The notes beneath the pieces were generated by a model. The model was not told the origin of the DNA. It saw only the letters and a list, made by a program, of their open reading frames with translations, and did no database searches. The position numbers and the translations under genes were made by a program. From Paecilomyces variotii (taxonomy: Eukaryota), in the NCBI GenBank assembly GCA_004022145.1, contig RCNU01000008.1: 64,000 bases of DNA; one strand, written 5' to 3'. Positions 1-64,000 of this stretch are shown here, piece by piece (within the stretch, counting starts at the first letter, position 1; the number at the start of each line of letters is the position of its first letter).

Positions 1-2080
1 AATTAATTAATTTATAATTACTTTATTAACTTTACTTTAATACTCTATTATTTAGTTCTATTTTTATTCTTATTTAAATAAGTTTTATTAGGTTTAATAA
101 GAAGTTATATATTATTTTCTTTAATTATTTTTTCTATTATTAAAGCTGCTATATCTTAATCTTTCTTTAGTTTATTATTATTAAGGTAGTAAAGGGTTTT
201 AATAGTTCTTATTCTATCTATTATTTTTTTATAGAAATTAGTATATTTAATAATAAATAGGGTATAGTAGTCTATATTTAATTCTTAAATTATCTATTAT
301 TTAAACTTCTTTAAAAATCTTTAAAGATATTAAACTCTTTATAAATATTAGCTTAATTTATTTAAAGTTATTAATATTTCTAATATAGCTTAATACTCTT
401 AGTTATATTCTTTTAAATCCTTAGAGCTATTATATTTTATATTTTTAAACCTTTTTAGCTATTAAATATTATATTTTTTTTAATACTTATTATAATAAGT
501 ATATTTTTATTTAATTGCTTTTACTAGTTTTAAGTAATTCTTTTCTTTATATTTAAATTAAGTATTTATCTATAATAATATTAATAGGCTATAATAATTT
601 ATAAACTATTTAGTTTTCTTCTTTTCTAAGAGTTAATTTATCTTATATAACTTTTTAAAAAGCCTTAAATAATAAATAATATTATCTTCTTTAAAATATA
701 GTATCTTAAGATTTCTAGGTATTAATATTTATAGAGCTAATATAATCTAGATTAATTATATTATTAATAGTCCTATATTTTTAAATACTTAAGCTATTTA
801 TACCTCTAGACCTAGTAATATTAAAAAGCTAAAAATCTTTCCCTCTTAATTAATGCTAAAAAGATTAGTACTTTTTTTTATATTTTTCTAAAAAAATAGT
901 AATAAAGATAATAATAAGAAATTCTTCTATTTTTTAATAAATAATTTTTATTTAATAATTTCTTATTCCTTTTAAATTTTTACTTCTTTTTTATACCTAT
1001 TAAGCTCTTTCTTATATTTAATAATCTTTCTTTTTTTTTATTACTAGTATACTTTTTTATTTTATATTATATTTATTATCTCTACTAATTTAAGAGATAT
1101 ATTTATCTCTTTTTATTTATAATAGTAATTTCCCTTAGTTATTTTATTTATCTTTTTATTACTTTTTATCTCTTTTTTTAATTTTAGCCTTAACCTTAGC
1201 TTTTAATTCTCTTTTTTTTTTATTTCTGCTTAATATTTTAATACCCCCTATATTTAGCTCTAATTTATTATAAGATAAGGTATTAAAACTTAATAATAAG
1301 TCTTAAAGTATAAGAGAATAAAAGAAAAAAAGGAGAGCTTTATTCTTTAGGGCTTAAGGTAAAGCTAAAAGAAAAGCTTTATTAATAAAGTAATATAATA
1401 AGTAAAAGCTGCTTTATTATTAAATTAATACTAAATAATAATTAAAAGAGAAACTACTTATTTTATTCTATATTTACTAACTAATCTCTTTTGCCTTCTC
1501 TCTGCCCTATTAGAAGTATTTAAGCTACTTCTTCTAATAATAGCATATAACTTACTGATCTAATTATATCTTTAGAACTTCCTTAACTACTATTTCTCCC
1601 TACTATAATAGCTTTAAGCTATTATTCTTTTATAGATTTACTACTTAAGCAGTTTTAATATAATATATTACTAGATATAAATTTACTTATAAGAGATTAT
1701 ATACCTCTTATATTTAAGGAAGTATACTTTTTATCTATATATTTTATCAGATTATAAGATTAGCCCTTTTAATAAGGCTAAGCTCTATTATATAAGTAAG
1801 CGGGCTAATTAGCTAAGCTAATTAATTCCTCTAATAAAGGAAATTACTTACTTAATTACTTTAATTATATAATATCTTAATATTATAATACTTTAACTAT
1901 AAAAAATTCTTATATACTATACTATATCTAATAGGTTAGTATAATTTAAGTATTTAAAATAAGTTAGACTAGCTTTTAAAATTACGCTAAGTATATATTA
2001 AAAGAAATCTCAGCGTAGTAGTAATAGGGCATTGCAAAGGCAGGAAAAAATAGCAATATTTAGAACTACGCTGAGAGATT
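1..2080. mobile_element. RIP-degraded AT-rich repeat / transposon relic (family unidentifiable), continues beyond window start
   Basis: Overwhelmingly A/T with abundant TpA, scarce CpA/TpG and no ORF of 60 aa or more; composition returns to normal abruptly near 2080. This is the established signature of repeat-induced point mutation. Confidence 0.85.
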
Positions 2081-2154
2081 TTAGAACCACGCCGAGCTGG
2101 CACCCCGTCTGTGTGTCATATCAAACGCATTCGGATAATTTCTCACATTCACAC

Positions 2155-2226
2155 GGGCCTGTGGCGCAACGGTAGCGCGTTCGACTCCAGATCGAAAGGT
2201 TGTTGGTTCAAATCCTGCCGGGCTCA
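2155..2226 (+). tRNA. tRNA-Trp (anticodon CCA), intronless, 72 nt
   Basis: Acceptor stem GGGCCTG/CGGGCTC plus discriminator A; D arm TGGCGCAACGGTAGCGC; anticodon arm TTCGA-CTCCAGA-TCGAA; T loop GGTTCAAATCC; T-runs downstream (Pol III terminator). Confidence 0.97.
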
Positions 2227-2590
2227 TGTGTCTTTTTTGTTTTTTATTTTTTTTTGCCTTATAATTATTTCTTTTTTGCATGAATTGGATGGGGGATAAA
2301 TATTCCTTGGCATCCGCTAACTATCTTTCTAATCCACTAATCCAGACAATGACAGCCTGTCTCAGAGTAATACCACCCAAGATTCTAATTCTACGACTTG
2401 ACCCTGAACTATGTCTGATTGGCTAAAGATAAGAAGTACCAGAAGAACATAAATGTTGGACTCAATTTTCAATGTTCCAGACGAGAGAGGAGAAAAGGCA
2501 CGGGAACCCGTACAGCAATTGAAAGGACAGAAGATGGTCTATAATTTCTTGCCAATAATGCCGATAGTTATTTGATGGCGGCAAAAGGGT

Positions 2591-2687
2591 TGACTCATTC
2601 ACGGGCTTATCTTGCCCCACGTGACCTTCATTTTGCCCGCATTCGCCGACTCCGGAGTTCAAACTTTTCCCCGAGCCGGTGTGACTC
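2591..2687 (+). promoter_or_regulatory. CpcA/Gcn4 (cross-pathway control) sites upstream of arg1
   Basis: Perfect TGACTCA at 2591-2597 and TGACTC at 2682-2687, within 190 bp of the ATG of an amino acid biosynthesis gene; ARG1 is a known Gcn4 target in yeast. Confidence 0.65.
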
Positions 2688-2779
2688 TCATTATTCCCCA
2701 GATCTTTAAGTTGTCTTCTTTCTCAATTGCATCCTTGGACTCTGGAAGCTTCAGCTTTAATCTATAATCGTCCGCAATC

Positions 2780-4287
2780 ATGAAGGGCAGAGTTTGTCTC
2801 GCTTACTCCGGTCAGTACGCAATACTCATACATCTTTTCTTCTAAAGCACTGACCGTACCCCGCAGGCGGTCTCGATACCAGCACCATTCTGCGATGGCT
2901 CCTGGACGAGGGCTATGAGGTTGTCTGCTTCCTCGCCAATGTTGGTCAGAAGGAGGACTGGGAGTCCGTCCGGGCCAAGGCCAAGCAGATTGGTGCTTCC
3001 AAGATGGTTATCCTCGACCTCCGCCGCGAGTTCATCGAGCAGCTCTGCTACCGTGCCGTGCAGTGCAACGCCCAGTACGAGGGACGATATCTGCTTGGAA
3101 CCAGTCTGGCCCGCCCTGTGATCGCCCGTGCTCAGATGCGCGTTGCTCAGGAGGAGGGCTGTGACTATGTCTCTCACGGCTGCACTGGCAAGGGCAACGA
3201 CGGTATCCGTTTCGAGCTGGCTTTCCTTGCCATTGACCCTAAGATCAAGATCATCGCTCCCTGGAGAATCAAGGAGTTCTGCGACCGCTTCCAGGGCCGT
3301 AGCGATCTCCTTGACTACGCCGCTGAGAAGAAGATCCCCGTTACCTCCACCAAGGCCAAGCCCTACAGTATGGACGAGAACGAGAGCCACTGCAGTTACG
3401 AGGCCGGCTCCCTCGAAGATCCCTCTATTCCTCCCCCCGACGACATGTGGATCAAGACCGTCGACCCTCGCCAGGCTCCTGACGAGCCCACTGACATTAC
3501 CATTTCTTTCGAGAAGGGTATTCCCGTCAAGCTCGTCGCCCAGGGCAAGGAGATCACCGACAGTGTCGAGATCTTCGTTGCTCTCAACGAGATTGGCCGC
3601 GAGAACGGCATTGGCAGAATCGACATTGTCGAGGTGCGTTTGGATGTTCCTAAACAAAGGGGCTTGGAAGGCTGTATCGTGTACTGATTAGTATCTAGAA
3701 CCGCTTCATCGGTCTGAAGAGCCGTGGCTGCTACGATGCTCCCGCCATGACCATCCTCAGACTCGCTCACTTGGACGCCGAGTCCCTCGTCATGGATGGC
3801 CGTGTTCGCTCGCTCCGTGACCAATTCGTTACTCACCACTGGTCTGAGCTCCTCTACAACGGTCTCTACTTCTCCCCTGAGCGGGAGTTCATCGAGAACT
3901 CCCTGGTGTTCTGCCAGCGCCGCGTGGTATGTATATATTGACATCTTTCCCGTCGCCCTGTAGGGGAGTATGGGTCTTTCTATGAACAGGGACTAACACC
4001 TTTCGCGCAGAACGCCGATGTCCGTCTCCGCTGCTACAAGGGCAACGTCTACGTCCTCGGACGCAGCTCCAAGACCGAGAAGCTCTACGATTCCGAGCAG
4101 GCCTCCATGGACACTCTCACTGACTTCAGCCCTCAAGATACCAGTATGTCGATGCCTTTCCTACTGTCTGTCTGGACGCCTTTACTAACTGTCTACTGCA
4201 GCCGGTTTCATCAACGTCAACGCTATCCGTCTCAAGAAGTACGGACAGCAGAAGGCCGAGGAGGGCAACAGCCTCGCAAAGGCTTAA
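2780..4287 (+). CDS. arg1: Argininosuccinate synthase (5 exons)
   Basis: MKGRVCLAYSG|GLDTS N-terminus, YLLGTSLARP, SHGCTGKGND, GRIDIVE|NRFIGLKSRGCY; canonical GT-AG introns; TAA at 4285-4287. Confidence 0.97.
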
Positions 4288-5003
4288 AAACCTTAAAACG
4301 GGATACTGTCATTATGTGCATGTTATCTAGCTATTTAAGGCACGACGTGGATCTATATTCTTCAGGGGCCTGTTCATTTGTTTCGGTTTTGCATCATTGA
4401 GGCCACGCATCACATCACGTTTATGGTATAGAAAAGAGATGCAGTCATGTCTCTAGTAAAATTTACGGTGTTACAATGAGACTTCGGAAATGGAGTCCTA
4501 AAAAGAATTAAAGAGTTATGACAAATCTTTTTACCATGCACCCTTTCTTTTGCTCGTCCACACCCCGTTGTAATTTCTTCCGGCTCTTTCCTAACTGTGA
4601 ACAACTGGTCCTGGGTCTGGGATCATATCACCTTACTCTAGGACTTCCGGCGAGTAAAATGATATTATTGACCTCACTCTCGTTGGTAGAAAGAAGCTTA
4701 ACACGAACTTGTCCTGTTCATACCCTGACTTGATCCAAGGGAATGAATCAATTTGATAAACCCCATCTCTTCTCCAGAACCGAACAACAGTCGTTGTGGG
4801 TAATTGCCGGAAAAATCGAACTTCCTCTCAGTTTCACTACATCTCTTCCTGGTGTCAATGATGATAGAGACAGGAAATCTCATTCCGCGTATCCATGTGT
4901 TTGTACTATTCACTCTAACATACCACAGTGACAAAACTTATTGACTGGTCTCCAAGTGTAAAATCCTAAACAGCATGTCTGGAAAGAAAAAAAGCAAAAA
5001 ATA

Positions 5004-5075
5004 TGAGCCCGGCAGGATTTGAACCAACAACCTTTCGATCTGGAGTCGAACGCGCTACCGTTGCGCCACAGGCCC
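5004..5075 (-). tRNA. tRNA-Trp (anticodon CCA), identical to the copy at 2155-2226
   Basis: Exact reverse complement of 2155-2226; followed on its own strand by T-runs (A-runs at ~4983-5001 on +). Confidence 0.97.
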
Positions 5076-5332
5076 GTACAATGATATTAGTCATCCATAT
5101 TTTGGTTTCAACAGCGGAAAAGATTGTGGTCAATTCAATGTACTCAGGTAGGTAGTTATTGAATTGGGTAGATAGTTCTTGTTCGCGCATAGCCTTTACA
5201 TTCGGTGAATATTGGCCCTTAATCGACACTAAATAGCCTCAGTCTAATCCTTCTTATCATTTTCTGTATAGCGAGCGGAATATATGATATCACAAACAAT
5301 ATCGCGGGATCCCAGCAAAGCTGGATCCTCCA

Positions 5333-7215
5333 TCAAACCTTGGAAAGTAGAAAGCCGTCATTCTGCAGCTTCTGGAAGACCTGCGACGGGTCGTACTTAA
5401 GAGACACAGCCTTCAGTTTCGCCAAGTTTTCTTCTCCATACGACATTAACGGGTTCTCATCTCTCGATGCATCGTTCATGTAGACGAAAGGATCGTGCAA
5501 TCCTCGCTCTTGCCCTAGCTCCTTCCACTTCTTCGTGGTTGCGATTGATACCTCTCTCACAATTGCATCGTCACTAGCGTGTTCCCAGTCTATGAGGGTA
5601 GTCCACCCTATTGTAAGAAATATTAGCTTCTAGTCCGTACAGCCCTTAATAAAGGGGAGACTCACATTGAGCATTTTCCGGCCGCAAACCGAGGCAATTT
5701 CCGCCTTTCTCGATCCCGTACTGAACCATGGAGGCAGAAATTGGTTGAAGGACGAAAGTCTGATTAGCTCCCGTAGAGTCTCTCACTGCGAGTGCTTTTT
5801 CTCTCCAGAAATTGTAAACGTCTTCGTACAGCTGGGCGTCGATTTTGGAGCTCGCGCCGCGGTAGTCGTGTCGTTGCAAGCTTTTAGACAGGCCCAAATG
5901 TCAGTTTATGGGATTCATAGAAAATGGACGTGATCTGATGAAATCTTACTGAGGAGGACAACTAGAGGCAGCTGCTCCTAGAATCTGTGTCAGAGCTAGA
6001 ACTGTGCCATTAGTAGGTGGTATAGCCTGAGTAACAGCAGGTATGTCGTTGAATGGCGCGAAGCAGGCCGGTTGCTCGGAACAAGGCTCAGAGTATATCA
6101 AGCCCAGCGTGACAACGTCCAGACTAACGATCAAAGCTACGGTAGCCTTAACATCAGAGAAAGTATTTTGCCATTCCGCGAAGGCTTGGAAAATGGAAGG
6201 GACCTGCTCGATCTGGTATATGTCGATTTGATACCAGATGTTATTCACGGGGATGCTGTAGAGGTCAAAACGTGTGACAACCCCTGCAGCAGTTAGTTCT
6301 ACTACAAGTCCTACAATTGATTTGTTTTTATTTTCTGACCGAAATTGGCACCTCCTCCCTTCAGTGCCCAGAAGAGATCCGGCTTGTCTTCCATATTTAC
6401 GTTGGTAACTGTGCCGTCGGCAAGCACGATCTTTTAAGGTCAGCAAAGAGCACTTAGCGGCGTGGGGAGATTTTATACTTCAAAATTCTTGACGTTGTCT
6501 GCGGCAAGGCCATACTGGCTTGAGAAATGGAAAAAGCCGCCTAACCACTGATTAGTTCTCTGAATCATAAGTAGTCATGAAGTCAGACGCACCCCCTAAT
6601 ATCAAGCCACCAACGCCCACTGACGGAATACGGCCGCCAATAACACTGATTCCGCTTGAATCCAAAGCAGTGTAGACGTCGCCCCACAGCGCACCGGGAC
6701 CTAAGCTCACAATCTGTTTATCTTCGCTGACAGTGATCTGATTGAGGTTCTTGAGATCTATCACGAGGCCTGGCTGGCCCGTACTGGACCAGCCAGGGTT
6801 CGGCGAATGGCCACCACTGCGGATGGAAAACGTAATGCGTAGAGACTGCACGACTTTTAGAACAATAGAGACGTCATCTCCAGACTTCGGGAGGACAATA
6901 AAAGATGGAAACTCGGAACAAGCGGCCGACCTTTCGCACAATTGTTTAGCAGTCACTCGCTTAAGGCTGAAGTAAAGAAGAGCCTTACCAGTGAGCGTCC
7001 AATGCTGACACTCCTTCCGGGTCATTCACGATGAGAAGTTGAAAGAAACTGGACAGCAACAGAAAAGCGATTTTTATTGAAGCTGACTTGGTAATATTCT
7101 GACTGGAAAATATGGCTGCAGTATCAGAGTCCCCTTGCAGCCATTCCTGTAGCTTCTGGGCCTGTAGAGAGGAGAGACTTAGACTCTCGACGAACGTGGT
7201 AATCTTGTCCGACAT
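5333..7215 (-). CDS. FAD-linked oxidoreductase (VAO/BBE-like), 7 exons
   Basis: RSGGHS covalent-FAD motif, GGRIPSVGVGGLILGG, LFWALKGGGANFG, C-terminal YMNDA...YDPSQVFQKL; exons join in frame. Confidence 0.9.
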
Positions 7216-7456
7216 GCTTGCAGATAGGATGAATGAAGAGTTCAAGCAAATCCGAAAGACAGACGCATAGCCGCCTGAAATAAGAAAGATGGACGGGAGG
7301 CCTAGACCACGTGAATGGGGCCAAATCTAGTTGTTTATTCTAAAGTAGATAAATAGCGCCTCTTCTCCAAGATACTCTTTGTTCCATTCTGCACTATAAC
7401 ATTGTTGTCAATTATTGCCTCCAACACTAAACATAACCACGGTACCGAGTACGAAT

Positions 7457-8460
7457 ATGACAGCCAACACCTCATCCACAGTGAAATCCAGGCAGGCACT
7501 GGATGCTCAATATGGAGGAAATAATCGATCAGGCTGGCTGAAGAATATTCCCGACTCCTGGCTACCTTTTGTGCAACTTGCCCGACTCAGCCCACCAGCA
7601 GGAGTTTTTCTGCTCTACTTTCCGCACTTATTCGGGGCTCTTCATGCTGCCATTCTCACAAAGTCTCCAGCTTCTGAAGCGCTCCGCACGAGTGTACTCA
7701 TGTTTGGGGGCAGCTTTTTTCTGTCCAACGCCGTTCACATATGGGACGACCTGATTGATGCCCCGCTAGACGCCTTGGTGGAACGTACATGCAATCGACC
7801 GATTCCGCGAGGGGCAGTGTCCCCCGCTGCTGCATTAGTATTCACCTTTTCTCAGGCGATATGCGCTGCGGCGTTTCTTCCCTGTATCCCGGTTGGGTTT
7901 ATACAGAGCGTCCTGTATGTGGCTCCTGCGATCGTTGGGTGGACATACTATCCCTGGGCCAAGCGACACACCAATTTCCCACAACTGGTACTCGGGCTTT
8001 GCGTCTCTTGGGGGATAGTCATAGGGTCCCTAGCAGGTGGGTTTCTGCCTTTGGCCATCGATGACGGCCATCGGGTCACGGTGGCGACCTCCAGTCTCTG
8101 TCTGTTTGGCGCCTGTACCCTCTGGTCCGTGATATACGACACTATCTACGCACACCAAGATTTGACAGACGACAAGAAGTTTGGGATTAAGAGCATGGCT
8201 GTTCTGTTCGAAGGGAGAACGAAACCTCTGCTTTCGCTGCTTTTGGTGGCCATGACAGTGCTGTTGATCGGATGCGGGTCACACAGCGGGATGTCCGTCG
8301 TGTATTACACTGTTGCAGTACTTGGATCGGCGATTTCGGGACCATGATCTGGAACGTTGATTTGAAAGACAGCCAGAGCTGTTGGTGGTGGTTCGGAAAT
8401 GGGTTCTGGCTTGCGGGAGGATCAATTGCAGGGGTTTTGGCGCTGGAACTGTTGTGGTAA
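7457..8460 (+). CDS. UbiA-family aromatic prenyltransferase with an apparent frameshift near 8335-8340
   Basis: WDDLIDAPLD...RTCNRPIPRG, YPWAKRHTNFPQ and YDTIYAHQD motifs. Frame stops at 8347 while the COQ2-like tail (GTMIWNVDLKDSQSCWWWF...) continues in another frame to 8460. Confidence 0.88.
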
Positions 8461-9010
8461 CCAAAGGCAGTGTATGTACATACATAGTTATTAGGACTGG
8501 AGGGTATATATCCCTGTGGCACTACTGTAGAAGACAGGGTTAAGCCTGACTGTCAAAGGGTTGAGGTAAGCACTAGCGTAGTCGACCAGCTAAGGTAAAT
8601 GCTAAGTAACTAGTTGTTCGGGTGTGTTACATTATTACTTATTATTCGCACAGCATGCCTAAAGGCGATAATGATTTTCAGTCCACCTACAACTACCAAT
8701 TTGGGCCCTTGTTATACTACAGCTCCAACATCCAGAATGTCTCGTTCTTAAACATGCAAGTGATGTTGGCCGTTGGATCTGCCATTTATGGATCGATGCT
8801 AGGTGTCCAGCAGACCACAGCCTGGATACAGACAAGGGATGCTCAGGCGGGTGGAAGAGGTCGAGTCCTCACGATTAAAGGGAAAAGGGTTCTTCGAAAA
8901 TTCCAAGTCCAAAGACTGCAGGTGTCTTTATCTATATGAAAGAGGAGAGAGTCAGTTCCCAGTGGTAACCAGAACAGGCGAGCAATTTGGTCATCATAAC
9001 GATCCTAAAA

Positions 9011-10272
9011 ATGTTCTCCAGAGACTCAACATTGCTGCCGCCCCCAGAGACAATCAACAACACACACAAGGTTTACTCTGTTGCGATAGCATGTATTGTC
9101 CTTGGGATTATCTCTAGCGGATGTGTTATTCTACGACTTATGCAGAGACTTTCTACACGATCGTTTGGTCCTGATGACTACGCTATTATTCCTGGGCTGG
9201 TAAGTTTGGATATCGGCATTAAAACGCTCCTAAGTTCTGAAAGATGTGATGATCAGATGCTCTATATCGGATGGACCGCGATGGCGGCCTATGTCAATCT
9301 ACACGCTGGTGTCGGAAAGCCGCTCTGGGAGATCACCGTAGGGGAGTTTTCGGTCTGGTTCAAGGTAACGAGACAAGGAATTGGTGTGATCGAAGCAACG
9401 CTGTCTAATCAAATGCTTCAGGGTATTATCGGATCAGCCTGGATTTATCCAGCGATGAGCATGTCGATACGGACTTCTATCCTATTAACCTATGACAGAA
9501 TATTCGCGAAGTCGATGCCGACGGTGCGCTTTATCATTCGGTTCTTACTCAGTCTGCAAGTCATCTACCTGATTGTTTACTCTATTCTTCCGGCCTTCAT
9601 TTGTCGCCCTCTTAACAAAGCTTGGCATCCGCTGGAACGGCAACAATATTTCAACGATTGGTACTATTACTACCTTCAAGTGGCGTTGTATAGCACCAGT
9701 ATGGCTTTTGACGTGATTCTCCTTGTTCTGCCACTGTACCCGATTAGCCAGCTGCAGATGGCTCTGCGGAAACGAATCGGGATCGGATCAATTCTAGTTC
9801 TTGGGGCATGGTACTTTATCCCTTCAGTGATATTGTTCGAATCTTCTGCTAATGGAGTATCCTATCCAGCGCAGGAATAGCTGCAGCGTATAAATTGGGC
9901 ATCTTCGTCCAGCAGATGACGCGCTACACAGACATCAACCCTAGATGTAAGTAATACTCCAACATCCACATTCATCCAACTATCTAACCGTTAAAAGGGA
10001 GTCAATACGAGATGAGCCAGCTCATCCCACCCCAGTTCGACAAGTATGGCAACACGTTTTGGATTCCCTCACAGGTGGAACCATCCGTCGCGTTGATCGG
10101 GACATCTCTACCTGCAATGAGGCAGTTTGTAGTAAGAATGAGAGAGAAAGAGGAGGAAAGTAAAGGGCGATTGAGGATTGGAGACTCGGATCCTTATGAT
10201 TTACGTCGAGTTCACTCCAAGGTTCCACTACGGACTGAAAACTTGGACATCAGTTCTAATACCGTAGCATGA
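9011..10272 (+). CDS. Fungal rhodopsin-domain (Pth11/Sat4-like, no CFEM) integral membrane protein, 5 exons
   Basis: Seven-TM hydrophobic pattern; RSFGPDDY, RTSILLTYDRIF, FICRPL, FDVILLVLP, VEPSVALIGTSLP; introns join in frame. Confidence 0.85.
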
Positions 10273-10543
10273 AAGGACAGATGTGTATTTGGACTGAGGC
10301 AGATAGATTACGATGACATGATATCTTATACGGCGCTTTTAGTTGAACTTGATATGCATGATAGCTAGTATAGATTATGGTGGCGTTTAATATGGACCTA
10401 TCAGAAAATAGCCCCGAATAAATAGAAAACCGTTGGTTTTGGGTTGGAATTCTATTTATGTAGTATAATCCATCCACTTCCCCCAAAGCCAGACTCAATC
10501 CATATCTCCGTTTCCTTTTTCCTTGCAATCCACGACAAACACC

Positions 10544-11350
10544 ATGGGTGACTCTGAACCATCTAAACTCTTCTCGGTGTATGCACTCCTCAACAAAACC
10601 TCCCTTACTCCAACTGAGAAACGAACTGACAGAGCCACCAAATCAAAATAGATTCAACAACGCCATAACCACCCACCTCTACCCACACTCCAACAGCGCC
10701 TTCGCCTACGACGTAACCTTTATCCGCTCTGTGTGGCCCTCCGAGCTCAGTAACAAGAAACCACCTCTCCACTTCCACCCCTATCAGAAGGAATACATCC
10801 AGGTAACAGAGGGCACCCTCTGCGTGGATATCGAAGGCTCACCTCGCGTGCTGGACCCCTCTATTGGCGAGATATGCATCTTACCATGGACGAACCATCG
10901 GTTATATCCGCCTGAGGACTTTGGTGGTTCAGATACGATCAGGTTTCTGCTTAGTGGAGAGGAATCTGGGAGGATGTTTCAGTTGGATAGTATGTTTTTT
11001 GAGAATTGGTATCGGTATCAGGAGGCGGCTGTTGATGGGGAGGGGCTAAAATCGGTGCAGGTTATGGCAGTATGTTTGTGATAATTCCTCTATATAATCT
11101 AGTGTGTGATACGTTTGGCTGATGAATATATTGGTAACAGATGTTTGATGCTGGAGGTACGTATTTGACGTTGCCGTGGTGGATTCCATTTTCTCGGACC
11201 TGTGCTGTTGTGTTGGGTATCGTCGTCGGTCGGTGGCTTGGGAGTTTATTGGGATATCAGCCTTACTACCGGCAATGGACTTCAGATTGGGGGTTGGCGT
11301 GTGAGAAAATGAAGACTTCGATCTGGCACAGGCGATTTGCAACTGTGTAA
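10544..11350 (+). CDS. Cupin-domain protein of the type found in secondary-metabolite clusters, 3 exons
   Basis: PPLHFHPYQKEYIQVTEG ... PWTNHRLYP cupin H-x-H...E...H motif, FFENWYRY, C-terminal VGRWLGSLLGYQPYY. ATG 10544 joins in frame across a GTATGC..AG intron. Confidence 0.85.
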
Positions 11351-11457
11351 ACAGTGGTTGTTTACAATACCATGATAAGAAATGAGTCGACAACGTTTTA
11401 TTCTCATTATTCTACCTACCATGTCAGGACTAGAAATTATGTAGTGATGGCAGGGTT

Positions 11458-12538
11458 TCATTCATCGAACCCTGCTTGAAGAGCAGTGTTTTCCTTTGTA
11501 ATCCTAGACCACTCAAGAGTCTTCCGCCACAATGCCTGCTGTTTCTCCTCATTCAAGCTATCGGGGGAGCTCACGTCCTTCTTGGAGAGGGTAAAGTAGC
11601 CGCGCTCATTCGGGCTGGATGCGTTGGTGGCAAACTCGACTATATCAACAGCAGCTTCTCGGACAGTGCGCATTGTGGGGTCTGCAAAACGACGCAACAA
11701 GAAGAGAAATGGTCGAATGATGAAATATGACAGGAAGGTGAAGAAGGCCGGGGTGTTTACTCGCAGTGCGCGAGAATCGGCCAGGTTGCCTGGGTTCACC
11801 GCTATCGCAGTGACATGTTTCAGCGCGGGGTCCTGTGATATTGCCAAATTAGGTAACTGCAGAACAGAGACAGAGATGAAAAGGACAGAAAAATTAGGAT
11901 AGAGTACATGCCCTTTCCAGGTAACGGTTCAACGCATACATCCACATGACAATGGCTAGTTTCGAATTGGCATACTGCTGGAACCCCCGACCCATCGGAT
12001 CTGCCGGTGTCTGCGCTGCCGGCTTCACCAGCGTCTCCAGCTTGTCCGGGATCGCAGGGGGGTACTTTTCTAGGCCGTTCTTCCCGGGCCAGTGGGCATC
12101 GCTGCTAAAGAGCACAATGCGACCGCTAGATTCCGGGCTGAAGCAGCCTAGTAGACGCAGGATAAGTGCTGCGTGAGCAATGTGGTTGACCTGGAAGGTC
12201 TTCTCGTAACCATCGCCAGTCAGTTCGCCCTTGGCACGTAGATTCCAGTAGTAGGCATTGCAAACGATGCTAGCGAGAGGCGGAAGCTTTCCGGTCTTGA
12301 TTTCTTCAGCAACGGTAGTAGCGAAGTCATGAACAGAGGAGAGATCTGCTAGATCCAGCTGTCTGACGCTGACTTTGTCGGCTTGCGACTGCGGGATAAA
12401 AGCAAGAATGTTCTTAATCGCCTCTTGGTTGCGAACTGTTAGCAGAAGGTTGTAATCAGGGTATTTGGAGAGAAGCAGCTGGACGGCTGGAGTGGCTAGA
12501 GAGCCATTGGCGCCGGTGATGATGATTGTGCCAGCCAT
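11458..12538 (-). CDS. Short-chain dehydrogenase/reductase, 2 exons (GC-AG intron 11833-11911)
   Basis: TGANGSLA Rossmann motif, VCNAY, catalytic YANSK, VNPGNL. Confidence 0.9.
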
Positions 12539-12992
12539 GGTAAGTTTACCTATGGAGCGTGAAAGCAGAGAATGGAGATGAGACAGTGGGAAAGGGTAGC
12601 TAAGTTGACAGTGTTGACTTTGAAGGATCAATAAAGATGGCGTGACTAATAGCCATTTACCAGAAGAGTTGTTCCCTGTCTATTGCTCAAAGTACTAGTA
12701 TATTCAATAATGGCTAGATTATGTACCTTTGTTACCCCCTGTACTTAGGCCGCCAGCTGCATTCAAATACAGTCCAAGAGAGCGGATGATCTTCATCTAG
12801 CTATCTAGCCCAAATGCAAGGCAGATGGCACAGCTGCATAAGGCCGAGAATCCAATGTAAGTAACTATATATGCCAACTTGATCAGTAGGAAATGGGGAC
12901 TATTCTTTTGATTTTGAGCAATATCAACCCAATGCAAACAGACGATGGAAAGAAAAGGTCTTCTTGTTCTTATGCCAATTTTGCGAACCGAA

Positions 12993-14640
12993 ATGGCTTT
13001 GGCTAGTTTTGTTCAGATTGTCTGTGGCATAATCCTTGCCTTCTTCCCGTCACAGGTTTTGTCCCTCACAGCCAAGCAAGCCGCACAAGACATCTGCTCT
13101 CAATTTAACACGCAATATCCCAACATCACTTTCCTGCCGTTGAAATCACAGTACGAGTCTGGATGCACGGAAAACTGGTCTGAAACTGCATGGGGCAAGC
13201 CTACCTGCATAGTAAAGCCTAGAGGCACCAATCTCCTCCAGGAGCTTGTTCGTACTCTGTCTTCTCAGAGTATCTATTATGCTATTCGCTCAGGAGGACA
13301 TTCGCCTTCCCCATTGGCGGCAAACATTGATACGGGTGTCTTGATCGACCTGTCCGCGTTGAACCAAATCGTCTACCATGCTGATCGAGGTGTAGTTGAA
13401 GTTGGAACGGGGCTGAAATGGAGCCATGTTTATGCGTATCTCGATGGATATAATGTTACCGTGGTTGGTGGCAGAGACCTCGATGTCGGCGTGGGAGGTC
13501 TCATTTTGGGGGGCGAGTATCAATATTTCGATACAAACAACACGAAACTAACGGCCATAGCAGGAGGGCTCTCTTACCTTTCAAATCTCTATGGCCTGGT
13601 CTGCGACAATGTAGCCAGTTATCAAATTATCCTAGCCAACGGGTCACTCATCGACGCCAACTCAACATCCCACACAGACCTCTTTTGGGCCCTCAAAGGC
13701 GGTGCAAATAATTTCGGTTGGTGGCCATCCCCGTTGAGTATATAACTCTGACTTACCAGAGACAGGAATTGTGACGGCATTCACTCTATATACATACCCA
13801 ATTCACATGGTATGGGGCGGCGTCAAGCAGTACTCATTGGACCAGCTCCCACGACTTCTCGCTGCAGCGTACGAGTTCCAGTATAGCGGCATCACAGACC
13901 CGTATGCAAATTTCATGTTACAAGCCTTCACCACGAATAAAACAGTCGGTGCCGTCTTGAACATGGTCTATCTCAAACCGGAGAAAGAGCCGGCTGCCTT
14001 TGCGCCCTTTGCCTCGATCTCGACCCTGGAAGATACCACCAAGGTCCAAACACTCACGCAGATGATCAGCGGGCAAATGGTTCCGCCTATTCCTCGGTAT
14101 GCTCAAAACAGTGCTCTCAAAGTTAGAAGGCGTGTGGCTAGTTGGCTAATAACACATAGATGGGACTGGTTCGCAACAAGGTTCACACCAAGCTCATCCC
14201 TCTACCGAGATATCTCAGAGATGGTGATGTCAGCCCCGGAGGTGAGGACAATTCAAGCCGTCGAGTCTGGAACTTTAGCATTGGGCTTTCAGCCCATTTC
14301 ATCCAGTGCCATAACTGCAGGACAAGCTCACGGTGGAAATGCACTCGGCCTGCGAAAGGAGACGCAAACCTGGTTCGTGTTGGATGTAGGCTGGTACCAA
14401 CCCGCCGACGACGCTACAGTACACAATGCGACACGATCATTGTCAGATGCGATTATGGCACAGGCACAGATTAGAGGCGTTCATGTGCCATATATATTTA
14501 TGAATGATGCGAGTTGGGATCAGAATGTCATTGGGCACTATGGAACTGAAAGTGTGGAGCGGCTGAAGAAGGTGCAGAGACAGTACGACCCGGAGCTCAT
14601 CTTTCAGAGGCTTGTACCAGGGGGCTTCAAGCTGCCTTGA
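12993..14640 (+). CDS. Secreted-type FAD-linked oxidoreductase (VAO/BBE-like), 4 exons
   Basis: Hydrophobic N-terminus, NWSETAW, RSGGHS, LFWALKGGANNFG, FMNDA...YDPELIFQRLVPGGFKL. Start could alternatively be 12945. Confidence 0.9.
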
Positions 14641-15192
14641 TCGACATGCAAAAAACTTTTGGAACAGAATATAAAGCTGCGAGTGTTGTTCTAGAACTTT
14701 TTACGAAGGGTCCGTATACAAGACAGAATAGGACTTCAAATTAGGAGACAGATACAAACGAATCAGAATGAGATAAAAGAAATCCAGTGACATCCTCTGT
14801 CAAAGTGAGCCAGTGAATGATGAATTAAATAAATAATATCAGCGTCCGGTATTATTATCAATCTGTACAACGCTCGTTCTTTTTATCATCTAAGTCAACG
14901 CCTTGTCAGCCTGAGGCCTTGGGGTATCCTTGAAAAGGAAGGCGGTGGAATCAACTATAAGATTAGAAGGCGCGGGGGAGAGTCGATCATAACTTATACC
15001 GGCTAGCGTCACTACAGCCTCTCGTTGCATCCGTCACCAATGAATCTGCACACCGCCCACATGACCACTTAGGTAATCACAATTTTATTGCATCTTTCGT
15101 CGGCCCTCAACTTTTTGCTCATTCCAGCCCTTGCGCTGGCCAAAGCCACCAGTACATTTTCTCCTGCCGCTCCTTTTTGATCAGAGGCGAAG

Positions 15193-17435
<2,243 letters not shown>

Positions 17436-17957
17436 ACCCCCTTCACTATTATAGATTAGATTTATTTTCACGGGGAAAAAAAAAAAGAAAAAGCGGCACT
17501 TGGTAGGGAGTTATTGTCTTTTATAAATCTCGGGGGTGGTATTATGCTTTGAATATGATTGGATGTCAAATTTCCATAAATTTCCCTCGATTATTTGCCA
17601 TGAATGGATAATACCCTCAGTGGATACATCGACGAAAAGTTCACATCAGTTGTGCGCACTACGTGTTCTCAACGAGAACGAGCAACTTATTATTGTATAT
17701 AGTAGACGTCCAATGCTAGCATACCTTTCAAAGGACGCCGCGTTGCTTGCTTATCTAGATCCCTTACAAGAGTGGTGTCCTCATAACAAATATAACAACT
17801 ACTTGTAATACGCACTTCCAAATTGGTTAAATGATGTTGTGGGATCTTTTCTATCCATTCGATAAGACAGCTACCAGGTATACTTGTCAAGGATCACACG
17901 GAGAAGATGACGTAGCTACCTGTCAGTAGACCAATAGTGTCATTACATATCAGACCA

Positions 17958-20900
17958 TCACAGCCAAATACGAAGAGAGAGACTGATCCCGATAATAGGA
18001 AGCAAGCTAACCATCTCCCCGACACCAGCATAACTAGGTTGGATCCTGAAGCCGACCGCCTCGAACACGCCAGCGGCAAAAAGCACGGCGAAGATGTTAT
18101 ATATCACGGCCCAAGCAAGGTTCAAGCGAATTCTGCATGTAGCTCTTCTGGAAAGATCCAGAAACAGGAGAAGGCCATGGAGAGAATCCTTGAGAATTCC
18201 AACATCCGCAGCGTCGACTGCGATGCCTGCGGCGTTACTCATGCATATTCCTAGGTCTGCTTGGGAGAGGGCCGGTGCGTCATTCGTCCCGTCGCCGATG
18301 AAGCAGACTTTGGTCTTCGGGTCTGACCTTTGCAGTTTGCGAATATAAGTCGCTTTATCTTCGGGTTGGCAATTACTATGAACGTTTTGGGGATCGAAGC
18401 CCAAGCTTGATGCCACGCGAGAAACAGAGGGGCCGTTGTCTCCAGAGAGAAGATGAATGGTTATTTTCTTGCTTCTCAGTTGACCGAGAACTTCTAGAGC
18501 TTCGGGACGAATGTTGCCTGAGAGGCCGTATAATGCTAGAAGAGTGTCATTTTTGGTGAGGCAGAAGACCGTGAGAGTGGAATTGATCATCTCTTTTACT
18601 GCTGGGTGTTCCTTTAGTCCAAGCCATGCCGGGCTTCCGCCTCTCAGAAGTCCATCTTCTGTAGCGAGTTCGACACCTTTTCCAATAATGACCTTAGCTG
18701 GACTGGACAACTTAACTTTGTCACTGATGGATACTTTGTTCTCAACGTGTTCGTAGACAGCTTGGGAGACTGGATGTTTATTGCCTTGAGTGACCATGGC
18801 CGTTATGAGACGGACTTCGCTTTCTGGAAGATTGGGAACCGTTCTCGGGTAGAGCTCTTTCAGTACGGCTAGTTTTTCTGTTGTCAGTGTGCCGGTTTTG
18901 TCGAACACAGCATGATTGATTTTGTCTCCAGCATGCAATGCAGCCCCGCTCTTAAAAATGACACCCTTGTTGACTCCGACAAAGCTGGCTACTGTGAGAA
19001 TCGTAGGGACAGCCAAGGCTAAAGCACAAGGACAGCTGATGGCGAGGACGGAGATTGCAAAGGTGAGTGCATTTATAGAGGCCGAAGTGCCGGGTCGTTT
19101 CTCAACAAACACGTCAACCAGGACCCAGATCAAGAAGTCGATAACAGCTGCTGCAAGGATAGTGGGGGTCAAGTAGGATGCTAATAGATCAGCTCGCTCC
19201 TGAGTCTTTGTTCTCGAGGATGTAGCACTCGTGACCAAATTTTTGACAATACTGAGAATGTTTTCAGAGACGAGGCGTGTGACGCGGTACTCGATGGTGC
19301 CGTTGACGATCTTCGAGCCCGCAAACACCTGGGACTTTTTCGAACGAGTCACAGGCTCAATTTCACCAGTTATCTGCGATTCGTCGATCTCGGCAATTCC
19401 ATTAACAACGACTCCGTCTGTGACGATTTGTTCGCCTTCCCGACTCTGTATAATGTCGCCGTAGTGAAGGAGGGCGGTATCGAGCAGCTCCTCCTGGCCA
19501 TTGTTCAGAGAAGGTCTCATTGAAATTCTAGATAGCGAGACTTTCTTTATAACTCGTGCCATCTGCGACTGGGATGAATCCGTCCTTTGTATATCCCGTG
19601 CTTTCCTTCGAATCCACAACGTCAAGAGCCTCCCGAATTTGATAAGCGTGATGAGTAGCGAACTGGTCTCGAATACAGGACGGCCTAGTATATTAGTAGA
19701 GCCGCCATGACGCACTTCAAACCCAAGCGCGACGAGTGAATAGACATAGGCACTTGTGATTGAAAGGACTACTAGGACATCCATATCAATTTCCTTCTGG
19801 TACCATAATGTCTGGAAGGCATGTTTATAGATGGGGATCGCGAGCATCTGAACGGCAGTAGCCAGGGCCACGGAGATGACGGAGTATTGTATTTTCTCTG
19901 ACGGCGGTGCTTCTCTTGCGAACGATGACCAAGCGAAGACGAGAATTGGAACAGTGAGTATTGCGGCGAACAAAGTTTGAGCTATCAGCGAATGCCAATG
20001 ACGATCTTCGATTCTCTTTGCAGTCTCTTCGGATGATTTAGCTGGCAGCTTGGCCTGATTTCCATGGGAGGTCACTATCTCGAGGATATCTCGAATGCCA
20101 ATCATTCGTGGTTCGTAAAAGACCTGGTGATCTTCCTTCCCCACGGGAACTACTGAATTAACTCCATTCAGGGCTCGAATTCTTTCCGCAGCTTTGGGAT
20201 CAAGGTGGGTTAAGGTAAAGTTTTCACCGTCAACGGTGCCTGCTAGGCTAGTGCGCAAGATAGTGCAAGTAAAACCGGTACGTCTTTTCACATAGGACGT
20301 CAAGCAGGAAACATCTGCGACCATAGAGGGGTCATAGACGAGCTCTGCACGGTTGAGTATGAAACTAGTCTTAACATCGCTGACGCCTGAGTATGATTCG
20401 AGTACGTTGTGCAGTTTAGACTCGCATCCGGTGCAGGTCATTCCAACGACACCAAGAATAACGGAGTACTTGTTTCCCTCGGAAGCTCTTTCTACATCTG
20501 AATCAGACATGCGGGTGACGGAAACAGGTGCTGGCTTTTCGGTGGTCTTAACTGCAGGCTGCTGTGCTCGTGTAGGCTTCAGGCTGGACTTGGAGGCTGG
20601 TACCGACCTCATACGCGATCCTCTGACAGCACAACAGGTCCGTCCTCCAGGGAAGATAAAAGGTCGTGGACCACTGCAGAAGCATTTGCGAATCAGGCGG
20701 CTGATATTCGAGACATATTGCGCTTCAGCAGCTTCGACCGTACTTTCTCTGGGCTCGTCCTGCATAGATGTTGTAAATGCTGCAGCCATTCCCAGATGCT
20801 TGTTGCACGGCTGAATGCAAGTGCTGCGTCGGGTATTGTTGTCTGCTCTCTCATTTGAACAGCTCCCTTCGGGGCCCATGATCAATTCATCTGCGCATAA

Positions 20901-21713
20901 CTTTGCTGCATATTCAGCGATGCACTCGTCTAATGCGAAGTTAGCGAGTCGTTTGAACCCAGTAGTACACCTCAAATAGCGATTAAAAAGGACCATACCA
21001 GAGCATTCACAGTTGTCGGAGCTTGTGCAGCAGATATCCAAGGTTAAGGCTGCATGTAGTGTGCTTTCTTGAATTTTGGAACAGCAGTTGCCATCCTCTA
21101 CCTGCTCTCTCGCGCAAGAGCTATCTTGATCCCACTGCTGATTATTGGTCAAGGCGCAGCAGCCAGAAGAGATCGCTTCGCAGGTTCTTGGTTTTTCACT
21201 AGGCTGGCCAGAATTAGTTTGGCAGATGTCTGTAGGTTGTGCTGTCTTGCATCTTGGTTCATTCGCGTCGCAGCAGTCAGTGCATCCCGCATCCTCGTCG
21301 CATTCATTGCCGGCAAGGGAGAAGCCATCCGAGTCGTCTTTATCGCAGCATCCATTCTGACACTTGTCCTTTCCTGCTGCAACAGATGACTTACACAGGT
21401 TATCCTCTGTGTCTAGACAACAGTCTGCAGGGCCAGGAGCACAGCACGGTTCCGCCTTCTGGTCGGAATAAGGACTGCAATCCTGATCCGCAGTGAACTG
21501 AACTGATGCAGCACATTCTTTTTGGGCATCGTCCTTACAGCAACGGTCGACAGATTCTCCATCATCAGATGCTGTTTTGTCGTTGTTACGCCCGTCCTGT
21601 TGGTTGTCTTCGAGAACAGTTTGATTCTCTTGAGGCTGGGAGGGACCCGAACAGCAGCTGCAAGATAACCCCGCTTGACCGGTAGTCGACGATTCCTCAG
21701 CGGTTTGCGCCAT
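17958..21713 (-). CDS. pcaA: Heavy-metal P1B-type ATPase, Pca1/PcaA-like (probable Cd/Cu exporter) with Cys-rich N-terminus
   Basis: HMA motif GMTCTGC, TGE, CPC, DKTGT, HP, GDGTND; C-terminal YAGVGEMVS resembles yeast Pca1 rather than Ccc2. In-frame 69-nt intron at 20930-20998. Orthology is inferred from motifs. Confidence 0.88.
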   Translation of the reverse strand: MAQTAEESSTTGQAGLSCSCCSGPSQPQENQTVLEDNQQDGRNNDKTASDDGESVDRCCKDDAQKECAASVQFTADQDCSPYSDQKAEPCCAPGPADCCLDTEDNLCKSSVAAGKDKCQNGCCDKDDSDGFSLAGNECDEDAGCTDCCDANEPRCKTAQPTDICQTNSGQPSEKPRTCEAISSGCCALTNNQQWDQDSSCAREQVEDGNCCSKIQESTLHAALTLDICCTSSDNCECSGMVLFNRYLRCTTGFKRLANFALDECIAEYAAKLCADELIMGPEGSCSNERADNNTRRSTCIQPCNKHLGMAAAFTTSMQDEPRESTVEAAEAQYVSNISRLIRKCFCSGPRPFIFPGGRTCCAVRGSRMRSVPASKSSLKPTRAQQPAVKTTEKPAPVSVTRMSDSDVERASEGNKYSVILGVVGMTCTGCESKLHNVLESYSGVSDVKTSFILNRAELVYDPSMVADVSCLTSYVKRRTGFTCTILRTSLAGTVDGENFTLTHLDPKAAERIRALNGVNSVVPVGKEDHQVFYEPRMIGIRDILEIVTSHGNQAKLPAKSSEETAKRIEDRHWHSLIAQTLFAAILTVPILVFAWSSFAREAPPSEKIQYSVISVALATAVQMLAIPIYKHAFQTLWYQKEIDMDVLVVLSITSAYVYSLVALGFEVRHGGSTNILGRPVFETSSLLITLIKFGRLLTLWIRRKARDIQRTDSSQSQMARVIKKVSLSRISMRPSLNNGQEELLDTALLHYGDIIQSREGEQIVTDGVVVNGIAEIDESQITGEIEPVTRSKKSQVFAGSKIVNGTIEYRVTRLVSENILSIVKNLVTSATSSRTKTQERADLLASYLTPTILAAAVIDFLIWVLVDVFVEKRPGTSASINALTFAISVLAISCPCALALAVPTILTVASFVGVNKGVIFKSGAALHAGDKINHAVFDKTGTLTTEKLAVLKELYPRTVPNLPESEVRLITAMVTQGNKHPVSQAVYEHVENKVSISDKVKLSSPAKVIIGKGVELATEDGLLRGGSPAWLGLKEHPAVKEMINSTLTVFCLTKNDTLLALYGLSGNIRPEALEVLGQLRSKKITIHLLSGDNGPSVSRVASSLGFDPQNVHSNCQPEDKATYIRKLQRSDPKTKVCFIGDGTNDAPALSQADLGICMSNAAGIAVDAADVGILKDSLHGLLLFLDLSRRATCRIRLNLAWAVIYNIFAVLFAAGVFEAVGFRIQPSYAGVGEMVSLLPIIGISLSLRIWL

Positions 21714-22537
21714 GGTGCTTTGATATTTCTCGATACGTGAAATGGAAAGAAGGGCTCTTGATTTCACAACAGCTTTGGTGGGAGGAAGCTTTAAAAACAG
21801 ATGTCGGGACGGTTTAAGTAAAACAAGGCCGGGTGAACGGCTAGGTACTTAATGTATCACCTTCACCGAATGAAGCTTGGCTTTGACGGCAACCACCAGG
21901 TCTGGCAGCAGCCGAAGCTCTTTGCGGATCGATCGAGAGAGATCTCGGCAGCAGCAGACTTGGAAAACACATTGTTGCCTTGAAAGAAACCTTCGTCATT
22001 GGAGAATATTGGACGGTGTCAATGATTCGTCTTAGGGGGGAACATCTGACCACACCGGGATGCAGTTAAGCTGGCATGAAACGCTACGAGGGCAATCAGC
22101 CATCAGCCAACCTTATAAGCATGCTTTGATCTCTCCAGTCTAGCATGCATATTTCGCCCATCGCTGTCGCATACAACACATAAACACCATGTGCACAGAA
22201 TGCACAACCCGACACAGAGCACGCAACAACAAAACAAGATATTGCAAATGTATATATGTACATACATTGGAGATCAACATTTTCCGTTCTATCCCGCTCA
22301 GATGATATGCAACATCCACCCAGAAAGGAGTTCATTTTAACCAGCGTTCGGTGATAGGAGATATCTCCACTAAACCCGTAGTGGTCTATAAACCCATGTC
22401 TTCTAAGAAGCATGACTGTGGAGATAGGCGGCACATCAATGATGCTTTATATATCAGCTTCTTGGACGCTGTTCTTCACATTCTCAGCATTAAGACAGCT
22501 CCCCGCCATCAGCTCTTCGGTTCCTACAACTGCCATC

Positions 22538-23691
22538 ATGCCGGCACCATACGACGAAAACACCACTGCCGATGAGTTGATCAAGGACTATGAAAACATA
22601 ATTGAAGGGAAAGCGATCCTGACGACTGGCGTCTCTCCAAACACCCTAGGTGGTTTCTTCGTCCAGTCCATTGCCAAGGCCAAACCAAGCGTCCTCATAT
22701 TAGCCACCCGCAATCCTGCTAAACTCCAAGAAACGGCCGACATGATCTCAAGCACGTATCCGAATGTCAGAGTACGCACCCTCAAAGTAGATCTCGGATC
22801 ACTGAAGAGCGTACGGGGTGCAGCTAAGGAAGTCAACTCTTGGGATGATATTCCATCCATCGACGTGCTGGTCAACAACGCAGGCATCATGGCAGTGGAT
22901 TATCAACTCTCCCCTGAAGGATTCGAATCGCACCTAGCAACGAACCATCTAGGTCCGTTTCTACTCACGAACTTGATAATGAAAAAGGTTTTGGCGTCGA
23001 AGAGTCCGCGAGTTGTTGTCGTAAGCAGTGATGGTCATCGGCTGAACCCATTCCGTTTCGACGATTACAACTTCGAAGTAAGTGGCGGAAGACGAGTTGT
23101 CTTGATTGCGTGCAGTCGCTAAACTCTCGACCAGGAAGGAAAAGGCTATAACAAATGGTTCGCCTATGGCCAGAGTAAAACAGCTAATCTGCTGTTTGCT
23201 CGTTCTTTGGCACAGAAGCTTGGTCTGAAAAGTGGCCTCCAAGCGTTCAGCTTGCATCCGGGCGTTATATGGTCCACCCACCTGGGCGATAATGTCGATT
23301 GGAACAGGGAACTGGATGAGCTAAGTAGGCATTGGCCATGACTTGTCGGATATACGGTCGCTAATAGCATTCCAGGAAATGCTGATAGAACGTTTGGCAA
23401 CCGAGAATCCTGGAAACAGTACGACGGCAAGCCCATCGAACGAGGTGTTGCAACCCACATCTATGCGGCATTTGATCCATCTCTTAAAGGTGATTTTCTA
23501 TACTTCCCATCGATAAAAACGAGACGAGACCACTGACTAATCTGCCAGCGAACAACGGTGCCTATCTTGTCGACTCCCATGTAGCAGACCCGCTAGTCGA
23601 CACAGTGAAGCCGTGGGCGACCAGCAGTTTTGAGGCGGAGAGACTATGGAGATTGAGCGAGAAGCTAGTGGGCGAAGAGTTTCCGTACTAG
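22538..23691 (+). CDS. Short-chain dehydrogenase/reductase (retinol-DH/WWOX-like), 4 exons
   Basis: TGVSPNTLG, VLVNNAGIM, TNHLGPF, YGQSKTAN, LHPG, AERLWRLSEKLVG. Confidence 0.92.
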
Positions 23692-24353
23692 ACTTGGTCC
23701 ATTACTTGAAGACATCAACGATCTCCAGGGAAGCTTGTTCATACTCGCTTGCGACGAAGATGAACTTACTCGTTCAAGGGTTCTGTGCAACATGGGCATT
23801 ATGCTCACAGAATCAATGTTCGTACCTGATGAAATAACATGCAAGTCACAAAGAATGTGATCCATTTAATTGATTATGCTTTGTTGGAGAACCTCAAGCG
23901 ATATTTAATTATTCTCCCCGCGTAATTGATTTGTTCCCCACGCGCGACGATGATCGACGTTGCCGGATGCGGCTTAGTCATTGAACACGGCGAGCGACTG
24001 GCTCTTTAACAGTAAATTCTCCAGTTTGTCCCACCGGCTATCAAAGTTCAACCTGCTTAGCGATCGGATGAAGAGCAGCCTTGGTTCCACGTAAGCGGCT
24101 CAAAGATCTTTCAAGACGTTGCTCGTCCTGAAAGCCAAATGGAAGGCTGCTGCACGTGTGCGCTATTGACTTCCCGGACTGTGTGAACAGCCAGAGACCG
24201 CTGTATAAATCACACATTGACGGTGTTTATCTATCCCAAAGTCCTATCTGGGAAAGTGATTGTGGGCCAGAATTTGGAGAGGGAACGTCTCTCTGCAGGT
24301 GCCTACATGTAAGCACTTCCGAGCGACAGTTCTGATAGCAAGCTCCAAGAGCA

Positions 24354-27300
24354 ATGTTGTTGCGGAGAAAGTCACCCGAAAAGCCAGAATCTCAATATGA
24401 GTCCAATGGCGAAAATGGCGAGCTGGAGGAGAAGGAAGACAAGAAACCAGGTCTCTGGGAGAAGGTCAAGAATATCTGGGCCAAGCTGGGTTTGGACGCC
24501 GGTACATTCATGATGATGATGAAGTAAGAACTGAAACATCTCGCCTTCAATGACAATTGCTGACCGACAATCTAGGGGAGCTATTCCGCCAACAGTCTCA
24601 GTAGCAATGTATGGATGGATTTATCTCTAGTTCACCTGATTTATACTGACTATAGAAAAGCTACCAATCCAACAGCGTGGCAGATACCTACACCACGCTT
24701 GGCTATCTCATTGCCATTGTCTCCATTATGGGTTTTTGCATCTTACCAAGAGCAAAATTTATCCAGATGATGATATTCAATGTCCTGGCGGTTTGCGTAG
24801 GGACCGCCGCGGCTCTGCTGATGATCTATTCAGCGGTCAAGGCTCGCCAGCATTCAGAGCCCAAGACGAGTGCGAGCTCCGTGGGGTCTCCTGCTCCTGG
24901 GGCCCCAACGGTAGAGTACAACTCATCTGCATCCGCTGTATGCGGCGTGTGGCTGTTTTTCCAGATCTATCTGGTCAACACTGTTCGGGCCAAGTTTCCG
25001 CAATTCAATATGTCTGTCATCATATATTCGATATTTGCCAATATCTCTGCTATTTACGCCCCCCAGTTCTCGACGATGACAGCCGGGATTGCCTTCGCAA
25101 AACGGCTGTTGGAGGCATTCCTGACGGGTCTAGCAATCTCAGCAGCAACTTCTTTCATCATCTTGCCAAACACTTCAAGAAAAGTAGTTTTCAAGCAGAT
25201 GGCTGGTTATATTGGTTCCTTACGTGGTGCGCTTAAGGCTCATGCGGCCTACTTTGAATCGATGGAGCACACCGACATGTTTGGCAGGGTGGAGACTTTC
25301 GACAAAAAATCGGAGAAGCGTCTGAAGAAAGGAAAGAAAGCCTACAGCCCAGAGGCCGATGCGATAAAGACAGCTGTACGGGGAATTCTTGAGATCCACG
25401 GGAAGCTCCATGGTGATTTGACGTTCGCAAAGAGAGAAGTCGCTTTGGGCCACCTGGGCCCGGACGATCTCCAGGAGATATTTAGACATCTACGGAGAAC
25501 AATGATACCGGTGGTGGGCCTGAGTTCGATAGTCGATGTCTTCGAGCGGCTGTCCGAATATAACAAATGGAACGATCCTCTGGACGACGCACCCGAGGAC
25601 ATACACTCGGACCCAGTGCGACAACGCGTCGTGCACGAATGGAACGATATGATGACCGCTGTTCATGACCCCTTTTCTTCCATGCTCGAGATTATAGACG
25701 AAGGCCTGCAACATGTTTCTTACGCCTTGAGGATAACAAAGCCACCCAAGCAGGCCGCAAGTCAAAACTCGAAAGACACCGGACCTAACGCCGCCGATGA
25801 TGTCGAAGCATCTCCTGCAAAGGCGTCACCAGGTGAATCCGGATTTGCACAGTACCTGGAAAAGAAACAGCAAGAGTTTCGCAGTGCTAAACTACTGGCA
25901 GTACGTGCGTGGTGTGAAGAAAAAGGTATCAATTTACCATCCAACTTCTTCGAACACCCTGAATCGGTTGAGATTCAGGACGAGTTAATTGGTAGGCTGT
26001 CATCGAATCACGTGCGGAATCAACGACAGCTTTATCTTTTACTCTATGTAAGCCCGTCTGGCCTTTTGAAACTGCGCTTGTAACTAACCTCTGACAGATG
26101 GCTCATCTTCTCTACTCAATTAACCAAGCCGTACTCGACTTTGTGCATTTTGCAGATGGAAGAGTCGCCTCGGGGAAAATGTCGGAAAGGCGATTGATCA
26201 TTCCAGGCTCTAAACGTCTGAAGAAATGGCTCATCGGTGCTTTCAAAGGCGAGGATGGTCATGATGATCATCCTCTTAGTGAAGGATTCTCTGCCAATCG
26301 CAAGCTATCTCTCGGTGAAGCATTCAACAAGCGGAAAGACCCAGAACATCTACCTCCGGAGACGACATGGCAGACCATAGGTGACAAAATACGACTTATC
26401 CCGGCTTTTCTTCGGTCTCCGCAGTCTGCTTTTGGTTTCCGCGTTGCCTGTGCCATAATGACCATTGCTATCATTGCTTTTCTGCATGATACTCAGGTCT
26501 TCTTTGTAAAGCAACGTCTAGTCTGGGCCATGATCATGGTTGCCATCAGCATGTCTCCCACAACCGGACAAAGCATGTTCGGTTTTGTACTTCGGCTTGT
26601 TGGGACAACACTTGCCATGGTCGCTAGCTTCTTGATCTGGTATATTCCGGGCGAGAAGACACCTGGTATAATTGTGTTTCTTTTCGTCTTTGCGACTTTG
26701 GGTTTCTACATTCCGATCAAGAAACCGCGCTTCATCATCGTTGGTTTCATCAGCATTGTTACCACGACTATGATCACCGGTTATGAACTGGAAGTACGTC
26801 AGTTGGGCGAAGTGGTCGCCACGTCCAACGGACAGGTGTATTACCCAACCTATCTTTTGGCCCCGTACCGGTTAGCTGTTGTCGCTGCTGGTCTTTTCGT
26901 TGCCTTCATATGGACTATTTTCCCCTATCCGATCTCAGAACACTCGGCCCTCCGCCAGGATCTTGGAAATTCTCTATACCTCCTTGCAAATTACTATTCC
27001 CTTATCCACGAGACAGTGTCTGCCCGAATCCGTGGCGACTCAGAAGATTTACTCAGCACAACCTCAAGTGGACGCAAACTGGAAAAGGCACGCAACAAAG
27101 TATTTTCCAAACAGATGCTTATGCTTGCAGGTCTACGGACACATTGCGAGTTCCTGAGGTGGGAGGTACCTATTGGTGGCAAATTCCCAAAGCAGAACTA
27201 TGATACCATCATAAACTGCATGCAGAAGTAAGTTTCCAGTTACCAATATCACCGCTTCGTACTAATGTTTGGCAGCATTGTCAACTATGTCAGTCTCGTT

Positions 27301-27832
27301 GCTTACGCATCAGATACGTTTACGCGCATAGGTGAAGATGCTGAGGTATCCCAAAATGCATGGTTCAACGACTTTAAGAGACTGATGGCCAGTGCCAACC
27401 TGACTTCCCATGAAATAACATCTCTGCTTGCCCTACTGGCAGCCAGTATAACGAACAGACAACCACTACCTCCCTACCTGCGCACACCTACGCCGTACGG
27501 GTTTTCGAAGCGGCTTGAAGCCTTGGACAGGGACATCCTTAGTCTAAGGCATAGCGCAGAGCCAGGATATGCCGCTTTCGCTGTTCTCCAGATCTCCACC
27601 CGATGCATTATTGGTGACTTGGATAAGTTGTTGAAGTAAGTTCACGAGTTTTCTTCTCTGGTACGCAGACATCATCTTACACAGATAAAGGAATGTTAAA
27701 GCCCTTGTCGGAGAACTCGATTTCTCTTTCCACATCGTCAATACAGCATCGAATTCGAACGCAAACCTGGTCGATCCCCGCTCGGCGACGGACTCCGCCG
27801 ATCCTGTCTCCGACCCTGACAAGAACGATTAA
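24354..27832 (+). CDS. ArAE/FUSC-like (Bre4-like) multi-pass membrane transporter
   Basis: Two TM bundles separated by a long soluble region; KDPEHLPP, SAFGFRVACA, WAMIMVAI, VGELDFSF; exons join in frame. Confidence 0.82.
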
Positions 27833-28629
27833 TATCTTAAGACACCCTTGTCTTCACGTCTATCACCAATAATCGCCAGACCTTCTTGGATCCTAATATC
27901 TATCACGTCATCTACGCTATCTACGCCATCTGAAATGACTTCAATTTATATGTAACAACCTCTCTCTGAACATGATCTCACCCATTATGGGACAATATTC
28001 TGGTTAGCCATCACATGTCTTGTCGTGGTTTACTCTGTATATAAATATTCACAATGCTATTTGCGTTGGAGAAAATTACTTCTGTTACCGATTGCAGGAA
28101 AATCGTTGACGTAATCACGATGTGGCCAGATGCTGATCTGTAAATACTTTGAACTAACTGTGTTCTAGAACTGTATAGTGTAAGACCGAGAAGCAAACCT
28201 ATAACAGTCTCCAAAAAGAGTTCATAAGTCAGGGCTGCAATGAATCCAGACAACTTGCTGGTTGCATGTATCGCTTATTTTACAGAATTACTACAGAACC
28301 GGTAAAAGCTTAGAATCAACAGAAAAGAGCCAGGAATGCGTATCGATTAGATCAGGCCCCGCTGCATACATGCCTTCCCCTAAGAGGAGTCCTTAAGATA
28401 GAAAAAAAAAAAAAAAAACATTTGTCCCGTCCTCAGATAAACATAAGCTCACGCCGCAACACCCCCAGAGAAGACGTAGATTGCGTATCGATCAGAGTTA
28501 GTCCGGCTTTACGCTTCCTCTTAGAACCGAGATCTCGACATACGCCAGTCTCATTCTCAAATAGAACATAAGAAAACAGCAAACACCACCATGAAGTCTC
28601 GTCGAAATGTAGGAGAGCAAGGAGAGCAA

Positions 28630-29547
28630 TCAGACCCAGACATCGCCAGTAAGCTCGATCAGCTCCTGCACAGTGAAGACAATATCCGCCTCCGGAGGGA
28701 CGGGAGGACGGTCGTACATCGCATGGAATGGCAGCACCAATTGAGCGGTAGCGCTAGTCGTCGTGACGGTGATCTCTTGAATAGAGTACGCCTGCTGAGT
28801 CGCTGCAGGCTGCCGAACCAGAGGCGGTAGCGCTGGGGGATTGGATTGACGGAAGCCGTCGATGATAACTTGAGTCAATAGAGGCGTATTGGGAGGCGCA
28901 AGCTGCCATTTTTCGATAAGTATGCTACGCGAGCGAGCCTCGACCTTCATGACAATAGCAATACGCACATCTCCCTGGGAATTGTTAAACCACCACAGGG
29001 CGTCCATGCGCATTTTGGGCAAGCAATCGCTATTTCCGACATCAATTACCACAGTAGGCCAAGGCCTTGCCGGTCCGGGAACTCCAATTCTTGACGGCGG
29101 GTAAAAAGATTGGTCGGGTTCTTTGGCTTTGGTAGTGACAGTGCCTGTGCGACGAGCGGCACCTCGAAATCTGCATTGACCTGGCGGAATACCCATCATT
29201 GCAAATTTCACGACCATGTAGCTAATGAGGAGGTTCACTGGTCCTTCGTGATTGTCACCGGGCTTCACTTTGATGATGGCAGTACTCCCATCAAATTCGA
29301 GACGGCATGGCACACCGAGAATATGAGGCTCATCCTTGAGCCTCTGGATGGCATAGTTTGAAAGGCCGAGGACAACAATATACTGGTTGCCCTCGTCCGA
29401 ATTTGTCTTGAGCTGGGTATAAACGTGCTCAGCTGCGCGAGTAAGACGGACGACGTTGGAGAATGAGACCGTGAGATGGTCCGGTGGCAACGCCGGAAAA
29501 GGATCATAAGTTGTAACTGGAGGTGGTGTGCTATGCGCCATGGCCAT
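28630..29547 (-). CDS. Intronless hypothetical protein, Uma2-like / PD-(D/E)XK restriction-endonuclease-fold candidate
   Basis: 305-aa ORF with IKVKPGDNHE, KEPDQSFYP, WPTVVIDVGNSD..KMRMDALWWF, a motif set I recognise from fungal Uma2-like proteins. Fold assignment is inference. Confidence 0.65.
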   Translation of the reverse strand: MAMAHSTPPPVTTYDPFPALPPDHLTVSFSNVVRLTRAAEHVYTQLKTNSDEGNQYIVVLGLSNYAIQRLKDEPHILGVPCRLEFDGSTAIIKVKPGDNHEGPVNLLISYMVVKFAMMGIPPGQCRFRGAARRTGTVTTKAKEPDQSFYPPSRIGVPGPARPWPTVVIDVGNSDCLPKMRMDALWWFNNSQGDVRIAIVMKVEARSRSILIEKWQLAPPNTPLLTQVIIDGFRQSNPPALPPLVRQPAATQQAYSIQEITVTTTSATAQLVLPFHAMYDRPPVPPEADIVFTVQELIELTGDVWV

Positions 29548-30411
29548 TTTGAGAGATAGTGGGTTTATATAGTACGAACGGAGTTTCCTGGGAACGAGAA
29601 ACGAGAGAGGAGAAAAACAAGTTCGAGTACTTGCTGAGCGAGAACATAAAGAAAAACGGACAAGAGTAGGTATCTATAAGTGAGATTATCAAAGAAAAGG
29701 CATAGTGGATCATATCTAAAGGGAAATACCTACCAATAATTGTCCTGTCTATTCACTTGAATGTAGCAACATAAGAGAAAGAAACATAAAAGAGAATAAG
29801 ACAAGTTTCAATAAAGTAGGGGTGAATCTAAGACTCAACTAAATAGTTAGATAAAGGTGATATGAAAGTGAATACAAAATTGTGCTGGATGGTAACGTAT
29901 TCAGAAGAAGACTCGATATATCACCATGTGGTAACTCACTGGCCGGCGTGCCAAGGCTGACATAAATAAGCCCCAGGCCTAAACTATATGCAGAGTACAG
30001 CAACTTTGCGTCGGAAAGTCGAGAGACATAGTCAGTATGTGCTTATAACCTGTGTATATATCCGGTTGATGAGAAGTTTACATGCATCACGATGCATTCT
30101 GATAATCTCAGATAGTGATCTACTTTCCTCCTTCCTTCGATTAATCAGTTCCCGTAGTGGCCATATGTGCCTACTTTCCCATGTAAAAGCGACTCTTCTT
30201 CTCACATTATGTCATGGTTTAGCAGCCACTCGATCATCTGCTTCGAGAGCCAGCCTTGGATACAGTCATGGATCCACGTGGACATGACTTTGATTCGCAA
30301 GGTGTGCCCTTGGTAGGCGGTAATGATGGCAATTTCGTGGAAAAAGATCCCTTAGTAGTGTGATCAGGGAGAAATATAACGTGCACCAAGCGTCCGTCCT
30401 AGGACGGGACT

Positions 30412-31860
30412 CTATGACGCGAGATGCTGCTGAGTCGCGATTGTATCGACACGCTTCCTACGCTGACGTTTTGGCTGGGGGGGAAGGACATGCGCTGCAG
30501 CACGCTTTCGGATCGGGGGGACTTCATTGTCATCAGAACCAATAATGATAGCAACACTCGAAGTAGAAGAGAGGTAATGAAGCAGATAGAAATCAGAGAA
30601 GAACCAACCGTCCTTCGTTGGACTAGCGTGGTCATAGTCATCGGTGATGCCACAAACTGCGATCAGGCGGATTCTTGGACCAACATCGGGTGGGCAGTCT
30701 GCCACGAATAAGAGACGCTTCAAGGTTTCTGTGGTCCAATAGTTCGCCCGAACAACATGAAAGACTGGAGTCGACTCTGGCATCATGGTAAACATATGGT
30801 GAGATAATCTGTAGCTGTCGTCACTGGTCCGAATGATACATTTCCCCTACCAGAAAGTATTGTAGCTAGCAGAAGATCTTTCGTGATTCGAAAATAAACC
30901 GACAGACCAGTGAAAGGTTTGACAGCGTAACTCGTTAACGCGTCGTTGATGAGCGATCTCGGCATCACGTATGGCATCGAGCATGGGAAAAATATCATCA
31001 CCCGCCGCGGTCTCGTTTCCTTGTGGTTGCACTCTATCTTGTGAATGGGTCATGCTTGCTTCCCCCTGGGGATCTCTCGGGGGTTTTATGCCCGAGGTCT
31101 TGCTCGCTTTAGACTTTGTTCCTTTCATCGATTTCATGCTTAAGTATTTTCAGTTCGGTGCTATACTGGTACCCGCGGGCACCACCCGCTCAGGGACGTA
31201 CAACCGCCACAGTTGTACCGCCTGTTCAGGACTAGAGGTGCTAGTTCATTTTGTTCTCCCTCTCTCGGTGCCACCCGGAGAAGGATATCAGCCTTAAGGG
31301 TCTGGTTAAGCGAAGCGAAGTAGCGTTGCACGCGATTGTTATTCTTTGGTATTGCGGTCTTCTTCACGATTGATGCCGGTTTCGCGAGAACATTCCCTCT
31401 TCCTGTGTCCGACGTGGGTTTCGTGAGGACCTTCCCACTCGATCCTTCTTTGGTCAAATCGACGTCGTTCCATGACGGGGGTCGAGTGAGATACTTGAAA
31501 CTTACAATCTTGGTAGGATCGTTGAACTTTCTCATTACCGCTTTAAACTCAGCTCGGATTGTCTTCGCACATTCTTGAAGAACTCGTGCCCAGTGGCGGT
31601 AGTCGAATCGCGATAGATAATTTCGAAACTCTTCGTAGCAGTCGTCTTCCTCAATGTCTGCATCACGCAGAACATTAGGCGGCTCGTTCAACTAGACAGT
31701 CCGAAGCGTCTGTGGTATATAGGTAGTTATTAGGAACTTTCCAAGACTTGGGTGTTCCGCTAGTCCATCTGTCGTGGTTCTTGGATTTCCATTTGCCCTC
31801 AAGCCAGCGTGGTCCATCGTTGTGGACGTATGGTGATGAGATACAGAGACAGCTTTGCAA
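30412..31860 (-). pseudogene. Fragments of one or more decayed hypothetical-protein genes
   Basis: Protein-like segments in changing frames (30412-30795, 30847-31137, 31161-31691, 31675-31860), including the block PPDVGPRIRLIAVCGITD...ASPTKDGWFFSDFYLLHYL that appears truncated on both sides; no clean splice model found. Confidence 0.45.
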
Positions 31861-34505
31861 ATAGGTGTATCTGTGCTACACCCACATGAAAAGATGGTCG
31901 TGCATCCTGGTCTCTCTTAGGGCTAACAATCGCACTTCTTCGATAGGATCATCTCAATTCTGTCAGCACGGCCCAATGAAAAGCGGAGAAGTGTTATTTA
32001 AGCGCTGCAGGGCCCGCCTGATCCCTGGTTTATCTGATCTTTACTTCTAGGTATATTTTAACGCCATTCAGGTCGGGGGACGCTTCTCCAGGCAAGAATT
32101 CGACCTGGAGAGAGATGTTCGGGTCATATCTAACCTGACACAGGTAGTGTATGCGCCGCTAGTTGTTTTGAAGAAATGACATAAAGATCTTGTTTCCGTT
32201 TTGTAGGATGAGAGCGCGCCTTATTTCGTCAGATAAGCTTCCCTGAAGGCTGTATTGTGTGGTACTTACAAAGGCTTTGAGTGTGGTATATAAAATCATA
32301 TGGTTGACATCTACCGAAGTCGCTTTTTAGTTTGTGCCTTTGGCAATAGGATCGGAAACTCACCACAGGAACACCCTATCGCCGAGATCTCTATGGAACT
32401 TCCCAATATCAGGTCTCTGCGGGGCAAGAATTCATAGAAGAGAAGAGGTATGAGAGTAAATATATATGAACAAGGTTTATAAAGGAGCACAGATTTCACT
32501 GTACGGAGTGAAATGCCCTGTCGATTGGTCCTTACATCCATAGCGCATTCTTTTCCTAGAGTCCCCCAAATTAGCCCCAGTACAAACATCAAGAGCCAGA
32601 AGAATAGTGAGACAGAAAATACCATACCGGAATAGCAAAATATGATAGTGATATCTTCCCCCACGGTCAGAGCTTATTGTAGATAGAAGTGCATGCACAC
32701 AACTCATCATGGAATCGCTTATTAGACATGGAAATGCACAACTTATGCCTAGGCAACGGCGGCCGCCTGAAGGGCGTCGCGTTCTTCTGGGCCCAACGTT
32801 TAGAAGAGCGCTGGCCGTGAATGATGATGAGTTCGTGGTATTACCAGTAGCATATATAAAGTGTAAGAGTCGATAGAAGTAGTGCTCCAGGGTACCACTT
32901 TGCTAGTATCCCGCCCGAAGTCCGGGGACCCTCAAGCTGATAGATAGCTTGAAGAAAATCTATCAACGAGAAATGATAGCCATTATACTGTATGAGGCGT
33001 AGAGAAAAGAGCAAAGTATCCAAGGGCTCGGGCAAGATAGGCGACATATATGGAGTAAATAGAAGGTTTGTGTAAACGTTCTATGCCCGAATAAGTAGTC
33101 TTGAGTATGCACCTATAAACAAGGATATAGAGTAGGGAAGATTATATGAAATGCAAGGAATTGCATCTGAGTTACTTTGGACCCAGAGAGAAGCCATTTA
33201 CCGTGGAGATGATGGATAGACTTCTTAAAAAGATCTGCCTCCTTAAGCAGTTTTTATAATTCCCCCAGGTCTCCTAGAACGGAGAAGAAAAGGATATCGG
33301 GATATTTATCAGATGCCCTATTTATGCGTGCTTAAAGACGAAGGCAGTCTGCCGGAGTTATAAAATCCATAAAAAATAGAAATCTTGAGAGTATTATAAA
33401 AGTTAGGAAATAGAAGGTAGTGACTGAAATCTAGTATATTATATTAGCAATGGATGCTTTACCAATATAACAGGGGACGCATCCTTTTCTTTATTCTTTT
33501 TCCTTGCTTCCTTTTTTTCCCCCTCACTTTCTTTCTCTTACCTTTCTTCAGCATTATCCTCATTATTCATTGACACTAGCTGCTGCACCTCAGGATGTAT
33601 ATAACGGAAACGATTTGAATGTCTGTAAATATACACAGCTCCATATACACGGCAATAAAGGTAGAAAGGAAGTATTTTCTTATCTTCGTCAAGAGAGGGT
33701 ATTTATACCCCTCTCGTTCCAACGGCTCTTATTCATAGCAAGGGTAGTGACTGAATGTCTGCTCCCCCCGCGTGAAATTAGGAAAGAGAGTAACTTACGC
33801 AATTGCTTTGGTTGGAAATACCCACAGCTCTGCTATATGATTTGTGCATGCAGTGGGCCGAGACAGGCAGATTCACTTGGCTTGGTCAGCACTTTGACGG
33901 AGTCTTCCATTCAATACCGAGAATGAGCGTATGAGGTTTTGGGCGTAGTGATGTATATTAATTCTGCAAGATCCGGATAGCTGCCCTGGGATGTTTTCGA
34001 GAACTTATACTGGATAGAAGTATTAACTAGGGATGCGACAGCGATCTCTATGCGGAATATACACCAATTTGGATAGCACTGTTAGGATTGATACTGTATT
34101 GTCTGCTATCGTCTCCCGTCTTCTCGTAGATAGTTCCTGGAACTGCTTCTTAGAGAAGTGACATGAATGATTACGATAGAATATAGAAGTTAAAGAGGAC
34201 CTTCTGACTTGGTGACATGTTGTCAATTATTAGAGTATTAGCTGATATGATCAGTATGCTTACAATGATCGCTCACACGCCTAACGCTACTTGCTCGTCA
34301 CATGCATGGCAGAAATGCAGACAGGTCAAAAAAAGCATGGATGATAAAAGATGCATCAACGCGCAAATGGTGACGCAGAAGCCCGAGCACACCATTTCTG
34401 GCAGACGGGAGCCAGTAAATGTCCAGTCTGCAGTCACAGGAGCCAGGCTGAACCGGCGGGTTTCATCATGACTCGTAATCTCGTCTCTCACGGGTAGTGA
34501 CCACT

Positions 34506-35209
34506 TTACAGCAGGTAGGCGAAACCGCCTAGGAACCCTGCAACCAGGCCAAACAGGCCGTACACCTGCCCAATTTCCAGAGCAAAGGTGCTGGCATCAC
34601 CCTTCTTGGCAGCAGCAGTCGAGGCAGAGCCAAATCCAGTATAGACGACGTTTCCACCAGAGGTGCTGCTGGCGCTAGCGGTAGGGTTGGAAGTAGCAGA
34701 GGTGGTGGTTATGTTGTAGCGCTTGGGGTTCTGGGCACCGCAGGGGTGGTCATCACGGCACGCAGCTTGGCAGCTGGACTCCCCATTGCAGTTGTTCACG
34801 CATTGATTGTTGGCCTCCGTGCAGATGAAGTAGGGGAGAGTCTGGGAGTATTCCGAGGAGTTGGGCTGCTGGCCATTGCTGCAAACACAGCTGAAGCTGA
34901 GGGTTTTCTGGAAGGATGCCAGATCAGCATGTTTGCAAACATCTAATCACCCGTAGGGTGGACTTACCGGGTTACACGAATTGTCCTCAGGCTGACCTGT
35001 CACCCCGGGAAGCTGCAGACAGATGAGAGGGCAGGACGTCTTTTGAGACTGGCACCATTGATCTAGACCAGTTAGACACATCATCAGACTGCAGGGACAC
35101 ATGTAAACTCACCTCTGGTCGAGAGGGGGACACTGTTCGGGTCAATGCTCTGAGCAACACCCAGACCAGCCACAGAGGACAGGAGCAGAAGGATAGATCC
35201 AGCCAACAT
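34506..35209 (-). CDS. Conserved Cys-rich secreted, probably GPI-anchored cell-surface protein, 3 exons
   Basis: Signal peptide MLAGSILLLLSSVAGLGVA, WCQSQKTSCPLICLQ...CVC...YSQTLPYFIC...HPCGAQNP, Ser/Thr stalk, hydrophobic C-terminus. Confidence 0.85.
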
Positions 35210-36840
35210 TTTGTGATAATGCTCTGCTGACGGCTACGCGCAGATGGAGAGAAGGGAACAACGAGAGTGACCCTGGCAAATGCCAAATAAGTCAGTTTCA
35301 CTGTGTCTTTTTCTGTAGATCCGTTGTTCCCGGGGAGAGTCGAGGGGAATGTTGGGGGCTCGGGCTGCTCACCGATGAAGTCTTCGCTAGTACGACTATC
35401 ACGCTCCGGCCCAGTCCAGGAATGCTGATGGAGAATTGAACGACCGTTGACTACAAGCCACTACTGACGAAAGAAGTGAAAAAAGAGAAAAGTGAAGACT
35501 GACTGCGCCTCAAGTAGAAAGACAGTGAGGAAGTGAAAGGGGAGGAAGAGGGCGGATCTTGAGGATTTAGCAACAAGCCATGTTATGGCATACGGAGATA
35601 ATAGCCAACCGAGAGCCGGGGGAGCTCCTGTAGAATGTACAAGGTGATATCCAGGATCTGCCGAACAGTGGTCCCCTAGAAGAAGCTAGAGAGCGATAGC
35701 GTTGCAGCTAGACCCGTCGAGGACTGGAATTGACATATCGAGCAAGGAGCTGTCACCGTTGAGTCTTGACAGTGGAGTACTGAGTACAACAGCAAGTTAG
35801 TTCTTCTGCAAACAGCTAGCCCAAGCTGCCACTCCAGAGTCCATCCATACTCCATACAGGCTCGAGAGAGCACTAGATTTTAGTCCTGGTCTTAGAAGGA
35901 AAAGTAATAAGCTCGCGCCTTGATTGTCACTGCGACCAGCAGCTCACCACCATCTACCCCCCCAGTCTTCCCCTCTGCGTGTACGATCATGTCTTTTCCG
36001 GAGTCCCGACACTGCAAGAAAGACATTCCTGCTATTCCCACTGAGCTCAGGAATCACTCAACGGGACTGTGGTGGTGGGAACCACAGTTTGGTAGGTTGA
36101 AAAGAGGATCCTGGAAGGGACTGGAAGAGAAGAGAGAACGCCATGGCTTGCGGTGGTCTTAGATGTGCCAGTGGGTGATAGATACACAAGACTCCTTTTT
36201 TCCCCGTAGCTGATAGGATCTGACGGACTGTGTTTAGCGTGATCCTAACTGGATCTAACAATAGCTTCTTTCTCCGCGCTAGAGATGAATAATGAACGGA
36301 AGATAGTAGTGTTACCCGCCATTCACGATCATTATTCTTTGGGAGCAGTTTGTCGATCAGCCAAAATAGGATGTTTAGGGTTTTGTTTCCCAGGCCCTAC
36401 CTTCCTATTTGGAGTGTTTCTGCTGATACCCTTGCACGTCCCGTGACTGGTCCCGTGCACTCTCCATGTTTGGCTCAAGTTAGCTGCGCAAAAGGAGGCT
36501 TTGATCCCGAGCATCTGATAGATACAAACCAGCTTCCATTCGCGTCTCTCAATGGGCTTGTCTTAGACGCGTTTCTTTCCTTATCACCAGCGCAGGTTAA
36601 GGTCCCTCGCTACGCCAATTATTAATTATTTGATTTGGTCCTGTCCTCAACGTCTGGCGCTGGAGACAGGCTGCGGCCAAGTTGGCGTGACATCGCTGAA
36701 CCCAACTACAAAAATCACCGGACTCTTAAATCTTAGTGCCCTATATCATCTATCTATCGGCACCTTCCACCGCATGAATCAGCGCTTTGCGCCGGTCTCA
36801 GACGATCTCATCCCCTCGAGACTGTCGCTGCTTCTGATGG

Positions 36841-37757
36841 ATGGAGTCAGCCAATGAGGAGGCCGGTCTGCAGCGGCGCTCCCCCGCATCCTCGTTGAGC
36901 GTCTCGGATAACGAGGGCCTCGTGGCGGCGTCCAACAGTGCCGGTGCCAGCAGTAATACTGGCACGGCCCTCTCGTCATCCCCAGGGAGCTCACATTCTG
37001 ATAATGATCAGAATAATGCGTCCAAGAAGGAGCGCCCCATCTCTGGCGTAGTTCCTCCGTACTGGCGCCATTATCGGAATGTCTCGCGAACTTCCCAGGC
37101 TTCGTTTGACGGGGCGGCCGCCATCACGCTCGAGGACCACACCGAGGATCCGGGGGCTGAGACAAGCCGCGGTCTATGGGCGAAGAGCGTTACAATCGAC
37201 GATCATGTGGTAGTGCAAGGCAAAACAGGCGTGGGAGCATATGTCGTATGGAATTGCAAGATTCAAACTCTAGATGTGGGTCGTCTTCCCCGCGTAGATC
37301 TTGTAATAGTCAGTGATTGCTGATCTCACTGCAGGGTGGTCCAATGGTATTACGACTGAGGTATGATTGCGATAACGTCGTTGTATTGGGATTGTCTGTT
37401 GATTATTCAGATACTCGGAGTTCGACGATTTGCGCCAGAAATTACTGCAGGCTTTCCCCAATTCGAAAAATGCATTGCCGCCCCTCCCTCCAAAGAGCAT
37501 GCTATGTGAGTATCGCAGTTGGATAATTGCTTAAGAACGGTTGACTAACCTGTCTTCACAGTCAAGTTTCGACCTTCGTTTCTGGAGAAAAGGAGGGAGA
37601 GACTAGAATATTTCTTTAAGTCGGTGCCCGTCGTTTCATGTCTGACTTGCCCCGTCAACAGTGACTGACATTGATATCACTTAGTTGCGTGCTCCTGAAC
37701 CCCGAGTTCTCTGGATCTCCCGTGCTGAAAGACTTCATCTTTGCTCACATCGGCTAG
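36841..37757 (+). CDS. ypt35: PX-domain protein Ypt35-like
   Basis: ITLEDHTE, GAYVVWNC, R|YSEFDDLR, LPPLPPKS, FLEKRRERLEYF, VLLNPEF. Confidence 0.85.
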
Positions 37758-38484
37758 CGCAAATTGTTCATTGACAAAACTACGATGCGGAGACGGTCTT
37801 TGGACGACTGGAAAGTGTCTACTCAATCGCCACTAGGGTTATTTACGACGACAGATTATTCTTCCTTTGGGTAGTTAGTATGGGTTGCTTATGAATAACG
37901 ATATCTCTAATTATATTTCAACATCTAGTGCTATATATTGCTACTTTTGACAACTCACCTATACCATATTTACTATCTTGCTATACGGAGTTGCTGACAA
38001 GACCGCGGTAGATTGAGATGACTTGATATCCTGTCTGCGTGAAGAACCCCGCCATCACTGCAAGCTGCTCATGTAGCTGCTTTGAACATTGGTCGTAGTC
38101 TGATTATGTGTCGCCGTCTCTACGCAACGTATAGATCGTAGTATGATCCTGCCTCTGTTTAGTTTCACGACGAATCTGATTGGCGAGGTAGTTACCCCCA
38201 GCAGATAATCTTAGAAGGTAACATATCCATGAATCAGTCCTCTTATCTCATGTAGTTAGAGAGCCCGTCAAAGGGATTAACTAAGACACGGGATACCGAA
38301 CGGAGCAAAATCCCGAATCCTTAAAAAAGGTACACTAGGGAGTCGATCATCGCCCAGCCTATCAAACTCAGCAAACCTTCGCGGATACTCCCCCACGGAT
38401 CTTGCCGTGCGGAACGCGTCTATCGCGACCATCCAACATGAACCTTGAACAATAACAATCTCAGAGTACACTCTTTGCGTTTCA

Positions 38485-40523
38485 ATGCCATCGTCTGATC
38501 AGCAGGATACCGCTGTCTCTATGCTGGATGTCATGGCAGGCCTGGGCGCGAGTCCAAACACTATCGCAGACGAGCATACAGCCAATGACGTCAGTCATCC
38601 TCCGAAGGAAAATGAAGCGATGAACAAACAGACGGACCAGCTAGAGAAACTTGGTATGACTGAGAAAGAGCGTGAGAAAGCTGCGATAATCATTCAGGTG
38701 CGCCTATTATATTGTATCCACGTCTTCATGAAGCGCTGGAAAAGGACTCGTACTAAATCGCGCCAGAGAAACTATCGTGGTTACAAGACGAGACGAGAAC
38801 TTAAAGGTCTTGGTCTCGACGCATCGACCAGGTGGCTTGAGGTACGTACGACATACTTTCCACTTTTGCGCTGGTGTTTGAGTTTCGCAGTATGATCTGC
38901 AGCTCGCTCCTATGCATGTTTGTGTTCTTGCAGGTGCTGATCGTCTCATACAGGCTGTTAAAGAAGCCCAATGGCGTCAATCAACGCGCCCTCAACTGCC
39001 ACATGTAGACGAACAGGAGCCATCTTCGCCTGGAGACAAAACACCTCGTATCCAGGCACGCGAAACCTGGAAGAGGGTGGGTAGTATCGCACGCCGTGCC
39101 GGTGGGGACGACAATATCCTCGATGAAGTCGCTGCATGCGAAGCCAATAATGATGGTTCACATGCCGACGTAGAGGCAGACAACAGACGCAGCTCAACCG
39201 TTTCAGGAATCGAGAGCGAGAAAACAGCAAAGATGATGGATCTCCAGTACTTTCTCGAAATGGTCGATACGAAACATCGTTATGGTAGTAATCTGCGCAG
39301 CTACCACAACTACTGGAAGAACTCACCGTCCAAGCAGAATTTCTTCTACTGGCTCGACTACGGGGATGGTAGGAACGTAGACCTACCGCAGTGCCCGCGA
39401 GACCGTCTGGACCGAGAGCAAGTCCGTTACCTGAGCCGCGAAGAAAGGATGGATTATTTGGTCCAGGTCGACAAATCAGGGCGATTCCGATGGGCGAAGA
39501 ATGGAGAAAGGGTAACCACAGACAGCGATCGATTCAAGGACAGTATACATGGTGTGGTTCCGGTGGAGGACAAAACACCTCGATTCAGAGGCAATTCCGC
39601 GGAAGGGAATGAAATTGCGGACGCCAGCTCCTCGTCCTCAGCCAATGATGAGGAAAGTGATAGCTCGAGTGAAGAAGTTAACCATTATCTCAACCACGAT
39701 CTCAACGAAGCGAAAGGGGTGAAGAAGCTGGCGTATGTGAGTCCAGCGGTGATTTTCAATCATCTTATGAAAAAGTCTTTGAAGAAGAAGGACAAGTGGA
39801 TTTTCGTACGTTGTGCCCACTTCCTCAATCGCACAGGCTTGTTGTGATGCTAATTGCAGTAGGTAGCTGGTACGTGATACTGCAGGAGGCGGGGCTCTCG
39901 CTTCTCGCGCATGCCCTAATGGCGTCTTACTTGCATCACTTGGTACTAACCACGATATACAGATACATCCTTTCGTTTGTACGTCGGCATCAAAGAATCG
40001 GGTGCTTTCCAGCATTCATCATTCCTGCGTGGTGCCCGTATCTCTTCCGCTGGTGTGATCAAGATCAAAGATGGACAACTCCGAAGTCTATCCCCTCTCA
40101 GGTACGTACTATCTGGTGTCAAACCCCCATACAACCAGGCAATTAACAAAACGTAGCGGTCACTATCGACCCCCAGCAGCAAACTTTCGCCGTTTTGTGC
40201 ATGCTCTTGAAGACCAGGGCGTCGACATGTCGCGCGTTTCGATCAGCAAATCATACGCAGTTCTGGTCGGAATTGAAGGCTATGCTAAGGTCAAGAAGGG
40301 CAAGAAGAAATTCCACGAGAAGATCGATACGATCAAAGCGAAACACAGTCAGCATAAAGAGATTAATTCAAGTCACGCAGACAAACTTACCAAATCAGAG
40401 TCCCAGAAAGAGGAGCATGACCATCAGCAAAATGGCAAAGACTTACCAATCCGCCCCAAAGGGAGAGGCATCCCTGGTACAGCGCCTGAGGAGGGAGTAC
40501 CACCTCCTGAGGGAAGGAGGTGA
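38485..40523 (+). CDS. IQ calmodulin-binding motif protein (IQM-like)
   Basis: AAIIIQ|RNYRGYKTRR IQ motif, QYFLEMVDTKHRYG, FFYWLDYGDG, WIF|VA|DTS, FQHSSFL, SGHYRP. Confidence 0.88.
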
Positions 40524-41033
40524 TTTCGATGTTGTCTATCTAAATATGGTCAGCAGGCAGGATCTTTTCAGCTACTTTTATCGATTGTCACCGTACAATG
40601 ATGCTCCCGCTTACGATTTACGATACCCTCGTCTTTATGACCGACCACATGTATAGTACAATACATTAGTATTTTATATTATCAGCGTATCCCAGTAACG
40701 TCAAAGCTATTCTTAATCCCACCCCTTCTCAATCAAGTTAATATAGAATCCACGGAAGCAAAGGCTATGACTTCAACCTCCTAGCCCGTAGGTAGGTTGC
40801 TTTCTCGACTCTACTTCTAGGGGAGGTTGATCTCATATTCATATCCTTAGCATACAAAGAATCCAGATCCTTGTGATCTAGTACATTCTATCCTCTAATT
40901 AGGATAATCAAGGTATTAATGAAAGAACCTGCTGCGAATGGACGATGTGACAGGTTACATGTACGCGAACTTTGTGCGCCGACAATTATCATCAACAACC
41001 ATCCGGTCCTCCGACACAAAGTCAACCGTTTTA

Positions 41034-41526
41034 TTATATGGTCGTAGGGTCAATGATCGCACAGTTAGTATATAAGATATCATTCTGCAGCAAAGAATCA
41101 TAATCAGCAACCTCACTCTCAGACCCCAAAAAGACAAGAGGGATGAAAACTCACATCCGTAGAAGCATCACAACAGAGCGGATGATCCGTACATCCTGAC
41201 AAAGTATAGAGCGGATTGCCTACACCAATCCCCGAGAAATTAGCAAATCAAAGTTCCCCCTCACTTTCCATCCCCATCCCCATCATATTCCTTCTTGATG
41301 ATGAGTGGGAAAACTTACAATCAAGCCCCAAAAGACCCGTTGCCTCCTTGATGGGAATGCCATTTCGATTCAAAGTTTTGACAATGCTTGGATCAGAAAC
41401 CGTGCCGATGGTGCCGCAGCAGAGGGCAGAACCGCTGGCGCATTTAATGACAGGGTCCGCCTGAGCTCCTGCTCTTGCGAAGGATAGGGGCAGGAGAGTG
41501 AAGAGGGCGAGAAGGATGCTGTGCAT
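41034..41526 (-). CDS. Class I hydrophobin, 3 exons
   Basis: Signal peptide plus 8 Cys after splicing: C-X6-CC-X32-C-X8-C-X5-CC-X12-C; last exon NDILYTNCAIIDPTTI*. Confidence 0.85.
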
Positions 41527-42428
41527 TTTGAATTATTCTTTTTTTTTTTTTTTTTGCGTAGGTATTGTGGAAAGTAGTAAGATTAGAAATACTTCCAGTA
41601 GATGACTCAATAGATAGATGGAAATCTTGTTGTCTGTCGAGGAGGGGGGTCGAAGAGACCGTCTTTAAATAAAGATGGTGTCGGCAATATCTTCCTATCC
41701 CATCGCTAAGAAACTACAGTCAATGGTATGGTTATGTCTATAGTTAACTCAGAGGATCGCAGGTACAACGTTGCATGTCTTCCATGTTTCAGTGATTCTA
41801 TGTAAATAAGTGTCCCGCCCCTGGGCTTGGAAGATGGCAGCTAGAACCGAGACCTTGCAAGTAGTGTGACCCGCTGCGTTATAAGTATTAATAGTTTGAG
41901 TATAGGTGGGAACGAGTCTATTGTGGTTGTGTATGGTTGATAGGGATAATATTTATTTCAGGTTTAGGAATGTTGTTATTATGATGCCCCTTCGTGGGGT
42001 TGAGCTCATGGCCAACCCCGGCGCAAGGAACTTGGTCCTAAGCGATCGGCTATACAAACCGTTACCGCGCATGGTATGTATAAGCGCAGGTGTCCCTGAA
42101 TATTAATTCAAAGTTTTTTGAAGCGAGTATAGACAGGCAGGATCTCGCTATATATGTCTGACTGTTGAAGAATCGGAATGTGCCAGGCCTCGTATGCCCC
42201 CTTACTACCACCCCTCACGCAGGAGATCAGCAACACACACTACTGTATCGGATATTGACATCCATTATTTCTACGTAACTACTTCTGGGCCTCTTTATGT
42301 AGACTAGTATAGTTCCTTCCACAAAGTGTATCTTCTAAAACATCAACGATCATATCTGTGACACCTCAAAAAAGTATAGGGATTGCCCCGATAATCGACT
42401 AACTGATTTGATCACAAACCCTATTTAC

Positions 42429-44719
42429 TTATAGATCCTTTTCTACACCTTCAGAGACAATGACGGCAGTCTGGGGCCCTTCCTCTTCCCGGACTTTTCG
42501 CATACTTCGAGTATACCGCTTGCCAGCAACAAGCCACCAGAACAGCTCAATGATCATAAAGCCCCCGACACAGGCGCAAGTGTAATTCATGTTGGAGGCT
42601 ACATGGATTAATTTCTTGCATTAGCTATATGCCTCCAGATCCATAGGTGCGATAAATTCGTAGTTCACACGTACCTGTTACAGGCATGTAATATGGAAAG
42701 GAGAAAAAGACAATTGCGAAGATTAGCCAAGCAACTGTCACACTGTTGGCGAACATTCCGGGCAGGTTTCCCATGAAGAAAGGACCGCGGTGCATTCGCT
42801 TGCGTCTTTGTAGAAGGTTCGTTAATATGGGGACGAGGTACGCGATGTTGTTGATTGTGCTGTTACACGTTTTAATTCAATAAGTAATCCATTCAGTCTC
42901 TTTGTCCAAGGCGGGGGATGCTTACACTGCCGAACTCATCATCGCGTTGAAGGCTGTACTAGAGCCGAGATAAATGCAGCCAAGTAAGGCTATGATTACA
43001 GTCACGCAGAGTTGGGCATTGAACGGAGCCCCTAGTCTACGGTTGACTTTAGACCAGCTAGAGAGTTATTTAGCATGCATAGGACTTCAGTGACTCATGT
43101 AGGTGGCTTACATATTTGATAGCGGGAGACCATCGTCTCGAGCAAAGGCCCAGAAAATTCGGCCAGTGCCTGCAGAAGATAGTCAGAAAGTCCACTGATA
43201 ACTGCCTGGCAAGGGGAGACTTACTCAGCTGCGACCCGATCGTACACGGACCGAGGGCAATCCAAAGCATAAAAGTCAGGCCAAAAGCGCCTCCTCGGCT
43301 TTGAGTTGTCTGGCGAAAGATCTCAGCCAGAGGAAGACCGGTCGGGGAGTCAGCTAGTGTAGTGTAGTCCTGGACGGAGAACATGAGACTGAGCATGTAT
43401 GTGAGACCCGTGACGAACGCAATTATAAGTGTACATGCTGCAGAAAACGGTATTAGCTAGGTAATGGCTTGGAAGAGACATACTGACCAAGCGCAAGTGG
43501 TGCGTTTCTTCCTGGCTAGAATTATCTATTTAGCACGATATTGCTTGATCTCCATCGTTCCACTTACATTAGGCATCTCTTCGGTAATATGCTGGGTTCT
43601 GGTCAGTAAATATCCAGCAGTGCTTTCGAAAGACTCACAGTAATTCCATCCAGACCACCCAAGGAATACAGAGGGTTAACCAGGCCGGTAATGAAGCACA
43701 TGACGTTGTTTTCCCAGCCCGTATTGTTGATCCATGTCTTGAAGACGAACTTCGAATCGTTATGTGCTGGTGCTTTGGCAGCTACTGTGACCATAATGAC
43801 AAACCAAGCAATCTGAAGATAAGCCACTGATATCCCTGCATTAGTATCAATATCCGTATGCAAAGGTAAACATAGGCTTACAGGAAAACTTGTTGATCGC
43901 AGGTATCAATCGATTTCCGAACATCACTATGCCTGAAGTGATTAGATTGAGGCCTTGGTAGACAACAAATGTCATCCATGGCTGAATGACTAGACCATCC
44001 TTATATAGAGCTATCAAAGCCATAAAATTTGTGGCATATAGTAGGTTAGTAGATGCTGTGGTAAAGATCCCTACTGCTGTTAGACATGCGACAAGAGTCG
44101 ACAATCACAGAAAACTCACATCCGAACACGGTACTCCAGCCTGTGGCAAAGCTTAGGAAAAAGTTATATTTCTTTGGTGCGATTGCGGCTATCCAATGGT
44201 ACATCCCTCCTTCAACCGGGTATGCTGAGACAAACTCCGCCAGCGATGCGCCGAGAAAGGACTGGAGGATCGCGACAAGAATGAATCCATAGATTACTGC
44301 AATTGGTTTTGTCAGTATGAACTGCAGAGTAAACCTGGGTTGCTACTGAGCCTTACGTGCACCTGGGCCACCCGCGTTGATCGCTGTAATAAGACCGAGT
44401 CCAAGGCCTGTATATTATTCAGTCAACTATTCTAATGCAGGGTATACTGCCAAACATACCCGTCCACGAGATGGTACACGTCGAAGCGAGACCGATGAGA
44501 CTGAACACAGAGAAATGTCGCGCCAACTCCTGTTTGTGGCCTATCTCAAGGTATGTTAGAAGCCTCACATTCAAGTGTCCTGTGTCCTGAAACATTGAGA
44601 AATCACCTACCCATCTGTGCTAAGCGCAATTCATCCGCATCTTGAACTTTGATGACGCCTTTATCGTCGCCAGCGGCCGCAACAGCCAATGGTGCAAAAG
44701 TAACCTCGTCGGCACCCAT
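42429..44719 (-). CDS. APC-family amino acid/choline/GABA permease (Hnm1/Uga4-like), many introns
   Basis: SLAEFVSAYPVEGGMYHW, NNTGW, GLVNPLYSLGGLDG, HITEEMPNP, GRIFWAFARD, FSFPYYMPV, NMNYTC. Confidence 0.88.
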
Positions 44720-44846
44720 GGTGAGTACCTAGGTGTTCAAGGCAGCACACTCAATGCATTTTGAAAGTAAGTATTCAAGTAAAGACTCGTGCGATCAGAT
44801 TCCTGTCGGGACCTGCCCGCCATTGTGGCGGAAGCACTCCGCCTCT

Positions 44847-44867
44847 CTTATCGGGATAATGCTTATC
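44847..44867. promoter_or_regulatory. Cluster of GATA (AreA-type) sites upstream of the permease
   Basis: CTTATC-GG-GATAAT-G-CTTATC: three GATAA cores in 21 bp, ~130-150 bp upstream of the ATG of a nitrogen-source transporter. Confidence 0.5.
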
Positions 44868-45506
44868 AGCCACCTCGGACCATTGAGTGGAAGTGTCGAT
44901 CGTTAAGCCGTATCAGAAGGAATTATTAAATTCGCACGAATGAGACAATATAATAGAGTGCTGAGCAGTATTAGCTCGGTGCTACCTTATCATCAGACGG
45001 GTAGAAATGTTAGCACCTGAGATTTATTTGGCAGGTGGCTAACCAGCCCGGGCTACGCTCCCCCGCAGTGAGATGAATCAAAGCGGGCGGAGAGTTGTGT
45101 AGAGTTACTGCGGACGCTGTTAGTGCCAGTTAGATACAAGCCACCGTTTTGACCTTCTGTTTTTGACACAAAGCAATGGGCAGAAGTTATCTAGGACTGG
45201 CTCGTCCTTATGTGGTCTCAGCATTACTGGCCCTTAAGTCCTCCAAGCCGTCGGAACACACGCCAAGATAGCTGGCCATCTTAGGAACCTCTTTGCCTAA
45301 ATATTGTAAAGCATGTATAGAAGATTAGGTGTCGAAAAGCTTATTGCTCATAGGGTCTTTAAGTAGTATACGCACGGCTTCAACAAGCGCACATGTTGGT
45401 TCCATTATGCAAACGAAAATCTTAAGTCTGTATCCAAAAGGATATCTGAATCATAGCACTGATTCAAACGCATCTGGGTATGAAATGTAAGATTGGCCCT
45501 GAATAA

Positions 45507-46291
45507 CTAGAAAGTCGCTTTTCCTAAATTGGTATCGAGGTTGGCATCGATGAAGGGCACATTGCCGGAGCCCCAGTCAGTATCCGAAAGAGCGTCCTGT
45601 GCAAGAGTTGGGAGAGACTCCCACGCGATAAGTGGCTGGGTACCACCAACAGTTGAAGTGAGACCGCACTGGTGGTCTACCGGCCAGATGCTGTAGTACC
45701 GGATCAAGGGAGAGGTGCCGTCAAGCGTATATCCGTTCGTCGAACAGTCCCAGCCCCCATGGGCAGATGGGCATACAGCCAGGATATTGTCCGTGGAGGT
45801 AGAATTCGCGCTTGAAAGCCAGACAATGGCGCCTTCCCAGTCATGACGATGTCCAAGCCCATCAGATGGCTCATCTTTGGGGAAGTACCAGGCGTAGAGT
45901 AGAGCGTATCTATCGCCATAATTGGCTCCGCGGACGTAGATCTGACCGGTGCTGCTGCTACAGTCACCGTCGGAATCACCGGTAGGCGAGAGACCAGCAC
46001 TGTAAATGGTCAGACAAACCTTTTACTCGGAAGAGGATGAAAGACTTACTTGGTATCTCCCTCAGCGTCAACAGCTGGGAAAGGAACACAGCCGTTAACT
46101 ACCTTTAGGCGGGGCTGATAGGCTAGATAGAGGTCGCCTGTTGTACCGCTTGGAACTGTTTGAGCAAAACCGACGATCTCATCCGATGCGATGCTTCCAC
46201 GTCGCTGTAGACCTGTGATAGGACTCGCATTGCATGTGGTTGCAGCCAGGAGGCCTAGAGAGACATGAAGAAGACGAGAAAGGACAGACAT
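45507..46291 (-). CDS. Type 1 Nep1-like protein (NPP1 domain), 2 exons
   Basis: Signal peptide, GCVPFPAVD, second Cys in GDCSSSTGQ, ALLYAWYFPKDEPSDGLGHRHDWE with the GHRHDWE heptapeptide. Confidence 0.95.
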
Positions 46292-47269
46292 CCTGACAGG
46301 CTGAATCAGAAGCAACTTGTTCCTCAAGGATCGGACGTTAAAGGTATAGAATGGACGATCTTGAGGAATTGGCTTGTCACTGTCCTCTTGCCCATGCAGA
46401 GACGAAAGCCAGTACCTGTACTGGGATCCATTGGGACATGTCGACGTTAAATATCTTTGGCAGAAGATGGCTGGTCATAACTGGGACGGGTAAGTGGATA
46501 GGATAGTGGAAACACCCGAGACCCATCATTCTCAAAAGTAGGCTAACGGGCTCTCTCGCCCACTGGAACAGAACTGAAGTGGAGGCCTAGGGAAAACAAT
46601 CTAATAATGGGTCCCCGATATCTATGGTCCGGATCTTAAGCTTAACCTGGGGGTCAGGCGCACAGCCACCGAGGAATGTCAGGGGAAAACGTGATGTTCA
46701 AACGATCTTTTATTTGTACATAAACAATGCCCTGACTGTGAACTTTCTTGCAGAAGATTCAAGACACTGTTAGCTGCGAGTCTACGGACCCAGTGTGAAT
46801 TGGGGAAAAGACGGAGAGGAAGATGGTAGGATACGTTTGCAATTATTGATGGTCTGTTCGACATAGCTCAAATAATAATTTATGTGCACGCCAGGATGCC
46901 TGGGATTCCTTGAATCCACGTGCAAATTTTGGTGGCTTCTCCTGAATCTGATGTTCTCGTTAGATCTGAAACGTAGCAGTTGATAGTTCCTTGGCTCATA
47001 GTTTATCGGGGGCTGAACCTAAAGGAGCTTAACTTAGTGAACCCCAGTGCTGCTATTTCATACGCCGAGCAAATATAGAACAGTCCCCGAACTCCGTGCC
47101 TGACGATTCATTCCGAGCTTGGAAGCTAGGAACGAGACGGGTAACTAATTCATCCCTATTGTGGAACTTATATTTAGAGCCTTCAGAAGTTCACGTATTA
47201 TTCTTTCCCCGCGGATGAAGCTAATGATCGAATCTGAAACAAGTTTGCTCATCGCGAGGCTAAAAATTA

Positions 47270-47600
47270 TGCCCTAGGCATTACCTATGAATGAACCTTT
47301 CAAGTTGATGCAGTGCCCGCGTATAGTTGGTTTCCGGGTCTTTTAAATAGGGACGCATTGAAAGATGACAACAAATTAATCGCAATCACCCAGGAAATTG
47401 CGATGGCCCATCGTATGTAAGCTGCAATGCGGAACCCCCGAGTTGGGAAGATACGAGAGTACATCAGCAGGATAGAGATTTTGATGATCCCTACTGTAGT
47501 GCAGTAGATGTATTCATATGCCATTAGTAGCAATATAAACCTTCACGATGCTGATCGGGGTCAACAACATATATACCATATTGATGCCGGACATGCTACA
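47270..47600 (-). pseudogene. Remnant of a rhodopsin-domain (Pth11-like) membrane protein gene
   Basis: YCTTVGIIKISILLMYSRIFP..., then a frameshift into FQCVPI*K...GHCINLKGSFIGNA* with in-frame stops; flanking parts of the gene not found. Confidence 0.75.
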
Positions 47601-48333
47601 GCAGGAAACAGACAGTGAAATTCACATTACATATTCAGTCTGGTTGCAAGTTTCTAGTTTCTGAGGCTATTCAATGGCATCAAGAAGAGGCTGTAGTTAA
47701 TATTCACGTCATGCACTAACTTTTACTTCAGGAAATGCAGCACTGTCGGTATCTACTCCTTCTTGAGCCCGGCGGCCTGCTGATGCAGGGATCATTCGGA
47801 GGCCAAAACACAGCCATCTAAAGAAGCTTATCTCCATTTCTTTGATGTTATCTTGAGCCTATTTCTTGATAATTTCAAATATCTTCCTTGCCGTGATTTT
47901 TGTAACGTTTGTTTATGAAATTTGTGTATATATACTGGTAGCTGCGCGAGGGATAGGTATCGGGGCAATTGTTCGTGCGTGTTCCCTATTTGAGGAACTA
48001 TCTGGCTCTAAAATCTAATCCATGTCTGCTGTGCTTTCACCGGACATATATTTTGGTCTTTGCTAGCATAACGGTGTTTAGTTTCTGCCAATAAGATATC
48101 CATATTATCTTTCACTCGTATTTGCAAACGATTCGTGTCGCTGGAGTGAAGTGTACTTCCCACACCCTTTTCCCGTGCATGGCGGGCCTCTAATCGGCCC
48201 GATTAGAGAGATTTTGCAATGAAGCAGTCCTGTATCATTCTCTTTTATCGAGAATAGCAATTAAGAAGGACGTGACGTATTCCCTCTCACATCATTTCTG
48301 CTATAGTCTCGTGTTGTCAAAATCACTATAATC

Positions 48334-49182
48334 ATGGCTCATAACGAAAAGCTAGTATTTGTATTTATTCCCGGGGCCTGTCATATGCCAGAAGTCTTCA
48401 ATCCTCTCAGGCAGCTCATGTCCCAGCAGGAGCTCGACTCCGAAGTGGTCGCTCTTCCTTCTGTCGGTGCTGAGCCTCCCAACAAAAGCTTGACTGATGA
48501 TGTCTCCCATGTTCGCTCTGTCCTGCAACAGTTAGCTGAAGAAGGAAGACTACTTGTGGTGGTTGCTCACTCTTACGGTGGATTAGTCGGTGCTGGAGCT
48601 GTTCAAGGACTAGACTACGTCCAGCGTTCTCAGTCAGGACAGACTGGTGGTGTGATTATGTTGGTCTACATGACAGCACTTGTTGCACCAAGTGGAAACA
48701 GCCTCTACGATATGATTGGGGGCAAGTGGTTTCCATGGATAAAAGTAAAGGTTGTTTTATTGCGTTGCGTACCATCGATTTTGCTCAGTGCTGACCCATA
48801 CTATACTCCGTACATACAGGGAGACTACTGTTATACCTCCGATGAAGAAATCGTTTTCTACAACGACCTCTCACCAGACGAACAGAAAAAGTGGATATCC
48901 AAGCTAAAACACATTTCCGTTTCAGCACTCATGGAGCCCGTCACAAACGAGCCTTGGCACAATTTAGCATGTATGTATATATTGTGCGAAAAGGATATGT
49001 GTTTACCGATTGCCCTTCAAGAACAGTTCGCCAGTACTCTTGGACGCGGCTGCATTCTCTTCCGGTGCCAAGGGTCACACTCACCATTTCTGAGTATGCC
49101 GAACAAGATAATTGAGGGGTTAGAGTTGGCTGCTAAAGTCGGCGCTGAAAGGCATGGTTTGGCTAGTCAATCTCATATATAG
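48334..49182 (+). CDS. Alpha/beta hydrolase (methylesterase-like), one in-frame intron ~48751-48819
   Basis: FIPGACH oxyanion loop, nucleophile elbow AHSYGG, YILCEKD acid, GSHSPFLS histidine. Confidence 0.9.
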   Translation: MAHNEKLVFVFIPGACHMPEVFNPLRQLMSQQELDSEVVALPSVGAEPPNKSLTDDVSHVRSVLQQLAEEGRLLVVVAHSYGGLVGAGAVQGLDYVQRSQSGQTGGVIMLVYMTALVAPSGNSLYDMIGGKWFPWIKVKVVLLRCVPSILLSADPYYTPYIQGDYCYTSDEEIVFYNDLSPDEQKKWISKLKHISVSALMEPVTNEPWHNLACMYILCEKDMCLPIALQEQFASTLGRGCILFRCQGSHSPFLSMPNKIIEGLELAAKVGAERHGLASQSHI

Positions 49183-50064
49183 GATCTCTTACGTAGAGAG
49201 TTGAGTGAACTCTCCCAGGGTGTTCGGTTCATAGTTTCAACAAGAGAACGCCTCATAAGATTACTCGATATAAACGCCAACCGCCAAGGAGCCGGGAATA
49301 TACTCCATACTTATAGCTTGTTTCAAGTACAGACTAGTAAGGTTTTCTCCTGCCAGGGCAGAGGGGACATATGTGGGCAACGACGGTATTTTTATTTTAT
49401 TTTTTATATCCTTCCACAGCATATTGAATGGAATTATTAGATATCATATCATTGTTCACAATCTTTGTGCCTGTCCTTCCTCTGCAACTATAAAGCTGCT
49501 TGCTATACACAGGGTAGATGTAGTTTACATTTCTCCACGAATAAATGTGTTGTTATGACCCACTAGGAACAACAAGAAGCAGCAGTTGATCGACATTCGC
49601 GGTTTTATACCCACAAGAGGAATAAGATTCAGGGATCGCTTGTTTCTTTTACCAGAGCACCTGATCCCTATCTGGTCATGACGCGTTCTGTGGCGCTATA
49701 CTATTATTATATCTACAGAGAACTGCTCGGGACTTTTCCGTAGATAGTCGGTTACATATTCAATACAGAATGTTCGGAATCTCTCCTGTTGGTGGGACTA
49801 ACGACTTTTCAATTCAATGACACAGGAGCCTCTTGAAACAGATCAGACCAACAAAACTCCACCTCTCACCGTCAAGCACTCCTCGTTAGAGGAGCTTCTT
49901 TTATGTTCTAGTAATATATAATAATGCAGGCCTTCTTCCAATGCAGGAGCTTTCTCTCATCCAGGCACGGTATCACCAACTTTCCTTACGTGGGCCGCCT
50001 GTTGTCGCTCTTTTGATATCTAACTCTACGATTCTTTCTTGTTTATCTTAAACAACCACCCATT

Positions 50065-51585
50065 ATGCAGCTATCACTTCCTACACTCTTTATTTCATTG
50101 GGCCTTCTGGCTGTTCAATCGTCAGCCCAGCTATCCGGGGACGTCGGACCGCTGACTTCAGTCTCCACGAAGAAAGCCACGAAGACCTGCAATGTCGTTG
50201 ACTACGGCGCGGTAGCCGACCAGTCAACAGATCTAGGTGCTCCACTTGCTTCTGCTTTTGCAGACTGCAAGTCGGGTGGCCTGGTCTATGTCCCCTCCGG
50301 AAAATATGCCATGGACACATGGGTGACCCTAAGCGGCGGCAGTGCCTGGGCGCTTCAGATCGATGGACAGATATACCGCACCGGAACTGATGGTGGAAAC
50401 ATGATTTTTATTGAACACTCGTCGGACTTTGAGCTCTTCAGCAGCACGTCGAAGGGTGCGATCCAGGGAAATGGATACGAATATCATATCAATGGATCGC
50501 TCAGTGGTCCTCGCCTCTTACGATTCTATGATGTCTCACACTTCTCTGTGCATGATTTCATTCTTGTCGACTCGCCATCGTTTCATTTCTCAGTTGATAC
50601 CTGCTCTGACGGTGAGATTTATAACATGGCCATCCGTGGAGGTGATGAGGGAGGTCTTGACGGTATTGATGTTTGGAGTACCAACATTTGGGTGCACGAC
50701 GTATGTTGTCATGAACTAGGGAGGGCTCCAATAGCAAATGATCTAACATCTTCCAGGTCATGGTTACTAACAAGGATGAGTGTGTAACGGTCAAGGTAAA
50801 TCCTCTTTCTCGCCATATGCTTCCGTAGAGATGTCCGCTAATCTCGTATTCAGAGTCCTTCAAAGAATATCCTTGTCGAGAGTATCTACTGCAACTGGAG
50901 CGGTGGTTGCGCTATCGGTTCCCTGGGAGCAGATACCAATATCACTGACGTGACCTATCGCAACATCTACACCTGGTCGTCCAACCAGATGATGATGATC
51001 AAGAGTAACGGCGGCAGTGGATTCGTGGAGAATGTTCTATTCGAGAACTTCATCGGTATGTACTAGCATCTCGTGAACCAGCCACTCCAGACATAAGAGC
51101 TTTTTATACTAACCCGACTCAAAGGCCATGGCAACGCCTACTCCCTCAACATCGACAGCCACTGGAGCGGCCAGTCAGAGGCAGAGGGCGACGGAGTCCA
51201 ACTGAGCAACATCACGTTCAACAACTGGAAAGGTACAGAAGCCGACGGTTCAAAACGAGGTCCGATTCGCGTCATCTGTCCTGACGCTGTGCCTTGCACC
51301 GACATCACCATCAAAGACTTCGCCATGTGGACCGAAAGCGGTAGCGAACAATGGTACTCCTGCGAGAGCGCATACGGTTCTGGTGCCTGTCTGGAGGACA
51401 GCTCATCTGCTACCTCGTATGCTGTGACTACAACCACTGTCACCAGCGCTCCGTCTGGGTACTCAGCTCCCACCATGACGGGTGACTTGACAACTGCTTT
51501 TGGAACCACGGCTTCTATCCCGATCCCAACGATCCCCACGTCATTCTATCCCGGAGTGACGCCGTACAGCTCGCTTGCAAGATGA
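50065..51585 (+). CDS. rhgA: GH28 rhamnogalacturonase (RhgA/RhgB-like), 4 exons
   Basis: Signal peptide, [67 protein letters not shown] versus B paralog not resolved. Confidence 0.93.
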
Positions 51586-52191
51586 TGCAGGAATGGTCCT
51601 GGCTCCGTCCTTTGGTGTATATTTACTATATCTAATCCACATACCGTTTGTGCGATTTTGTCAATGCAAATAGTTGTCAGCACGGAGGCATCCTCCGAGT
51701 CTCCTAGAACCAAAGTTGGCCAAGACAAACATCACTGATTGAATATTGAGGATTGCGACGTGTCTCAGCAAGACATGGGAGACCATGACTAGACATCTAC
51801 GCAAAATAATGGCAGAAGATAACAGTAATGAGGTTGCACTAATGAAGCAACGCATCAGCGCGACCAAACAGAAGTGGCTCAAAACATCAACCGCGTAGAC
51901 GCGAAAATGTAATTCCCTACAGTAAATTCTGGAAAATACGCCTGCTTTTCAACCTTTCATCCATTCAAGAATCGCTCTTAAACATCACACGTCATAAGTT
52001 GCAGAAGCGACAACCTCGTGGTGCCGCCTTCCACTTCAAAGCCAAAAACCAGATCAAGACCATTCGCCGCTCCCACATCCTAAATCCTGCTGTGTAGCTA
52101 AAACACACCACGCAATCGATTCTGAGGGCTCTAAAGAATGGATATTTCCTGCTCAAGAGCAAGCGCGTTTAACGATTTGAGTTTTCGAAAT

Positions 52192-53090
52192 TTAAGCGAC
52201 CTCCTCGATCTTTGGCTTCTCCTGGCTCTTTCCCTCACCAGACTCGTCGCCCTCGAGCTCTGGCATATCGTCGTCCTAGACTATAGTTAGTTACGAGTCT
52301 AGGCCAACCATCTTCAAAGATCTGCATACCGATCCATCCTCCTCACCCTCGGCACCCTCAGCGCCGAAACCACCGTCAGCACCGAAGCCGCCGGCAGCGC
52401 CGCCGAGTTTAGAGAAGTCAATACCACCGAGACCACCGTCCTCACCGAAACCACCGAAGTTGTTGGCGTAGTCGTCTTCAGGAGCCTCATCCTGCTCGTC
52501 CTCATCGACCCACTAAATCCGTCAGCATGTCTCGATCCCTGAGAGGCCAGTAGCTTCCTGGATCATACCTTGTCGAAGTCGGTCTTGAGGAAGTGGACCT
52601 TCTTGCTCTCCTTCAGCAAGCGAGGCCAGTACTCTTCCTTGAGGTCCTTCTTGCGCAGCACCAGCTCGACCCCGCGCGGGGTATGGTTCACCTTGCTGTT
52701 CTCGGGGTCGATCTCGGCATATAGATCAAGCGACACATGGTACTTGATGCCCTTAATCGAGGTACCTGTGAATGACACGTTGTTTGCGGTGATGTTGAGA
52801 TCGGCAGAGGTCTTAGGCACATCGGGGACGTTGATGTTGACGTAGAGGTAGTTCTTGGCAGGATCAGAGCTCGAGGAGCGCTGAGCCCATGTCACTGGTG
52901 CAGTTCAAGTCAGCATTGGTGCTCTCACGACGTTAGACGAAGCCCATCCTGGCCCTTCTGACCAGCGATCAATAGGCGCAACTAATCGAGACTGTAAAGC
53001 TCTCTTGCGATGCCTATGCAGAACGCTCAGACCAGTGTGGGGTTATGGTGCTGCGGGCATACCTTCTGGGGTAACAGTTGTCTGCGACAT
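52192..53090 (-). CDS. sba1: Hsp90 co-chaperone p23 (Wos2/Sba1), 4 exons
   Basis: TPE|VTWAQRS, YWPRLLKE, FLKTDFDK|WVDEDEQDE, Gly/acidic tail, PKIEEVA*. Confidence 0.95.
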
Positions 53091-53255
53091 TGTGAGGAAG
53101 GTAAGGTAGGAGAGGTGACACAGAACTAATTAACGGATTGTAGGGTATAAACTGCTTGAGTCGAGGATCCCAAAAAGCTGGCGTTCGAGATTCGAGATGC
53201 GTGAAGCTAGAAGAGCCAGAGCGATTGCTTTGCCGCGAGGGATCCCGCTCTGCCT

Positions 53256-53270
53256 AGAAAGTACTGGAAG
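53256..53270. promoter_or_regulatory. Imperfect heat-shock element upstream of p23
   Basis: aGAAa-gTACt-gGAAg (nGAAn-nTTCn-nGAAn with one mismatch), ~170 bp upstream of the sba1 ATG in the divergent sba1/vps24 promoter. Confidence 0.35.
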
Positions 53271-53679
53271 CCTCATTGTTTGGCCTGTTTGCCTGGCCGT
53301 GGGTGACTAAGCCAGGCAACGCCCCTCCCCGGACGAGCTAGATATCGCTATCATCGCGATCAAGCACTCCAGGCACATCTAGATCGCCTCTTGAGCTGTG
53401 TCGGGATTCCAGACGATCAGCTCCCATCCTTGTTCTCCGTGCGCCGTCCAAGCTTGCCTCTTGACGCCGCGACATCGACGCCTTGGGCGTCTGCTGCCCC
53501 GCCCATTCCAACCATGCCCCCCCGGGTCCGCTTGTAACTTGAACTTTCAACATCGCTGAGCGGGTCTCCGGTATCTTGAAGCCTTATCACAGCCTACTAA
53601 CATAATCTGAAATTCCCACTGTTGGGGGAGACTTTGTACCAAATTCAAACGGAGAAAAACCGCCAGTTATTCGCCGGTC

Positions 53680-54435
53680 ATGGAGTCAATCAAAGCTGTA
53701 TTCTTCGGTCCTGATCCGCAGGCGCAGGTACGTCTATGTCTCTCTCCTCAGTCCGACGTAGCTCTTCTGTGCTGACAAGAGCTCAAACGGTAGATGAGGA
53801 AATGTAATCAACTCATTCGCGCAAATACCCGTCAGCTCGACCGTGATATTTCCCAATTGAAACAACTCGACAGCAAGACGCGTCAGTTGATCCTCAATGC
53901 GTCCCGTCGCGCCCAGAGAAACCCGTCGCAAGCGAAGCAGGCCAACAGTGAGGCCAAGACATTCGCGCGTGAGCTTGTTAGAATTCGCAAGCAGCATGGA
54001 CGTCTCACGACGAGTAGGGCGCAATTGCAGAGTGTGCAGATGCAAGTCAATGAGGCATTTTCCGTGCGGAAGATTCAAGGCAGCCTCAAGAAATCAACAG
54101 GCATCATGAAGGACGTGAACACTTTGGTTCGGCTACCAGAGTTGACCGGGACGATGCGACAGCTGTCGATGGAGTTGGTCAAGGCGGGTATCATCGAGGA
54201 GATGGTTGATGACGCCATGCCGGCCAACGAACTTATGGAGGACGAGGAGGAAGAAGCAGATGCCGAGGTCGACAAAGTCTTGCAAGAAGTTCTGCAGGGA
54301 AGACTCGCCAAGGCAGAACCTGCCCAGGCTACCAGGCCGCTGGAGGAAGAAGAGCCAGCTGTGGAAGAGAGCTTCGAGGACCAGGAGGCAACACTCGAGC
54401 AGATGAGGGGCCGTCTGGAGGCTCTCAAGAGTTGA
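53680..54435 (+). CDS. vps24: ESCRT-III subunit Vps24 (CHMP3), 2 exons
   Basis: MESIKAVFFGPDPQAQ|MRKC, ELVKAGIIEEMVDD, C-terminal MRGRLEALKS. Confidence 0.95.
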
Positions 54436-54763
54436 AACAGTTTTGGTGGCTGAGACTCCACTTTTTCGTTGCCTTTCATATTAAACGAACATATGCGCTT
54501 CTTGTTGCTTGCCATGCTGCTGGGGGTGTTCAGGATCGTTGGATACTTTTGTTTCGTCTGGGCTTCGGGGGGTTTTTCACGACGTTGCGCTGAGCGTATT
54601 CTGTCTCCTCTATGCATATATCTTTTTTCCCCCAAAGTCGGGTTCCATTTCGCATGAGTTCTTAGACTGGAATCGCACAGCAAGCAATATTCAAAAATAC
54701 GGGCTCTTTTTAATTTATTGGTTCATCTAGCTCGCCTCAAACGGTAATGTGCTTGGAGCCCGC

Positions 54764-55897
54764 TCAATCGGCAGATAATCTCATTCTAACCTTCAGGAGA
54801 TCATTCTCTACAATCGTATTCTTTTTTTCTTCTAGTTCCAACATATCCCATGTTGCATCCACATAGCGACCAGCAAGCCATCTGCGCGGCTTTTTCGTCA
54901 GCCATACGACGGTGTCCGAACTGAGCTCTTGGGTATCTCCGAAATCTAAAAGCAAAATATGATTAAAACTGTAGTTATTGCAGAGTTTTGTGTGATCCGT
55001 CCATCTGGTACTTACAAGGTCTCATGTTTTCTGGAACTGTTTCCCCCATATCCGTGGCCACGAGCCCAGGGTGCAGTGCAATTGATATCACACCCTTGTC
55101 TGCATATTCTGCACATATTCTCTCAGTGAAGCGTATAACTGCCAACTTGGTTGTCGTATAGCTCGAGTGGCCAGGCCAACCGAGGTGTGCACTGATGCTC
55201 GTCAAGTTCACCACCTGTCTGAGGACATCTTGTCCATCACCAGCCGCAAACAAAAGGGGCAGGATCTCTCTTGTGACGAGATATGTGCCTTTATTATTAA
55301 CTTCCCACGACCGCCACCATTCATCAGGGTCGCTCTCTGTAATAGAGGCTTCTTTCCCCAAGAACGCAGCATTATTGACCAGTATATTCACTTTTCCGAA
55401 TCGAGCCCTAATCTCATTGGCGGCCGCTGCAACAGCTTTTGCATCTGTAATATCAGTATGCAGCTTCAAGATTTCCGGCACGTATCTCCCTGTAGCAGCG
55501 GCCTCGTCGAGGATGCGCTTCTCCGTACCATCAAGATTCCCACGTGCTAGGATTACGATCTGTGATGCTCCTGCTCGTGCGAATGCGGCGGCGGTGGTGG
55601 CACCAATCCCTCTTGAAGCTCCAGTGACCAACACCGTTTGTCCTGAAAGGTTCGCTAGTAGTGGGGAAATGGCAGGGTATGTATCGTGATGGATTGTCGT
55701 CGTGAAATTCCTTCCTAGAGATCATAGCAAGTAAGTCCTCCATTGGAAAGACATACAGGTCGCAGGAGCGTGACCAGGATACGTGGATAGGCAATTCGAA
55801 CAGATCTTTTAAATGGCGACGAGAAAACAAAATATGACAGCGTACCGCAATACTTGTAGTCTGGGTGGAGTTCTATTGAGCCGGGCTTGTCCTCCAT
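54764..55897 (-). CDS. Short-chain dehydrogenase/reductase, 3 exons
   Basis: HHDTYPAISP, TGASRGIG, LVNNAA, YTTTK, LHPG, WLAGRYVDATWD; first exon MEDKPG...YCG joins in frame. Confidence 0.9.
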
Positions 55898-57677
55898 TGT
55901 GATTTATCATCCGCGGTCGAGCATATAGGCAGTGTTAAGAAGATAGACAGAATCAAATGTAATCTCAAAAAAGAGGGAGGAAAAAAGCATTAGTCCCCCC
56001 AGTTAACTCGGATGAATGCCACGTTCTGGTCATATACTCTAGCTCGTCTGAGACGGTGTACCCGAGCTGCAACACGCCACATACGGAAAGCACTAAAACT
56101 AATGCGATGTCTAGTTTACAGGGGTTTGCATGTGTCAAGAAAGATTGCCACTTAGAAATATTGCAGTATGTCTATAATATATCATTATTTACCATTTGTA
56201 TGTCGAGTCTCAGCGTGGAGCATGAATGAGCATATATACGAGGCGAGTGATACATAAACCGCCAAGAGATCAACATAAAACCTGCGATAGGTGAGACCCA
56301 GATCGATATATTTGATAAACATACTAATATTTTGAAGAAGTCGTCTAAAGTAGAATTCTATTCCTTCATCGTCATCGTCGTGCTTTGCTTTTTTAGGCCC
56401 CCAAGTCATGGGTGATCAGGTCCATTTACTGCGACCTCATGCGGTCCCTGAGTTTGTGGCACCCGCCATGCCGGTATCATCGACACCGGTCACGGATATC
56501 AAGCGATAGATTCTGTTGATCTTAGCTTTGCTTCCTTCGCTATAATCAAGATGGATATAGTTCCTCTCTCGTGCTGCGTTTAAGGAATGCCTCAACGCTA
56601 AATATAATCTCCGTTAATCCTCGGAGTTTCAACACAAAACGTCCGCAGTTTCTATATGTTACTAAGTTGGATCGACAATATGCAACGGTCCAATTGTCTC
56701 ATGAATTTCTGGTCCCGATGGTATCATTGGATAGTTCTATCATGATTGGACTTCTTGGAAGGAATACGGGAGCAATATCTCGCCACTGGTACTTTTATAG
56801 CCAAGTTTCAACATCTGCATGATGCTCCCGAGACTGTGGAAGGCCCCTGTAACATGCGGGGAAATTTCTTGGGATAGCCGCAATATGGCGTTTTCACCTT
56901 CTATGTGGATTTGGAAGTGCTCTAGGGCTTTGAAAGGTTCTGGCAGTTGGGTCTCTATTCTTCTGGTTGACACGACACGGGAAAGAGAAGGTGAATGTTC
57001 AACCATCTTTGCTTCAAATGATATGAACGTAAACAAAAAGGCCAAAGGCTCTCAAAGTGCGATTCATGCGTTGAGTCGAGGGAACGCAATGAATCCTTCG
57101 AGTAAGTGAACATAGGCTAACTAGTTGAGTAAAGACTCCAGCACCATGTTAGTGCATAAGCGAATATGTGCTCCTTGAGGAAAAGGAGGTTTCGCCGTCT
57201 ATGACGCCCGAGACATCACTCGGTGTGCCTTTGTTTCGATGCAGTGGCGTGTACAGGATGTATTGTTATTGTTATGATCATCCATTGATGCCCAAGAGGC
57301 TGAAACGGGCAGGTGCAAGTCAAAGGCGCAGTCAACCCGAAGCGGACTAGCGCTCTTCCCTGTTTGTCGACCACCTTCCGCTGCAACATTCGACCCTTTC
57401 ACTCTCTCTCCCATCCATTCCTCCTTAATCCACCCACCCAACGCTTCTTCAACTCCCAAGGAGCATCCGTGATTCATCATATCTACATATACACATCTAT
57501 CTATCTATCGTCTCTGCGATTCTCCGTATCCCCGCGAGAGTTCAGCTTCAGGTCGATTCTCAAAGCGTTGCGATCTTTGGTGACGCAACCTCTTCCACTC
57601 GTCTCCACCAAGTGCTACGGTCGACGTGACCTTTCGTGAGATCTTTCAAATCTATCAAGACTCCTCACGTAGTCAAC

Positions 57678-59670
57678 ATGTCTGGCAAGCTCGACCAGTC
57701 TCTCGATGAGATCCTCAGCAGCCGTCGGCAGGGTAATGCTGGCCGCCGTAATGCGCGTCGTCGCAGTGGTGGCGCGAAGGCCGCTGCCAGCGCTGCTCCG
57801 GTCGGAGGAGTGAAGAAGAACACCAAGGGTGCGAAGCCAGCAGGAAAGGGTGCGCCCACTGGACCTGCAGGAGTATCTGGTGAGAGCAAGATCATGGTGA
57901 GCGGACTGGTAAGCTTTCTCCGTCCACTGTGTTGGGTTGTCTCTCATAACAAGGTATGCGGTACTAACTGTATAACTAGCCACCGGACGTGAATGAAGCC
58001 CAAATCAAGGTATGTTAATCGAGAGGCCTTCGCCTTGGGTTTCTATCGCCATATCTTTTTGAGATCTTCGAGGCGCGAGCGGTTGCATTCCGAGTTTCTC
58101 TATCTCGTCCACGACGCGGTCATACCGGTCGAAATTTTTCGGCGCAGACAGAGTGCTCCTTACCTACGTCCTTGCTCGCCCCTTAGCGGCTGATGCGGAC
58201 TGTGGAAGTAGAGCCCTGTCGCTAGTCTTGCCATGCGCCATATCATTTGCTCGCTATCGGTTAGCAACGCTTGTGTGGTCGCTCTGCAGACTGTGCCATG
58301 AGAGTGTCGATTCAGACGTTCCCGGGTTCTTTTTTTGAACATTGGCTATGCGTTGTGATTTCGCATTCTGGCTTTTATGGGGCATCAGCGAGCGCATCAG
58401 TGAGCGCATCAGTGATTCAGCAGCATAGTTCATCTAGCCACGGAAGAAAGCCAACTCCAGAAGCGACTACGTCCTGCTTGCCCGCCTGCCCGACTATCGA
58501 CTAGCCCACAGCTCAGTGCGGTCGCCTCCCGGAAACCTAAATGCCCTGAAAAACAATACGCATCTCTTGCGGCATGGGAAACATTCTGTGAGCCACTAGA
58601 AATCACAACTCGCTCTTTGTCTTCTCCTATGTCTGCGGCGGCCAGATACAAACAAATAAGCATGCGCGATGCTGTTTGAGAATCCTGGCCATGGTTTCCC
58701 GTATCACATAGCTATTATGCTATGTTGACAGAGTTTTTTACAACCACCGGATATCCACAAATTCGCTCCGTCCCTCATGCCTTGACTTGGATTATATCTC
58801 GCCGGAACTACCGTCCTCATGTCGATGCAACATTTCTTCAAACATCACTAACTACTAATGCTCGCTGTGTACTCGCTGATGCCCTTGGGATTTTCGAGTT
58901 CGGGACCGTTTTCGCGCGCGCATCCTAGCTGTCTCAGTGTCGAGTGCGACGGACGTGGAGTTTCCAATGGAAATACTGATTGTTATGTCGCTATCGTTAT
59001 AGGAGTATTTCACAAAGTCAGCAGGCCCCGTCAAGCGGGTAATGGTGACCTACAACCAGAATGGCACGAGCCGAGGCATCGCTCAGGTGACATTCAGCAG
59101 ACCGGACACTGCGGCGAAGGCCGCTAAGGAGTTGAACGGACTTCTCGTCGACAAGCGCCCGATGAGAGTATGCATCGCACTTTCTCATTCCATTTGATCA
59201 CTCATGTCTAACTCTGTTATAGATCGAAGTTGTCCTCGACGCCACTCGCGCCCCAGAGATTCCTGCACCAAAGCCGCTCACTGAGCGTGTAGCGTATGTT
59301 TGCTGCTCCTCCAGCTTGCTTGTACTGGCTACTGACCTTTGCAGTCAACCCAAGGCCCAGCCTAAGCCAGCTACTGCGACCAAGGCCAATGGCACAGCTG
59401 CCCGCGGTCGTGGCCGTGCTCGTGGCCGTGGTCGTAAGCCCAACAACCGTCCGAAGCCGAAGTCCGTTGAGGAACTCGACGCGGAGATGGTGGATTACTT
59501 TGCCAGCACTGAGAATAGTGCCCCTGCTGCTGAAGGCGCCGCTCCTGCTGCCACCAATGGTGCTGCTGCGCAGCCAGCTACCAATGGTGATGACATGGTG
59601 GCTGAGATATCTGTAAGTCATTGCCGAAAGACGTAAAAGTTGAGCAGGAAGGACTAACTTATCGTAGTAA
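57678..59670 (+). CDS. yra1: mRNA export / RNA-annealing factor Yra1 (ALY/REF family)
   Basis: REF-N box MSGKLDQSLDEI, RRM (KIMVSGL|PPDVNEAQIK|EYF...), REF-C box KSVEELDAEMVDYF; stop codon is the first codon of the last exon (59668-59670). Confidence 0.95.
58010..59002 (+). other. 993-nt structured second intron of yra1
   Basis: GTATGT donor at 58010, TACTGAT branch candidate at 58974-58980, TTATAG acceptor ending 59002; flanking exons join as ...QIK|EYF...; internal long-range complementarity. Confidence 0.88.
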
Positions 59671-60205
59671 ACGACCGGTTTTCATTGAATGCGCTTGAAC
59701 CAGCCTCTCAGCTCTGGAAAGCGAGCATTGACTTACCTGTACTCTAAACCCCCATTTTGTCCGTACGACTTCAGACTTCGCAACCGTTGTCAGAAACTCT
59801 TATTGCAGTTGTTGTTGCTGGTCTTTTTATTACAACCCCTGCGTCTGTTATTTTTTACGGTTTAAGTTTATGCGCTCGGTTTCACGTTGCGGGTTTTCGG
59901 CTATTTGAAGGGATGGGACAAAGGGAGAATGTATGTACTTTTTCACCCGAACTCAGACCATGCTGCTCGTGTTGTAGTCGAGACGAATGCAGGTTTATCC
60001 CGATAATAAATCATGAATTTTGATGATACGATTAATATTCTGTCCGGTAAACATAATTGCGGCTATCCTCAGAGTGTCAGCGACTCTCCTAAACCATCCC
60101 GACAAGTCTGCAGGATGGTGGTGAACTGTCCTGGAAGAATGACACGGCAATATCTCTTTACAACTCCACACGGAAAGAACTCAGATGGTACTTCTCAGCT
60201 TGCCA

Positions 60206-62635
60206 TCAAGTCCACGTCCCATTTGGCGGGCCAAAGTACCCTACTGTTGGCATCTCTTTCCATGGGAGGCCTTCTCCATCCGCTGTGTTGAGATAGACAG
60301 TGTTTCCCCACCAATCTGGGAATGAAGCACCCGGGTAACTGACGCAGAAAAAAATGACAATGCCAGATAAGGCCAGGCCGGTGTCGAGTGCGGCAGCAAG
60401 GACATAGTTATATTTCGTCCACCAGGCGAAGAATTTGCGCTTGATATAGTAGTTGAAGACGAAGTTGACAATGGCCCAACTGGAGTAATTGATTCCGGTT
60501 GCTGTGATATGATATTAGTGGTCACGTTTTGGTAAGTAGCGATGCGGGGAGAATGTGTACCTGGTGGCACGTTATAGGTTCCGACAAATATCAAGGGCCA
60601 ATTGATCAGTTTGAGGAACGGACGTTTAGTATACTTATACAGAAGCCATGTGAAGACTGGGACGAGAGCACCGATCCAGAAGAAGTGCAAGAGAGATGAA
60701 TATATCTTTCCAGCGGAATAGAGACGGCGCGGACCGACCAGACCCCAGACAACGGACGAGGAATATACGGTTCTGCCACCGGGACAGGAGAACCCGTCCG
60801 GCTGGTCAGAATCGCAGACATCGGGGATATGGCCCAGCATCCAGATCGTGACTCCCGCTTGGGTCAAAGCTCCAAGAATGGTTGCGAAACCCTGTGCGAA
60901 GAAGAGCGTTCGCGGTGGGATCTTGAGATAATGGCCCAGCTTCATGTCCATGGCGAAATAGACGCCTTGGCCTACTACGTCTTGCGACAGGACCTTGAAG
61001 ATCATATTGGCGAGAGGCTTTCCTTCAAACATGTAACCGCCGATGAACTCGCTGAGTACGTTGATCTGGTTGGCATTGACGTTGGTGATTCCTTCAATGA
61101 TACCGCATGGGATCATGTACAACGCTGGAATGACCAGGGCTAGGAAAACGCCGTATACAGGGAGCTTTGTCTCATACACTTCGACCATGGCAATTGCAAT
61201 TGCGGTCATCATAACAATTATGGCAGCATACCAGTACCATGGCGTGCTCCTGTATCTTTTCATCAGTCGAGCGTGAATGTCGAGCTTGGTCCTGCCCTTC
61301 CAAGCATCTCTGATATCGTCATAATGCCAACAGGCGACGTGGGTAAGAGCAGCTGTGATAGATGCGAAGGATAAACCGTAGACGAATGCAAATGTCGCTG
61401 GTAGATATGGAGGCGAGTATCGCTTATACGCCTCGACGTCTAAAGAGTTGTCTGGGCCAACGACCCTGCTGGTATCATAGACTTGACCTGTTCTGTCATA
61501 CACATCGGCCGTCATCAGTGGAAGGTAGGCTGTAAACCAGGTATTCGTGTAGTACAGAATCGGAGTGATGATCCAGAAGAACACCACGAATCCTGCGAAG
61601 ACATTGAGAGCTGCCCAAGCAGGTGATAGCAACGGGTCAGTATTGTAGGCCACCATCGACCAGTCGAACGTGATGGGACTAAGTCCAAGTCCTGTCTGCA
61701 TTCCGAAAAGGTGATTTACGATGAGGTTCTTTGGTGCTATCCAACACACCCAGGTAAAGTAGCTGAGCGCAGTGAAGATCAGACCCGGGAACCAGTACCA
61801 TGCGAACGCCGCAATCGTAACGTAGAAGAAAAAGCGCAGACGTGAAACCTTCCAGCCATCAGCGACAGCATTTGCGCGCGAGTGGAGAGTTTCAAGCATC
61901 GCACAATTCGATAACACTGCTGGCCAGATTATACTAGCAGGCTCCACGAGCCATGGCGCTGCCAGTCCGGCAATACCAAAGCCCAGGAGCTGCGCGCATA
62001 ACACAACCAAGACGGAGAATCCTGCCTTGAGTCCAAAGTTGTAGAACTTGGGTGAGGCGGCTTGGATGATTTGAGTGGCGTCCGCACTTCCATAACCGAA
62101 GGAGACATTGCTCATGATCGTTATAACAGCATGTTCCTTGATGTTGAAATGGCTATCTGGGTTTATGCACCATCGTCCCAAGGGACCAAGGTTGACAGTC
62201 CATTGTGGAAGAGTCTTTGCCAGAAATACACCGCAAGGGTACGCCAGAAGTTCTGCGACTAGGGCCACGATGTGTACGGATGGATAGCGCAAAGCGAAGA
62301 ATTGATTAACTCCAGAACCGAGGATCGTGAATATTATTCCTAGCACCCACATGCGCAGAGTATTCACTGGCATGCCGGGGTCATCAACCTCCGGGACGAC
62401 CGCCCGAACTAGAATTGTAGTTAGCGGGCATGCATATAGAGCAGATTACTAGAGCTTATACAGTACCTTCGGGATAGGGCGATCGATCAGATTCAATGTC
62501 GATCTTCGCATTCTCTTTCAACACCGTATTCAAATCAACGTCCAATTCCTCCAGTGCACCTTGTTCAACTTCCGTCTCCCCGCGAGTTGTCGCGGGCTTC
62601 ACGACGGAGTCCATCTCTTTCTCTTTGGAAGCCAT
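60206..62635 (-). CDS. OPT-family oligopeptide transporter (Isp4-like), 3 exons
   Basis: SPYPE|VRAVV...DDP, FNIKEHAVITIM, DMKLGHYLKIPPR, WWTKYNYVLAAALD, WWGN; TGA at 60208-60206. Confidence 0.95.
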
Positions 62636-63611
62636 GATTGGCGATTCTGAACCTCAGATCCTTCTGTAGAGGATTGAGGTTTCTTCTATCGCTGATCAAG
62701 ACCGCAAGAAGGTATGGACGAAGGAGCGGGGGATCGGCATGTTTTCCATTGTATACCAGCGTAGTATCTGGACATTGCATCGTTGATAGTATCCTTATCA
62801 TTTATGCAGGTTAGTCTCTTTAGACTACCACATGGTAGTACTGTACCTACTTAGCACCGGGGACAATGCGCGACGAGAGAACGATAAGGACATGTTAGCT
62901 CGCCACTCAGGCAGATTTCTCTAGTGTTCCTCGCACAGGATTGCTAAAAGCGTCTTGCGCTAACTAGGTAGGTACTACCTATGGAATCAATGTGCTTTGA
63001 CATGTTGTTTTCCAGGATGAAGCTACGAAGGGCCCGCCACACCCTTACTTTTATTGTACGGGCCGTCGGAGATGTGATCAAGGACAGTGTTTCTTATCTT
63101 CTCCACTTTCTGAGACATCAATACTCGGGGTATAGAGTATGATGATACTAAGAATAAGAACAAGAGACTATATGCCTTCTTTAACTGTCAATCTAAAAAA
63201 CAATAATTGAAAGAACTCCAACGTGTGATCTTTCTAACCCCGGATTACACTGTTTCAAGCACACGTACTATCTCAAGCGTGGGTGTTAGACAAGATGCTG
63301 TCGGTTTCTCCGATGAATTTGGAAACTCGACGGGCGGGTCGACCCCGCAAAATCGCGATAAGAGGCAATATAGATGAAAACATCATTATGTTCGGAATCT
63401 GAATATAGAAAGAGAAATCTGTATCACCTTAGAAGCATTCGTTCCAGATAAGGGTTTCTGGAATACCCATGTGAGATCAAGGAACGATATCATTTCGCTT
63501 TGAGCCGCTTTAGACAAAAGAAGAAGGTCTAAGCTATTAGGCCGAACTGCTTATCTTTTCCTCCTGTGCTATCTTTCTAACAGGGCATCATCCGTGATCG
63601 AGGGCGACTCC

Positions 63612-64000
63612 TCAGTACATACCTACGGGGACTCCATTTTCCTTCCACACCCTAGCATCCTTCATCACAAATTGCACCCTCCGTAGAGCCCCAATATCAG
63701 TTCTAAGATCCCCGTCCAAAGCAATAATATCCGCGGCAACCCCTTTCTCGAACCAACCGAACCTTCTTCCACACATATCCCCTCCGCAAGCTTCCCAACC
63801 GTGCAATGTGCTAGCAGTTAAGACTTCTTCAATTGGGATCCCTGCCTCCGTCATAAGCTCCATCTCTCTGGCATTGTCGCCATGGGAGAATGCCCCAGTA
63901 TCACCTCCGCAGGCTAGTTTAACCCCAGCCTCCCATGCCTCTTTCGTGTGTGCGAGAATTTCTTCTATGCGCTCAGGAAGTTGCTGCTCGAAAACAGCTA
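63612..64000 (-). CDS. Amidohydrolase-family protein, 3' end only (runs off the window)
   Basis: GVKLACGGDTGAFSHGDNAREMELM, AADIIALDGD, VQFVMKDA. Confidence 0.85.
   Translation of the reverse strand, partial: AVFEQQLPERIEEILAHTKEAWEAGVKLACGGDTGAFSHGDNAREMELMTEAGIPIEEVLTASTLHGWEACGGDMCGRRFGWFEKGVAADIIALDGDLRTDIGALRRVQFVMKDARVWKENGVPVGMY

Follow-up and report, generated by a model that had tools for sequence, protein, structure and literature searches.

A conserved long-range RNA helix predicted in the kilobase intron of a YRA1-type gene of Paecilomyces variotii

Yeast Yra1 controls its own expression by way of an odd, long intron, which has become a textbook example, and we know of no RNA structure that has yet been tied to this autoregulation. 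Introns of filamentous fungi are usually tens of bases long, and the YRA1-type gene analysed here carries one of 993 nt. It lies in a stretch of 64,000 nt from Paecilomyces variotii (contig RCNU01000008.1; hereafter the window), in which a preliminary description had proposed long-range RNA stems inside this intron. The dosage of Yra1/ALY is critical, and PMC4818039 reports that an excess of Yra1 impairs both mRNA export and growth. Filamentous fungi keep a kilobase intron at this position of the gene, and the part of it under the strongest constraint is a long-range duplex conserved in sequence. Two stretches of ~26 nt thereby become a precise, mutable target for the study of self-sensing by an export factor. 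The same target bears on whether the mechanism is older than the divergence of the major ascomycete groups, and on how the fungal spliceosome handles very long introns.

The host gene and its long intron

The gene was identified as encoding a YRA1/ALY-type mRNA export adaptor of 255 aa from RNA contigs, relatives and Pfam. Its features are as follows.

57678-59670, + strand: YRA1/ALY-type mRNA export adaptor gene
57678-57908, 57980-58009, 59003-59167, 59223-59293 and 59345-59612, + strand: exons
59668-59670, + strand: stop codon TAA, with which the last exon starts
58010-59002, + strand: long intron, 993 nt, GT..AG
58010-58055, + strand: conserved 5' block of the long intron, starting with GTATGTTRA
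58141-58297, + strand: conserved nested helices of the 5' domain, namely P1 (58141-58147:58291-58297), P2 (58148-58151:58216-58219) and P3 (58155-58163:58204-58214)
58974-58980, + strand: likely branch point TACTGAT, its A lying 23 nt from the 3' splice site

All five splice joints of the gene are supported by RNA contigs, and the translation after splicing can be aligned with that of relatives. Membership in the ALY/REF type is indicated by the presence of both a central RRM domain (Pfam RRM_1, E 9e-10, exon 3) and a C-terminal FoP/REF-type region (FoP_duplication, E 2.9e-8, exon 5). The protein has 159 relatives at E <= 1e-8, the best named ones being at most 87% identical over exon 3, and the names among them include 'RNA annealing protein Yra1', 'mRNA export protein mlo3' and 'THO complex subunit 4'. 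Its PDB matches include ALY, THO4 and REF2 chains; no yeast Yra1 chain was found among them.

The four remaining introns of the gene are only 51-71 nt long, as compared to 993 nt for the long one. An intron of 941-1156 nt interrupts the same codon position in each of the 20 metagenome loci that contain the exons on either side of it; all relatives compared here are metagenome contigs, whose taxonomic spread we infer. This position may correspond to that of the yeast YRA1 intron. The 5' block is the third best-conserved stretch of the intron alignment (0.833), and its GTATGTTRA start places a stop in the reading frame two codons after the intron begins. A hairpin sequestering the 5' splice site was also looked for in this block, where the consensus held only a weak invariant pairing of 5 bp (-1.57 kcal/mol) that leaves the idea unsupported. 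Further downstream, the P1-P3 region comprises 25 pairs, seven of them with compensatory changes according to RNAalifold on five Eurotiales-like sequences. At the other end of the intron, the 11 lineages in which this was measured have CTGAT or CTAAT at a distance of 15-26 nt from the 3' splice site, and in two others (L012 and L013) ACTAAT was read ~30 nt upstream of it. The branch point of the long intron is thus CTRAT in every lineage, whereas the four short introns of the window use CTRAC.

The RNA contigs contain the intron in both states. In one contig (record 7 of run X17) the long intron is kept and both neighbouring introns are removed, and run X18 holds spliced contigs, which carry the splice joint of the long intron, together with unspliced ones. 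An unspliced transcript of this gene therefore exists, as in YRA1-type autoregulatory introns, and retention of the intron in some transcripts fits autoregulation; isoform ratios are not derivable from such contigs, from which rare forms are dropped. Across four runs, the strain variants are located at 58162, 58358 and 58726; none lies in the arms of the helix described below, which is uninformative.

The inner helix in the window and in relatives

All strings quoted in the preliminary description were recovered at the positions given there. The segments 58380-58392 and 58872-58884 form a perfect 13-nt inverted repeat with a spacer of 479 nt, around which the following elements are arranged.

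58379-58405, + strand: left arm (Ia 58379-58392, three middle pairs 58394-58396, Ib 58398-58405)
58406-58415, + strand: third copy of a 12-nt repeat, permitting slipped registers, present only in the window and in one close relative (L001)
58406-58859, + strand: looped-out central segment, 454 nt, poorly conserved in sequence
58847-58859, + strand: branch-point-like CACTAAC and TACTAAT, directly 5' of the right arm, with a comparable motif in six of 13 lineages
58860-58885, + strand: right arm (Ib 58860-58867, three middle pairs 58868-58870, Ia 58872-58885)

The relative that shares the third repeat copy is 98% identical to the window and its arms are unchanged, which is uninformative. The left arm is composed of two tandem GCATCAGYGAG units. 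RNAduplex paired the arms in three segments, of 14 bp (58379-58392:58872-58885), 3 bp (58394-58396:58868-58870) and 8 bp (58398-58405:58860-58867), with an energy of -47.6 kcal/mol; the shuffles averaged -30.2, and none of the 200 was as good. The helix of ~25 bp is accordingly present and, as shown below, conserved, but it is narrower (58379-58405/58860-58885) than the 58373-58415/58850-58890 that had been claimed for it.

The window contains one perfect inverted repeat of at least 13 nt with a spacer of at most 1000 nt, as compared to a mean of 1.65 in block shuffles, and 12 of 2000 shuffles of the intron alone yielded a repeat of this class. Because the repeat is near chance frequency in the window, the sequence alone is weak evidence and conservation has to decide. 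Two checks named in the preliminary description gave nothing in favour of a structure: the whole intron (58010-59002) folds no more stably than its shuffles (z = -0.54; seven of 20 fold as well), and Rfam returned no match at E <= 1 for 57000-60200 on either strand. Its authors knew of no such structure described in filamentous fungi, and we found no published description of such a helix in the literature searched either, although the supplements of Rangan 2025 and Dong 2010 might hold YRA1 structure data.

The comparison with relatives points to the arms as the best-conserved part of the intron. Among 25-column stretches of a 12-intron alignment the right arm ranks first (0.871) and the left arm second (0.843); both arms are orthologous and kept across 11 lineages, and the interior between them cannot be aligned. 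When RNAalifold was run on the 12 whole introns (1462 columns), the inner helix was the only structure predicted, with 15 pairs, four of them showing compensatory changes. Over 22 helix pairs, 85.3% of the cells are paired versus 27-48% when the partner is slid, and none of 500 shuffles reaches 85.3%. Changes on both sides of a pair were found in 11 cells versus 5.7 expected (equalled in 7/500 shuffles), whereas the number of pairs with a change on both sides was matched by 58/500 shuffles and that of further pair types by 239/500; for all such shuffle tests, related sequences can outdo the shuffles without any structure. The check on relatives proposed earlier thus came out in favour of the arms, which are kept and carry compensatory changes, although the conservation of their sequence keeps the co-variation modest.

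Several individual lineages are informative in this regard. In 14 of 17 rows the best upstream partner of the right arm beats all 200 shuffles, its energy ranging from -37 to -54 kcal/mol and the shuffle means from -27 to -33. Of the rows, 13 contain the whole intron, and in these the partner begins at a distance of 342-426 nt from the 5' splice site. The arm cores are spaced 437-598 nt apart in relatives, and the duplex reaches up to ~39 bp in one of them. Mirrored double changes are present in both L017 and L011. In L016 the arms have diverged and gained a new complementary insertion of 13 bp, and its minimum free energy (MFE) fold still contains 32 inter-arm pairs. The MFE fold includes the helix in eight of nine full-length relatives, the exception being L009, and blocking the right arm costs 17-32 kcal/mol. 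Additionally, the arm motif is absent elsewhere in the window and is confined to the orthologous arms in the loci, and G-U outnumber A-C pairs in the arms (17 versus 9), which favours sense RNA. All these data indicate that the inner long-range helix, closing a loop of ~450-600 nt, is a real, cis-acting RNA element under selection across distant fungi, as judged from comparative sequence evidence.

Outer helix and alternative pairings

The preliminary description had placed a second, outer helix around the inner one.

58314-58329, + strand: left arm of the outer helix, pairing in the window sequence, not conserved
58896-58911, + strand: right arm of the outer helix, not conserved

Within the window these segments pair as described (15 of 16 positions, four of them G-U). 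Across relatives, the pairing is at chance level, with 51.2% of cells paired as compared to 50.7% in shuffles and 231/500 shuffles as high, a result weakened by the poor alignment in this region. A wider RNAduplex comparison of the flanks (130 nt upstream of the left arm versus 90 nt downstream of the right arm) showed no gain in any of 11 lineages, with 30-296 of 300 shuffles being as good.

The inner helix had also been presented as an RNA switch looping out more than 400 nt. The conserved long-range helix and its loop bear out the second half of this statement; a mutually exclusive alternative pairing was not found, which leaves the term switch unsupported. The single candidate partner for the left arm was the block 58173-58196, which resembles the right arm with a hairpin inserted. 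It was rejected because the right arm, and not the block, mirrors the left-arm changes of L017, L011, L012, L013 and L004; the block shows no co-variation with the left arm.

Possible roles of the duplex

From these data we infer a role for the duplex in the decision between splicing and retention, the direction of its effect and the action of Yra1 upon it being equally conjectural. The reading that we favour, with about even confidence, is that the duplex could form the core structure of a feedback by intron retention resembling the one known from yeast YRA1, in which it would either promote or block splicing. In the sense pre-mRNA the duplex would close the variable loop and tie the conserved 5' domain to the 3' domain. 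The length of the intron and its presumably weaker CTRAT branch point would make its splicing slow, and the duplex, whose formation must await the transcription of ~500 more nt, could then compact the intron into a splice-competent, or protein-recognised, form. Yra1 present in excess on the nascent RNA would favour retention, and the in-frame stop at the start of the intron would render the retained transcript unproductive. [quoted passage not shown] 32 versus 31 and 19 versus 19), and the compaction role lacks in silico support. As the ends of long RNAs meet in any predicted fold, this comparison is uninformative on compaction.

The preliminary description had favoured a different role, a repressive switch in which annealing by Yra1 drives the helix, hides a decoy or alternative branch point and so controls splicing. 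The motifs it relied on do exist: in six of 13 lineages the right-arm core is preceded, at 17-38 nt, by TACTAAC, TACTGAC or TACTAAT, motif density near the right arm (8 in 585 nt) is ~3 times that of the intron as a background (0.2-0.7 per 100 nt), and the authentic branch point is the presumably weaker CTRAT form throughout. However, ACTAAC (58847-58852) and TACTAAT (58853-58859) abut the conserved helix, outside its pairing, and are not covered by it. Furthermore, a CTRAY in the 45 nt that precede the right arm is present in those six lineages and absent from the other seven, including all six Aspergillus-/Penicillium-like ones (L004, L008, L009, L024, L026 and L027), in which the helix is still present. 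Hiding a decoy would also aid correct splicing, so that feedback would be positive, not negative, if Yra1 promotes annealing, and no alternative 3' splice joint was seen in the RNA contigs, though rare forms drop out of these. Taken together, this makes the decoy model distinctly improbable. It is unlikely, to a lesser degree, that the duplex acts after the splicing decision, as a protein-recognised export, translational-repression or decay element of the retained-intron transcript, comparable to the yeast YRA1 intron modules or to the NXF1 transport element mentioned below. In its favour are a duplex conserved in sequence beyond its pairing, which is uncommon in purely architectural stems, and the existence of a retained transcript that meets a stop so early; the yeast work likewise describes interdependent YRA1 intron modules (ERE/TRE) and implicates Mex67p. 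Against it stands the lack of an Rfam match.

The near-perfect duplex of 25-39 bp would in principle be long enough to serve as a dsRNA substrate for RNase III or Dicer, destroying the unspliced pre-mRNA or giving small RNAs, but nothing specific points to such a role, its bulges and internal loop are conserved and we regard this reading as very improbable. The least credible explanation is that the arms are not RNA structure at all, being a chance inverted repeat, relics of transposon terminal repeats or inverted protein-binding sites in the DNA. The chance frequency of the 13-nt repeat (1 observed versus 1.65 expected per 64 kb) would agree with it, and a co-evolving DNA-binding protein could in principle yield mirrored changes. 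Nevertheless, orthologous arms in 11 lineages amid an unalignable interior, a motif confined to the arms in the window and in the loci, the excess of G-U over A-C pairs and the complementarity that L016 maintains with new sequence and a paired insertion all argue against it. Terminal inverted repeats of a transposon (MITE) in particular were rejected, as the window lacks dispersed copies and the arms are orthologous. Lastly, a broader proposal, which we put forward as a tentative one with a small chance of being right, is that the duplex, the 5' block and P1-P3 form an ancient protein-sensing RNA domain, common to several classes of Pezizomycotina, possibly of the same intron ancestry as that of yeast YRA1, and read by Yra1 or its partners to set the level of the export adaptor. 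If true, this domain would be a riboswitch-like sensor for a protein, and would explain in physical terms why the yeast intron modules work only together.

The favoured autoregulatory reading draws on the yeast system. In S. cerevisiae, Yra1 is reported to inhibit the splicing of the intron in its own pre-mRNA, which undergoes export and degradation. The boundaries 285/1052 give an intron of 766 nt, located after nt 285 of the coding sequence (Dong et al. 2010); its modules are described as interdependent and functional only in combination, with Mex67p implicated, and the terms 'secondary structure' and 'conserved' each occur zero times in the main text of that paper. The locus shares with yeast YRA1 the gene family, one intron of exceptional length (766 nt in yeast, 993 nt here) and the existence of an unspliced form; feedback and dependence on Edc3p and Mex67p are described for yeast. 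Zipper stems offer a second comparison. They are reported to promote splicing by shortening the distance to the branch point (Rogic 2008, Rangan 2025), and are defined by a total linker of 42-85 nt; their reported sequence conservation is only 20-30% (Rangan et al. 2025). The 25-bp stem agrees with the stem part of this definition, but the linker of 369 + 88 = 457 nt lies outside its range, so that the positional definition fails. Blocking the right arm here does not lengthen the predicted structural distance, which a zipper stem would shorten (Rogic et al. 2008), although the ends lie close in any predicted fold. The arms are also the best-conserved part of the intron, unlike zipper stems, and this strong sequence conservation may mean recognition by a protein.

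Other self-regulating introns resemble the present one in part. The RPL7B intron is reported to combine a zipper stem with a conserved alternative structure that is bound by the gene's own product, leading to inhibition of splicing. Both cases would have a conserved intronic RNA structure near a non-consensus branch point and, as proposed here, autoregulation via splicing inhibition; they differ in that no mutually exclusive structure was found here, in the span of ~450-600 nt within a 1-kb intron and in the putative regulator, an export adaptor and not a ribosomal protein. The NXF1 gene carries a transport element within a retained intron. This element is, as here, a structured and sequence-conserved RNA in an mRNA-export gene, and it is a local hairpin with defined internal loops, in contrast to the long-range duplex of the YRA1-type intron.

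The YRA1-type gene and its long intron

The gene had been called yra1 in the preliminary description, and this name stands because the domain matches (RRM_1 in exon 3 and FoP_duplication in exon 5) and the nearest named proteins agree. The latter, annotated as 'RNA annealing protein Yra1', 'mRNA export protein mlo3' and 'THO complex subunit 4', come from Aspergillus, Penicillium, Rasamsonia, Coccidioides and others, and are at most 87% identical over exon 3. All five splice joints were found in RNA contigs from public runs. The last intron (59613-59667) directly precedes the stop codon (59668-59670), so the final exon opens with TAA. On the - strand, a neighbouring 734-aa open frame (60241-62445) with many hydrophobic stretches looks, from its sequence, like a putative membrane transporter.

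Features of the gene and its long intron (positions in the window)
57678-57908, 57980-58009, 59003-59167, 59223-59293, 59345-59612, + strand: exons of the YRA1/ALY-type gene, 255 codons; the stop codon starts the last exon at 59668
58010-59002, + strand: long intron, 993 nt, GT..AG
58141-58297, + strand: P1-P3, nested helices predicted from five Eurotiales-like introns; 7/25 pairs have compensatory changes
58173-58196, + strand: block that looks like the right arm of the inner helix (GCTCGC...CTGATGC) interrupted by a small hairpin

The other four introns of the gene measure 51-71 nt (57909-57979, 59168-59222, 59294-59344 and 59613-59667). A scan of metagenome contigs with exon 3 recovered 27 loci, five of them cut off inside the intron, and in all 20 loci with both exon 2 and exon 3 the same codon position, between ...IK and EYF..., is interrupted by an intron of 941-1156 nt. 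L003 and L007 were probably assembled from cDNA, because their whole coding sequence lacks introns. According to blastx against named proteins, L008, L009, L024, L026 and L027 are Penicillium-like, L004 is Aspergillus-like and L002 Rasamsonia-like, and L011, L012, L013, L016 and L017 probably lie outside Eurotiales and Onygenales, because their identity to any of 120 named proteins is at most 59%. L001 was 98% identical to the window; in a MAFFT alignment the other introns were only 42-54% identical to the window's.

Both spliced and unspliced forms were present in RNA. One contig of run X18 carries the joint of exons 2 and 3 and a second is unbroken over 58039-59030, while a contig of run X17 lacks introns 1 and 3 yet retains the long intron (57979-59167 continuous) and thus derives from RNA rather than contaminating DNA; such contigs drop rare isoforms and yield no isoform ratios. 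Every lineage has CTGAT or CTAAT as the branch point close to the 3' splice site (58974-58980 in the window), and its distance to the acceptor is 15-26 nt in the 11 lineages for which it was measured. The window gene's four short introns have CTAAC or CTGAC, nearer the acceptor (9-12 nt). Additionally, the first ~45 nt of the intron (58010-58055) are conserved across lineages and always start with GTATGTTRA (GTATGTTGA), in the window GTATGTTAA, which places a stop codon in frame, two codons inside the intron. This block may be the counterpart of module A, at the 5' end of the yeast YRA1 intron. For a hairpin covering the 5' splice site, consensus structure prediction gave only weak, invariant support. 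Short contigs of other organisms in runs X12, X15 and X17, spanning exon 2 and the first ~50 intron nt, match 57989-58063 at 85-90% and then diverge, which is an independent sign of the conserved intron start.

A conserved duplex between distant parts of the intron

The strings from which the preliminary description had built its long-range stems were all in place in the window, including the 13-nt perfect inverted repeat of the inner helix. RNAduplex lengthened this repeat to an interrupted duplex of 25 bp between 58379-58405 and 58860-58885 (-47.6 kcal/mol, shuffle mean -30.2, 0/200 as good), which is also part of the intron's MFE fold. Exactly one perfect inverted repeat of at least 13 nt within 1 kb occurs in the 64-kb window, where block shuffles average 1.65, and inside the intron alone 12/2000 shuffles give one, so it is unusual only at intron scale. 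Furthermore, the whole-intron fold was no more stable than shuffles (z = -0.54) and Rfam gave no match, and on the sequence of the window alone the inner helix is a weak case.

Conservation of the inner helix is, however, well supported by the relatives, in which five agreeing lines found its arms conserved and paired. The right arm's best upstream partner beat 200/200 shuffles in 14 of 17 rows, the exceptions being L009 (2/200 shuffles as good), L027 (1/200) and L002 (50/200), whose contig lacks the left arm. Where the intron is complete (13 rows), this partner begins 342-426 nt after the 5' splice site. The single helix predicted by RNAalifold in an alignment of 12 whole introns (1462 columns) was the inner helix, with 15 pairs, four of them compensatory. 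Over 22 pairs of this alignment, 85.3% of cells were paired, versus 27-48% with the 3' partner slid by 1-3 columns, and 0/500 shuffles reached this value, although relatedness alone can beat shuffles. Cells changed on both sides numbered 11 (5.7 expected; 7/500 shuffles), and measures counting pairs or pair types were not significant in this alignment (58/500 and 239/500). Pairing persists despite sequence change: L017 and L011 show mirrored double changes, G-U intermediates occur in several lineages, and in L016 the arms have diverged and have each gained a complementary insertion of 13 bp (duplex energy -53.8 vs -32.6 shuffled; 32 inter-arm pairs in its own MFE fold). Among all 25-column stretches of the intron alignment, the two arms are also the best conserved (0.871 and 0.843), above the 5' splice-site region (0.833) and far above the branch-point region (0.68). 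The excess of G-U over A-C pairs (17 vs 9) favours sense RNA as the paired strand. [quoted passage not shown] A dispersed repeat is ruled out because the window has no further copy of the arm motif and the loci carry it at the orthologous arms alone.

Possible role of the duplex

The outer helix (58314-58329 with 58896-58911) does pair in the window but is not conserved: 51.2% of cells were paired vs 50.7% in shuffles (231/500 as high), slid versions reached 48%, and a direct duplex search of the arm flanks exceeded shuffles in 0/11 lineages. Masking of a decoy branch point, the function first suggested, does not hold across lineages either, as branch-point-like CTRAY motifs are found in 6/13 and adjoin the conserved pairing rather than lie in it. 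In the window, L002, L016, L012, L013 and L017 they occur at most 45 nt 5' of the right arm, a stretch that has none of them in L011 or in any of the six Aspergillus-/Penicillium-like lineages. Roughly three times as dense in this stretch as in the intron background, the motifs may be an ancient feature that can be dispensed with; conservation of the helix cannot be due to them. The RNA switch likewise found no backing when a competing partner was sought, since changes in the left arm are not mirrored in the sole candidate, 58173-58196.

In yeast, Yra1 is described as inhibiting the splicing of its own intron, with the pre-mRNA exported and degraded, and the intron as five modules functional only in combination; the main text of Dong et al. 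2010 on this intron contains neither 'secondary structure' nor 'conserved'. The most likely reading, to which we would give an even chance, is that the duplex could be the structural core of a yeast-YRA1-type circuit in filamentous fungi. It would link two conserved domains, 5' and 3', of an intron that splices slowly and, by joining them, would have a bearing on whether this intron is spliced or retained. A serious rival, which we consider rather improbable, is that the duplex acts after export, on the retained transcript. Autoregulated RPL7B is described as having an intronic zipper stem and a competing protein-bound structure. The yeast zipper stems (Rogic 2008; Rangan 2025) have a linker of 42-85 nt by definition, which the inner helix with 457 nt fails, and they also differ from it in its strong sequence conservation. 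[quoted passage not shown] The strong conservation hints at recognition of the duplex by a protein. Conserved autoregulatory intron structures and long-range intron stems are a known kind; in the main texts covered by full-text literature searches, neither this helix nor a long YRA1 intron conserved among filamentous fungi was found described.

Other conserved intron elements

A conserved GC-rich block (58913-58924), TCGTTTGCGC in Penicillium-like relatives and GCGCGCGCATC in the window, lies downstream of the right arm and upstream of the branch point; no partner was found for this block. The nested helices of the 5' domain pair GGCRCAG:CTGTGCC (P1), ACAG:CTGT (P2) and GCTCCTT:AAGTnGAGC (P3). 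The hairpin inside 58173-58196 co-varies between lineages (GCTT/AAGC, GCTA/TAGC, GCC/GGC).
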